A DNA stretch of 64,000 bases. Source: Styela clava. Its lineage: Eukaryota. Location: NCBI RefSeq assembly GCF_964204865.1, contig NC_135256.1:8804001-8868000 (forward strand), written 5' to 3'. Positions 1 through 64,000 of this stretch are shown here, piece by piece. The number at the start of each line of letters is the position of its first letter. Within the stretch, counting starts at the first letter, position 1. A program made the position numbers and the translations under genes. Below the pieces are notes generated by a model. The model did no database searches, was not told the DNA's origin, and saw only the letters and a program-made list of their open reading frames with translations.

Positions 1-199
1 GAGAGACATTCTTATACGGGCGTAGAGGAAACAATTGACCCAGCATGACATGGCAATTGTTTGTAAAGTCAGACATGCTGCTCAAAAGTGTTGCGTCTGT
101 CTGGTTTTGGTTTGCTCTTGGATGCTGTTTTTAGTTGTAAGGTTAGTTGTATTGTAGGGGTTTTATTACGGCCTTGTCCATTTTTGTGTCACCTCTCTA

Positions 200-271
200 A
201 GTCTCTACGGACCGGCAGTAATCTTTCCGCGGACCGGCGATGGGCCGCGGCCCGGTGGTTGCCGACCACTG
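200..271. mobile_element. Right end of a hAT (Charlie-type) MITE
   Basis: GC-rich subterminal region ggaccggc/gggccgcggcccgg ending in the hAT-like terminus gttgccgaccactg. The other end is not identified and the left boundary is approximate. Confidence 0.55.
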
Positions 272-491
272 ACTTAGAACATTGATAAATAAACTTCATA
301 AATCAGGCTTTATTAAACTGCCAGTGAGGCCACAAAAATTTGTATCTTTCGAATACTGATTCTTATACTATATGGGGATCATCGCTGAGTCTCAATAACC
401 AATGACTGCTTATTAAAGCAGCTCGATAAAAGCCAATTTTCTTTTCCACATTGACTTAGCTTGAGTTAAGAATAAAAATCATAAACCATAC

Positions 492-3481
492 TTTATAAAA
501 TCATCTTCAACAAGTTCAGGATCCCATAATCTATGAATATCAAGATCAACAAAAGTCATCAGAAGTCGGACCAATTTTTCACATTCATTTGTCCACTGAA
601 TCTCTGGAAAGCACAGAGTAATAGATTTAGTTTTTATGACACTTTGGTGCAATCCTGATATTGCTACTACGCATTACCACTAATTTTCTGATCGTTTTTC
701 TTTGATCCTGTTCATTTACTAGTTTGGTATAAGATGCTTCTCAAGTCTTCTACTCTGAACAAGGCATATATTACCAGCCAATGATATCTCACGAATCACG
801 ATATGTAAGGACAAAGGAGTTTTTATTTGGAAGGACTGGAGTCTTTCTGATTTGGCCTGGTATACCCAATTTAACGGATCCTGGATGAGGTGGAAAGAAT
901 GATATTTGAACCTCAGATGTGCAATTGATGATGCCAACACAGTTATGTATACGCTTTTAACTGCTGAGCCATTGTCCCACAATTAAGATGGAATAACGAA
1001 AGTACTGAACAACATAAGATAAACAACCTAACTAAATTCATCCTTGCCAAAGATAAAAATAATCGAAGATAATTAATGGCAAATAAGAAATGGATTCAAT
1101 ACCATTTATCCTTGGCCAATAGCTATTTTATTCCATTTGAAAAGCAAATTGGCATAATATTTAGTTTCAACAGTAGGATTTACTATGGTCTGGGTAAAGA
1201 CTGTGGAAAGAAAACTATGAATGTGAATGATGTGATAAAATAATCAAATGATTGGACTTGGAGCCGCTAAAAATGGTTTGGCAATGTCTGTTACAAGATA
1301 CTATAGCAAAATTTTACATACCTTGACTGGTACTTGTCTTATTTTTAGATCCTTTTCCACGCTTTTTGCCAGCATTTACAGAAGCTGAGGCCTCTGTTGA
1401 TTGATTATATTTAGCTTGAAATAATTCTGTCATTTGTACCATCAGATAAATCAACATTTTCAACGCATTCTTGTGATTTAATCGAGCGTCAAGGTCAAGA
1501 GTTGGCGATGCAAGGTTATCTCCTGAGGATCCACTAGAGAGAATATTCCCCAAGAAGTTGCTGTAAGACTTGCAAGCTTAATGAGAAAATTTATTAGAAA
1601 TTATGATTTCATAGAGAAAAAACACTAATTCATAGTAATAGCATCAGAATTCTTAATATAAACCAGCTTTATGAAATAGCATTTAATTTGAATTTTATTC
1701 TCTGGACACCCCTATACCCTACTGCAGGGATCGGCAAAGTTTTGTCGCTTGTGGAGTGTGAACCAAAAATAGGGGTTGCACTGGATATAGCCACTGGATG
1801 GATATCCAGCCCAAGATTAAACATTTTGAAAATGGGAATCACTCATCTGAGTTTTCCGCTTGTTCTTTGTAATGTTCATTTTCGAAAACAATTGTTCGCA
1901 TGCATATGTAGGCTACTTCAAAACATCAATGTGAATTTTTTCACATGGTTGTCATATTTGGATACAGTTTTTCTTCAAGAAGATACTTTTTATAAAAATT
2001 GAGCAGTGATACATATCTCGAATAGAACATAGATTTATTTTCTCATTGCATTGCATCTCAAAAAATATCATTTGAATATTTTCTGCACAATTGAACCCAT
2101 TGCACCTAGCATCAACTTTTCTGCGTTTCGTTGCCACTTGTCTACCACTATAATTAAATTATAGGCTCATTAAACGAGTAATTGTAAATTATATACCTGT
2201 TAAGTTAAAATATAATTCAGTCTACACGTATCTCACAATAATTTATGTTACGTAAAGAATATAATGTTTAAAACAGCCGTTTTGTTAATATAATTTAGTG
2301 GCCGTCGGGGGCCAGATCCGGCCCGTGTGCCGTAGGTAACCAACCCCTACCCTACTTCATACATGTACTTGTAACTTGAGCATATTGTCCAAATATCAGT
2401 TTTACAATGAATTCATAACTTCGGAAACACAACTACAAACTCTGAACAAATAGGTAGCAACAAAGTCACAAAAGGGGCTAATAACGACTACAAAATCTGT
2501 CTTCATGAAAAAAGTGTCTGAGACTGAGTGACTACTGACTACTAAAGTTTAACTGCTATATCACCTTTAACATTTTGCTGATAAGTCAATGTTACAGAAA
2601 TAAACAATTCGATACTTGGGCAAACCTCTACTATTGCTAAGTAAATGAAAAAAAAGAATTTTAAATGAAATTAAAAAAACAAACATTTAGAGTGTATAAA
2701 TTCCTTAACATTCGATAATATACAAAAATACTAAAAACCAAAATCCCACAATACTTTTAAAAAGATTACAAATATTTATTACTTTTGAGTAACATCTCCC
2801 AAGTCTGTTGTCTCACAACTGGATCTATTTCATTGAATTTTGAAACGACACTGTAGATCACATCAAAGTTCTCCAGTACTGCAAGTCCTCCATCTCTTGC
2901 AAAAGCAATTTTTGCATCTAAAAATAAGAATAATTAGTTTCTTCAAGGGTGGTTTTGGATTATTGGTAATCAATATTGATCAGAATAAAAGACCATTACA
3001 CCATTACTACAAAACTTTTAACCGAATTTAATTAATAAAGCAATAAATTGCATAATTTAATTCATGAATTATTTGGAATATTGTTACTTGGAAACTTGTC
3101 ATTTTGAGCCATAAACTCGCCAACTTGTCTACAAGTTGGTTAATTTCAATCACTTAAATATGATATTTACATGCAGGATAAAATAAAAACAGGCTTATTT
3201 GATATTCATACTTGACATGGTCATAAATCATAGTTGTTTTCATATGACACAATTAATAATATATTTAGTTCAATTTTGGTCAAACTAAATTTTCTTTTTT
3301 TATTATTCTTTTGTTTTCAATTCGATCAAACTCTTTTTACAAAATATAAAAAATGATATTCACTTTGTAGTTTTATCGGCAGCATACGACTGGAGAAAAC
3401 TTCTTCAACGACATATTGTGTCGCAGACGGCGTTGAATTTTGTAAGTCTTGAAGATGAAACGGTATAACAAAATTTTTCAT
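492..3481 (-). CDS. NCAPD2: Condensin complex subunit 1 (CAP-D2), first four coding exons; gene continues past the left edge of the window
   Basis: Phase-compatible GT-AG exons 3481-3364 (MKNFVIPFHLQDLQNSTPSATQYVVEEVF), 2917-2783 (AFARDGGLAVLENFDVIYSVV), 1576-1322 (NHKNALKMLIYL...GKKRGK) and 603-492 (IQWTNECEKLVRLL...DLDIHRLWDPELVEDDF). These are collinear with the remembered N-terminus of vertebrate NCAPD2 (QYVVQEV, HFDTIYS, NALKM, LDIRHLW). Confidence 0.9.
1725..2349 (-). mobile_element. Internally deleted hAT (Charlie/Buster-like) element in an NCAPD2 intron
   Basis: Ends cagggatcggcaa...taaccaacccta, flanked by 8-bp ccctactg/ccctactt (7/8 TSD). Carries a relic N-terminus MATKRRKVDARC (2137, -) resembling Buster/GTF2IRD2-type transposases. 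Confidence 0.7.
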
Positions 3482-4216
3482 TTCCTATTATTATAAATAT
3501 AAACCTAGAGAATAAAACAAATAAGATTGTAAAAAAAATGAAATTCAACATAAAAATGCTATGATATAATACTATTATGATGAGTAGTTTCATATAGGCA
3601 AAGTAACAGGCACAGACACGAGAAAAAAACATAATAAGCATGGCTGTATAGAATAAAAAGGCAAATAATAACCACTGGTAGATAGGAATAATGAGTGTTT
3701 ATAGGAAAAACTTGCACAATACATCATGATATTGCTTTCAATGATTAAAATAAATATACAATTAGAAAAAGTACTGGAAATATGAATTGTGATATCGTGA
3801 TCATGGTAAATCATATGAAGTCTGAATTCGGCAAATAAGATTCGAGCTTAATGTGGCCAGGTAATACAAAGGAATAAAATTCAAAAACAAAACAAGCTTT
3901 CATTATTAAATATGAAATATCAAAGATCAGTCATCCACTGAATGAGGATTCTCACAAGAAAAATCTATATAAAAAGACAATCATTTGATTTTGAAAGCAC
4001 ATCAGTTCAGATAAGTAGGGAGAGTCTGAAGACCTATAAATAAAGAGTAAGAAATCTATTGGATTTATAGCTTGTAACATATATGAAATCAGTGCAGATA
4101 AAGTTAAAATGTTTTTGTCTTAAAAAAACTTGTTCGTACGCATTTTTCCACTTACCTATATATCAATATTTTATAATATATTTTCAATATATTTCAATTT
4201 CCAAGGTAAAAAATAG

Positions 4217-5143
4217 TCAAGTTTCAAATTTTTGATGTTTAAATCTGTTGGATTCTGGAATATAATTTTTATCAAAATCAACTAAATCAGGAGATGATTT
4301 ACGTTTGGGTGCAACATACTCCTTTTTTTGGAATTTATATGAATGCGATCTATGGGAGGATATCCCGGAGGGATAGTCAGCTTGGCGACGATGTTTTGTA
4401 TTATTTACATCCTTGGATCCTATTTTTTTGTTCTTTTTTTCTAATTTTGTCGACAGTGAATCCATATTTGAATCTTCTTCTTCATCTGATGCAATAATGA
4501 TAAAATCATGTTCATCTTCATTTTTATTTTCTGAAACGGTTTTTGTGACAATAACAGCACTTTTCGTTTCTGTTTCAATATCCTTCTTCGTTCGGAAAGA
4601 GTTTTGAAACTTAGTGAGTTGTGTTATGTATTGGGTACAACGAATTAATTGTCTATTACAATCCGATCTCAATAATTCATGGAAAATTTTAGTAAAATCC
4701 AGATTTCTTTCATCAGCAATGCTTCGCACAACTTTATAAAAAATTTCAACTTGGGATTCTTCGACAGGATCATGAATAGGAATAATACATAATCTTTTTT
4801 CGGCAAGTTCATTTGAGTCCGGATCGAGATACGATGCCGGCTCTGTTTCTAAATGCATATTTGTAATTCTTCTTATCCTTTCTGCAGTATCAGAATCAAA
4901 AGTAATCCAAATAACGGGACATCCAACTTTGAGATGTGCTTCAATGAGTACAATTCCTCTTGAAGGGATATTGAACTGTATTGCATTCTTATTATATCCT
5001 TTTTGTTCCAATACAGCACTGAAAGATATTGTTTCTTTTGAAAACTGAAGTGGAATATTTCGACGATCTCTTGGAGGAAATGTTTTCAATGTTCCAATTC
5101 TGACAGTGCGAAAAGGTATCATGAACACATGTTCACTTTCCAT
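4217..5143 (-). CDS. Intronless 308-aa protein with a SENP6/SENP7-like pre-catalytic (PH-like) domain and no protease domain
   Basis: Long open ORF. Motifs FRTVRIGTL, PVIWI and YLDPDSNELAEKRLCII resemble the RSVRIGT... domain N-terminal to the catalytic domain of SENP6/7-type SUMO proteases. Acidic/basic low-complexity tail. Confidence 0.6.
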   Translation of the reverse strand: MESEHVFMIPFRTVRIGTLKTFPPRDRRNIPLQFSKETISFSAVLEQKGYNKNAIQFNIPSRGIVLIEAHLKVGCPVIWITFDSDTAERIRRITNMHLETEPASYLDPDSNELAEKRLCIIPIHDPVEESQVEIFYKVVRSIADERNLDFTKIFHELLRSDCNRQLIRCTQYITQLTKFQNSFRTKKDIETETKSAVIVTKTVSENKNEDEHDFIIIASDEEEDSNMDSLSTKLEKKNKKIGSKDVNNTKHRRQADYPSGISSHRSHSYKFQKKEYVAPKRKSSPDLVDFDKNYIPESNRFKHQKFET

Positions 5144-6055
5144 TTTCGATAAAAAAAACAGCTAAACTGATATAGCATTCTGAACAAGAAGTTTACCAAT
5201 AGTAAATGAATTGACTATTAATAACCATGGTAAAATAATACTTGAGAAGCTCAAGTTTTGAAATTCGGGTTGATAGCAAACACGACCTACAGATAATTAC
5301 CTGCTCAACGATCAAAGCAACTTCTTAGTAAGCCTTAGTAGCATTGCATCGCTTGTCATTGCATAACTACTGAACTAGCACAAGAATTACTGGGAGAGAC
5401 ACAAACTTATTTTAGGAACTATTGTTTTTACTGATTGATTTGTTGTAATCATAATCAGCTTGGCGATATCTTTTTATTCATTATTTTTCTTTACTGTTCA
5501 CTCTTGTTTACAAAATCAATACTCAATTTGGCAACCATCAGAAAATTAATAATAATATGGTGTGGCAAGTAATTTTTATTTATTCATTTATTTTTTGTTT
5601 GCTATGTACAAGTATAAGCTTATTGTGATCCCATAATCAGCATTATAAACGATAAAACGTGCATGTGTTTGGTTGTTTTTATCAATTACTTTATCGTCTG
5701 TTATGATGATCATGCGGTCAAACTAAACTTATACTTGATGTACTTGAGAAACAATACTTACATGTTTCGAGCATAAAAAATTCGGAAATATTTTAAAATT
5801 ATGGAGTTCAAATTATAAAACAGCGATGCCCTGTATAGAGATACAGGCTAGTCGGGCTACTGCAGTACATCAGTCAGGCAGTAGCGGTAGACTAAGACGA
5901 GTATTAAAGTTATTTCATAACCATGTGAATATCATATTAACAAAAAGTATTTCATCATTCACAAAATGATTATCTGTTTTTATACAAAATGATGTCTAAA
6001 ATTACAGCAGAACATTCAGACATTGCCATATGTAAAACACAAAACAGACGACATA

Positions 6056-6381
6056 CTGTGTTTCCCCGAAATTACAACAGGGTCACATTTCAATTTTCTT
6101 CTGCAAAATACCTCTAGGGCTTATTTTCGGGGGATTCCTTTTATTTTCATTTACCAAAAACAAAATTAAGTGTAGAGAATTACGAGATTTTCAAATATGA
6201 AAAAAAGATATCTATTTACTTATAAATAACACGTTTTTATTCAAAATGACAGCAGAACATAGATCATCATCAATTCAAACGTGTTCGCGTTATTGAATAA
6301 GTTAGGCCTTATTTAAAAGAGGTGGGCTTATATTAAAATAATTTTAAAATTCAGGCTAGGTTTTATTTTCGGGGAACACTG
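6056..6381. mobile_element. Tc1/mariner (pogo/Tigger-like) MITE
   Basis: TA-flanked inverted ends ctgtgtttccccgaaa...ttttcggggaacactg. The same family occurs at 44067-44434 (shared ctagggcttattttcgggg and aaaattcaggctagg). Confidence 0.75.
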
Positions 6382-6848
6382 TAGTAGGCTTCATTCTGTC
6401 ATTTGAAAATCTGGTATCGGTATAGACTACGTAAACATTATAAGCAAACGCCAAAATTCATCTCTGAAACTCATGAGACATTGAGAACTGGAGAAAGAAA
6501 GTCAAAAAAAATTCTGTCATACCGGTAGCAAAATGCAATTTTCAATATTTAAAATGACATCAAAAAATAATAACACCCTATTTTGAAAAAATGTTTTGGT
6601 TTTTTCTCACGTTGTGGATTATTCAATAATCAAAGAATGTATAAAAATAACAACCATCCAAAATTATTAACAGAAAAGATACATTAACAGCAGCCAGCAA
6701 TTGATTGATTGTATTGTCCATTATATCCAAATTAAGTATCCATGTAGTTCCCACAGTAATTGGCAGTGCATTATTTTTTAATTAACATTTATTATCAAGA
6801 AAAAAATTAAATATGTATTAGTTTCAGTACTTTCACTGAGGTAAAAAT

Positions 6849-7140
6849 TCATAAGTTATTATAACTCATATCAAGTTCTCTTGTGGGACTAGGATGTTGC
6901 CTAAACTTTTCTATATTTCTTCTTGCCATGAGTGACTTCTTAATTTTAATGATTACATTGTTTACAATTCTGCATTTGCAGATTTGGGTTAGCATCTGAA
7001 AAATTACGGCATTCCTTTCTAACCATATTTTGTGTCTAGCAGTGCAAAATAGCAATATTATATCATTGCGTTCAAGGCTGGACAAATGTGAATCCCATCC
7101 AAATTTGATTTGATCCCATTCCCAGAAATAAACATTTGCA
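6849..7140 (-). mobile_element. 5'-truncated non-LTR retrotransposon fragment (ORF2 C-terminus, L1/Tx1-like)
   Basis: ORF with HKIWLERNAVIF, matching the IWxxRNxxxF motif typical of L1/Tx1 ORF2 C-termini. Confidence 0.55.
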
Positions 7141-7160
7141 TAGAAAAATCATGAATGAAT

Positions 7161-7503
7161 CAGTGCGGCGGTGTGGCTCAACGGGCTAAGCGTTAAGAAT
7201 ACGCTCGCCAACGCACCTCTGATTACTCTGCATGAGTTCGCAGGTTCGAATCCCATGCAGGGATGGTTATGTGCGAGAGGATTGCTGGACTCCTCGCCGT
7301 CGTTGGGTGGTTCACGTAACCGCTGGTCGGTTACGGCTTCCTCCACCACCAAGTCCATGCTTTCGAAAACAAACAATATAACTAATCCCATACCCGACTT
7401 GGAATGGTAACCGGACGAGAGGCCGTGGTTCGCCATATGGATAAGCCGTCTTATCGGCTTTCCTCTCCCCCGGGATAAATATGTAAATCCTATCCTATCC
7501 TAT
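7161..7503 (+). mobile_element. tRNA-derived SINE
   Basis: Pol III A box (gtggctcaacggg) and B box (ggttcgaatccc) in a tRNA-like head, ~340 bp long with an (atcct)n tail. A 3' fragment of the same family lies at ~11067-11140 (-). Confidence 0.85.
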
Positions 7504-8557
7504 GAAGGCAAAAAAATTATACATCCACAATGATAAAAAAATAAATAAATACAAACACAAACATATTATCCAATACCCATTTTTACATCGCTAGTCCAAT
7601 TTTAACATTCCATTTCGATTTCGATATTCCAAGTTATGTTGTCCATCGCAAGTCATTTTCCATGTTGTGATTTGTAGAATACCAATTAAAGATTAGATTT
7701 ATTTTAGTTTATGGATTAGGCATACAGGCATGTAAACAAAACATTTTAAAATTAATTTTAAAATTAAAATTAACACGATCAATTCATTCATTCAAACACC
7801 TCCCAGAACGGCTAAATGTCTTTTTGATTCAACCCCAACAACAACCGCAGTAGACTGAAATATCCCGCCTTTTCTGCATTTTATTTCAGCCGAAAAGGAT
7901 TTTTGTTCCTTATCGCCACCTTGTGCTGAATATAAAAAAAAAAAAAAAATCTTAGTACCGAATCTGTTCGAATTCCACTTTAGAATATTCATTGGAGAAA
8001 AATTTATGTATGAATATATATATGTATATTTATGAGAAAAAAAATCTCTTTCTCTCTCTCTTATTAAACAATTACGATATCCATGCTATACCAACTTCTA
8101 AAAAATTGTTGTACAAATTCACAGAAATAAAATAAATGTAGCACAGTTTTGACATCAATCTCCATGTCATCTACTTTATATAATAAATGATTTTCAGATA
8201 TTTTTGGAAAAGCAAATTTAACATGAAAAAGCCGATCATTAAAATAGTTTTTCATATATAGGCCTACATACAGCACTTTAAACTTGAGCAAAAGAATAAA
8301 CACTCGAAAGGGGAATCCCCAAAATATTTGCGCGGGCTTTTATTTTTCCCATGCAGTTATGTGTGAATTAGAATAATTAAATCAGTAAGTAAGTAAGTGT
8401 TTATTTCGATTTCCCAATATAACAAAACAATACATGGCAAAACAAACAAATGTACGGAAAATCAGGAAAGTGGGCAAAATCTAAAAAAGATTTAAGACGT
8501 GCTGGTGCACGTGCCGTGCCCACTTACCCCAAACAGCAAACAACACATTGAAGCAAA

Positions 8558-9157
8558 TTGAAAAAAAAGGTAAAATTTTTGTATTTAAGATTAATATCTC
8601 CTGATGTGGAATCAAAAAAGGTAGTCCTTAATCAAAGATTTATTAATAATTTTGGAATTGAATACTCAAAAGTATCCTGGAATAAAATTAGATATTACGA
8701 TTTACCAAGAAAAACCCAAGACTTTTGTTGGAAAGAGGCAAATTTAGCATTACCAGTAGGTAATTTTTTAAATCAGTGGTTCAGTGATGAGGGTGGGGGT
8801 TGTGTTTTGTGTGATGGAAATATGTGCGAAACAGTATATCATTTATTATGTGAATGTCCCTTTACAAAATGTTTTTGGAATTGGTGCCAACTTGACCGAA
8901 CTGACACAAAATCTGTACTTCTTTTAGACAATATTGACAACGAATACTGTTTATTTTTAATTGGAATCGGTAAATATTGCATCTGGCTACATCGTAATAG
9001 TGTAAAGTATGATAGTTTGGAAAAAAATCAAATTAATTTGAGAATACAGTATAAAAGCATGATCCAAGGTCAAATTAATTGTTTTCAATCATACAAAAAA
9101 GAGAGATACATGCAAAGTATTGTTAGAACATTGCTTGAGAAATCTGTTTCAACTTGA
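8558..9157 (+). mobile_element. 5'-truncated LINE (L1/Tx1-like) ORF2 C-terminus with zf-RVT zinc knuckle
   Basis: CVLC-x5-ETVYHLLCECPFTKCFW and CIWLHRNSVKY motifs. No RT or endonuclease domain upstream. Confidence 0.8.
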
Positions 9158-9719
9158 CTAAATTACCTCAACTATTTATAACTGTATTTAATAGTACTAA
9201 CATTTATTACTTATCGATCTTAAGATTTTCTTAAGTTGAATCTGCTCCAAATTTTGCATGTGCATGCATCATATCTCGGACCAGAAACTATTGATTTTGG
9301 GTTGATTATGTCGTATAATTAGCGAGTTATTAATTATTTTTTTCGGTCGATCGATAAGTCTTCGGTCTCCGACCGATATTCTTGTTTTAAAATTGAAAAG
9401 TTTCATCCATTTAAACTTTCATGTTGGGTGGGTTGAATATCACCCCCTTCAACTGATCAAACATGATCGATAACCTATCTAATTAGTGCAGTAGTGTAAA
9501 TGTTTTTCTATTTCCATGCATACCGTATTATAAAATTAATTATGTACTTACTTAAATGTGCTGAACGAATGGAATGTAATGGATTATTTGACTGGTGGAT
9601 ACATTGGATTGGGGTGAAATATATGAATAATTAAAATTCGGCCAAAATGTGGAAAAATAAAATCTTGGTGACTTCATGCAAATAAATTGAAATCACGTAT
9701 TTGGATAACCAAAAAAAAA

Positions 9720-9853
9720 AAAAAAGGGAACGCGGAAGATAATTCGGGCGTAAATACTTGGGTGTGGATGTGGCAAACAACACATTGAAGTAAATTGAAA
9801 AAAAAGGAACACGAAAGATAATTCGGGCGTAAATACTTGGGTGTGGATGTGGA
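9720..9853. repeat. Two-copy direct repeat (~50-bp core)
   Basis: aagataattcgggcgtaaatacttgggtgtggatgtgg occurs at ~9736 and ~9815. Confidence 0.85.
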
Positions 9854-11066
9854 GTTTTAACATGGAGTGTAATTTCTAATAGGCTATATCTGTACATATA
9901 AATAACGAGAATTGTAGAACATAAACAAACAAGCAGTGCGCAATATGTGGTAAATAATTTGATTACAAACGCACTCAACTAAACAACAAGGATAAAAGCA
10001 CCATGAAAGAAAACAACAACAAACGAAGTAAAATATGACAAGTGCATTGCCCTGGCGTTACAACTTCAGTTTTAATCAAAATTTGCTTAGTGCAGTAGTG
10101 TAAGTAGTCTTTTTTATGCAATCTACCTTCAAATATTCGTTACAATTGACTGTTCATGTTTTTCCCAGCTTCGACCAGTTTTCCATGATAAACTCCACGC
10201 AGGCCAGCAATGCTGGCCCAGCATGATCTGATGCGAACTGATCCATATCGTATCAGTACTGTATCCGACAACATCGTTTTGATTTAAGTTTGTATGTATC
10301 TTCTCAGTAGGGTTTATATTCGTCTAATTTCCAAGTTTTCGTCCAAATATTTCCTACTCCAGTATTCCATCGTTGATATTTTACCCGACGGCGGTCTCAA
10401 CAAGAACAAATAATAGCAGAACAAATAATAGCACGTGTAAATTTATGCATGGGGCGGAGGCATTTGGGTGCATAAATGAGTAGTATGCTTGTATGCCTAA
10501 TCTAATAATTACTAAAATAAATATATTGGTTGAACGGCCAATCACAACATGGGAATTAATTCTAAATGGACTATATGACATGGAATATCAAAATTGAACA
10601 AATGATGTAAATATGAGTAATATGGTTTTCTGTTGTTGTTGTAGCCTATAATCTTTTGTTTTTCTGAATTTTCTATGCAAATGTTTTTTTTTTCTTGGAA
10701 AATGGGTACTAATCTGGATCAAATTCGAACAATAATTGGCAAAAATTGAAATAATAGGCTACATTTGGATAAATCAAAACTATCCTATTCACAAATCCGA
10801 ATTAGAAAAAAAAAATTATTTATTCATTGTCATTCATTTTTCACTCTTCCAGTCTTCAATTCTGCAGTTTCTTCAACACAACTAACTGATTTGATGAAAT
10901 GTTTTTGTTTCCTTGGCCGAAAAGTTTGTTAGTCGGATTGCGATTAGCTCAATCTGTCAATACGCAATAATAGTCATCTGGTAGTACTGGCAGACCGGTA
11001 ACGAAGTTTGCTATTCAACTGGTTCATGCCGATGACTGACGGCTAACAATAGTCTGGAAGTAGACA

Positions 11067-11140
11067 GGATAGGATTTACATAGTTCTGTATTTATCCTTG
11101 GGGAGAGGAAAGTTGGTAAGGTGGACCACGACCTCTTGTT
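11067..11140 (-). mobile_element. 3' fragment of the SINE family seen at 7161-7503
   Basis: ggataggatttacata...tttatcc..ggggagaggaaag is the reverse complement of the SINE tail. Confidence 0.65.
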
Positions 11141-11827
11141 TACTCTTGTGGCATAGAGCAGTACGGCACACTATACAGATCGGTTGACATTGTCTCGATT
11201 CAGGAAAATCCATTTTACCAATGATCAGACACCCCTCCTTTGGGAGACGTCTGGACGTTGTTGTCCCTCAATATCGGTAAAAATACAGTATAATGATATT
11301 GCGCAAAATACTACAAAGAAGCATAATCTAATAACGTCATCATTGAATTCTTCGGGAAAAAATAATCTGATTTACCCAAGAAAAAAAAGCTTGACTTAAG
11401 CTTGATAGAATTCTGGAATTGCTGAATTGTGACACACCTGCACACAGCAATGGAAATACAAACAATACAGTGATGAAGGCGGATACATGGAGATAAACTC
11501 TATTAACCTGGACATTCAAACATTCTTTGTTTTCAAAATCAAATTAATAAATGATGCACCATGCTTCAGCCTCATTTCATACGAAATATTGGTGTAATCT
11601 AAGAATCACATCAACACATATTGACATAGTGATTGATAAGGCAATACTGTTGTAATGCTTCATTTGCCAACCTACATTCTCAGAGTCAGTGGCTTTTCTC
11701 CTCTAAAGTCTGTATAGAAAATTCAATTGGTATGCATGGCATGTGAGTTTAACTTACATACCACACTAATCAAAAAAATTTAATCACCATTTTTTACAGA
11801 TACAATTAGGTCTATATTAAGCAAACA

Positions 11828-12799
11828 ATGCCTCTTCTTCAGGCTGGAATGTGTCCGTTACTGACTGAAAGTATAGTTGCAAAACTAGCTTCTAATGGAG
11901 TAAAAAGAGTATTGGATTTTATTTGTACGGAACCAAGTAAAATTACATCTCAGTGTGAGGTTCAATATAAAACTGTTTTATCGATACGACGTGTATTGCT
12001 TGCTGAATATTCATCATTTCCCTTGAATGGTTTGAATCTATATGAAGAATCAATTGCTACCCTTTCAATTCTTTCAACAAATTGTACAGAGTTGGATGAT
12101 CTTTTATCATCTGGTATATTTACTGGAGAAGTGACTGAAATCTGCGGTTCATCTGCAGCTGGAAAAACACAATTATGCACGGGGCTTGCAATCAATATAG
12201 CTGCCTCGTTAAAGCAAAATGTGATATATATTGACTGCAGCTCTGGTTTTTCCCCAGAAAGGGCTGCTCAAATGATTAAAACAAATTTTGGTGAGACGTT
12301 ATCACATATTAGAGTATGTAAATGCACATCAACTTATCATCTCCTTGACATATTATCAATGATTCGTGGAAATTTAAACTCACATGATACTGGCTTCACC
12401 TTAAGCTTGAAAGCAATTATCATTGATTCCTTATCAGCTGTTTTACTCTCTGATTTGAAAAATTTATCATATGTTGAAGGACAATCTCTGGCAACATCAA
12501 TAAAAAAAGAAATTAATGCCATAGCGAAAGATTTTACTCTAGCTGTTGTAGTTACTACAAACACATATTTTAATATTGATTCTGACTCTTCTCCAAATGC
12601 TGGATTTGGTCATTCGTGGAATTCTGCTGTAGCGACGCGAATATATTTATCCAAATCTAATGTTTTGAAAAATGTAAATGATAATTCAATAGAACATGGA
12701 ATTATACCTATTAAAGTTACTGTGTTCAAATCTCACCATGCAAAAATAGGTGCTAGTATTAACTTACAGTTAACTGAAAAAGGTTTTTGTCCACTATAG
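11828..12799 (+). CDS. RAD51D: DNA repair protein RAD51 homolog 4 (RAD51D), intronless CDS
   Basis: 323-aa RecA-fold ORF with Walker A GSSAAGKT and Walker B IIIDS. The N-terminus MPLLQAGMCPLLTE and RRVLLAEYSSFPLNG are characteristic of RAD51D. Confidence 0.92.
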   Translation: MPLLQAGMCPLLTESIVAKLASNGVKRVLDFICTEPSKITSQCEVQYKTVLSIRRVLLAEYSSFPLNGLNLYEESIATLSILSTNCTELDDLLSSGIFTGEVTEICGSSAAGKTQLCTGLAINIAASLKQNVIYIDCSSGFSPERAAQMIKTNFGETLSHIRVCKCTSTYHLLDILSMIRGNLNSHDTGFTLSLKAIIIDSLSAVLLSDLKNLSYVEGQSLATSIKKEINAIAKDFTLAVVVTTNTYFNIDSDSSPNAGFGHSWNSAVATRIYLSKSNVLKNVNDNSIEHGIIPIKVTVFKSHHAKIGASINLQLTEKGFCPL

Positions 12800-13506
12800 C
12801 AGGGCTGCATATGAAAATGTCCGCTATTTGAAATAAATTTAGCTGTAAAGGTTTCTGTCCCCTGTGGTAGTGTTGTATATTCAAATGTTTCATATTTAAA
12901 ATGTTTTGTGTTGAAATTGTGTTATAATCTTTTTTTCATATTGTTTATATCTAAATTATTTTGGCGTAATGTTTAGTAAATGCATTGTCTCAACTTGTTT
13001 TTATTATGACCTTCACATACACATCATCTTCTGCGAAGTATTGAATTTTCTACTCCTCGATTATCAAGAAATGTTTTGCTTTCGTGTGACTGTTTTGTTC
13101 TGCTCATTAAGAGCCTTGTTAGAAGTAGCATGGATACTATTATAGCTTGAGGTTTACCGCTGCATTTTTCATTCCAAATATGTAACAATTATTCGGAACA
13201 CTTTCTATGACTAATTTAGTGATGTATGACATGGATCTGATTCTAATCTTAACATGGTAGGTAGACCTCAGATATAGATTAGGTGACATATGACACTTGG
13301 CAGTGGACTTCATGCTATAGTAGCACCAATTCATGTTCCCAAAACAATCATATTAAATTGATTGATAAATTGACCGACTTTTATCTGAAAGACATATCTT
13401 TAAGTTGGTTCACCTCTCTAGAGACTTGGGGGGGTTATAATTTCTCTATTGCCTATTTTTGTAACTAATTGATTATTTTGTTCTTTGGTAGAATAGAAAA
13501 CATAAA

Positions 13507-14295
13507 ATGTCTTTTTTGGAGCAATGCGAGGAACAGTTTGGGTCAAAAGACTTGTATAATGTGTTGAATGTATCAAAGGATGCATCAGAAAAACAAATCA
13601 AAGCGGCTTATCGTAAAATGTCTTTGAAGGTTCATCCTGATAGGGTAACTGAAGAAGAGAAAGCACTTGCTACTGAAAAATTCCAAATTTTAGGAAAAGT
13701 CTATAGCGTACTTTCTGATGAAGAACGTCGGAAAGTTTATGATGAAAGTGGATGTGTAGATAATGAAATTGACAGCGACATTTTTAATTGGAAACAATTT
13801 TGGTCGTCAAGATTTGGAAATTTAAACGATGCCATTAAAGAGTTTACTGATGAATACTGGGGCTCGGAAAAGGAAAAAGATGACTTAAAAAAAGCTTATG
13901 AGGAATATAAAGGTGATATGAATAAAATAATACAAAATATGTATTGTAGAGCTTTAGATCATGAACAACGATATAGAGAACTGATTGAAGAATGGATCAA
14001 AGCTAAGGAATTGCCAAACTATGATAAATTCTCTAAAGAAACCAAAGCAAAACGTTTAGCACGAAAACGTAAATACGAGAAAGAAGCAAAGCATGCAGAA
14101 AAAAATGCGAAAGTTTTTGAAAAAGAAATGGGAGATTCCATATCTGACATAGCAAGTATCATTGCCCAAAGAAATGAGGATCGGATGAAGAAACAAGAAG
14201 CATTTCTAGACCAAATAGCTGCTAAATATGTGAAACCGAAAAAAGCAAACAGCAAAAAGAAAAAACCTGGCACCAGTAAAAAGAAATCCCCATGA
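13507..14295 (+). CDS. DNAJC9: DnaJ homolog subfamily C member 9, intronless CDS
   Basis: J domain with HPD, N-terminus LEQCEEQFGSKDLYNVL, middle GSEKEKDDLKKAY and C-terminal FLDQIAAKY, all typical of DNAJC9. Confidence 0.93.
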   Translation: MSFLEQCEEQFGSKDLYNVLNVSKDASEKQIKAAYRKMSLKVHPDRVTEEEKALATEKFQILGKVYSVLSDEERRKVYDESGCVDNEIDSDIFNWKQFWSSRFGNLNDAIKEFTDEYWGSEKEKDDLKKAYEEYKGDMNKIIQNMYCRALDHEQRYRELIEEWIKAKELPNYDKFSKETKAKRLARKRKYEKEAKHAEKNAKVFEKEMGDSISDIASIIAQRNEDRMKKQEAFLDQIAAKYVKPKKANSKKKKPGTSKKKSP

Positions 14296-14691
14296 AAATG
14301 GTTCATTCCAAAAGTCCCAAGTTCAAAATACTTAATAAAATGTTGAGCTGAATTAACAGTACAAAAATGATCCTATACTGTTTTCAGTAATTGAGAGCAA
14401 ATTTCTACAGTTTATCAGTTCTACTGTACTATTGCTATAACTTACATACACTTGCATATTTATCTACGTATATTCATGCTTCACAGTGCATGCGTAACAG
14501 TGCTGCAGAGGAATTGAAACACTTTTCCTAGTATCATAAATTTATTTTGTCGTTATTAAGACCTAATAATAATACTCGTATTTGTTAATTTTCGTTATTT
14601 GAATTCTTCTTTTTGTTCTTTCATTTTTGCAGTAATTTCACTATCTAATCCATGAGATTTTTCAAGCTATTATTGTGTTTAAAAAAATAAG

Positions 14692-19134
<4,443 letters not shown>

Positions 19135-20423
19135 GATATGCCGAGTAAAACTGTCTGAAAATGGATGTTATGCATATCTAACATGCTAAAGACAGGTATT
19201 AAGTGGGTTGAATGCAATACTTGACAAAGCATTTTGATATACGAAGCCATTGCAATACATTTGCGGTAAACTATGATCATGAACTGTTAGGTTGTGTACT
19301 ATGGAGTTTTGACTGCGTTGGATTGTTCAAAGATGTGGAAATACAAGTCGTTTTGATTTGCAAAATTTTCATTGGAACTAGGATGCTGAAATTTTGTCAT
19401 CATTGCCCTTGTTATGCTATTACATGAATCTGGGAATTTCAGCACCATACACATACTTGTGGCAATGAAGGACTATTTTAATTACACAAACATCAACCTG
19501 GTATGATTAATGCTGATTATTGAGAGGAAATAGTGACTTCTGTTTATGCTCCATTCAGCATGATGAGTCTGACTGACAACACTGCATTCTTCATACATGC
19601 CAATGTTTTTTGAATTTCGTATGAATTTATGATTCATGATATTTTCTTTCCATGTCTACAAAATGACAATAAAACATTTCGCACAATATTGACCATCAGT
19701 TGATTACTAGTACACATACAAAGTGTCTTGTCTCTCAGCCTGTTGAATTTATATATATAACAAGGCATTTTTCAATGAAGTAACAGATCATGAGGCAAAA
19801 TAACAATTACTGCATGGGTTCGTGACTTCAGGGGTGAGGCTTTAGCTATAGACAGCTGGTCCTATGTAATGATGCGAGTAGGATAACATGCTGCATATAC
19901 GCACAGAACACCAGTGACACTACACTTTGAATGTACCATCCATTTTCCCACATGTTATTTCTGTGAATGACAAATTTTGTGGTTGTGTATTTCGCGACGC
20001 GAATCGTAACCGGGAATACTTTTGTTTTGTTCGTTCAGTTGTTATGATAGCTATTCGCGGGCAAGGTTGATGTAATGCGGGGGTTTGTTTCTATACAGAT
20101 GACAAACTGATAAACAACATTCGATTTTTTAAAAAAAATTGACACTGTAAAAGCAATATGCAACTACATACACCTATTATTTTAAATTATACATCATCAA
20201 TTTTTCTCCCATCACTTTACTCAGATGATTGAAAGTGATTGCCTATAGTTACAAACACAGTTCAGTTTCTACAAAAGTGAATCTCATTAAACAAATTAAC
20301 CATTGCAGTATTCATCCTTTTTGAATAACTAATATGGAATAATACAGAAAAAAAATCATGTGGAAGTGCAAAACATTACATATGTACAAACAAAATATGA
20401 AAGTAAAAGGAGCAAAGACAATG

Positions 20424-21473
20424 TTATCTTCTTGAGGTCCCCCCAAACCCAGATGCAGTCCTTGATGTTCCAGATGATGACGACCTGCTGCCTCTGTATG
20501 TGGTATGAGATGTTCCCGATTGCCAGGAGTTGCCCCATCCTCGATTTCCTCCCCACCCACTGCTACCCCATCCACGATTACCACCCCATCCGCTTCCACC
20601 CCACCCTCCATTGTATCCAGTGCCATAATTATTTCTTGGATACCCATATCCATAATTATTGCCTCTTCGTCCAAAAAGATAACCAAGTACACCTCCCCAT
20701 CCCATGCCAGACCAAAAGCCACCAGCAGGTGATGAATTGTTTGTTGTCGTTGAAGAAGATGTACGTGTCCTGTCGCCGGTAGAATCAGAATACGCTGGTG
20801 GAGGTTCATAATTGCCACCAGTCTGTGAGTACTCTGGTTTGAAACCATAAGGAGGTGGTTGGTTACCAGGAGGTGATCTATGGTTAGAACTGGTACCTCT
20901 GGAATGGTTCGGTTGATTTTCACTTACAGCAGAACACATTTTATAAATTAGGAACACAATCGCCCCAACAACCAATAATCCCAGAAAACAAGATCCTGAA
21001 GACTCTTTATGCTGTAAGTTTGATTGTCCGTAACTATACCCACCCCAACTATTTTGGTTTCTGGATTTTCCTGCATCAGTTACATCAATTGTGTACTCCA
21101 AACCACAAGATCCTTTCAAAACATAGGGATCGTCTGGGTAGTCATAACCTTCACAAGTAACTTGTACTTTCCCAAAACGATACGAGTCATCCATATCAGT
21201 TTTGCATTCCCATTGAACATCATGGCCATCGAATCCCACATTTCTGCATTGGACTGTATGTGGAACAAAACCATGGCACCCCGCAACTCCTCCAACACAT
21301 TTCAACTGTGGCACAGGAGATGACCTTCGCCCGGTTGTCATTTGACCTTGATGAAGTGTTATTGCAGAAATATCACGTAAAAGTACTCGATCCGAACCAA
21401 AACCAAATGTCCACATACATGGTGTACAACATAGTATAACAATTCCAAGTAGTATGGTTATTTTTAACCACAT
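20424..21473 (-). CDS. SARAF: Store-operated calcium entry-associated regulatory factor (TMEM66), intronless CDS
   Basis: Signal peptide, TTGRRSSPVPQLKCVGG, DVQWECK, CEGYDYPDDPYVLKGSCGLEY, one TM helix, PPPY motif and C-terminal TRTASGFGGTSRR. Confidence 0.95.
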   Translation of the reverse strand: MWLKITILLGIVILCCTPCMWTFGFGSDRVLLRDISAITLHQGQMTTGRRSSPVPQLKCVGGVAGCHGFVPHTVQCRNVGFDGHDVQWECKTDMDDSYRFGKVQVTCEGYDYPDDPYVLKGSCGLEYTIDVTDAGKSRNQNSWGGYSYGQSNLQHKESSGSCFLGLLVVGAIVFLIYKMCSAVSENQPNHSRGTSSNHRSPPGNQPPPYGFKPEYSQTGGNYEPPPAYSDSTGDRTRTSSSTTTNNSSPAGGFWSGMGWGGVLGYLFGRRGNNYGYGYPRNNYGTGYNGGWGGSGWGGNRGWGSSGWGGNRGWGNSWQSGTSHTTYRGSRSSSSGTSRTASGFGGTSRR

Positions 21474-22192
21474 TGTTCCAGAAGTTATTCAATCACAAAT
21501 TAATTTCAAGTCTACAACTGTTCAATATTAATTTCTGAAATGCAGTAAGCACTTCATTACTGGGTCTATGACTATATTTTATAAAACCAGGAAATAATTT
21601 CCAGTTGGCTGCTTTTTACATGACCAGACATGCAGAAACTGCGGCCTTGGTAAATGGCATTGTTGGACAAAAATAGGCTTAGCCTATGTATGTATTTCAG
21701 GTGTCATTTCATTGAAGTTGCAAAGCATAAATTTATGCTTGGTCACAAAACACAATGTAAAGTATTTTATGAATCATGGACAATATCACTGAAAACGTTG
21801 CTGACAATTTGCTCAATAAGACCCCGAGCAACCCAAGACTGTATCAGGTTTTACAATTAGGATATTTTCTATCAGTTTGGGTGATATTTGAATTTTCTCA
21901 AATTTCAACAAATTCCTTTCTACCCTCATAATATTTCATCAATATTAGCGGGGAATCAAAAAAAATTCTAATATGTGTGAAGCTACCTAAAGTTGTACCT
22001 CCTATTTATAATAAATATTAACTATGAATATGATTTTACCATATTACAAATGGCAACAGAGATTTATTTTCCACAAACAAAAATCAAAAACAGCTACTGC
22101 TGTACTGGGACAATATTATGATATTAGTTGGATGAAAGTATCATTTGAGGCCATCAACACTGCTGACCCAGAAATACAAGTGCAGTTTTAAG

Positions 22193-22645
22193 TATTCTGT
22201 GGCATCTGCAGCTGCCGCAAAACCATGGCAGTATTTCCATACCATGGCCGCTACGGCCAAACTCATGGCAACTGACTTTTTATCTGCCACAAACCAATGT
22301 CGAGCTGCCGTTACCGCGGCAGCAAATTGAAAATCAATGGCAGGTAAAATTTTGCTGCCGTAACCGCGGCAGGTGGGCCGTAAAGACAGGGCTGTCTATT
22401 ATGGTGACAAATATTAGGTAAGTTGGAACGTTTTTCTTATGGATACAGTTTTGATTGATTTGGGGTTAGGGTTAGGGTTTAAGTCGATATAATTCCACAT
22501 GATCAATTAAAATCTGGTACATTAATTTGTGAATATACCGTTAATACTGATTACTGAATAGCGATATAAAACCATGGCAAGAGCTGCCGCGGTTCGTTCG
22601 TGGCAGGAGCTGCCATGAAGTGGTAAGAACTGCGCCTCCAGAAAT
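22193..22645. mobile_element. Non-autonomous MITE-like element with internal gttagg repeats
   Basis: Imperfect inverted ends, repeated gctgccg/catggca/ccgcggca motifs and gttagggttaggg at ~22465. Boundaries approximate. Confidence 0.45.
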
Positions 22646-23996
22646 ATATGCTGTATGAAAGCATTCATTCGATAGCATTAACAGTAGTCATGATTGCAGA
22701 ATTTAAAATAAATAATAAAGAAATGAGTTGGCAATTACTATAATTCAATATAACAAATGAGAGGTGGGACTGTGTGAAGTTTTGAGCAAAGCACTCCGAG
22801 AAACTTGAGGAAATTAATCCAGTAATCAGTCAATATAGGCATTTGTAACATTAGTTCCCTAGAGCCTACGTACCAGGCTCAAATATGGAAAGTAAATATA
22901 CCTGATTAAGCAGACACATTTTCAATGATTTAAATGTAAGAATACCATTGGAGTTACCATATCCACCACAGAAAACGTTTAAATATTGATGGATTTCTGG
23001 ATTTTAAAACGTAGGAGTATTTGATCAAAATAACGAGTAAATTTGATTGGAAAAATCAATCATGAGCCACACATGAACTTTGGTCAATTGTGCCTCCCGC
23101 AGTTATGCTCGGAACCTACCGTAACTACCAAGGCAGGCGCTAAAAGAAATCGAATATAAACACTCATTCTTTACGATTCTCGGTACGGACACCAGTGTCG
23201 AAGACTAATCCTTATCAACAGACTGTCTGTTTCAATTACTTAAGCAAGGTACTATTTACGCTATTAGGTCGTAACTTACTCCGTTGAGATACAACTTACT
23301 AACAACTAGACCTAGCCTATAACAACTGCTTCGCACAGACGCGGAAGTGCTTTATAAAACATATTGGGCGAATGAAGGCGGGACACGCATCACACATACG
23401 TGTCCAGTGCATTTCGGTCCCATGACCACTCGCTCACCAGACTTGTTGCAATTCAAGCTTTCGACTTGCGTAGTAAGATTTTAATGTTTCACTCTCCTTT
23501 TACAGTTTACATAGTGTCATAATACAGTAATATAATGACACCCATACAAAAATTGGCGGAATTATAGCAATGCAACAAAGTGACAAAGTACCGAGTGTTG
23601 TATTGTATAAAAACGGTCGAGATCTTAGTCGAACTTCAAAACATGGCGTGCTTGATACTACTACCTTATAAACTTTGAATTAAAGCTGTGGTTTCCAACT
23701 TCATCGTGAAATTTCTACGTTCGCTCAATTAGATCGTTTTATTCTCCCTTGCTTTGCATGAAAACTCTGTTTCCGTGATTTGTTAGATCTTTAATGGATT
23801 CATATCTAGTGTTATGCACAAGTCAATCTCCCCCTTTTGTACAGTTAAAATAGTTTATAATATGTGCACGAATAAGTATTGTAGAAATAATAAAGGACTT
23901 AAGAATATAAATAATACTCCTCAAGAATGACAAAATTTCTCCCCAAGGTGAAATTCCTTCTCGACTAGGGAAACGTTGTATTAGAGTAGCCTACAG

Positions 23997-24709
23997 CAGG
24001 GCTACTCAACTATTTTTATCGAAGATCCGCATACAAAACTTCAAAATTATTTGGGTCCGGTGTTTTCACAAATTATATTTCGGCATCCTCAAACTACAGG
24101 AGTGGTGACTCCTCTACGGCCCATGGGCCGGGGCCACGGCCCATCTAATTGGGCCACATGGGCCGTGGCCCATAGCTTGATGGGCCGCGGCCCCATCAGG
24201 AAAAATTCAATTATCTTAACAAAATTTTAAATTTTTACCAAATTGTCAATATTCGAACCAAAAAAATATACTCCTGTAGTATGTGTACCAGGTTAGGGTT
24301 AGGACAAAAAAAATTCAGATTTTTTACATTATAGTTCTATTATGAGTTCGGGGACTGTCTGTGTTAGCCAAGTGAATAGTTTCTTTACACAACTTGATGG
24401 GCCGCGGCCCATAGCCTGATGGGCCGAGGCCCAATTCGATGGGCCGTGGCCCCGGCCCATGGGCCGCAGAGGAGTCACCACTCCCACTCTCCTCAAACGC
24501 ACACTTCCTCGACCGGCTAATGATTATCAGCTAATCAAGCTTGTTTGTTATGGTGTTATAGTTTTTTTCATATATATTCGAAACAATAAAAGTCACTTTA
24601 TAAAATGAAACTTTATAAGTGATGCTAATGGTCCAAAATAAAGAATTAGGTGCGGTCCGAATCAAATACTAGAAAGGTCCAGATTCGGACCGCGGGCTGA
24701 GTAGCCCAG
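23997..24709. mobile_element. hAT MITE containing a nested insertion
   Basis: Ends cagggctactca...tgagtagcccag with a perfect 8-bp TSD gcctacag (23989-23996, 24710-24717). Confidence 0.85.
24095..24489. mobile_element. Fold-back MITE with a 9-bp TSD (Mutator-like), nested in the hAT MITE
   Basis: ~90-bp inverted arms (ggagtggtgactcctct.cggcccatgggccggg...) flanked by tcctcaaac at 24086-24094 and 24490-24498. Confidence 0.75.
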
Positions 24710-25622
24710 GCCTACAGTACAGGAATAAGAAGATCTTCAATAATAACCATATATTTGCACGCTCTTCAGTTTAGAACAAAGCAACGACTAACATACCGGA
24801 AAATATAATATAAGTTTGGGAACTACAGTAAAAACAGAAACAAAAAAACGGAATTCATTCGAATAAAAATGGTATGTATTTTCCAATTAAGTTCATCGTG
24901 TTCGAACACATAAAGTCAACTACGGAGTACATGTAAAATGGCCATGGACAATGTTTGTGCAGTTGAACAATTTATAGTTACAGGCATATTTAAATTTATA
25001 TATACAGATATTTAGCTCACATATGGGAAGAAAATTAACTATGTGGACTATTTTGAAAAATCCCACATTTACTGATTCGAACAACATTTCCTATTAAATG
25101 AAAAAATTACTTGCCCAAATGAAACTGTAGGATAGGTGTACGTTTGCGAGACGCAATAATTTATTTATTCGTATATTTCATACATCGGAAATGTGCATAT
25201 CATAATTGTCAGTGACTCACTGCAGTGATATAGTCGTTGTGGTACCAAATTGTGTCTTCTAATGAAACGTTACTTCGATCACAAATAGATTGGTATAAAA
25301 AGACATTATTTGAGGCAGAGTGGTCCAAACCCAGGCCCGCGGGCCACATGTGGCCCGCCGCTCCATTTTCTGTGGCTCGCGCCGCATTCTGAGAGTAGTC
25401 AAAATATCGTATATTAAATTGCTTCTCATGAAATAAATCAGAAAAATTGTTGACATATTGTTGTTATATCATAGCCATTATATAACTAGTCTGGAAGGCC
25501 GTATACTGACCTGTTGTTCACAGCGTCATCTAGTGTTGGCGTGGGTAATCCAAAACCACGGCGTCGTCTGCTCTATATTTTTAGGCCGCTCGCTGCTAAC
25601 GTTATTCAAAGTTCGAATGAAA

Positions 25623-26663
25623 ATGGATTTATCTGAGGAAGAAATGCTTGAATTTTTTGATGACGTGAGTTATATAAAATTGGTTGCTATACTAAATTAG
25701 GATTTGGTCCTGAAATAATGAATAGTAGTTTAATATATGAATGCAGAAGCCGGCTTTGGTTTGACTAAAAATTTGGGCAGTATTTTTACATTACATTTAA
25801 ATTTTGCTTTATATAAATACTTACGGCATATACTTTTTTAGACCAGAGTTTATACCTAAACTATTTTACAGCTTGATGACGAGATAGAAGAAAAATGGGG
25901 CATATCTGTAGTAGAAATTGACTACGGAAGCGTTGACTGCAAGAAGCAACTGCAGATTGCACTGAGTGATTTGAACATCCAGTTGAACCAGGAATCACCA
26001 CTGTGGGAGGAAGTTTTGGCGGATTTGATGGAAATTTCTAGGGAAGAGTCCAGAATTAAAATGACAGCTGAATACATTAAAAAATTGCAGAAGCCATACT
26101 CTAACAATTCTGAAATACCTCATTTGGATGTAAAACGAATAATCAAAACTGCTGCACCGAAAATTATAAAAGAAGCATTTCAGGTAACCCTAACTGAGCC
26201 GTTCATGCAAATTTCTGTAACCGAAGACGATGAAAAGGTGATAGAGTACCTAGCTGGGGGATTGCTAAAATGGGGAATGAAGCGTCTAGGTGGAGAAGGT
26301 GCTTCATGGTGCGAAAGCCACGCTTCTGTGCGCGATCTTCCTGATTGCTTTCAAGAACGCAATAGAGGCGGTCTCATATCAGCATCCGAAACATTCGTTC
26401 GCTTCCTTATCTCTGTGGAACGTGAATTCCGGTCTCAAGTTTGCAAAAGGATAATAGATGAACGACGTATTATTGGAAATATTGACATGGACCCCTTCAG
26501 CCCCAGTGAATCCAGTATTCTGACAATTCTCGTGCGAAGATTTATTCGAACAAGGGCCCATATCCATTGCAATACTGAACTGCAGAATAACGTGTTAAAA
26601 AAAACAACTGGACCCAAATCATATGGACTTCGCGATGCTTTGAAGGATTGTTTTTCCAAGTAA
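25623..26663 (+). CDS. Second gene of the P element: 277-aa protein resembling the P-transposase C-terminal domain
   Basis: Exon 1 25623-25664 (MDLSEEEMLEFFDD|gtgagt) joins in phase 0 to exon 2 25872-26663. Motifs EYLAGGLLKW, NRGGLISASETFVRFLISVEREF and RRFIRTR. AATAAA at ~26684. Confidence 0.8.
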
Positions 26664-27090
26664 TCTCATCATTATACCAAAACAATAAAAATTAGCCAAC
26701 GGAACTAGTTTCATTTTGTGTTTTTTTAGCATAAGAAATACCATAGGTAAACTGAACAGGAATTTTGACACTAATATGAAGAATTACACAGACCTGGTAG
26801 AGAGAAACAAAAAATACACAGGCCAATAATTGATAGCTATTTTTAAAACATGGATGAGGTTCCATAAAATTATACGGGGAAAGAGAAACTTTTTTTTTTG
26901 AATTCAGTCTCTCGAATAAGAGGCATTTTTGGCGATCCATCGATTAATATAAAAATACAATTTTGGATACATAAACTATTATTAAAAGCAGAGACGGGCC
27001 AGTCACTAAAATTAGAAACGATTTAAGAAAATGAACTAGTACTAGAATCCGGATGTATTCGAAGCAAAAAGTTCAGCTTCTGGAAATTTA

Positions 27091-30000
27091 TCAATCATTT
27101 TTAATCGCAACATTAGAACCAAAAACACTATTAAAAGATTTTACAACATCTATTGATCTGGAGTTTGATGTGAACAAACTTAAGGTAGGGTTTCCAGTAC
27201 GGGAACCTCGATCGCGTTGATGACCAAAATATGCCTCTAGAGGGTCTTGGTTAATACGCCGTGGTAAAACATAGCTCGCACCACTGCTCAGAACAATACG
27301 AATAATCGCAGCCATTGAAACGGATGCCATTCTCAAGCCATTTCTTGTGGCATCACTGAGCAGCATTTTCTGGCGATTAACATCTCCTACTAGTGGCCGA
27401 CTGTACGCCTTTTCTTCCCAATCATCCAGGTATTTTAGAAAATCTTTCTCAAGCCATTCTATTCTTTTATCATAGATGTTGTAAAAAGGCTGGCGAGATG
27501 GTTTAGCATTTTTATTCTGGAATCCTGAGTTCATGCAGTCAAACCACTTGTCTGAATTTAGAATAAACTCTGCTAAAGCAGAAAAACCTCGATTTTCTAT
27601 GGCTTTACCTAAAAAAAATTATGGGTTTGAAATAGAGGTGAATCAAATTCATGCTGTTTTTTAACCTTGAAGAAGTATATATCTTACCTACAGTATAAGA
27701 CAAAGTTTGTGCTGCGATACGTACACTCATTTTTTCCCAGGGACTCGGATTAATATGTGATTCAGTGATTTTATGAAAGAGCCTCAACTCTCCCCGCTTT
27801 AGATCTTCCTAAAAAGAAATTTCATTTCATGATGAAAGTGTTAAGCAGAGGCTTTCACAGCGACATATAGATTCATACCCTTATTAGCTGCTTTACAGGT
27901 TCCATATAGATGTCTTCTCCGTTCCACAGATTTTTTTTCGTACTGAGCAAATTATTACGACAGGTTTTCAAAAGGTGAGGTGGATCCGGCAGCATGTAGA
28001 TGTACCTTTGAATTTAAAATTTTTGCATTACAACCATGCCTTGAGACATATGAGTGCCATCACATACAAATGTTTTGTATACCGAGTAACATCAGCAGGG
28101 TTTCTCATTCTGTAAGGAATCCTGTCCTCTTTGGCTGCCATTAAATTTATAGCTGACCTATTTGCTGCAAGACCATCAACTTCAAAATGAAACCAAATCT
28201 TTATAATTCTGATACTGATATATTCAGGTGCTTAACTAGACTTAGCTGTAATATAACACACAAGAATGCAATGAATTATTACAACTTTTCTGTATCTTTC
28301 TCGTCTTTCTGTGTTTCTTTCACTAATATCTGTGTGACACCATTGTTACAAATTTTGTACAGAAATAGTTCTATGCTTGACTACATGCTTTTCCATGGCT
28401 AAATGCACACAACTTGAAAAAAATACCTATCTATGTCTGATCAAAATGATTCAACGTATAACAGAAACCACTGAAAAATTAACTTACAAACAATAGCAAG
28501 GATAACACAATGAGTCTGGTGAGGTATTTCCACCAAAAGGTCACATAATAATAGGACAAGATCCTCTGCATTGATTCCAGCCGTGGGATAATACGCAAGA
28601 ACGCCATCCAATTTGTGATTTGTGATGCCTGTGAAATAATGATATAGTTTTAGGCGGCTATCATAACACCTCAAGCAAAGGAAGTAGTTACTGGTTGTTA
28701 TATTCCAAGTGTGAACCGTGGAGTTGCACAATTGTACAGTGAAAAATGGAATGTGTGCACAGGCACTAAAATATAGGAGTGGCGTCTCTTATTGAAAATA
28801 ACTTTACCTCGAACATATATCGCAAGGACATGATTGGCAATCCTGTTATACGATTTGGACAAATTGTTAATGCATTCATTTCCAAAATCGACATAACCTG
28901 TAACCTCCCCAGTGGATGATTTGAACACAAGATCTTCTGAAACAGAAAAAAAATTCTTTCTAAGCTGCGAAAATTCATGTATATTCTGGAGAAAAAATAG
29001 TAGATTTTGCATCAGGAGTTGCATAGCCAAATTAATAAAAAAAAAAATAAGCCTACTCATTCTACTGAAACGTATAATCTGAACTACCTTTTATAGACAT
29101 TTCATCAACTGCAAGTACAACCATTTTGTCACATTCTTTCTCTGCAGAATCTGCTTCTAATTGTATACGCGCAGCAATGGATTTTTGAAATCCGTATTCA
29201 CATGAACCACAGAAAGCATTTCTGCTATTTTGCAGTGTACGTGGAGCAGGCAAGACCATGATTCTTTGTATGAATTTATACGCAGATGGTGACTTTGCAT
29301 ACAACATGAGACAGTAACTAAAAGTAACAATTGATGTGAACTACAAACAATATCTCCCAGGTCTTTAAATAACTGGTCTATCAATATAACAAGCAAAAAG
29401 GTAGTCAAAATCGCCAGAGAGATGAATGAATTTAATAATAATAATCCGAAGTAGATTTACCAACCGAATAATAGATGGTGGATATCTCCTTCCAAATTTA
29501 CTGTTAGATTTTTGCAAATGTTGCTGAACTTCCCACCAGTCTTTTAAAAACTCATCCTCTGACAATCCTTCAATCATGGAGGACATATTTGTTGAAACCA
29601 TGATGCCAGCCTTTCGTACCTCATTTTCAAGATCACTTAAACTGCAAATAGTTTGTAAAACATGAAAGTAAATGAAAACAAAAGCCTTCGTCAATGGTCA
29701 TTGCGTATAATAACTCACCGCTGTCTATTTATATTAGCTAGTGCGACCAATCTTTCTTTACTAGCTGTAGCATAAGTACACCGATTAGCAAGTGGAACAT
29801 GTTTTAGTTTTTCGAATCTATTGGTTTTTCGCTTGTCACTGTCTTGATCATGCACATGGAGACGCATACAAGTAGAGCAGATGTTGGGTCTTGCACCAGC
29901 ATAAGAATACGCTATTTCACATTGAGAGCTGATATATCTGTATTGATACAATACCAAAGATAAATTCAACAAAAATACAATTAATTATATATCTGTATAG

Positions 30001-31054
30001 TATATCTGACTGAACACAAATATATCTTACCTTAATTTCAAGGAAATTTCGCCAGTATCTTCTATTTCTGCAACACTTCTGGGAATCCATGAACTCTTTG
30101 TGGAAACAACATTATAACCAAAACAAGGAGTGAGATCAACCAAGTTTTTGAGTAAGATTGAAATTGAAATTCCTCTCAAACTTAGTGTCGATGATATAGT
30201 GGAAGAGTAAACTCCAGCAAAAGCGCAAGAAAAGTAAAATGGTTTTTGATCAAATTGGCAAATTAAAAGGCTTATTTCCGGTGTCGCATGTAAACTGTGA
30301 TTAGAGTAGTATGTGAAATGAGCTTTGTGTGCATTAATTCGATGCATTCTCCAGTTTTTCAGGGTAATACTTTCAAAAGCTGTAATTATTTCATTGATGG
30401 AATTGTAAATCGAAGATTGAGATGATGAAGATGGACAGTCATTTGTGGATGAATATTTGGGAACAATCCTTCTTGGTGGGCAAAGAGATACTTCATGCGA
30501 TTTTCTTGGCAAACATTTTGTAGGTAATGCTCCAAACTTAATCCAACTTCTTTTATTGGTCTTTTGGATATCTTCATCCTCGAAATGATCACCACAAATT
30601 CTGACCTTACCATCCTCAACTTTGCTTTTGAAATTAGGAGAGAAGCGATATTTGAACACAACCTGGGTGCAATAGAAAATTACTTAGCAATTAATATTGC
30701 AAAATAAGTGAGTTAATTAGAATACATAATATTAGAATGCATAAAGCACAAAATACACAGTGAAAACTCTTTAGGCTACTTCACATACATCAGTTGCATG
30801 CAGCATATTTCTGAAATGGAAGCATAAACTTCACCCATGCTTTTGATGGCCGAAATGAAATACGGAAGAAAGGGGAAAATTGTCGATACCAAACAAACCT
30901 GATGAAACTTTTGTGCCCATTCCTTTGAAGGCATTCCAAATTTCTTATTCTTACCATCCGGGACATGATACAAATGGTCACCATTCCCGGATGAACTTTT
31001 GCAACCAGGAATGCAGCAGTATGATCCAGACCATCGATGCTTGCTTGGAACCAT
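27091..31054 (-). CDS. THAP-domain P-element transposase, 11 coding exons, 848 aa, no disabling mutation seen
   Basis: Exons 31054-30899, 30662-30031, 29937-29719, 29641-29465, 29317-29088, 28936-28808, 28628-28488, 28179-28083, 28005-27879, 27808-27688 and 27608-27091. All are GT-AG and phase-compatible (2,547 nt). THAP CCIPGC...ICGDHF...ALP; SPSAY...LPAPRTL; catalytic VDEMSI, FDG, DPPHLLK and NQDPLEAYFG; GTP-insertion motif KMSVRIAAQTLS. Confidence 0.93.
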
Positions 31055-32118
31055 AATTAAATCTGTAACTTACCTGAAAAGCAAATTACTGGCGTAAAAG
31101 TGATTAAAAATTGACAGCACCGGTACTACGGTACCGGTACCTGTATCGCAGTGGCTTACGATAGGATTCTGAACTGCCTTTCCTGCATATACGGTATATA
31201 TTCATATTTTATAATAATATTATGCATTTTTATTTTCAGTTTTCTATATCTTGTCAACTTCGCGCAACTTCAAATCTGTAAACATACCCTGTAAAAAATC
31301 CAACAACGCCTGTATGATTCGATTGTCCAGCGGACGACAGAGGTGTAAAACCCACGCTAACACCAGATGTCGCTGTCAACAACTCGGTGTCATGCAAGAA
31401 AGCTAAAGCTTCCAGACTAGTTATATAATGGCTATGGTTATATCACTACTGTGACTGAATTGACTAGTATGATGGCTAGTTGAAGCAACTAGCGAAGTTG
31501 AAGATGTGATGGGCAGTCTAAATTGTTACCTGGATTCCGATCGTTTTGGTTGGGAATATATGCCGACAATATAGGCCTGATAGAAAACTAAAAATCAAAT
31601 GCGAATTCGATTAGCCTAGTGTTTACACAATAGGCCATGGGCCGAAAGCCGTACGGTGTCGACTGTCGGTTGGTGGTGACTGTTTGGGGGGAATGTCAAC
31701 TTTGTATCATTCGATTCAGAAATGATTCCTGATTACGGTAAACTAAAGTTGACATCCTCAAAGTGGAGCAATTACGCGCAAAAGGCGCCGAAACTTGCCT
31801 TGTCGCGCCACCTCAATCGGATTAATGACGTAAAAAAATCTTTCGTCACGCTTGGTTGGTTTGCGAATAAAAACGTAAAATAGACGTATTTTGTAATTCT
31901 TATTTTACATGTTTTAATATTTTTCAATTTATATAATTTTTTTGTGAACGTTTACGCGCAATTTTGTAATAAATCTCCGCTATCCGTCGCTATCGTTGCT
32001 AGGCTACGGGCGAAGCCGCCGACTGTCGTCTGCCAGTAGTTCGACTGCTATTATTTTTACGTTCCGTTTCAGGTTCAGTGTTCGGTGATTTCAATGAGAT
32101 TCCGATAGATATTAAACT

Positions 32119-35100
32119 ATGTCAGAAACCACATGCTGTATACACTACCACGACTGCGACGATGGCCTTTTGACTGAGATATCGGTCAAAAGTTGTAAAA
32201 GGATATGGTAGGCTATAGTTCATTAGCCTGGAAAGATTTGGAATGTGAGGTAGATAAAGAAATAGCAATAAATATTTTGAAGTTGGATGAAGATATTCTT
32301 AAAACTAAGCAATGCCACAAAAAATGTTATTCAAAGTTCACGAACATAACAAGAATTAACAAAGCTCGTTCTAAAAAGAAGCCCATAGACACCGAAAATA
32401 GATCTGAATTAGGAATCAAGCCAAAAAGAACTTCAAGCGAAATTTTTGCAGATATTGGTAACAAATTTGCAAGACGGAATAAGAATGTTCTTCCCAAAAC
32501 ATGCATTATATGCAGAAAAGAAAAATTTATTGAAAGACATAAAGCACATTCAAGAGAAAAACTGTCATGTTGCGAATATTCGTCTGGTAAGATTTTTTCA
32601 GATAATTCAGTATAGATGAGGGGGTCTGGCATGGATATATCATTTATTTTAACCAGGCCTTGGGTTGAACACCAATTCAATATTCTTGTTGCAAATTCAT
32701 AAATAACGCTATAAGGTAATTTATATAATCCAGGCAGTTTATAATTGAGTGTCAGGATGACTAACATGTATGAGTTTGTTGTATAGCTGATTTTTAGGCA
32801 CACATAATAGAATTCGAATAACATATCAGTTTAGTTATTGATGTTAAAGCATTTGTTTAGTATAGCAACGCACATGTATTACATGATTTTAATTTAAAAG
32901 TTCGAGAGAGATTTCTCATTTTAGTTCCATACTGATGTAGGCAATATTTTATTTCAGGTGGCCTTTTCTACGAAGCTGCCCTGGCAAGAAACGATGAGTC
33001 TGTATTGGTGCAAATCAGAAATAGAGACTTGGTAGCGATCGAAGTGCGATATCATCCGTCGTGCTATAAAGAATACATAAAAATACTAACAATCAAACCA
33101 ATATCTTCGTCAAATATCAACAACGAAAATGTATACACCAAACATTTTAAAAATTTTTGCACATCTGTTGTTAATTCTATAATAATAGAAAATGGAAATC
33201 CAATTACACTCATTAAATTGAAGCAGTTGTTCGTAGAATTTGTTGCCAAGGATGGCCTGTACATAGATAGTGACCTACAAACGTCATATTTTAAACAAAA
33301 GCTGAAAACATGTTTACCAGCATTACTTTTTTTACGACCATCAATGCGCAGAAAAAGCGAAATTGTGTATTCACCGGAAAGCAAAAAACACATCGCAGAC
33401 TATTTGGAAATAAATGGAAATGACTATCATTACGATGAAACATCTCAAGTAGATTTTATATCCGAAGTCAAACGAGACATGTATAGATCTGCCGTTTTCC
33501 TGAAGAATGTGATCAAAAATTACGAAGGATGTGAAAAGACCTGGCCACCAACATCATCGGATTTCGAACTTCGTAATTTACAGAAAAGCATCCCAGTAGA
33601 ACTTTATAATTTTTTAGCATGGATAGTAGGAGCAAGTGAAGATATTAGCAACGAAGGATTCCTAAATGTCTCGGAATTCTACAACATAAGGTTAGTTTCG
33701 CTTGCCCAAAATGTCATCTATCTGGCTTCAAGGGGTAGAAAACAAACACCGAAACACTTAGCGTTAGGAATGACAGTTAGGCATTGGACCGGTTCTTCTC
33801 GACTTATAGAATTGCTCCACGGCCTTGGCCACTCGGCATCCCATTCTGTTGTGCTGGAGCATGATACTGCATTGACCGAATTGCAACTGCAAAAACACAC
33901 GATTGTTCCCGATTAGGGTTAGTTCGGATACCTATAATTTTCACTATCCGGATAACGGATATATCCGGGTATTCCGTATTTTAAATATACGGTTAACCGG
34001 GTAGTTACTGCTGATTTTAGAGAACCGATTTCGCAGGATTTTCGCGGTGAATTGAACGAATAACACCACACAGTTCTGTTGTAAATACTCACATATGTAT
34101 TATTTTTCTTGAATATGAATTATTGTGCATTTTAATATTGCATGTGTCAATAAATAATAATTTAAGCTCAGTAGTCGTACCGATGTACAGCGGAATAATA
34201 AAATGAAACATTTTTTGAAAATATTGTGTCCTAATTTTTTTTCCCCCAACTGCTAAGTTATTTTCCCTATTATGTAAAGATTTATATTATTTTTACTTTA
34301 TTGTAAAGTTTTTTAAAAGTTTCTTTTTGTGTCTAGAGCCTCTTTTCTTTAAATTTTGACTCGTACTAAATTTTAGTGTCGCAGACTCACAATGATCATT
34401 TTTGATCATCCGCACCTTCCTATCAATTGCAATGAAATTTAATATTGTCATGTATAGTATTTTGTTTTCTATAATATTTGGTGATTTCTTGCACGACGAA
34501 ATAAACTTTGTTAATATATACCACAAGAGCATGCATATAAATGAAATCATGAACACAAAAAATCGTGCATTTCGAACATTTTATTTCGGTGAGAGAAGTA
34601 TTCAAAAAATAGAATATAGGGGGAACAAATTCCGTGAAGTGTATAGGAAAATATAAGTCATTTGAACAAAAATTTTAATAACAAAGCAAATTGATGATTA
34701 TGAAAAAACCGAAGTGGTCAGAAATTTCTTCTAATTTGAAAACTTCACTTATTTAACATGTCACTGTAAATATTCTCACGTTTGTACTAATTAGGCCACA
34801 ACTTTAAATCTATTTCCATTCGAATACCTTTTAAACTAAATTAACAGAGCCAAAACAATGCTGCGCCAGTTTTTGAACAACTTTACTTACCACCCTAAAT
34901 GAGTAAACAAAAAACATGACACGATACAGAGTCTGTCACATTAAACTTTTCTGAAATATTATAGACCATTTTGCAAACAAATTTGTTTGTGAAAGTTCCA
35001 TGAAAACCATAAATGTAATAACAGCCTTTCCTCCTCATTTTGAAATTTTCGAAAACGTCACTAATAAAGGCGGTCGAATTTTACAGGCTAATTGTATTAT

Positions 35101-38100
35101 CATCGCCGATCGTTTTCTTCCGCATCGCGTTATTATTTGGGGAATTAACATCGGCATTATGCCAGTTTTAATTTGAAAAGAAGTTACATCCCGTGAAAAG
35201 TTACCCTTGTTGTAAATTCAGTAAATACGATTATTACGAAATTTTGGCGATTCAACAGCGCCTAAAATAGAGTCTTGTTTTATCTATCACTGGCTCATAA
35301 TTCAAGAGTCGTGGTATTTTCGTTAGCATTCAATTCCTTATTGTCAGTCAAAAATGTGTGTTTCAGATCTACTCTCTTAACGATAGATAGATACGACGAT
35401 AGATAACATACTGCGGCCATTTCAGTTCCGGGCGAAATAAAACAATTATCGGCGTTATATACCGACGAAACTGAACCCGACTTTTCTCCCGAAAATGTTG
35501 ATATATAACTATAAGCTAATTAATATCTGCATTTATTGTACTAAATAAATTATACTCATTGGAATTGCAATAATAGCTCAAATTTGATGAATTTTCAAGA
35601 TAGCAAAATAGGAAATTGGATTTGTTCGTGCAGCTTACCATTTATTTTCATATCTAGAGTAGAAATGATTTTATTTTAAGGTAAGTCGGGCTCTTCTATA
35701 CCGCAAATACGCAATAATCACATTTTTCTGCGTGTTTTGTGATGTAATACTATAGTCAAGTTCACTCCAGCATTACACGGATGACTAAAATATGCAGAGT
35801 GGTGTGGATATAAGTGAATATTATATGCTCTGAGAGATGTCATTGGCCACTCAACAAAAAATATAAAAATCACTAATGCGCATATGCATTATTTATACTG
35901 CTCTATTATCCGGTTAACCGTTACAATAATATCCGGTTATCAGATAGGAAAATACCTCTTGGTTAATCGGTTATCCGGTTAACCGCTATCCGGATAATCC
36001 AACCCTATTCCCGATGGGTTTCTACCGCGCATTCCGTCAACAATTGTTTGGGATAATAATGATTTCAATGAAGAGACAAAATCTGGAGAAGGAACGACAC
36101 ATAATACAAATGGAATTTTAATACAGGTCAGAGAAACTGTTGTTGCCTCTCAATCACGAGAAAAACTAAGCGACGTTCTGTTCCAACTCGATCGGAATTC
36201 ATAACCTCGTACCGGGGTTCAAAGACTTCCGAACCTGCTAAGATTTCAAAAGAAATTATGTATTCCACTGCCTGTTCTTCGATAACTTCCAAATATTTGA
36301 ACATAGATCTTGCATACGTACTTCTTAAACTCCCAGAAGTTTCAAAAACAGTTGTTCCGGGCTGGACTGCTTTTAATACCATTCTTCATAAAAGTACTGC
36401 CCGTGTGTCAACAATATATCAACAATTAACACAGTACTCGAAAAAAGTGTTGCTATTGCTGATGAACTTGACTTACACTCTGTTGTGGTGGTATTTGATC
36501 AGGCCATATACGCTAAGGCCCAAAAAATACGTTGGAGCAATCCACTTTTCTACAAAAGATTGGTTTTGCGACTTGGAGAGTTCCATACATGCATGTCATT
36601 CCTCTCTGTAATTAGAAAACGATACGAAAGCTCTGGTCTATCGGATATATTAATAGAGTCCCGTGTCGTTGCTCCAGGTTCCATTAATAGTATAATGCAT
36701 GGTCGCCATTACATTAGGAGTATTCGAGCCCACAAACTCGTGTTTGAGGCGTTGCATAGGATGCGGTGGAACGTATTCATCAAAAACCAATCATTGCAAA
36801 GCAAAGCCAAGGTTTCCGATTTGGCATCAAAGCTGAATAATGCTTATACAGACCCTCAACTATTCAAACAAATATGTGAAAGCAAAGAAGTGAGGAGTCT
36901 AATGGTGGATTATCAGCTTTTTATAGAGCATCAGAGCAAGATGAATAAAACATTTAGTTTATGGAGTTCTTATATCGATATGGTTGAACTTCTGCTGCAA
37001 TTTATTCGTGCTACTAGAGACGGCTTATGGGATCTCCATCTTGCTACACTTCATAAAATGCTACCCTGGTTTTTTGCATATGATCATATCAATTATGCGA
37101 GATATGTCTCAGTCTATTTGTCTGAAATGGAAAATTTGTCATCAAGTCATCCTGAAATATATCAGTATTTAAAGCAGGGAAATTTTTCTGTACAGCGTCA
37201 TGCTCAATATGGTTTCAGCCAAATTGCCTGCGATCAATTAATTGAGCAAACTTTGAACAGAGATTCTAAAACCCGAGGAGGAATTCGTGGGCTATCTTTA
37301 ATTAAACAAAAATGCTGTAAATAGATAGCTTCTATCACACCATCAACGCGCTCTTATTTCTATGGCATGCAGGGAAATGGCTGGAAAAGATGCTACTAGA
37401 CGACAACGCAAAGACCTTGATTCTGCTAACTCAATCAGAGATGAACAAAACGTGCAATCAATAGTCGATACGGTGACCTTCATGACCGACCCGTTTGATT
37501 TAGAATGCGACTCTCTGATGAACCTTTCTTCGGGGTCCGTTGCATCAGATGCTATTAAAATGGATATGGAAGACGCATTTAGACTGGGAAAAAACAACGC
37601 AGATTTATTTTGCCAAAACCGAATTCTTGCTAATTCAACTATAAGTATATTTACTCCGATAAAACAGCTAAAATTAAAAACATTTGCTTCGGGTAGCGCC
37701 AAAATTAACGAAAAAGTACCACACTTCTCTAAAAAATCAGAAGATAATTTCTATAGGCTTCTACTTATTGGAAAAACGAAAAATATAGAACTGCAAGAAA
37801 TGCTAGAATATCCATTAACTGATATCCCCGCATCTATTGGATCACCAAACGGAACGCCGGTGAGAACTAATAAAGCCAGGCTCTTGCACGAATTGGAAAA
37901 TAGTGTGCCAGAAGTATTAGTCAAATCATATCCATTGAATGCAGCTCTTGTAATAGATGGTATGGCTTTATTGCAATCTTTGAATAATATTCCGGAAACT
38001 TTTGGAAGACTCTTAAATATGATTTTCGACAGAATAATTAATATGGCAAAGTCTTACAATTGTAACAGGGTTGACTTTGTGTGTGATACTTATCCAGATA

Positions 38101-39227
38101 TTAGCATAAAAAATTTTGAAAGGTGTCGAAGATCATCGAATGAAAGCGAAATCATCAAAATAGTAGGATTGGAACAAAAAACGCCTAAACAGTTTAAAAA
38201 GTTTTTGTTTTCCGGCAAGAATAAGGAGGCTCTTGTAGAATTTTTAATTTCGTTTGCTCCGAGTTATCAACCTTCATGTTCTGTAGGGAAAATGAAAATT
38301 TTTATCGGCCACGGTGCTGAGTGTCACTGCATCAATTTCAGGCAATTCCAGCTTTGCGTATCGGGCGAGCCTTCTTTGGTCAACGATCACGAAGAAGCAG
38401 ATACCAAGCTTTTATTACACGCAAAGCATTGTTCATCGGAATTTAACGACGTAATTATTAACAGTCCTGATACCGATGTATTGATATTGTCATTGGCACA
38501 TTCTTCCTATATTGGATGTAATTTGTATTTTTTAACGGGAAGTGGTTCGCAGTCCAGGATGTTATCAATCAGAAAAATGGTTAACTACTTCGGAAATGTC
38601 TTTTGCAAAGCTATTCTGGGTCTACATGTATTTAGCGGATGTGACACCATTAGCGCTTTCCGTGGAAAGGGAAAAGTGAAGGGTATGCGACATTTATTGA
38701 AATCAAAAGAATTCATACAAGCTTTTTCAAAGTTAGGAGATCAGTGGTACATTCCAGAAAATATTTATATTCAACTTTCAAAGTTTGTTTGCACTCTTTA
38801 TGGTTATTCTGATGAGATGTCTGTTAACAAAGTACGTTTTGAAATATTTCAAAATAAATCGTTAGACGAACCCTGTATGCCCCCATCTGATGATGCTATC
38901 GTACTCCATTCAGCACGTGCAAACTACCAATGTGCCATACACAGAAGAGCACTGCAAAATTTTATATCTGCTCCAAATCCTGATGACCACGGATGGATAG
39001 TAAATGATAGCAATATAAATATTAAATGGATTTCAAAACAAATTGCCCCAAACTCAGTGCTAAACCATTCTAAATGCAGATGCGCCAAATTAAATTGCAA
39101 GAGCAGCAAATGCCCTTGTGTGAAGTCAGGGTTTTCATGCTCCAGTTTGTGCAGCTGCAACGATTGTAGCAACGCGGATGTCATACGTGAGGAAGACGAT
39201 GATATTAATATCGAAATAGGGTTTTAA
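32119..39227 (+). pseudogene. Academ transposase pseudogene (DDE core, XPG/FEN1-like nuclease, Cys-rich tail)
   Basis: Motifs WDNND..EET..G.GTTH, FDQAIYAKA, LGEFH and DQLIEQTLNR; XPG-like HEEADT, DTDV and SGCDT...GKGK; C-terminal CRC..C...CPC...C...CSC..C. Disrupted by frameshifts (~32205, ~36250, ~36410-36480, ~37300), an in-frame TAG (~37326) and the hAT insertion at 33914. Intron at ~32587-32957. Confidence 0.88.
33914..36007. mobile_element. Non-autonomous hAT (Ac-like TAGGG ends) element inserted in the Academ transposase
   Basis: tagggtt...aacccta ends, perfect 8-bp TSD ttcccgat (33906-33913, 36008-36015) and atccgg/taaccg subterminal repeats. Removing it restores the frame ...HTIVPD-GFLPRIPSTIVWDNND. 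Confidence 0.92.
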
Positions 39228-40993
39228 CTTTCATGAAGTCCATCCCAAACAACTAAAATAGTGACATACATTCATTATACGAGATGAAGAGCACGAATTA
39301 TTTCAATTTAAACATATTCAATAGTGATTATGCACCATATTAGCCGCTTGCTTGTTCATTTTTTATATTTTAATTGCTTTTTTTTGCAATTCTTACAATT
39401 GTCATAGTAAATTTTATAGCAGGTGGGACATGAGAAATATTTTGCCTTTTGTTTTTTTATTATTTCTGGCCAAACGCGCTCTTGCTCTCTCTGTACTCGT
39501 TTTGTGTTCTTTTCATAGCATAGTGTTTTTTAATGTTTAGTTTTGCCATAATTAGTTTTGTTACTTTTACGGAAGAATATGCCATAAAAAACTAGTTTTG
39601 AAATATCCGTTTCTGTGTGTATCGATAGGAAACAGCAGGTATGGTCATTGCAGATTACTTAGTCTCCGCACAATAACAGAAAAAAAATGTTGAAAAGCAG
39701 TTATGACGTCACATTTGACCAATGACATTAAACAACATGATAGGCAACTCTGACGTCACTCCATAAGACTACAGGCGAAAGATTGTATCTCATGATACGC
39801 TCCAATGCACATATTTCTCGTCGCCTTTCGCGTCTGTTTTCCGCTCGCTTTTGCTACTTGGCGTCTTTTTTACGTGTAGTACCTGCCTTTTTGCGCCTAT
39901 AACGAAACAAAATAATCTCTATATCTATGAAGTTTTGATCACTTGGAAAGCTGGAATGGCAGGCAAGCTGTAAAGAGCAATTCTGGACATCATAGACGTT
40001 TTTTTTATCAGAGAAGATTACAAACGCGATAGCGGAAAAATTTGTGTGGAACATTTTGCAGATAATGACAAAGTTCAAAGTTAGTAATTTTAATGTTTGC
40101 GCTTAATCATTGAAATTTTATTTAAAGAGGGTGTCATACAAAACTGTGCTGTGATACAATTCCATAACACAAAGTTTGCACCTATCGAACTTGCTTTTGT
40201 AGGTGAATTTATTAGACATATTACATATTCAGTTAATCGTAGGTAACATTGCTGGTACATAATGCATCGTAGATAGATTTGTTTAAATTTAGCTCATAGC
40301 TCACTAATTAATATTATCTTCTATGCTGGAGGTCGCAGGGCTGAATTCAACTTGCAGCCTTACCGACCACCTGGCAATGCTCATTTAGTTTGGCTCGAGC
40401 CAGTCTTCTTGAAATGCTTGTGTGGATGGAAACTACCTATATTTTTTGCCTTCCTCTGATTTTAAACAAATTTATTCTGAGGGATTTCGCATATAATTCT
40501 CATTGGTTGTTGGCTGTTTATACTTCCTATTGATTGTGAATTCTGATTATAACAAAGAGTTAATTTTTTTTATCTAATTTACTGGCACCTTTTTCTTGTC
40601 AATACTCCAAGCTGAGGTAATAAACAAGACAATACTTTTATGTCATCTGGAAGCAAAATATGCACATTAATTAATAGTTTGGCACATTGAGATAATACAC
40701 CATGACAGAAAATACAAGTTAAAGATATGTATGACCATCACATGGTAATTAAAATTAAAAAAACTAATAGGGGCTGTGGAGTATGAAAAGTTCAAGACAA
40801 AGAAAAGAACAAATGTTCATAGCTCATGAACAATTTTGCCTCCATTGCTTTGTGAAGGCCAATATATTTCGAGTGGCTGAATTGGTTTACCTTTATGATA
40901 GCAAGGATTTTGTATTTAATATAGCGAGATTATTTCAATTTAATTGAAGTGATATTATTACCCAAAGCAATGCTTGAATCGTCTAGAATAGAT

Positions 40994-42180
40994 CAGTGGT
41001 GTCAAACTTATGGGTTTTCGAGAGCCGCATTGCATTTTGGAAATTGTAAAAAGAGCCGCAAACAGTTTTTGATAATGTATACTTAAAAGATATTTTTAAG
41101 ATAGTTTTAGTTTGTGACATATATTGTGGAGCAACTAAACAGTTGGATTAAGTTTTATTATTTTCCTCAATTTCAAATGCAATTACATATTAATATTTGC
41201 ATTCCACTATTATTGCAACATTTGCAAGTTACTGTATTTATTATAAAAAATCATAAAATAATATGTACAACCATCAAAATCATTTTTGAACAAGCTTTGA
41301 ATAAGGAAAGAATAATACATACACTAAAACTAACTTAATCTAAATATATGAACCTAAAATTAACAAAAACACTACAGTATAAACTAAATGTTTTAATAAT
41401 TATATTTGTCCTGACGTTTGACATCTTTTTTGTGTCACCAGCATACTAAGGCCAGACTGAAATGATTTTATAGTACCAACGCTAACTAACGAGGCCACAT
41501 GATCATGGGTTAATCTGGATCTTTGCGAATGTTTAATTAATTCCAGTAATGCAAAAAAGTTACTTTTATCATTTCATGTTAAGATCAGTAAAAAAACAAA
41601 TGACAGATTTTTTCGACAAGACATTTCGCACCACATTGCGTGGCATAGGATTGCTTGAATTATTATTGATATTGATTTTTAGTAACTAAGTCGTTGTATA
41701 ATTATATTAATATACAAACACATGAAAATTTTCTGTTCGAAGTTGGTCTTCGAATTTGTCATATTGACTGCTGAGCTTATTGTGTTTTTTCATTGTATTG
41801 ATGGAAATATGACAAATTAAACAATGTGCTTCAGAATTTTGTGAAAAGCAGAAATGTTACAACTCCCATTTTCTTCGAAAATGCCACCTTCTTCATGTAC
41901 TTTACGTTTAATTTAATCACTCAAGTGTTTTATTCAAGTATTCTTTTGCAAGCTTGATGTGTATTCTTAATTGGGTCAAAATGTGGAAAAAAAAAATTAA
42001 TATTCCAAAACTACTTTCAGTAAATTGTTTTCTGTGTGAATAATCAATTTCACTTTAGAAGGTTTGAAAAATCTATTACATTTAGATGAAAAAAAAACTT
42101 CCAAAATACTATTACAATTATTGTTAAGCGTTCGAGGGCCGCACTGGAAGTTCTCTGGGACCGCGAGTTTGAGATCCCTG
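40994..42180 (-). mobile_element. Internally deleted Charlie/Buster-type hAT element inside the Academ
   Basis: Ends cagtggtgtcaaact...agtttgagatccctg with a gtctaga target on both sides. Relic peptides KRKVHEEGGIFEE (~41880-41910) and LIKHSQRSRLTHDH (~41500-41540). Confidence 0.75.
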
Positions 42181-44066
42181 GTCTAGATTGAAGTTGTCCA
42201 AAAAATATATGATAGTATTTTATCATGAATGATGATTATACCCCTTCCGGAATTTCTTCTATAGTACTACCAAAAGTTGATGAACCAAATATAACACGGG
42301 TGAAGTGAGTTACCCGTAATCCTCATTTTCCAAAGCTGTTTTAAGTATGTCTGGCGTGTTTTGTGCCTTTTTACAAATAAGACCGAGTATGCAATTTTAC
42401 GCTTTGGAATTTTTAGTTATTTTCCTCAAGCCCTGCAGGATGTGGGGGCCATACACAACTCTACCGGAGGGTCAAATGTCTTTGCATGCCTCCATAGGTT
42501 GTTTTTCTATTGCAGAGTACTCTAATTATATTTCTTGGAATCACACTGTCACTGATATGTCGCCAGACTTTTAATATCTCCCCTTCTGCTATAGTTGTCC
42601 TGTGAATAAATAATAGGAAATTGAGATTAGACGAATAGTTGAAAGTTTTGCTTTATGTCGGCTTAATTTCTTGATTGATATACTTACTACTTCTGCTATT
42701 GCCTCTTGTGCTGCAGGAGTCTCACAATGCTTAGACAGGTTTGTCCACAACTTTCACATCTGAAGAAAGAGAGGAGATTTATTAATTTCCGTTAAGAATA
42801 AATGAAGCAGTCTATATGATTTAGAATGGAAAAGCTAATAAATCCAATATCTCATGTTTCATGTAAAAAATATTTTACTGAATTTTGTATATAAACCAAC
42901 TAATAAAAGGGTTAAGTCAGAAAATTACAAGCATTCGTGGCTCCAAATACTTGAGAGATCAGACTATACAATATAGACCGTTATGAGTGAAATGTTAGGT
43001 GAACTTGTTAACACTTTGATTCAATACGCAAATAAAAGTGAATGCGCAATAGTATGTTACAATGAGCAGCAATCAACAATGAATATATATCCTCACTGAT
43101 TAAAAAAATCTAACTGGAGGTGCATGAACTATTTGAAACCATAAGGGGTAAGTAAATATGTAATTTCCGCAAATGGGCAACTACGTACCGTACTGAATTA
43201 ATAACTTCGTAGTATTTGACAAAGGCTGGCTTTCCCACATGTACTTAACAGTGCGATGCCCGGGTGTGATATACAACAATAGTATTTACCTTACCTTTTT
43301 CCGATTTCTTTTTACCTTAACTTTCCAAAATATCAATAAAATCGACAACAACTGTCGAAGCAGGCACGAACACCATTCGTGCTACGCCTTGAAAGCAGCA
43401 CACATCCGCTCGTTTTCGTCTCGTCAAGTATGTGCATTGGAGCGTGCTATCGAATACGATCTTCGGACAAAAATGCCGGAGTTGCGCATCATGTTGTTTA
43501 ATGTCATTGATTTGACCAAAGAGCAAATTGTGACGTCACCTGTACCAAAACTCACCCCTCAAAAATTTTATTTTACGAATCCGTCAAAGGTTTCGGTATT
43601 GGACGTACAAATCTCAGGTTTAAGTAGAATATTATATGGTATATATGGGTTGAGAGGGCATGTGACGTCATCGTTAATTGTGACGTAATGCTCCACTTTG
43701 GAGATGTCAACTTTTTATATTTAGTAAATTAGGCTTTTAGCTTTTTGACCCACCAAAATTTAGGTTCCCCCTCGAGGGTCACCACGAACTCGATTTTTAA
43801 GCGCTTTACAGATTTCGGCCCATGGCCTACAATAGAAGTGCTTGTTTTGTGTTGCACTGTTTATCTATTTTTGGTACTATTGTGGCCCGCGACCAATGCC
43901 AAAATAATTTTGTGGCCCGCGGAGCCCACAACCTTGGACCACCCTGATTTAAGGTATAAATCTCATATCAGGATATCATGCGATGATAGGAAATGGCCAA
44001 GTATATATATTGACACATAACAGGCTTCATCCACAGGAAGTCGAAAGAGGATTAAGGGTTTGAATA

Positions 44067-44434
44067 CCGTTTTTCTTCGAAAATAAGACAGGGTCTTATT
44101 TCAATTTTCTTCCGAAAAATAACACTAGGGCTTATTTTCGGGGAGATGTCTTATATTTTCATTTATCAAAAACAAAATTACAAAGTGGAAAATTACGAGA
44201 TTTACAAATATACAAAATATTAAAACCGATATCCATTTACTTATAACATGTTTTTATTCAAAATAAATGCAAAACATAGATTATTAATCATTTTAAACGT
44301 GTAGGAGAGATTTCCTGCTATCGACTTGTTCGAAAAAAAATTCGCGTTATTGACTAGGTCTTATTTTAATAGGAGGGATTATATTAAAATCAGTTTTAAA
44401 ATTCAGGCTAGGTCTTCTTTTCGGAGAAACACGG
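44067..44434. mobile_element. Tc1/mariner (pogo/Tigger-like) MITE, same family as 6056-6381
   Basis: TA TSD; TIRs ccgtttttcttcgaaaataagac / gtcttcttttcggagaaacacgg. Confidence 0.8.
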
Positions 44435-45684
44435 TATTACAATCGAATTATTTGATGGTGAAAAAATAAGAGTTCTGATCAACAGATGCTGATATTTTAG
44501 AAAAAGTCACCAATAACGGTGCGATATTCACAGTTCTAAAGTGCTAAAATTGGCAATTGTTTTTGTCAGCTTGCCGTAGTTGTTTGGGCCGTAAACATCG
44601 CGATTATGTTGGTAAATTGTATTTATTTTGTCCGGAACTTTGCGTTCAGTGTGATAAACTCGTTATTAAGCGATCATCGGTGGCGATGGGGTTATGTATA
44701 AATAAATGAGTAATACTCAACTCATTTCCGACTGAAATCAGGAAGTAAGCATACTAAATATAAAAACAAAACAAAAAAGATGCCCGTGACAGATAAAAAC
44801 GCTGTTTTATGCACTGCCCTATCACCAAAATTATATATCAGAAAAACTATAGTCTACCGTGATGATAAACTGTAATGTATCAAATTAAACTGTACTCTAT
44901 GTATCGCAGATGTCTAGATTTTTCTAAGGGTGACAACGAATTCGCAAGATCGCAAAAATACGAATCAAAACTAAATATAATTAGGCATTTAACGAGCTAC
45001 TTTTTGCTATGATAGTCTAACTATCCCTTCTAACGTTGGCAGTCTTCTTTTCTCTCTCTCGTTGAACTTCAAACACATAATATGATACATTGGATGGATT
45101 CCATCGCAATTGACTGAAAGTCGCGAAGAACCAGAGCCCTACTACACGAAGATTTAATACGGTTCAAAATTAAAATGAAAAACAAAGCGCAACGTACACA
45201 AAGAGGAACTTGCTTTATATTGAATGAATCAATTATAATTAAACAAATTCTGTAATTATGATGAAGTATTATTCTCACAGATAGGTTTTGACCAAATCCC
45301 GGCCCCGCCACTATCATTTTCGTGTCGATCGAATCCTGGCGTGCTCGCGATTATTTATTTAACACTGAACCTGTTGAATCATTTTATATTCTACCATTAC
45401 TAATAATATAATTTGGGGGGGGGGGGGGGGGGGGCGGTAACAGACTTCGATGGTCCCAATATGTCGTACCGTTGCCTCCCAGTCATACAGCTAAGCATCT
45501 GTCTATTTATTATTTTCAGTCATTCCACGCGGAAAAATTAAATGTGAATATTAATAACAATAGTCACGGTACGTTGGGAACACTGACATGCATCAGTGTT
45601 TTGAGAAGCAGCTGGTCGTTCAAGCTCAGGCTGTGAAGTCGTGTTGACGGTTTGGTGCTCATTGTATGGGTTTTTAACTTGGAT

Positions 45685-46999
45685 ATGAACTTAAGTCGCA
45701 GCGTTTGGTCGTTAGGAACCAGAGTTTCTAATTTGGGACTAAGCAGTTTTAGCACCTGGACGAGTTCTATAGCCAGAGGATTATGTTCTGTCTTGCAAAA
45801 GCAGCCTTCAAATGAGAGATTTATTGACGGAAACCAACCTAATCTCTTAATTCAAATACTGAGACATAATAAAAGAGGTAATCTATGGTAGTATGGTGAT
45901 TCTAATATACTCACACATAGGTTTGGTTGATTCATTGAGGGTTTTCTCGAATTCCAATTATTTCCATATAAATATGCATATATTTGAGGGGGATTGGAGT
46001 ACCAAACTCTGGCTGATAATATCGCGTTTCATCTTTAGTAATCCCTACTATTTGCTTGCATCTGCAAGTATCCCTGTATCTGACTAATTTGCATGGGTTT
46101 ACAGGTTTGAAATCAGGAGGATAATTACAGAATTATGTGAGTGCAGATCAGTCTGCCACATTGTTGCCTGCAATATGATTAATCATCCTAACCCAGAATA
46201 ATTATGAAATATCCATAAATTTGGTTTCAATTCCCACTGTGTTTCGACTTGAAATGAAGCATTGGGATGATCAGATATAGCAATATTGAAAAATTTACTA
46301 TATCAAATATAACTAAAAATAGTTATGGATCTTATCATCAATTGTGTCTTCAATAGAGAACATACATATACACAGATCAAATATTTTAGAGATTGAATAT
46401 TATGATGCAATGTTTTGTGTAAGATATCAAAAGCTAGTGATTGACTGATTTGAGATTTGATTTGCTCCAAGAACCAACCTCTGCGTTGATGAAACTATTA
46501 GGCTGTACAGCTCAATGACTAAACAAAACAGCTTTGAATCGTACTACTCCAGGTATTATGATAGTGATGTGCAGACCAGCATTGTCATATTTTGAATCTC
46601 AAATTCCAGATAATTATTGATATAATCACTATTTCTGCAGTTCCAAGCGGCAACTTCGCATGGAGGCATAAGATTATTAGGGTTTTCAGAGATTTGGAAA
46701 ATTATTGTTTTTCCTGCTATGGTCTGAATCGCAAATAACAAGAACTGAAATTTGTCACTTAACAGACACAAAATAACAAATTTAAAATGAATCAAGTTGC
46801 GATAGTTTCATAAGTTAAATGGCATTGTGTATTTCTGACTGAGTTTTTATTTCTTTTTCCAGGTATGGACTACCGACCAAACAATCTCAAAAGAATAAAG
46901 CGGCATGGCAGAAAAAAAAGATTGAGCACAACTTCAGGAAAAATTATTTTAATCAGACGAATGATGAAAAACGTTAACCCAAGAGTTTTAACACATTGA
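45685..46999 (+). CDS. MRPL34: Mitochondrial ribosomal protein bL34m, 2 exons (exon 2 is not in the ORF track)
   Basis: Exon 1 45685-45877 (Ser/Arg-rich transit-like peptide ending RHNKR G|gt) and exon 2 46863-46999 GMDYRPNNLKRIKRHGRKKRLSTTSGKIILIRRMMKNVNPRVLTH*. This matches the L34 signature YxPxxxKRxxxHGxxxRLSTxxG. Confidence 0.9.
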
Positions 47000-47136
47000 A
47001 CAATGTTGCTGTCTGAATTTTATCTCAAAACAGCATATCTGGTATAGGCCATTGGTATATAAGCAGGAACAGTGGTTCCTGTTTGTTACATTAGCCAGTG
47101 TATCACTGTCAACGTTTGCTATTAAATTAAATACAT

Positions 47137-47892
47137 TCAATCTTCGTCAGAATCGCTGTCTTCCATTGACTGTTTAGCGAAATCTTCAGCATCTTTTTTT
47201 AACCCGGAGGGTACCATAGAATGTTTTTTCTCTGTGTCCATACCAACCCAGCTCAGTTGAAGATCGAAATCTTTATCTTTCACTTCATCATGGACAATAT
47301 ATATAATTTTTGCTGCCTCTTTCAACGCCTCCTTGCAGGTTATATTTTTAAAATCAATTTTCTCTATCTCTGTTTTCGCTGCTTGTTTTGCTTTTCCAAT
47401 AGCACAGCCATTGTAACCCCAAGACACACCAGAAGGATCTATCATATGTAGTTCTGGTTCGTCCTCATTGAATGATGACATTAGAACACTTGCTCCAAAT
47501 GGTCGATAAGCTCCATATAATGTGTAAAGATGCATGTACATTGCGACTCTGCGAGTAAGGTATTTGAGAGGGATTGGGCCACCAAACTCTGAACGATAGT
47601 AAGCCGCTTCATCTCTAGCAATTTCTACTATTTGTCTTGCATCTGCAAGTAGACCAGCAATCGCCATTCCCACGTGCTTATCGATGTTGAAGATTCTTAG
47701 GTTTGAATCGTCTTCGTGCAATTTAGATATAATTAGTTTTTCAACTGCCATAACCACGCCATCTTTACACTTGATGGCTATTGCAGTGCTGCTGTTTTCC
47801 ACAGCCTTCTGTGCATATTCAACTTGAAAAATCCTGCCATCTGGAGAGAATTGATCAGCACTCAGATCGTATCCCGTTCCAATCGAACTCAT
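47137..47892 (-). CDS. PSMA3: Proteasome subunit alpha type-3 (alpha7), intronless CDS
   Basis: [31 protein letters not shown] start, [14 protein letters not shown] and an acidic tail. The true start is the ATG at 47892. Confidence 0.97.
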
Positions 47893-50065
47893 AGCTAGCA
47901 AGGTATATTAACTGAAATGTGGCACAAATAAATTACACAGGGCAATTACTAATTAGCAATGTCGTACCAAAAACACAGGTAAATTGTGGCTTATTGACTA
48001 CATGATGTAGTCTATATCTAATATTTTACTGCATGTCTGCAGGCCATTGTTTCAATCTAGATAAATCTCTCGATGGGAATTTGGGTAAAAAGGGTCATAT
48101 TTCACTGAATTTACAATTTTGGTGTAAAATAATAGATATCTCCCAAGGACTTGCACGATAAATGCCCTATCTGGTTGAAAAGTCTTCTTGAGGAAGTGAA
48201 TGGAACAAAGGGTTCATTGAAAAATGAGTAATAATAAATGTCTGTTAAAAAGGAGTAATATGTTTAAAATGGAGCAGTCAAGTGGCTCATCTTAAAGCAT
48301 GATAGCCTATGAGGTACCGTAACCTAGTAAGTAAGCCTACTGCTACACTTTGCAGCATGGGGGACTCAAAGTTACTGCTGGAACATAGTAAAAACCACTG
48401 CCTAGTTCTGTAGTACCGGTACCTATATTAACTCGTCTCCATTTCATAATCAGCATAGGCCTAGCAGACTTTTTCAATGTGCGTTGAAACAATTCAAACA
48501 TATAATTGTCCGCGAACCTAACTAGACTATAAATACATGAAATATTACCAATGAAACAAGCATCCAAGTCTCTGTCCATTTTTACCTATATGTCAGAGCA
48601 CCAATTCATTGTTACCGTACGTTATCTATATTGAGCTTTTTATTATATAAATGTTACCGGTAGCCAAGCTGTTGTAAATAACCTTTTTTTTATTAAAGTT
48701 TTAAGCCTCCGACCCAGTATCGGTACCGGTACGTACGGTACCGGTAACCAAGTTTATTTTATTTTTTTAAATTATTTTTGTGGTTATTATCTGTAACTGG
48801 CTTTCTCATAAAAGTAATTGCTCACAAACGTCTGCCTGATCTAGTTGCAGTAAAGTAATTCCATAAGCAAGGTACGAAAATTAACAAACTGCCGAGTCAT
48901 TTTTTTTCTGTCTACGTCACGATACGCTTATGGTTTCAGATTCGGATTATAAGTGTGCTTGCTCCAAAACAGAGGCGACCCATGTCTAAGACAAATTCAA
49001 TAGTTACGAGATGCTAAAGTTTAACGACTTATTCTACTGCTGACACTATTTAATAATTATGTTTACAAAACGTTTTGTTTAGGCCAGCGGTTCCCAAATG
49101 ATGTGCCGTGAGTGTAAAACATAACTAAAATATGATTGAATATCTACATATGGTATTTATTTTAAATGTTTCATTGTTTCTTAAATGCTGAGTATATATC
49201 AATAAAAATATTTTACCTTTATATGCCGTTCACTTTCTTTTACGTATTGTATGTCTCTATTTACTGCAAATTTGTGAGCTGCAGTTCATTTATTTTTGGT
49301 ATTTCAAAGAAAAATCAAGAAGACAGAGATCAGAAAGAAAAGTTAACCTTTTGCTGATCGTAAGAATGGTAGTTCACAATCAACCCCAAATGTAAAATAT
49401 TTTTCAGAATCAAATTCTGAATACGTCGCCATGAATTTCACGGCAGATAATAGAAAATTGTTTAAAAACTGGTTGAATGTGAAAAATGAAGTTACAATCA
49501 CGAACGAAATTTTATAAAACACCAACAATACACGGAAGCACAATATGAGTTCACGGCATCGCTAAAAGCCAAAACATTCAGACACGTTTTTTAGCTCTTT
49601 CCACGTACGCTGGAAGGGTCGGCAACAGTTTGTTGCTCGCAGGGCCAAATTGAATAATACGTGCATTCATGGCTCAATGGAAGCCGTTCATCCAATAATC
49701 GCTAGATCTTTGTCCAAATAAAGTGATATCTCATTTTTTTTTGTTGAGGTTCAATATATTTGCTTATACAATGTTCCCAACATATCTGTACTTATTACAC
49801 TGAATATTACTTAACAATAAATTGAATTATTATTGTACTGTAAGATAACTAAACGATCGCGCAATCGTCTGAGAGTGAGGTATTACCACCCAATTCGTAC
49901 AGTATTAATCCAATTGTTTATACAGCACAAGTCGCAATTGAAATGAAATATTGGACTACCACATTTGGCGGCAAGTTTCATATTTAGGGCAGCAAGACAT
50001 GTACTGCCAATCAAATGCAATGCTATGTTATTAATTTAATTGTTCTTTAAATATGTTTATCTTTC

Positions 50066-50480
50066 GGAGAGAATTAATCGGCACTCAGATCGTATCCTGT
50101 TTCAATCGAACTCATGGCTAGCAGGTTATATTAACTGTAAATGTGGCACAACTGAACATTAAGTTCACACAAGGTAATTACTAATTAGCAATGTCATACC
50201 AAAAACACAAGTAAATTGTGGCGTATCTGCGTGTTGACTACATGATGTAGTCTACATCTAACATTTTACTGCATATCTGCAGTTCAATCTAAATAAATCT
50301 ATTGATGGGAATTGCACGTAAAAAGGGTTATATGCCACTGTAACTGAGTTTACAATTTGGGGGTAAAATAAGAGATATCTCCCAAAGACTTGCATATAAT
50401 ATGCCCTATTACGCTGATTGAAAAGTCTTCTTGGGTAAGTGAATAAAACAAAGCGTTGAATCGAAAATTGGTAATAAATG
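50066..50480 (-). pseudogene. Diverged duplicate of the PSMA3 5' end plus ~350 bp of upstream sequence
   Basis: Collinear with 47843-48240; reads [13 protein letters not shown] (CAA>TAA). Confidence 0.88.
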
Positions 50481-50525
50481 TGCCAAGAACTGTGTAAATT
50501 TTGTTATAAAAATTGCAGAACTCAA

Positions 50526-50610
50526 ATTCAGCTTTAGTTATAAAATGGCTATGTCCTATTTTTGTAGGGACGTAGCCATTTTAGTAGGGACATAGTCATT
50601 TTATAACAAC
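50526..50610. repeat. Short inverted-repeat (hairpin/MITE remnant)
   Basis: gttataaaatggctatgtcc ... ggacatagtcattttataac. Confidence 0.6.
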
Positions 50611-51516
50611 CCGTACTGAGAACTCGTCTGCGTAATTTTGCTATTGCCCATGTAAAACAAGAGAGCTAAGCTCAAATATATGGACACGTCACAAGTCCAC
50701 AAATTTTTTTGAAAAAAGTAAAAGTAATAGCCTTCTGGCGACAAAATCAATCTTTAACGGCATCAATCTTTATTTTCTGGTCTATGACATTTCACCAATC
50801 GATTACGAAATTTTTAATGGAAGGAAATTAATTCATGCCGAAAAATGTTTTCTCAAGAATCTCCATTAATGGATGCTCCCTCGTGTTATAATCAGTATTT
50901 ATTTCATCACCTTAAAGAAAATACACTTTATTCGAACAATCGAAAGAAGACACTTGAATATGGCAAACGATACGTTCAGAGGTTGGTGACACTTGGGCTG
51001 TTGTTAACAGCAGTGTGAACTGAAAAACCTATACAAATAAATTGATAGACTGCTCCATAAACATGCCAAATCATTATTTGGATTCAACGTTCACCAGGTA
51101 TCACTCTCTTGGTAAATTGTTAACGCCACCATTGACATACTGATGCTAGCCAATGCTACGAAAGTATCAAAGTGTGTCGATGCTCGGAGAAACCAATATT
51201 TCAACGCTTATTATGAGAGAGATGGCGCTTACCAACTGCCTCACATGTACAAAATCATCATTTTATTCAATACATTAAATCAAGAGCTAATTTTGAGCTA
51301 GTCTGTCACAGCGTCTGTGATATAAATTCAAGATTAATGCAACTAAACTAAAGGTTCTCGAAAGACATGACGAACTATATGTGGAAACACAACTGAAAAC
51401 TTGAATATCTGTCTGAGCGACCGCGCTAATTGCAATTGTTACGTAATTGCCGATTGGTCGCTGTTAAGAAAATAAACAAGTAAATCGATGCTCGAGGAAA
51501 CATCCATAGCTATACT

Positions 51517-51856
51517 CAGGGTTACCAAATTTTTTTGACTTCAAAGCGGGACGCCTCCAAAGCCACGACCACTTAGCTGTAATCATGTAGCTGTAACTTT
51601 ACTGTTCCTGATTTTACTACATTGGCCTACATTTGAAGCCATCCCAGCTGTCTTCATTGACAATATTGTCATCGAGAGTTCATGTGCAAATATTCGCTGT
51701 CTAAATGTCTGTCTCGGTCTAAAATTGATTTTACATGTGATACGTTCGCTGACAATGTTAGCGGGAAACAACGAAACAAACAAAATAACAAAAATTTGGC
51801 TGACTTGTCGGGACGGTGGGACAAGACGCTAAAAAGCGGGACTTATGGTAAGAACA
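51517..51856. mobile_element. hAT-like MITE
   Basis: cagggttacca...tggtaagaaca ends, gcgggac subterminal repeats and a 7/8 TSD gctatact/gccatact. Confidence 0.55.
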
Positions 51857-54448
51857 GCCATACTGTACAATTTTATTTTTTTATTTCTTTCAAAAAATGA
51901 GGGCATTATTACCATGAAAACTGGTCGTATCGGGGTACACGCCTTTGTAATTTAAAAACGACTTGAAAATGAATAATAGTTGATGGTGAATAGACGACGA
52001 TTTTAAACAGCCGAGATGGTCGCGGATAAAAAATCGAGATTTTAAGGGTCTTGTAAAATAGTGCAGTTCGTCTTAGTTCGACCAGTTTTAGCCAGACCGA
52101 GGGCCCCATTTTCAATTTCGAATCCGGAGCCAGAATATTCATTAACAAATTTGTATTTTCGGTAAATTCGAAGTCGTACGTATATAATTGAGAAGGCACA
52201 TATAAAAGTAAAAATACAGAGCTTTAGTAATTTTCCTGAAAGTTGCGCACTTTTTAAAATAAACCAAGTCATCTGTGAACAGCGCCCTTGCTTGATGATT
52301 AACTTTGGTTCCCCAGTGGCTTTCCTTTCCCAGTAAAATTATTTTATCGTCTTTTATGCGGATTACGGAGTCAAAACAAACTTATATGGAGAGCGGGGAC
52401 TCTGCGTCTACTAGGTTTCTCTCGCAAATTTGAATCGGTACAGACCCAACTTAAAAAAAATCTATTTTTAGCGTCACTTGTACCTTCGTCATTCAATGCG
52501 ATTGAGACTTTATTCCTATTGTGGCCATCAGTCTTCTGCTACGAATAATAATCCTTATATTTATTTACAAAAAATTACATTGCGTTAAACATGGAAACTC
52601 AAAACATAGCAGCCGTGTGCAAAACACGCTTATAATTTCATTGGAAATACAAAAAAATAGTACATAATTCAAATAATAAACTGCAGTGTCGGTAAGGGGA
52701 TAATGGCATCCAAGATATATCATGTTATTTGGAAATTCAGAACAGTTTAGCTTGACTTTAGTTATGAAATAGCTTTGCAGGCAAGTATTCAACAATGACT
52801 CTAGTCAAATATAGCTAAAAACAAATGGCCAATAATGCAATTGAGGCATCATTGCTATCAGCATTCAAACAGACAAAATCACACAAGATTTTGGAGGTGA
52901 CTTCCATTCCATAATGTAATTTACTAAATAGCTCTTGTAATATGGAAACTATCAGTATGTCATAAGTATATATATATCTGTTTGAAAATTGCAGAGTGGA
53001 AGAATATTTTTGTAAATATGTGAAAATTCTTGTATGCAACAAAACAAAACCATACTTATTGGTCAACGAGAAAAAGTGGAGAACCTAATAATTGAATGGA
53101 GCCAATTTCCACTCATTCATATGCTTACTCAGCATACTCCAGTTCACTTGGCAAGGACGAAAAATTTATCATCCAAGATTTGAGGTTCTACAACAAATTG
53201 GCAACAGCAGAGGTCAAGCATACCATCATCTGATAGCATGGATTTGAAGTACAGAATTTAGTGAAATTAGGCATTGTTGGTGCTCAATTAGAATACATAG
53301 TATTAGTCATAATAATATGTGATATGATAAAAACGAAAAGCGTAAAATGGCACCAGACACAAAATTTTCCATTTATTACACAGACCTTGAATATCCATAG
53401 ATTATCATAATCATTTAGTTCAATATGAATACAATTGAGTATTATTTCGAAACTTTGCTGGAAATCATACCAGTCATACATAATTGTTTTTCAAGAAAGA
53501 GCAAAGAGCTGAGGTATAGTCTACTGTAAACATTTTTTCTATTTTTCTAAAGGGAGGAAAAAAAACTCCGTGGTGAAATTCTTTGCACAACAGGCAGTAA
53601 TCTGATTAATAACTACATATATAATAGGAAGCAAGCAAGGCCGAAATAATTAGATTTTTACCCACGCCAAAACAACAACCTCCATGGCTATTTTTTTTTT
53701 CACTTGGTCGAACAAATCATGGATCAGGATTTACCAATACAGGACTATACAAAATAATATCCACATATTCCAGATAGAATAAGTAAATGGCTGGACTTGT
53801 TTCATTATACTTACTACAGATTTTTAGGTGAATTTCGCGCAGCGCGTACATACCAACATGTTAAAACTAAAGTGCAGTGGTATGACTTATGTGAATTGAA
53901 TCAAAACAGTATGTGTATTCTAGCATTAAGTATATTTCGCCCATGGCCTGCATCTGCAAAGCTAAGAATTCAATAAACCAGGAGATCTGACAACACTCGC
54001 TTCAAGTTGTTAACAGTCCAATGTGTGTGATAGTCTCCGAGTTCGAAATTTCTTTCCATTCTCAGTGTTGGATGATATTAAGAGACACCAGAATGATAGG
54101 TGGATAAAATTCTTCTTGTACTGTAAATTTTGTATATAACCCTTATAATACTACCAGCAATGTTTGTCGTGACATGAATATTCCTCTATTAAACTAAGTT
54201 ATTATGGCAAGAATTCATTTTCTTTATATTAAGGATAAAACCTTTCACACCCTCTCTGGTGAAATTCTCAAGGAAGTGTTTGTATGCTAAGTCAGGTAAA
54301 CAACAGAATTGACAATGCAAAAGTTTATCTTCTATAATGCAGATCATCAAGTATTCGTTCTTGAATCTTATGGTGAACAACACTGAACTTTATTTCGTGA
54401 ATCCTATTTTCAATAGGAATTATTCTGATGACAAATTACAGAGAACAA

Positions 54449-57087
54449 TCATCTTGGCAATGGTTGGCCAAGATATATTTTTCCAATATCAGGCGCAGTA
54501 TAAATAGGTGCTTTTCTGTAGTGTTCAATTAATTCGTCAACGGAATCAAACTTTCTTTGTCCTATGCAGTATTTCCCACTTCTTAGTGACACTTTGAAAT
54601 GTTTGATTCTGTCTGGTGCTTTCATTGATACTGAAAGATCCCCGACCTAAATGGACAGAACATTAATATGAAACTGACAATGGAAATACATTAGAATAAG
54701 GACTAATGGACTATTATTTCATCACTATCAGGAAATGAAAATTATACAAAGCATAAAACATCTTTACCAAACAATAGTGACCCACCCATCAAGTTAATCT
54801 GAACAAAATAGCATCCTTTTTCGAACCAAGTGAACCGAACCACAAACCAATGCGAATAATTTATAAATAATTTCCTCTAGTTGCCCTATGTTTCAATCAA
54901 CCTCCTGGTAGCATGGATATACAAAATACAACACTATTCTTAATGATCTGATGGTAAAAAACTAATTCCAAAACCACAGTAAAAACCATGGATTGTTCAA
55001 TTGAGCAATGAGTCACATGACTTTTGTGACCTAGTGACAAATTAATTTACTGATGAATTATCTTCCCTGCATGTGCTTGACCAAATATGACTTTATAAAG
55101 ATATTGTTGGCATGGATACATACCAGACTGAATTTGTGAGTATCTTGGTTGAAAATATACAAAGGCTTGCGTGAATAAGTGGTTCAAAATAACTTTAGGT
55201 TTGGACTAGACCTGCATTTCTGACAACCAGGACTCAAGAGCAATTGAATATATATAAAAAGGGGCTTTAAATGTTACAAAATTGATGTTCGGGAATCTGA
55301 ATAATAGTCAATTATTACATTAATTATGGAGACAAAAGTAAAATATCGAAAAAAATATTAGGCACTCACTGTTGATTCGCTATCTCGAACAATAAATTCA
55401 GAATTGCCGGCACGATGAAGCATACTTTCGGCTACAGCTCGTCGCACTGATCCAAAGTACCACGGTTTTGCAGACATGTTATATGAGCCATCACCATTAC
55501 CAGCATTCTAAAACAATATGATAGAAAGAAAAATTCAAATACTAAGGCAGCATGAATAATTTCAATATAGATTATAATACACACAAGTACAATAGAGTTA
55601 CTGCATATTATTTTAGAGCACAAACAAAATGTAAAGGTAATTTCAACAAGTCGTGGGCGCACATAAACATTTTTTAACAATGCAACACCCACACCAGAAA
55701 CTGTGCATGAGTTGGTGGATGAGTCAGGTACTAACACCATTCAAGCGGATGGAGATTCAAGTCACCATTAACCAACAGCTTGTTACACAATATCTGCCAC
55801 GAAACCCATTATAATGTAATAATATTGATGTTATAATGTGCTGAACATAAAATTCGCAAAATAAAATGTAGTTTCAAATTATAACTTGTATATAAAATTG
55901 GGTGAATATAAGTTTGACAGATAATGAAATAAATAAGTAGTGATTTGAATATCAGTATTTAGTATTAACAATACATATGTAACACACTAGGCATTGTTCA
56001 ATAAAAAAAGATTGAATTTGTAATACTGGTAATCAGCGGTCAGCAGGTTCATCTGTAATATAGCCATTGCACAAGAGAATATGAAAAATTAACTAAGCGT
56101 TCACTCCTTTCAGTTTTTACAGAACTTGAAAATAAGGAATATTTGCATTGGGAACTTCGCAAAATTTAGTATAATATATTCAATCTGGGATTCTTAACAG
56201 AATGGTAACATGTTTATATCAAAAATATTGAATAGGCAATCACATCAACGCATATCAAAATTGTATATAAAATTTTTGAAATTAATATCACCGGTTCAGC
56301 TAAATAACAATTTACAGTAAGCAAATTTCTTCCCAACTCTTAAAATTGCAATTATTGAGTAATCAATAAATTGGTTTTATGTTTTGTTATAGATATTACA
56401 ATTAATGTCTCACCACAGAAGGAGAATTCCCAGATGATAGGTCTTGTGAAACGTCATCATAATTAGTTACTTCTGGTAAAAAGACAGAAGGAGCACCAGG
56501 AACAGCTTCAATATAATTCCGCGGTACGAGACCAGTTCGACCTTCAGCATTTCGTGCCTCGTACCATTCCGGATCACTTTCTGGTTTGCTTATGATGTCA
56601 AACATATCTCCTGCTTCAAAGGGCAGCTCTTCATCATTACCAGAATTAAAAGGATAAAGGGCTCTGGCAACTTCTAATACTGGTTTTGCAGCACTTACAA
56701 CTGTGTTTCCTGATACATGATTATTATGCATGTCCCCACCGCTAGGCTCCATACTCTCTTCAACATAGTTCGAAGGGAACCAACCAACATCACCATCTGT
56801 ATTTTTACCTTGCCACCAACCATCATTTTCTTTTGAAATTACGATTACACTCATTCCCTTGATAAGACTGAGTTCGTCTTGACGAGTGGAACTATAGTTA
56901 TATTTAGCGACATATGTTTCGTCCATTGTTCTATCGTGAACCGCTGTATTTGAAAATTTCCTTATTCCATCACCTTCTGAATTATTTGTGCTATTTAACC
57001 CTAAGGGAGGACGAGATGATGGCACTGAACTTCCAGTTGGTGCTGCTCCTCCACCTTTTCCTTTTCTCGTGCCAGGAAATCTATTTG
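54449..57087 (-). CDS. NCK: NCK adaptor protein, last three coding exons (SH3-2, SH3-3, SH2); 5' exon(s) lie upstream
   Basis: Exons 57087-56414 (AKYNYSSTRQDELSL..DGWW..GWFPSNYV; ALYPF..EELPF..DPEWY..GLVPRNYI), 55507-55370 (PWYFG...FIVRDSES) and 54646-54449 (KHFKV...YCIGQRKF..LIEHYRKAPIY..KIYLGQPLPR*). Confidence 0.93.
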
Positions 57088-60000
57088 CTGAAACAATGAG
57101 ATTAGATTAAAAATTAGAAAGCAAAAGGTGAAGTTGGAGGAATGTTTGCATTGAAAAAACTTTCCTCTCTTAGATACAAAATTTTTTTGAAGAAAGTAGC
57201 AGAGAACTCCCGGATTATTCTGGTTTAATGTAATACCAAAGAATTAAAGTGATGAGCCTTCAACATTTGAAAACAAAAAATTATATTCATATATTCAAGT
57301 AAGCTAAGTTTAGACATATGTATCCAACAACATATGTATTTGGTCACCACATTTAACAAATGAAACTTGCAGTTTTTAAGTTTATAATACATAACCATGC
57401 TTCTTAAGTGTTAAACCAGCTGTGCCAATGTTAATATTATGTGGGATATTCTATATATGATTCAATTTACATTTTAGGCATAATCTGTATTCTGTATGTA
57501 GAATACTATTGCAAACATTTCATATATGCCTTTCTGTTTTTTGTGGCCCTTTGAACTTTAGAACAGCATATTTACCAATCCTCCCACATTCATTTTATAG
57601 GGGTATTACAAAATATTCCAATTCATTGTTTCATGTACTTATGTTTTTGAAAGAGATTGGGGATGCTATTTGAGGATTCTTGGTGGATTGTGATGCAATA
57701 ATAATTATGGGGCTAATAGTTCACAGGTTTTATTATGAATCACATACTGAATAAGGAGAAGTAAATCTGCAATAAGGTTTCAGTAATAGCAGCCAACGGA
57801 CACATTCAAAGCAATCTGCTATATGTATATGGCCATACCTTATCTAAAAAAAACAGAACAACAAAGCCTAAATTACACTAATATCTGCTCAAATTAACTC
57901 CACAAATATTGCTCATAAAACCATTATAAATGAACACCAATATACATATATCTAAATCGAACAACATATCAGATATTGAGATTAATCGATAGCAATAATA
58001 TTTAGTCGAATTTAATATGTGTACACTTATTAATGGGCTTATGTCAAAATGTTAATTATTGACAGAAAGGTTAATTTAAAGGGTACTCGCATTACCAAAA
58101 AATACCCTTAAGATGGGCCAATGGCTCACAAATCCCTCATTCCAAAATACTCACAAACGTTCAAATGGTGATGTCTAGTACTGTCTAATCTATGCAGCAG
58201 CAGTGCAGCAGTGTGCAGTGCCTATTGCATATGTAGCATTCAAGGGTATGAAATTTTGTAAACAAACAATGATCGTTTGTACATAGTTTTCATGGACTGG
58301 CATTTCTAATTCATTTAAAATTCCCATTAACTTTGCATGGAAAATCTTTTCATTCAAGCCATTGATTATAGGATACAAATTCAAGTTTGCAAATCAGTTT
58401 AAGCATTTATATATGATAAAACCATTGCCATTGGGTTAACCAAAAAGCAGGCTTCAATTAAACACAAATATGTAATTATGCATGAATGGAATTATTTTGT
58501 TCATCCTCTGGTGCTAGGTAACCGTTCTTCAAATGCCATTTACATATAGCAAATGCTTAGGCGTAAGAGAAAACAGATGTTTAATCATCCAATTACGCTA
58601 TAATATAGTATGCATATCAATAAACTTTATGTCATAGGAAAACATATCTAATATGTCTCAGACAGACTATAAAACCGCAAAACGAACGCTGTGTAATAGT
58701 CCTATCGATCGAAAATTAGAGTCCCTGACTTTGCATGACCCCAATCAAGCTATATGAGCAACAACCTTCATGAAATGGTATCGATATGCGCATTAATTTT
58801 AAGCCCAGTGCAATAGGGAAAATAATTACTGTAATGGTACATTGAATGGGCATCTTATATAAAATTCTGAAGAATCGAGTAAAAGCAACGGGCATAGGGG
58901 CATTCAAAAGTCTATTTACAACCGGCTATTACCGCATGTAACATATATAAAACATCATACAAGCACTCCAATTTAATTTACAAAAGCAATCTAGCCTCGG
59001 CAATAGTATAATAATGCTCCTAACTAATGATACAAAGGCGAACATTTTTATTGACGAAACCACCAATCAAATAAAATATTATGGAAGACTTTCACAATGT
59101 TTTAACCTCAATTTTGGAAAATACAATTTAAATGACCAGCTGTAGTACAGCAATGCATACTAAAATACGATTCAATTGTTTCAAGGAACCAATATCACCA
59201 TAGTTCAGGATGTTAGAAATATGCATTGCGCAGTGGCTAAAGGTAACATCCGAATATGCACCTTACATCTCATAAGCCTACTAAACCTGTCGTTAGGTCT
59301 AATGGCTTCCTGTTTTTATTCATAAACAGAGGCGCGCAAAAAAATTGATGCTTGCCGTTAAAACCAATAATTGTTCCACGCGGGTTAAAGTGGCTCTTTT
59401 GTTGTTCGCGCTTATTATTTCTGACAATGCTTGCGAATCAATCAACCGTTTCTTAATAACAATACAGTGAAAATCTCAATTTCAATATACAACGATACAA
59501 ACAAAGTTTAAATGTTCTAGCCAGATACCATTATTGTTATTATTATCACACCAATACGCAGATACTTCAAAATATTAAGTTACGATGGCCGACTGATTAC
59601 ATCATGTCTACACATTTATAACGCTACATAACTGGCGTCAGAATATGAAATCATCAAACTTAGGAAAAATCAAAATATATTTCAATAATGATTTTTTTAT
59701 AGTATTGTTTCAATTTACTCTCGGTAAGATTATCGATAATATTTATATTGAAAGTTTCCATATTTATTATTTATATTTATAACGTTTCATGATATTGGTA
59801 AAATCGACAGTCAAAACAACCCGCCGAGACAAAATTGTCAAAACAGCCACATAATAGGTGTCTGATAGTCATACTAAGAAGCAAAGAGAAACAACGTCTA
59901 TCCTCGTTTTATCAATGTAACCCCTTTACGAATCTGTCCTCATTAACAAAACAGCAATATAATAATATGATGAATAATAATTAACGACTATATGCCTAAA

Positions 60001-63000
60001 CATGTGTCGTTTTTACACTAACAGAAGCATAAAAACCAATTACTGCGGACCCAAACTGTACGACGATAGTGAATCGTATCAACGAAATTATTTCTGGGCT
60101 AAGATATCGAATGATAAGCCGCCCATCACAAATTAACAGTGTAGCTACTAGCATTACCAAAGCCTGTAGATTGGGCCACTGAATCATTAGGTCATATTTC
60201 AGGAAGAAGGCGTTGCATTGTTGCATCATAGCACGCATGATGCGGTACTTCCTCGACCAAAAAGTTGATTATAAATTGACATAGTCGATATAAATAATAA
60301 CCCGAACAAGGCACCGCAATTCAGAGAACTCTGCCACAAAAAAGGATGCAGAAATAGCCTAAACCGTGGTCGCGAGTATGGGAGGATTTCATCTTCTATA
60401 TGCTAAATAAGGACAAAAAGACACAATAATAGTACAACTTCAACACGAGCATTAACTTAAGTATAGTTTCAGAGTATTTACGTTCGCTGGTCATATTCTG
60501 ATTATCGATACCCCAAATTTGACAAGTATGACGCCAAAACATCGCCAACAGATATATCGTACAATATTTTTTGTTGATTTAATCAGCGTCATTATTAGTG
60601 TATAAAGTATAAACCATGACACACGCTCATCAGCCTTCACTCGATGGCGCCGTGTATATATATGTACGTAAACACATCATGAAGTGGAAGCATTAGACTG
60701 AATTGACGGACTTTCCAGAGCGATGGAGGATGAAAGCCCCACTCATAACGTCTTGCACTTCGCCATGGTCATGAATGATATTGAAAAAAAAAATCGTTTT
60801 CGTAAGACACGTTAAAATTCACTTTTATTCTAATATTATAATATTATTGCGTTAATCAACATAGCGCGATTACAAGCTCGCGTGCCGCAATTCAGGGCAA
60901 TTAGAATAATTGAGCGCAATGCAACAATGCATTGCGATGGTGGACAACCATATTCGTCGATTTTGATTTCACAACCCTCGTACTTGTTCCAGCTTGATGC
61001 AGGTCGGTGACACATTGTGAATAGTATGTGGCAATGTCAGCCAGAAAAAGGCTTCGGCGTATACATGCCAGATACTAATGCCTTTATGTAGTAGTGACGT
61101 ACATGGCAACAGTTCAAAATTAGATGTAGACAAATATTTACAAATCAAAAGTCGTGCAATAACACGATACTACTGTATTGCAATTTATATCTTGTCCTGG
61201 GCCACATCTGGCCAAGCATGAAATTTAATCTTAAACGCTGTTGTAAGACATCTCTAGCGGTCCCACGTGACAGAAGTAATTAGGACGCGTCCCTAGCGTC
61301 TACGTTATACATTTTCTATTCTTTTCATACTTACGACACCAATACCGATACAATTCAGGCTTGAGAAACATGAAACGGCGGACATATCAAATTGCTCTCG
61401 GAGATCATATTTGGTCGGATTTGTGATCACCTTACGCTACATGACCACAACCATTGAACTATACCGACAACAAACGTTTGGCTAGCAAATCATATCAGAA
61501 ATTAATTAGCATTTCAGCTTCATTTTCAAAAGTAGAACTTCTTCGATCTGGCTGGTAAATCACATTCTCAAACATTAATAATTTATTTCGAAAGATGTCT
61601 GTTAAATCATTGTTTTAATTTTTGGTGTATAATAAAGTGTTTGGAATTGACGCACTTATATCTAATGAATACTATAAAAGTATGGAAAACGAAATGATTA
61701 ATTTCAATTTGTTATTTGATTAAAAATTTAGGCGAAATATCGGGCGGGTTCGAAAAAGCAGAAGCAAGACTTCTTCACTATACTATCGTTTCTGAATGTT
61801 ACAAAACGGGATGGAATTTGGCAACAATACAGACTAAAAAAACAGAGCGACTTTATTACCAAAACAAAAGGGTATGTAAAAGCAATGAAACGAAAACCAC
61901 TTAGTTGATAGCCAAACGAATTACACATATATGACATCGAATCGACTGAATAATTTTAATAAGCGTGCTGAAATGAATCGATTTTGATATGATACAGACA
62001 CATTAATGGTATTGAAGCATAAGAACTTGCATATTTTCGAGAATAAGTAATGTGATGAGATTCAACGACGCGCCTCGGGCTGTAATTGCTTGACATTCGA
62101 TTTATCTACAGAATTCGCACGTTCGAAAAATAACTCAACTTTGTATGACTCCGTATAATGCGCAAGGAGCGTATATGAGACCGGTATGGTTTGGTTGGCA
62201 ACCTGTTGTTTATTATTAAAAGACGAATTTCACACGAATAGTATAAAATGCACTCTAATTCAATACATTGCAACTGGCTTTCTGCGGACCGGACTACGCA
62301 GGATTCATGCATTTCAAATAAATCTTAAGAATATTCAATGCCCATCCACGCGGATGCGGCTCCAGTTTCTATATATTAATAGGAAATTAAAATCGGGAAT
62401 AAAATCTGAAATGAAGGGAGTAAGTAGCCTTGTTATCCCAAACATCGGGTTATAACAATCTCAAGTTATTGTCATTTCATTCTGATATCCGACAAATGCG
62501 CACCAACTCATGAACGACATGGGAAATAGAGTGTTTATGATTGAACAAATATTTCTGCAATAAATATAAGTTTGTTTGCTGAAGTTGTTTGATGTGTCTG
62601 CGTGTCGGAGCCTGAAGTAATTCCGTTACAATCCCTTATTTAAATAGTAAGTAAATGAGTTGGATATTACCGACATTGAGACAAAAGTTTTGCTTATACT
62701 GCTGTGTACTATATTGTAGGTGTGGCAATATAACGCTTTACATTTAAAATAAAACTCCGCTCCATCTAGAATCTTATCTCGGTGAGTACAAGTCCGCGAA
62801 AAAAGTTTGTAAAATCCTTTAATAGTTGAGCAACGAATTCAGTTACATTTTGCTTGCGCGCCAAAGGTGCGCTCAAACACATTAGCAAATTCTCAACATA
62901 AACACAATCTACAACGACGGCTTCAGCTAGCAGTCTCCGGTGACCAGCTCAGTGTTATGAGAATAATTGAATTGCTGTAAAAAATCTCTGTCTGGCCAAG

Positions 63001-64000
63001 TTTAAGAATAGACGATTTGGCCATGAAAAAACTCAATCCTCTTAACCATACTATCAATGAACACTAAGCGACCGTGGACCACCGTTCCTCTTATGCCATA
63101 CCTCAACATACACAATGTATATATTACTGGGATCCAGGAAGCCCAAAGAAAAATCGACAATGATGTTCGCCTTTTCTGCATATTGTATTGTAGAGGCTCC
63201 TTAGTAACATATGAAAGGATGACTCAGACATAAATTCCAGGCCTAAGTAAACTACTTGGCAATGTTTGTTAGGCAATTTGTTTTTACATTGTATCTCGGG
63301 GAAAACAATATCAACGTTGGAAAAGGAAACTAACGTGAATGCCATATATTGCAGTTTCGCAATATGACCAGACGAATCCAACCGCGAATTGAAATATATA
63401 ACTTGTCGCATATTCTGCGATAAATTACGACAACGACTAAACTGATATAGATCGGGAACAGAACTTCGTTGCGTTGTTACTAAAAAAATCTAAGGCGTCA
63501 TTTTATTTGAAAATAAGCTGAAGATCACGGACTATCCTTTAGGTTTGGCGTAAACTATATTTCATCGCCCCGTCAAAAAATAAGCACCACACGACGATAG
63601 AATATGATATAAGAAACATTTCCTTCTATAAAATCCATTGAAATTACTCCAAGTAAACTTTGATTCGTCCACTCAACCAGAATCAGAAGTCATGGTACAA
63701 TGGCCAGTTGTATAAACGCCGTTTCACAAAATGAACATGGAAATCTTCAAGTAGGCTATCACACCGCTCAAAACGACCACCATCATACCTTTTGCTTTCC
63801 TTCTATGATGCTTATACCTTCTTGAATTTCTTAGTCGACAGTCAGCGGTGCGTTTTTCCAGGGGTATTTTGCGTCTACCAGCAAGAGTACAATGTGCAGC
63901 TGCTAGGTGACAGCTCGGAAGTCGGGACACCCCGAGAATAATCTTGCAAGGAGCGTCCATAAGGCTCATCGTCGCCATGTCCGTCTGACAATCATATCCA

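Follow-up and report, generated by a model that had tools for sequence, protein, structure and literature searches.

A P-superfamily transposon of Styela clava with a putative transposase C-terminal domain encoded by a separate, convergent gene

The Styela clava element described here appears, from its termini, copies and reading frames, to be a young, intact and recently active P-superfamily DNA transposon. Its transposase gene lacks the C-terminal domain (CTD), while a second gene, here called ORF2, encodes a protein whose C-terminal half corresponds to that domain in its predicted fold and through a transitive chain of sequence matches. We consider it likely that this is an autonomous, recently active P transposon with its transposase encoded in two pieces, ORF2 acting in trans. 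To our knowledge, no two-gene P-superfamily element has been described, and none was found in the published literature searched (Repbase aside). All coordinates are those of the window, the whole 64,000-nt stretch of DNA that was analysed (GCF_964204865.1, NC_135256.1, 8,804,001-8,868,000 of the forward strand).

Element structure and copies

The transposon spans 25470-31436 (5,967 bp) and contains two convergent, tail-to-tail genes inside its terminal inverted repeats (TIRs). Apart from the genes, it has the following parts:

25463..25469, no strand: left target-site duplication (TSD), GTTATAT, repeated beyond the right TIR
25470..25497, + strand: left TIR, 28 bp, 100% complementary to 31409-31436
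26664..27090, no strand: spacer between both stop codons, the genes lying tail to tail; RNA-like contigs over 26710-27374
31409..31436, - strand: right TIR, 28 bp, complementary to the left TIR
31437..31443, no strand: right TSD, GTTATAT

A copy on another contig (C13) is 99.6% identical, has its own 7-bp TSD (GTCCTGG) and matches the window copy in the exons without indels; further copies with the same gene order include one at 96.6% identity and a subfamily at about 82%. Chance cannot account for perfect inverted repeats of 28 bp that are flanked by a TSD at both of two separate loci, and these TIRs, together with GTTATAT and GTCCTGG, agree with the TIRs and 7-8-bp TSD of the P superfamily. 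The stretch carrying the element is also contained in an independent DNA run. The first-pass annotation, made from the letters alone, had proposed perfect TIRs, a 7-bp TSD and two spliced genes tail to tail between them; the termini are exactly as described there, and the genes are borne out by the exon models and RNA-like contig joints presented below.

The minus-strand transposase gene

An 848-aa transposase had been modelled on the minus strand, and a model of 11 exons joined across GT..AG introns, with 2,544 coding nt, arrives at the same protein:

30899..31054, - strand: exon 1, starting at the ATG; N-terminal half of the putative THAP domain, CCIPGC
30031..30662, - strand: exon 2; second half of the putative THAP domain and linker; PF05485 E 0.0028; contigs and a joint
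29719..29937, - strand: exon 3; joint 29641/29719; acceptor set from the loose contig end at 30031
29465..29641, - strand: exon 4; joints in runs X1, X4 and X5
29088..29317, - strand: exon 5; end of the HTH and first catalytic Asp (VLAVDEMSI); PF12017 E 2.2e-4, PF21787 E 6.5e-4; acceptor joint seen in X1, donor inferred and picked by reading frame
28808..28936, - strand: exon 6; N-terminal part of the RNase H domain; PF21787 E 9.9e-4; RNA-like joints
28488..28628, - strand: exon 7; RNA-like joints; reading frame fits
28083..28179, - strand: exon 8, inferred only; second catalytic Asp (FEVDGLAAN)
27879..28005, - strand: exon 9; first part of the insertion domain; DPPHLLKT motif
27688..27808, - strand: exon 10; GTP-binding insertion domain; PF21788 E 6.6e-4; joints in X1 and X4
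27091..27608, - strand: exon 11 with the stop; end of the GTP-binding insertion, C-terminal part of RNase H, catalytic Glu and 47-residue tail; PF21789 E 2.5e-4; aligns to 6p5a_A (Drosophila P transposase, DmTNP) residues 422-557, E 5e-5; RNA-like joint

RNA-like contigs cover 10 exons and show GT..AG joints at 7 of the 10 model junctions; for an eighth (exon 2/3) the evidence is a contig with a loose end at 30031. Exon 8 is skipped in the RNA-like contigs examined and covered by none of them, so that a full-length catalytic mRNA was not seen. Its placement is based on AG/GT sites and on a length of 1 mod 3, which restores the frame and brings the total to 848 aa, and its motif FEVDGLAAN matches VVADGASCN of the C19 family discussed below.

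Domain searches were run exon by exon, and the matches to the HTH, RNase H and GTP-insertion families PF12017, PF21787, PF21788 and PF21789 all fall slightly below the Pfam cut-offs because single exons contain partial domains. Intron 1 interrupts the putative THAP domain; exon 2 scores 18.8 bits with PF05485 (cut-off 23.9) and exon 1 gives no match, with the residues CCIPGC ... CGDHF ... ALPT readable in the translation. The catalytic D, D and E are found in VLAVDEMSI (exon 5), FEVDGLAAN (the inferred exon 8) and NQDPLE; the Glu aligns with that of NQDIVE in DmTNP, and the assignment of the two Asp motifs comes from the translation and a comparison with the C19 family.

The protein stops 47 residues past the Glu of NQDPLE, ending in ...GSNVAIKND*, just where the first-pass annotation had put its end. 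RNA-like contigs are unspliced from 26710 to 27374 and so run straight across this stop codon, which argues against an additional exon; no minus-strand AATAAA for the gene was found in 26600-27100. The CTD is not part of the catalytic polypeptide but sits on the opposite strand, in ORF2.

The plus-strand gene, ORF2

The features of ORF2 are as follows:

25617..25664, + strand: exon 1, 16 codons, MKMDLSEEEMLEFFDD; joint 25664 to 25872 in X1 and X5; matches RefSeq P0043
25665..25871, + strand: intron, 207 nt; GT..AG joint in RNA-like runs, none in DNA run X9
25872..26663, + strand: exon 2, open frame of 263 codons plus stop; 100% identical to P0043
25926..26195, + strand: N-terminal helical domain, model residues 19-108; AF2 pLDDT 83-95 over residues 21-100
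26211..26600, + strand: part with the CTD fold, model residues 114-243, from the predicted structure against 6p5a_B
26684..26689, + strand: AATAAA poly(A) signal; an RNA-like contig ends at 26686

The gene had been read as encoding 277 aa, a count that begins at its second ATG. It is present and spliced as proposed, but an in-frame ATG two codons upstream makes the product 279 aa, identical to the RefSeq 'uncharacterized protein LOC120327130 [Styela clava]' (P0043). The ATG, intron and poly(A) signal of its own that had been ascribed to it hold up, given the GT..AG joint and the AATAAA at 26684. Spliced ORF2 was seen in RNA-like contigs from runs of two studies, and a contig of X5 (record 13) covers 25901-26656 of exon 2; a look at RNA for both genes, suggested at first pass, turned up spliced RNA-like contigs of ORF2 and of the transposase.

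Relationship of ORF2 to the P transposase CTD

The proposal that ORF2 carries the P C-terminal domain began with its motifs, IEYLAGGLLKW, NRGGLISASETF..EREF and RRFIRTR, all of which are present. The three helical blocks of the CTD follow each other in the published order (YIAGY; GGL.xPS...E..F; F.KIR), the ORF2 versions being VIEYLAGGLLKW, NRGGLISASETFVRFLISVEREF and RRFIRTRAHIH. The ORF2 structure is a prediction with a mean pLDDT of 84; VIA-align superposes it on residues 617-734 of 6p5a_B with Z 10.9 and an rmsd of 2.7 Å, over 112 of 118 residues. Among 48,161 chains scanned without bias, 6p5a_B is the sole one with Z ≥ 8, the runner-up reaching 7.3. Foldseek, recommended at first pass for a comparison with the Drosophila P transposase structure, also ranks 6p5a_B first (probability 1.00, target-normalised TM 0.60), and the proposal is well supported by this fold match, the motif blocks and the sequence chain that follows.

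With hhalign, the ORF2 family profile A1 matches P0045, a protein of a second family, at 95.4% (E 1.8e-8); P0045 matches 6p5a_B with E 1.8e-4, and the combined profile A2 matches 6p5a_B with E 2.7e-5. Neither ORF2 alone nor profile A1 alone has a P-transposase match among PDB sequences, 6p5a_B included. The sequence link from ORF2 to the Drosophila CTD thus appears to be real but transitive, passing through P0045.

It has also to be asked whether ORF2 might be an unrelated helical protein, captured or host-derived, whose likeness to the CTD reflects a common helical arrangement. PF12596 (Tnp_P_element_C), the Pfam C-terminal family proposed for checking at first pass, fails to detect ORF2: it matches neither ORF2 nor its family members at E ≤ 1, nor P0043, P0044, P0045 or P0008 at E ≤ 10, and finds nothing in the whole Styela clava genome at E ≤ 0.1. 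ESM Atlas gives no usable match for ORF2 residues 110-263, and middling Z scores arise frequently by chance for helical models. Against this, the Z of 10.9 exceeds that of the next chain by 3.6 and covers 95% of the domain, the three motif blocks are ordered as in the published consensus, the links through P0045 are significant, and the ORF2-type copies found in the genome either match the element itself or adjoin a P-transposase gene, none being a lone gene. On the unique fold match, the ordered blocks and the P0045 chain, an unrelated captured gene was rejected as very improbable.

The N-terminal domain of ORF2 is conserved throughout family A1 and absent from P0045, and nothing in the PDB matches it above Z 7.3. 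It appears to be a family-specific addition ahead of the CTD.

Recurrence of the layout and selection

Recurrence of the convergent pair had been named at first pass as a test of the proposal, and it was found in two further divergent P families of the Styela clava genome, in one of them demonstrably within the TIRs. The C19/C2 family has TIRs of about 440 bp, a 7-bp TSD, a transposase that ends 75 residues past the Glu and, 23 bp from the transposase gene, a convergent CTD gene that bears a C2H2-like finger; the C6 family has the convergent transposase/CTD layout too. A HMMER search over 1.8 billion proteins gave 28 matches, all stand-alone and ≤298 aa, with no fused relative; several of them lie on contigs of 1-3 kb, and stand-alone homologues have 28-39% identity. 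The layout comparison covered the window element, its copies and the C19/C2 and C6 families; the genome also has a single-ORF P family (822-834 aa).

ORF2 has a dN/dS of about 0.22-0.32, as compared with 0.29-0.50 for transposase exon 2, which refutes neutral evolution, another possibility raised at first pass. ORF2 is under purifying selection as strong as that on the tested transposase exon. Its intron is 70-77% identical to those of the subfamily copies, against an exon dS of about 0.33; the introns diverge more.

These results also bear on whether the layout could stem from a single internal inversion or from an error of assembly, with ORF2 a stranded, functionless last exon. The last intron of Drosophila P lies at the 66-kDa boundary, and the split in the Styela element falls at the corresponding point. 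It coincides as well with the linker of the Drosophila P protein (PMC7776569), so a simple last-exon inversion could generate such a layout. However, two copies lie at different loci with their own TSDs, and the 96.6% copy and the subfamily at about 82% have the same gene order; the layout is common to two further families; ORF2 has an ATG exon, a spliced intron and a poly(A) signal of its own; homologues at 28-39% identity stand alone; its dN/dS is about 0.3; and an artefact is opposed by the independent DNA run. A one-off event, which the first-pass annotation had itself put forward as a way to overturn its proposal, is hardly credible and was rejected on the multiple copies with their own TSDs, the recurrent layout and the selection, no fused relative having come up in the protein search.

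Proposed mode of action

In the two-piece transposase that we favour, the minus-strand gene would supply the DNA-binding and catalytic subunit, with a putative THAP domain, HTH and an RNase H domain containing the GTP-binding insertion, and this subunit would terminate in the segment that in Drosophila P transposase forms the flexible linker. The plus-strand gene would supply the 279-aa protein, with the all-helical CTD behind an extra helical domain. The ORF2 protein may then associate in trans with the transposase dimer that sits on the paired ends. In the Drosophila strand-transfer complex, the fused CTD is flanked by the RNase H domain of one subunit and the GTP-binding domain of another and touches both the transposon and the target DNA; ORF2 may fill this place. 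Integration, if not transposition as a whole, would depend on, or be tuned by, a separately transcribed second gene. Action in trans is plausible because the Drosophila CTD hangs on a disordered linker and packs against another subunit (PMC7776569). We infer both the physical assembly of the two proteins and the functional need for ORF2.

One alternative, which we regard as unlikely, is that ORF2 is a true CTD homologue but a dispensable modulator or brake -- acting on integration, target choice or transposase titration -- and that the catalytic protein needs no partner. Drosophila P transposase and human THAP9 without the CTD are reported still to excise and integrate, DmTNP with wild-type excision and integration and hTHAP9 with integration about 60% better (preprint 10.64898/2026.08.31.747927), so the CTD may be dispensable; the extra conserved N-terminal domain differs among families, as a regulator's might, and separate promoters permit separate control. 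On the other side, purifying selection on ORF2 equals that on the transposase, the convergent CTD gene has been retained in three divergent families, the CTD makes many DNA contacts in the Drosophila complex, and the 66-kDa product without the CTD exon is a repressor, not an active enzyme (PMC7776569).

A more far-reaching form of the two-piece reading can be offered only tentatively: the split would be old and define a clade of two-component P transposons in several animal lineages, with the CTD protein an obligatory licensing subunit under regulation apart from that of the catalytic gene, in a manner resembling RAG1/RAG2, its family-specific N-terminal domain adding a new function such as target or chromatin reading, and exon-skipped transcripts giving THAP-only repressors.

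The CTD of P transposase and THAP9 was called functionally uncharacterised in 2026 (preprint 10.64898/2026.08.31.747927), and results for it conflict, the DNA contacts and the 66-kDa repressor (PMC7776569) standing against the active CTD-deleted enzymes (preprint 10.64898/2026.08.31.747927). A naturally separate CTD protein permits a direct test, in which either protein can be titrated, mutated or left out, with excision, integration and target choice as readouts. Since its copies are 99.6% identical and transcribed, the Styela element may also lend itself to use in ascidians as a genetic tool with two components.

Comparison with known systems

The Drosophila melanogaster P element (87-kDa transposase, PDB 6P5A) shares with the Styela element TIRs and a 7-8-bp TSD, HTH and an RNase H domain split by a GTP-binding insertion, the DDE residues, and a CTD that is all-helical and agrees in its three motif blocks and its fold; its THAP domain has a putative counterpart in Styela. 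In Drosophila P, however, the last exon of the transposase gene encodes the CTD, which a disordered linker attaches, whereas in Styela the CTD is encoded convergently by a gene of its own, which has a separate start, an intron and a poly(A) signal and adds a helical domain of about 110 aa; the Styela element measures 6 kb and its two genes have 11 and 2 exons, as against 2.9 kb and 4 exons. The Styela catalytic gene ends near the point where the Drosophila 66-kDa repressor (third intron retained) does, likewise without a CTD, but the 66-kDa protein is a repressing splice variant while the Styela protein is the gene's only full-length product and has all catalytic motifs. A further likeness to the KP and 66-kDa products is that the exon-skipped Styela transcripts and a fixed internal-deletion derivative would yield THAP-bearing truncated proteins.

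THAP9, the domesticated P transposase of vertebrates, agrees in domain order, and its CTD, in which three helical regions are conserved, is reported to restrain integration (preprint 10.64898/2026.08.31.747927). As a host gene it occurs in single copy, has no TIRs and carries the CTD fused, whereas the Styela element is mobile and split.

Two genes within one TIR pair, the second encoding a non-catalytic protein that would be expected to cooperate with the transposase, are also found in ProtoRAG (RAG1L/RAG2L, convergent as in Styela) and in PIF/Harbinger (transposase plus a Myb-like protein). The likeness to ProtoRAG drawn at first pass holds for layout, without homology; neither system is homologous to the Styela element, and the partner in both is an unrelated protein, unlike the Styela partner, which is a domain fused to the transposase in relatives. 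The requirement for the partner has been shown in those two systems, while its role in Styela is predicted.

Galileo, a P-superfamily element with long TIRs, resembles the C19/C2 family of Styela with its TIRs of about 440 bp and 7-bp TSD; Galileo has one transposase gene, whereas the C19/C2 family has in addition the convergent CTD gene with the C2H2-like finger.

Element boundaries and copies

The element at window positions 25470-31436 is bounded by a 28-bp perfect inverted repeat and flanked on both sides by the 7-bp direct repeat GTTATAT, in line with the perfect TIRs and 7-bp TSD of the first-pass annotation. A search of the genome (377 Mb, 380 contigs) identified a copy of 5,982 bp on contig C13, 99.6% identical, whose flanks differ from those of the window copy and which has its own 7-bp duplication, GTCCTGG; the two are separated by 9 substitutions and 3 indels, with all three indels lying outside the exons. 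A third copy, on C14 (96.6% identity), carries a stop codon within the ORF2 frame, and there are also many shorter relatives at about 82% identity. Given the repeats and duplication, the C13 copy with a duplication of its own, and these further copies, the element is a real transposon that has been mobile recently.

On C19:5.35-6.73 Mb the element's first 981 bp recurs in 12 or more copies about 100 kb apart, apparently belonging to a large tandem segmental repeat. A deletion derivative (window 27492 to 29826; fixed breakpoints, filler AA) was found in the DNA run as well as in RNA-like runs, and its breakpoints recur at no fewer than 8 loci of the ~82% subfamily in the genome. Such derivatives retain the ORF2 side along with the THAP-encoding exons, in this resembling KP-type P elements, and in most of those checked ORF2 contains stop codons.

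The catalytic gene

The minus-strand transposase gene has 11 exons, with GT..AG at every intron, and its 2,544 coding bases give the 848 aa originally claimed. Searched exon by exon against Pfam, it matches the THAP family (at exon level, under the cut-off), the P-type HTH, both halves of the TNP-like RNase H domain and the GTP-binding insertion domain; these last scores fall slightly below the cut-offs because no single exon covers a whole domain. An alignment of the last exon spans residues 422-557 of the Drosophila P transposase, DmTNP (E 5e-5). The stop lies 47 residues past the Glu of NQDPLE, in agreement with the earlier estimate; on that alignment it falls at about DmTNP residue 578, slightly beyond the boundary at 567 used for deletion of the C-terminal domain (CTD) in a recent preprint (10.64898/2026.08.31.747927). 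RNA-like contigs are unspliced over 26710-27374, including this stop codon, so no additional exon is spliced on.

ORF2 and its relationship to the P-transposase CTD

ORF2, on the plus strand, has two exons, of 48 and 792 nt in that order, separated by a GT..AG intron of 207 nt, with AATAAA 21 nt past the stop. The splice joint is present in RNA-like contigs from two studies and absent from the DNA run. The intron and polyadenylation signal proposed for this gene are thus borne out, while its product is 279 aa rather than 277, the latter figure counting from the second ATG; it is 100% identical to the RefSeq "uncharacterized protein LOC120327130 [Styela clava]". The N-terminal 110 or so residues are confidently predicted by modelling to form a helical domain, which is conserved within the ORF2 family and has no clear structural relative in a scan of representative chains.

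That the remainder of ORF2 is a P C-terminal domain, as first suggested, can be taken as established from structure, sequence and motifs together. The proposed Pfam check came out negative: PF12596 matches neither ORF2 nor any of its relatives, and has zero matches in the whole genome. In PDB 6P5A a separate chain, B, covering residues 617-751, represents the CTD. This chain is the closest structure to an AlphaFold2 model of ORF2 exon 2 (mean pLDDT 84), ranked first by Foldseek with probability 1.00, and alignment of model residues 114-243 with it by VIA-align gave Z 10.9 and rmsd 2.7 Å over 112 of 118 residues; among 48,161 representative chains scanned independently of Foldseek, it was the sole one with Z ≥ 8, the runner-up reaching 7.3. 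DmTNP was not reached by sequence from ORF2 alone, nor from the profile of its own family. That family profile does align with LOC120341353, the CTD protein of a second split family, over the C-terminal 143 columns (hhalign 95.4%, E 1.8e-8), and chain B is matched both by LOC120341353 alone (E 1.8e-4) and by the combined profile (E 2.7e-5), so that on these profile comparisons the sequence link is a transitive one, by way of LOC120341353. The three motif blocks of ORF2 also agree with the published consensus of TNP and THAP9 CTDs.

Recurrence of the split layout

Three more distant genomic places are matched by the ORF2 profile. The second split family is an element of about 8.5 kb at C19:15766259-15774783 with a 95.6% identical copy at C2:30753856-30763523. 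The C19 element has a 7-bp duplication, TTGTGAA, and terminal inverted repeats of about 440 bp (first bases CAATGAGC), in which this family resembles Galileo. Its transposase stops 75 residues past the Glu, and 23 bp separate the end of the transposase frame from that of the convergent CTD gene's open frame. The product of that CTD gene, LOC120341353, does not share the ORF2 N-terminal domain, having a C2H2-like zinc finger in its place. In a third split family, on C6, the CTD gene and transposase again lie tail to tail.

Features of C6:18971000-18980999 (positions within the interval)
1-2256, non-LTR retrotransposon-like reverse-transcriptase ORF
6925-8034, plus strand, CTD gene (ORF2 profile)
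9497-10000, minus strand, last transposase exon

When 1.84 billion representative proteins were searched in full by HMMER with the ORF2 family, 28 matched, every one of 298 aa or less and 11 of them full-length (28-39% identity), with no fused transposase-CTD relative; several sit on contigs of 1-3 kb. The split layout, shared by the C19/C2 and C6 families, is not a one-off inversion. Searches of papers, outside Repbase, turned up no two-gene P element, and neither tunicates nor free-standing CTD proteins are listed in the CTD survey of the preprint (10.64898/2026.08.31.747927).

A different P family is found at C9:2461391-2462803, C13:4852609-4854021 and C6:11274482-11275894, with HTH, RNase H N-terminal and RNase H C-terminal matches in one open frame of 822-834 aa. 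Beyond the RNase H C-terminal part there is room for about 165-215 residues, and this genome may therefore contain a fused CTD alongside the split families; these three places are matched by neither PF12596 nor the ORF2 profile.

Selection

The element was paired with copies of the ~82% subfamily. These pairs show purifying selection on ORF2, with a dN/dS comparable to that of transposase exon 2; the values are upper bounds, since the pairs have branches in common and some of the copies are dead.

Divergence between the element and ~82% subfamily copies
ORF2 exon 2: dN 0.08-0.11, dS 0.31-0.37, dN/dS 0.22-0.32
Transposase exon 2: dN 0.075-0.11, dS 0.21-0.34, dN/dS 0.29-0.50
ORF2 intron and spacer: 70-77% identity

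Possible working of the separate domain

In the DmTNP strand-transfer complex the CTD is all-helical, is tethered by a flexible disordered linker, lies between the RNase H domain of one subunit and the GTP-binding domain of the other, and touches both transposon and target DNA (PMC7776569). A domain working across subunits from so loose a tether could plausibly also be supplied as a chain of its own, and by analogy the ORF2 protein would be expected to join the catalytic dimer at the transposon ends. The Drosophila 66-kDa product, which has no CTD, is a repressor (PMC7776569); CTD-deleted DmTNP and human THAP9 (hTHAP9) are reported to remain active, with better integration by hTHAP9 once its CTD is removed (10.64898/2026.08.31.747927). 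By comparison with these proteins, the ORF2 product could be either an essential subunit or a modulator.

Transcripts and neighboring sequences

Spliced RNA-like contigs exist for both the transposase and ORF2, the transcripts that were to be looked for. In RNA-like contigs of two runs (X1 and X4), exon 7 of the transposase is followed straight by exon 9 (window 28003-28487), skipping exon 8 (inferred at 28083-28179), which carries the second catalytic Asp; 28057-28454 is covered by no RNA-like contig. The skip shifts the frame, with a stop 12 codons on, which would leave a THAP+HTH protein of about 573 aa; this may be a repressor-like isoform, in parallel with the splicing control of Drosophila P. 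An X4 contig joins exon 4 to exon 6 (window 28936 to 29465), omitting exon 5 with the first catalytic Asp, and an X1 contig retains 29006-29317 in unspliced form. Within window 26664-27374, RNA-like contigs extend over the spacer that separates the stop codons as far as 26710, and no minus-strand poly(A) signal was found there, so the 3' ends of the convergent transcripts may touch or overlap.

The host gene SARAF, a store-operated calcium entry regulator, lies 4 kb from the element on the minus strand (window 20424-21473; PF06682, E 7.8e-90). On the plus strand at 32205-39227 is a series of long ORFs (136, 303, 279 and 621 aa) with weak matches to DUF6589 and the Tesmin/TSO1 CXC domain, probably another mobile element.
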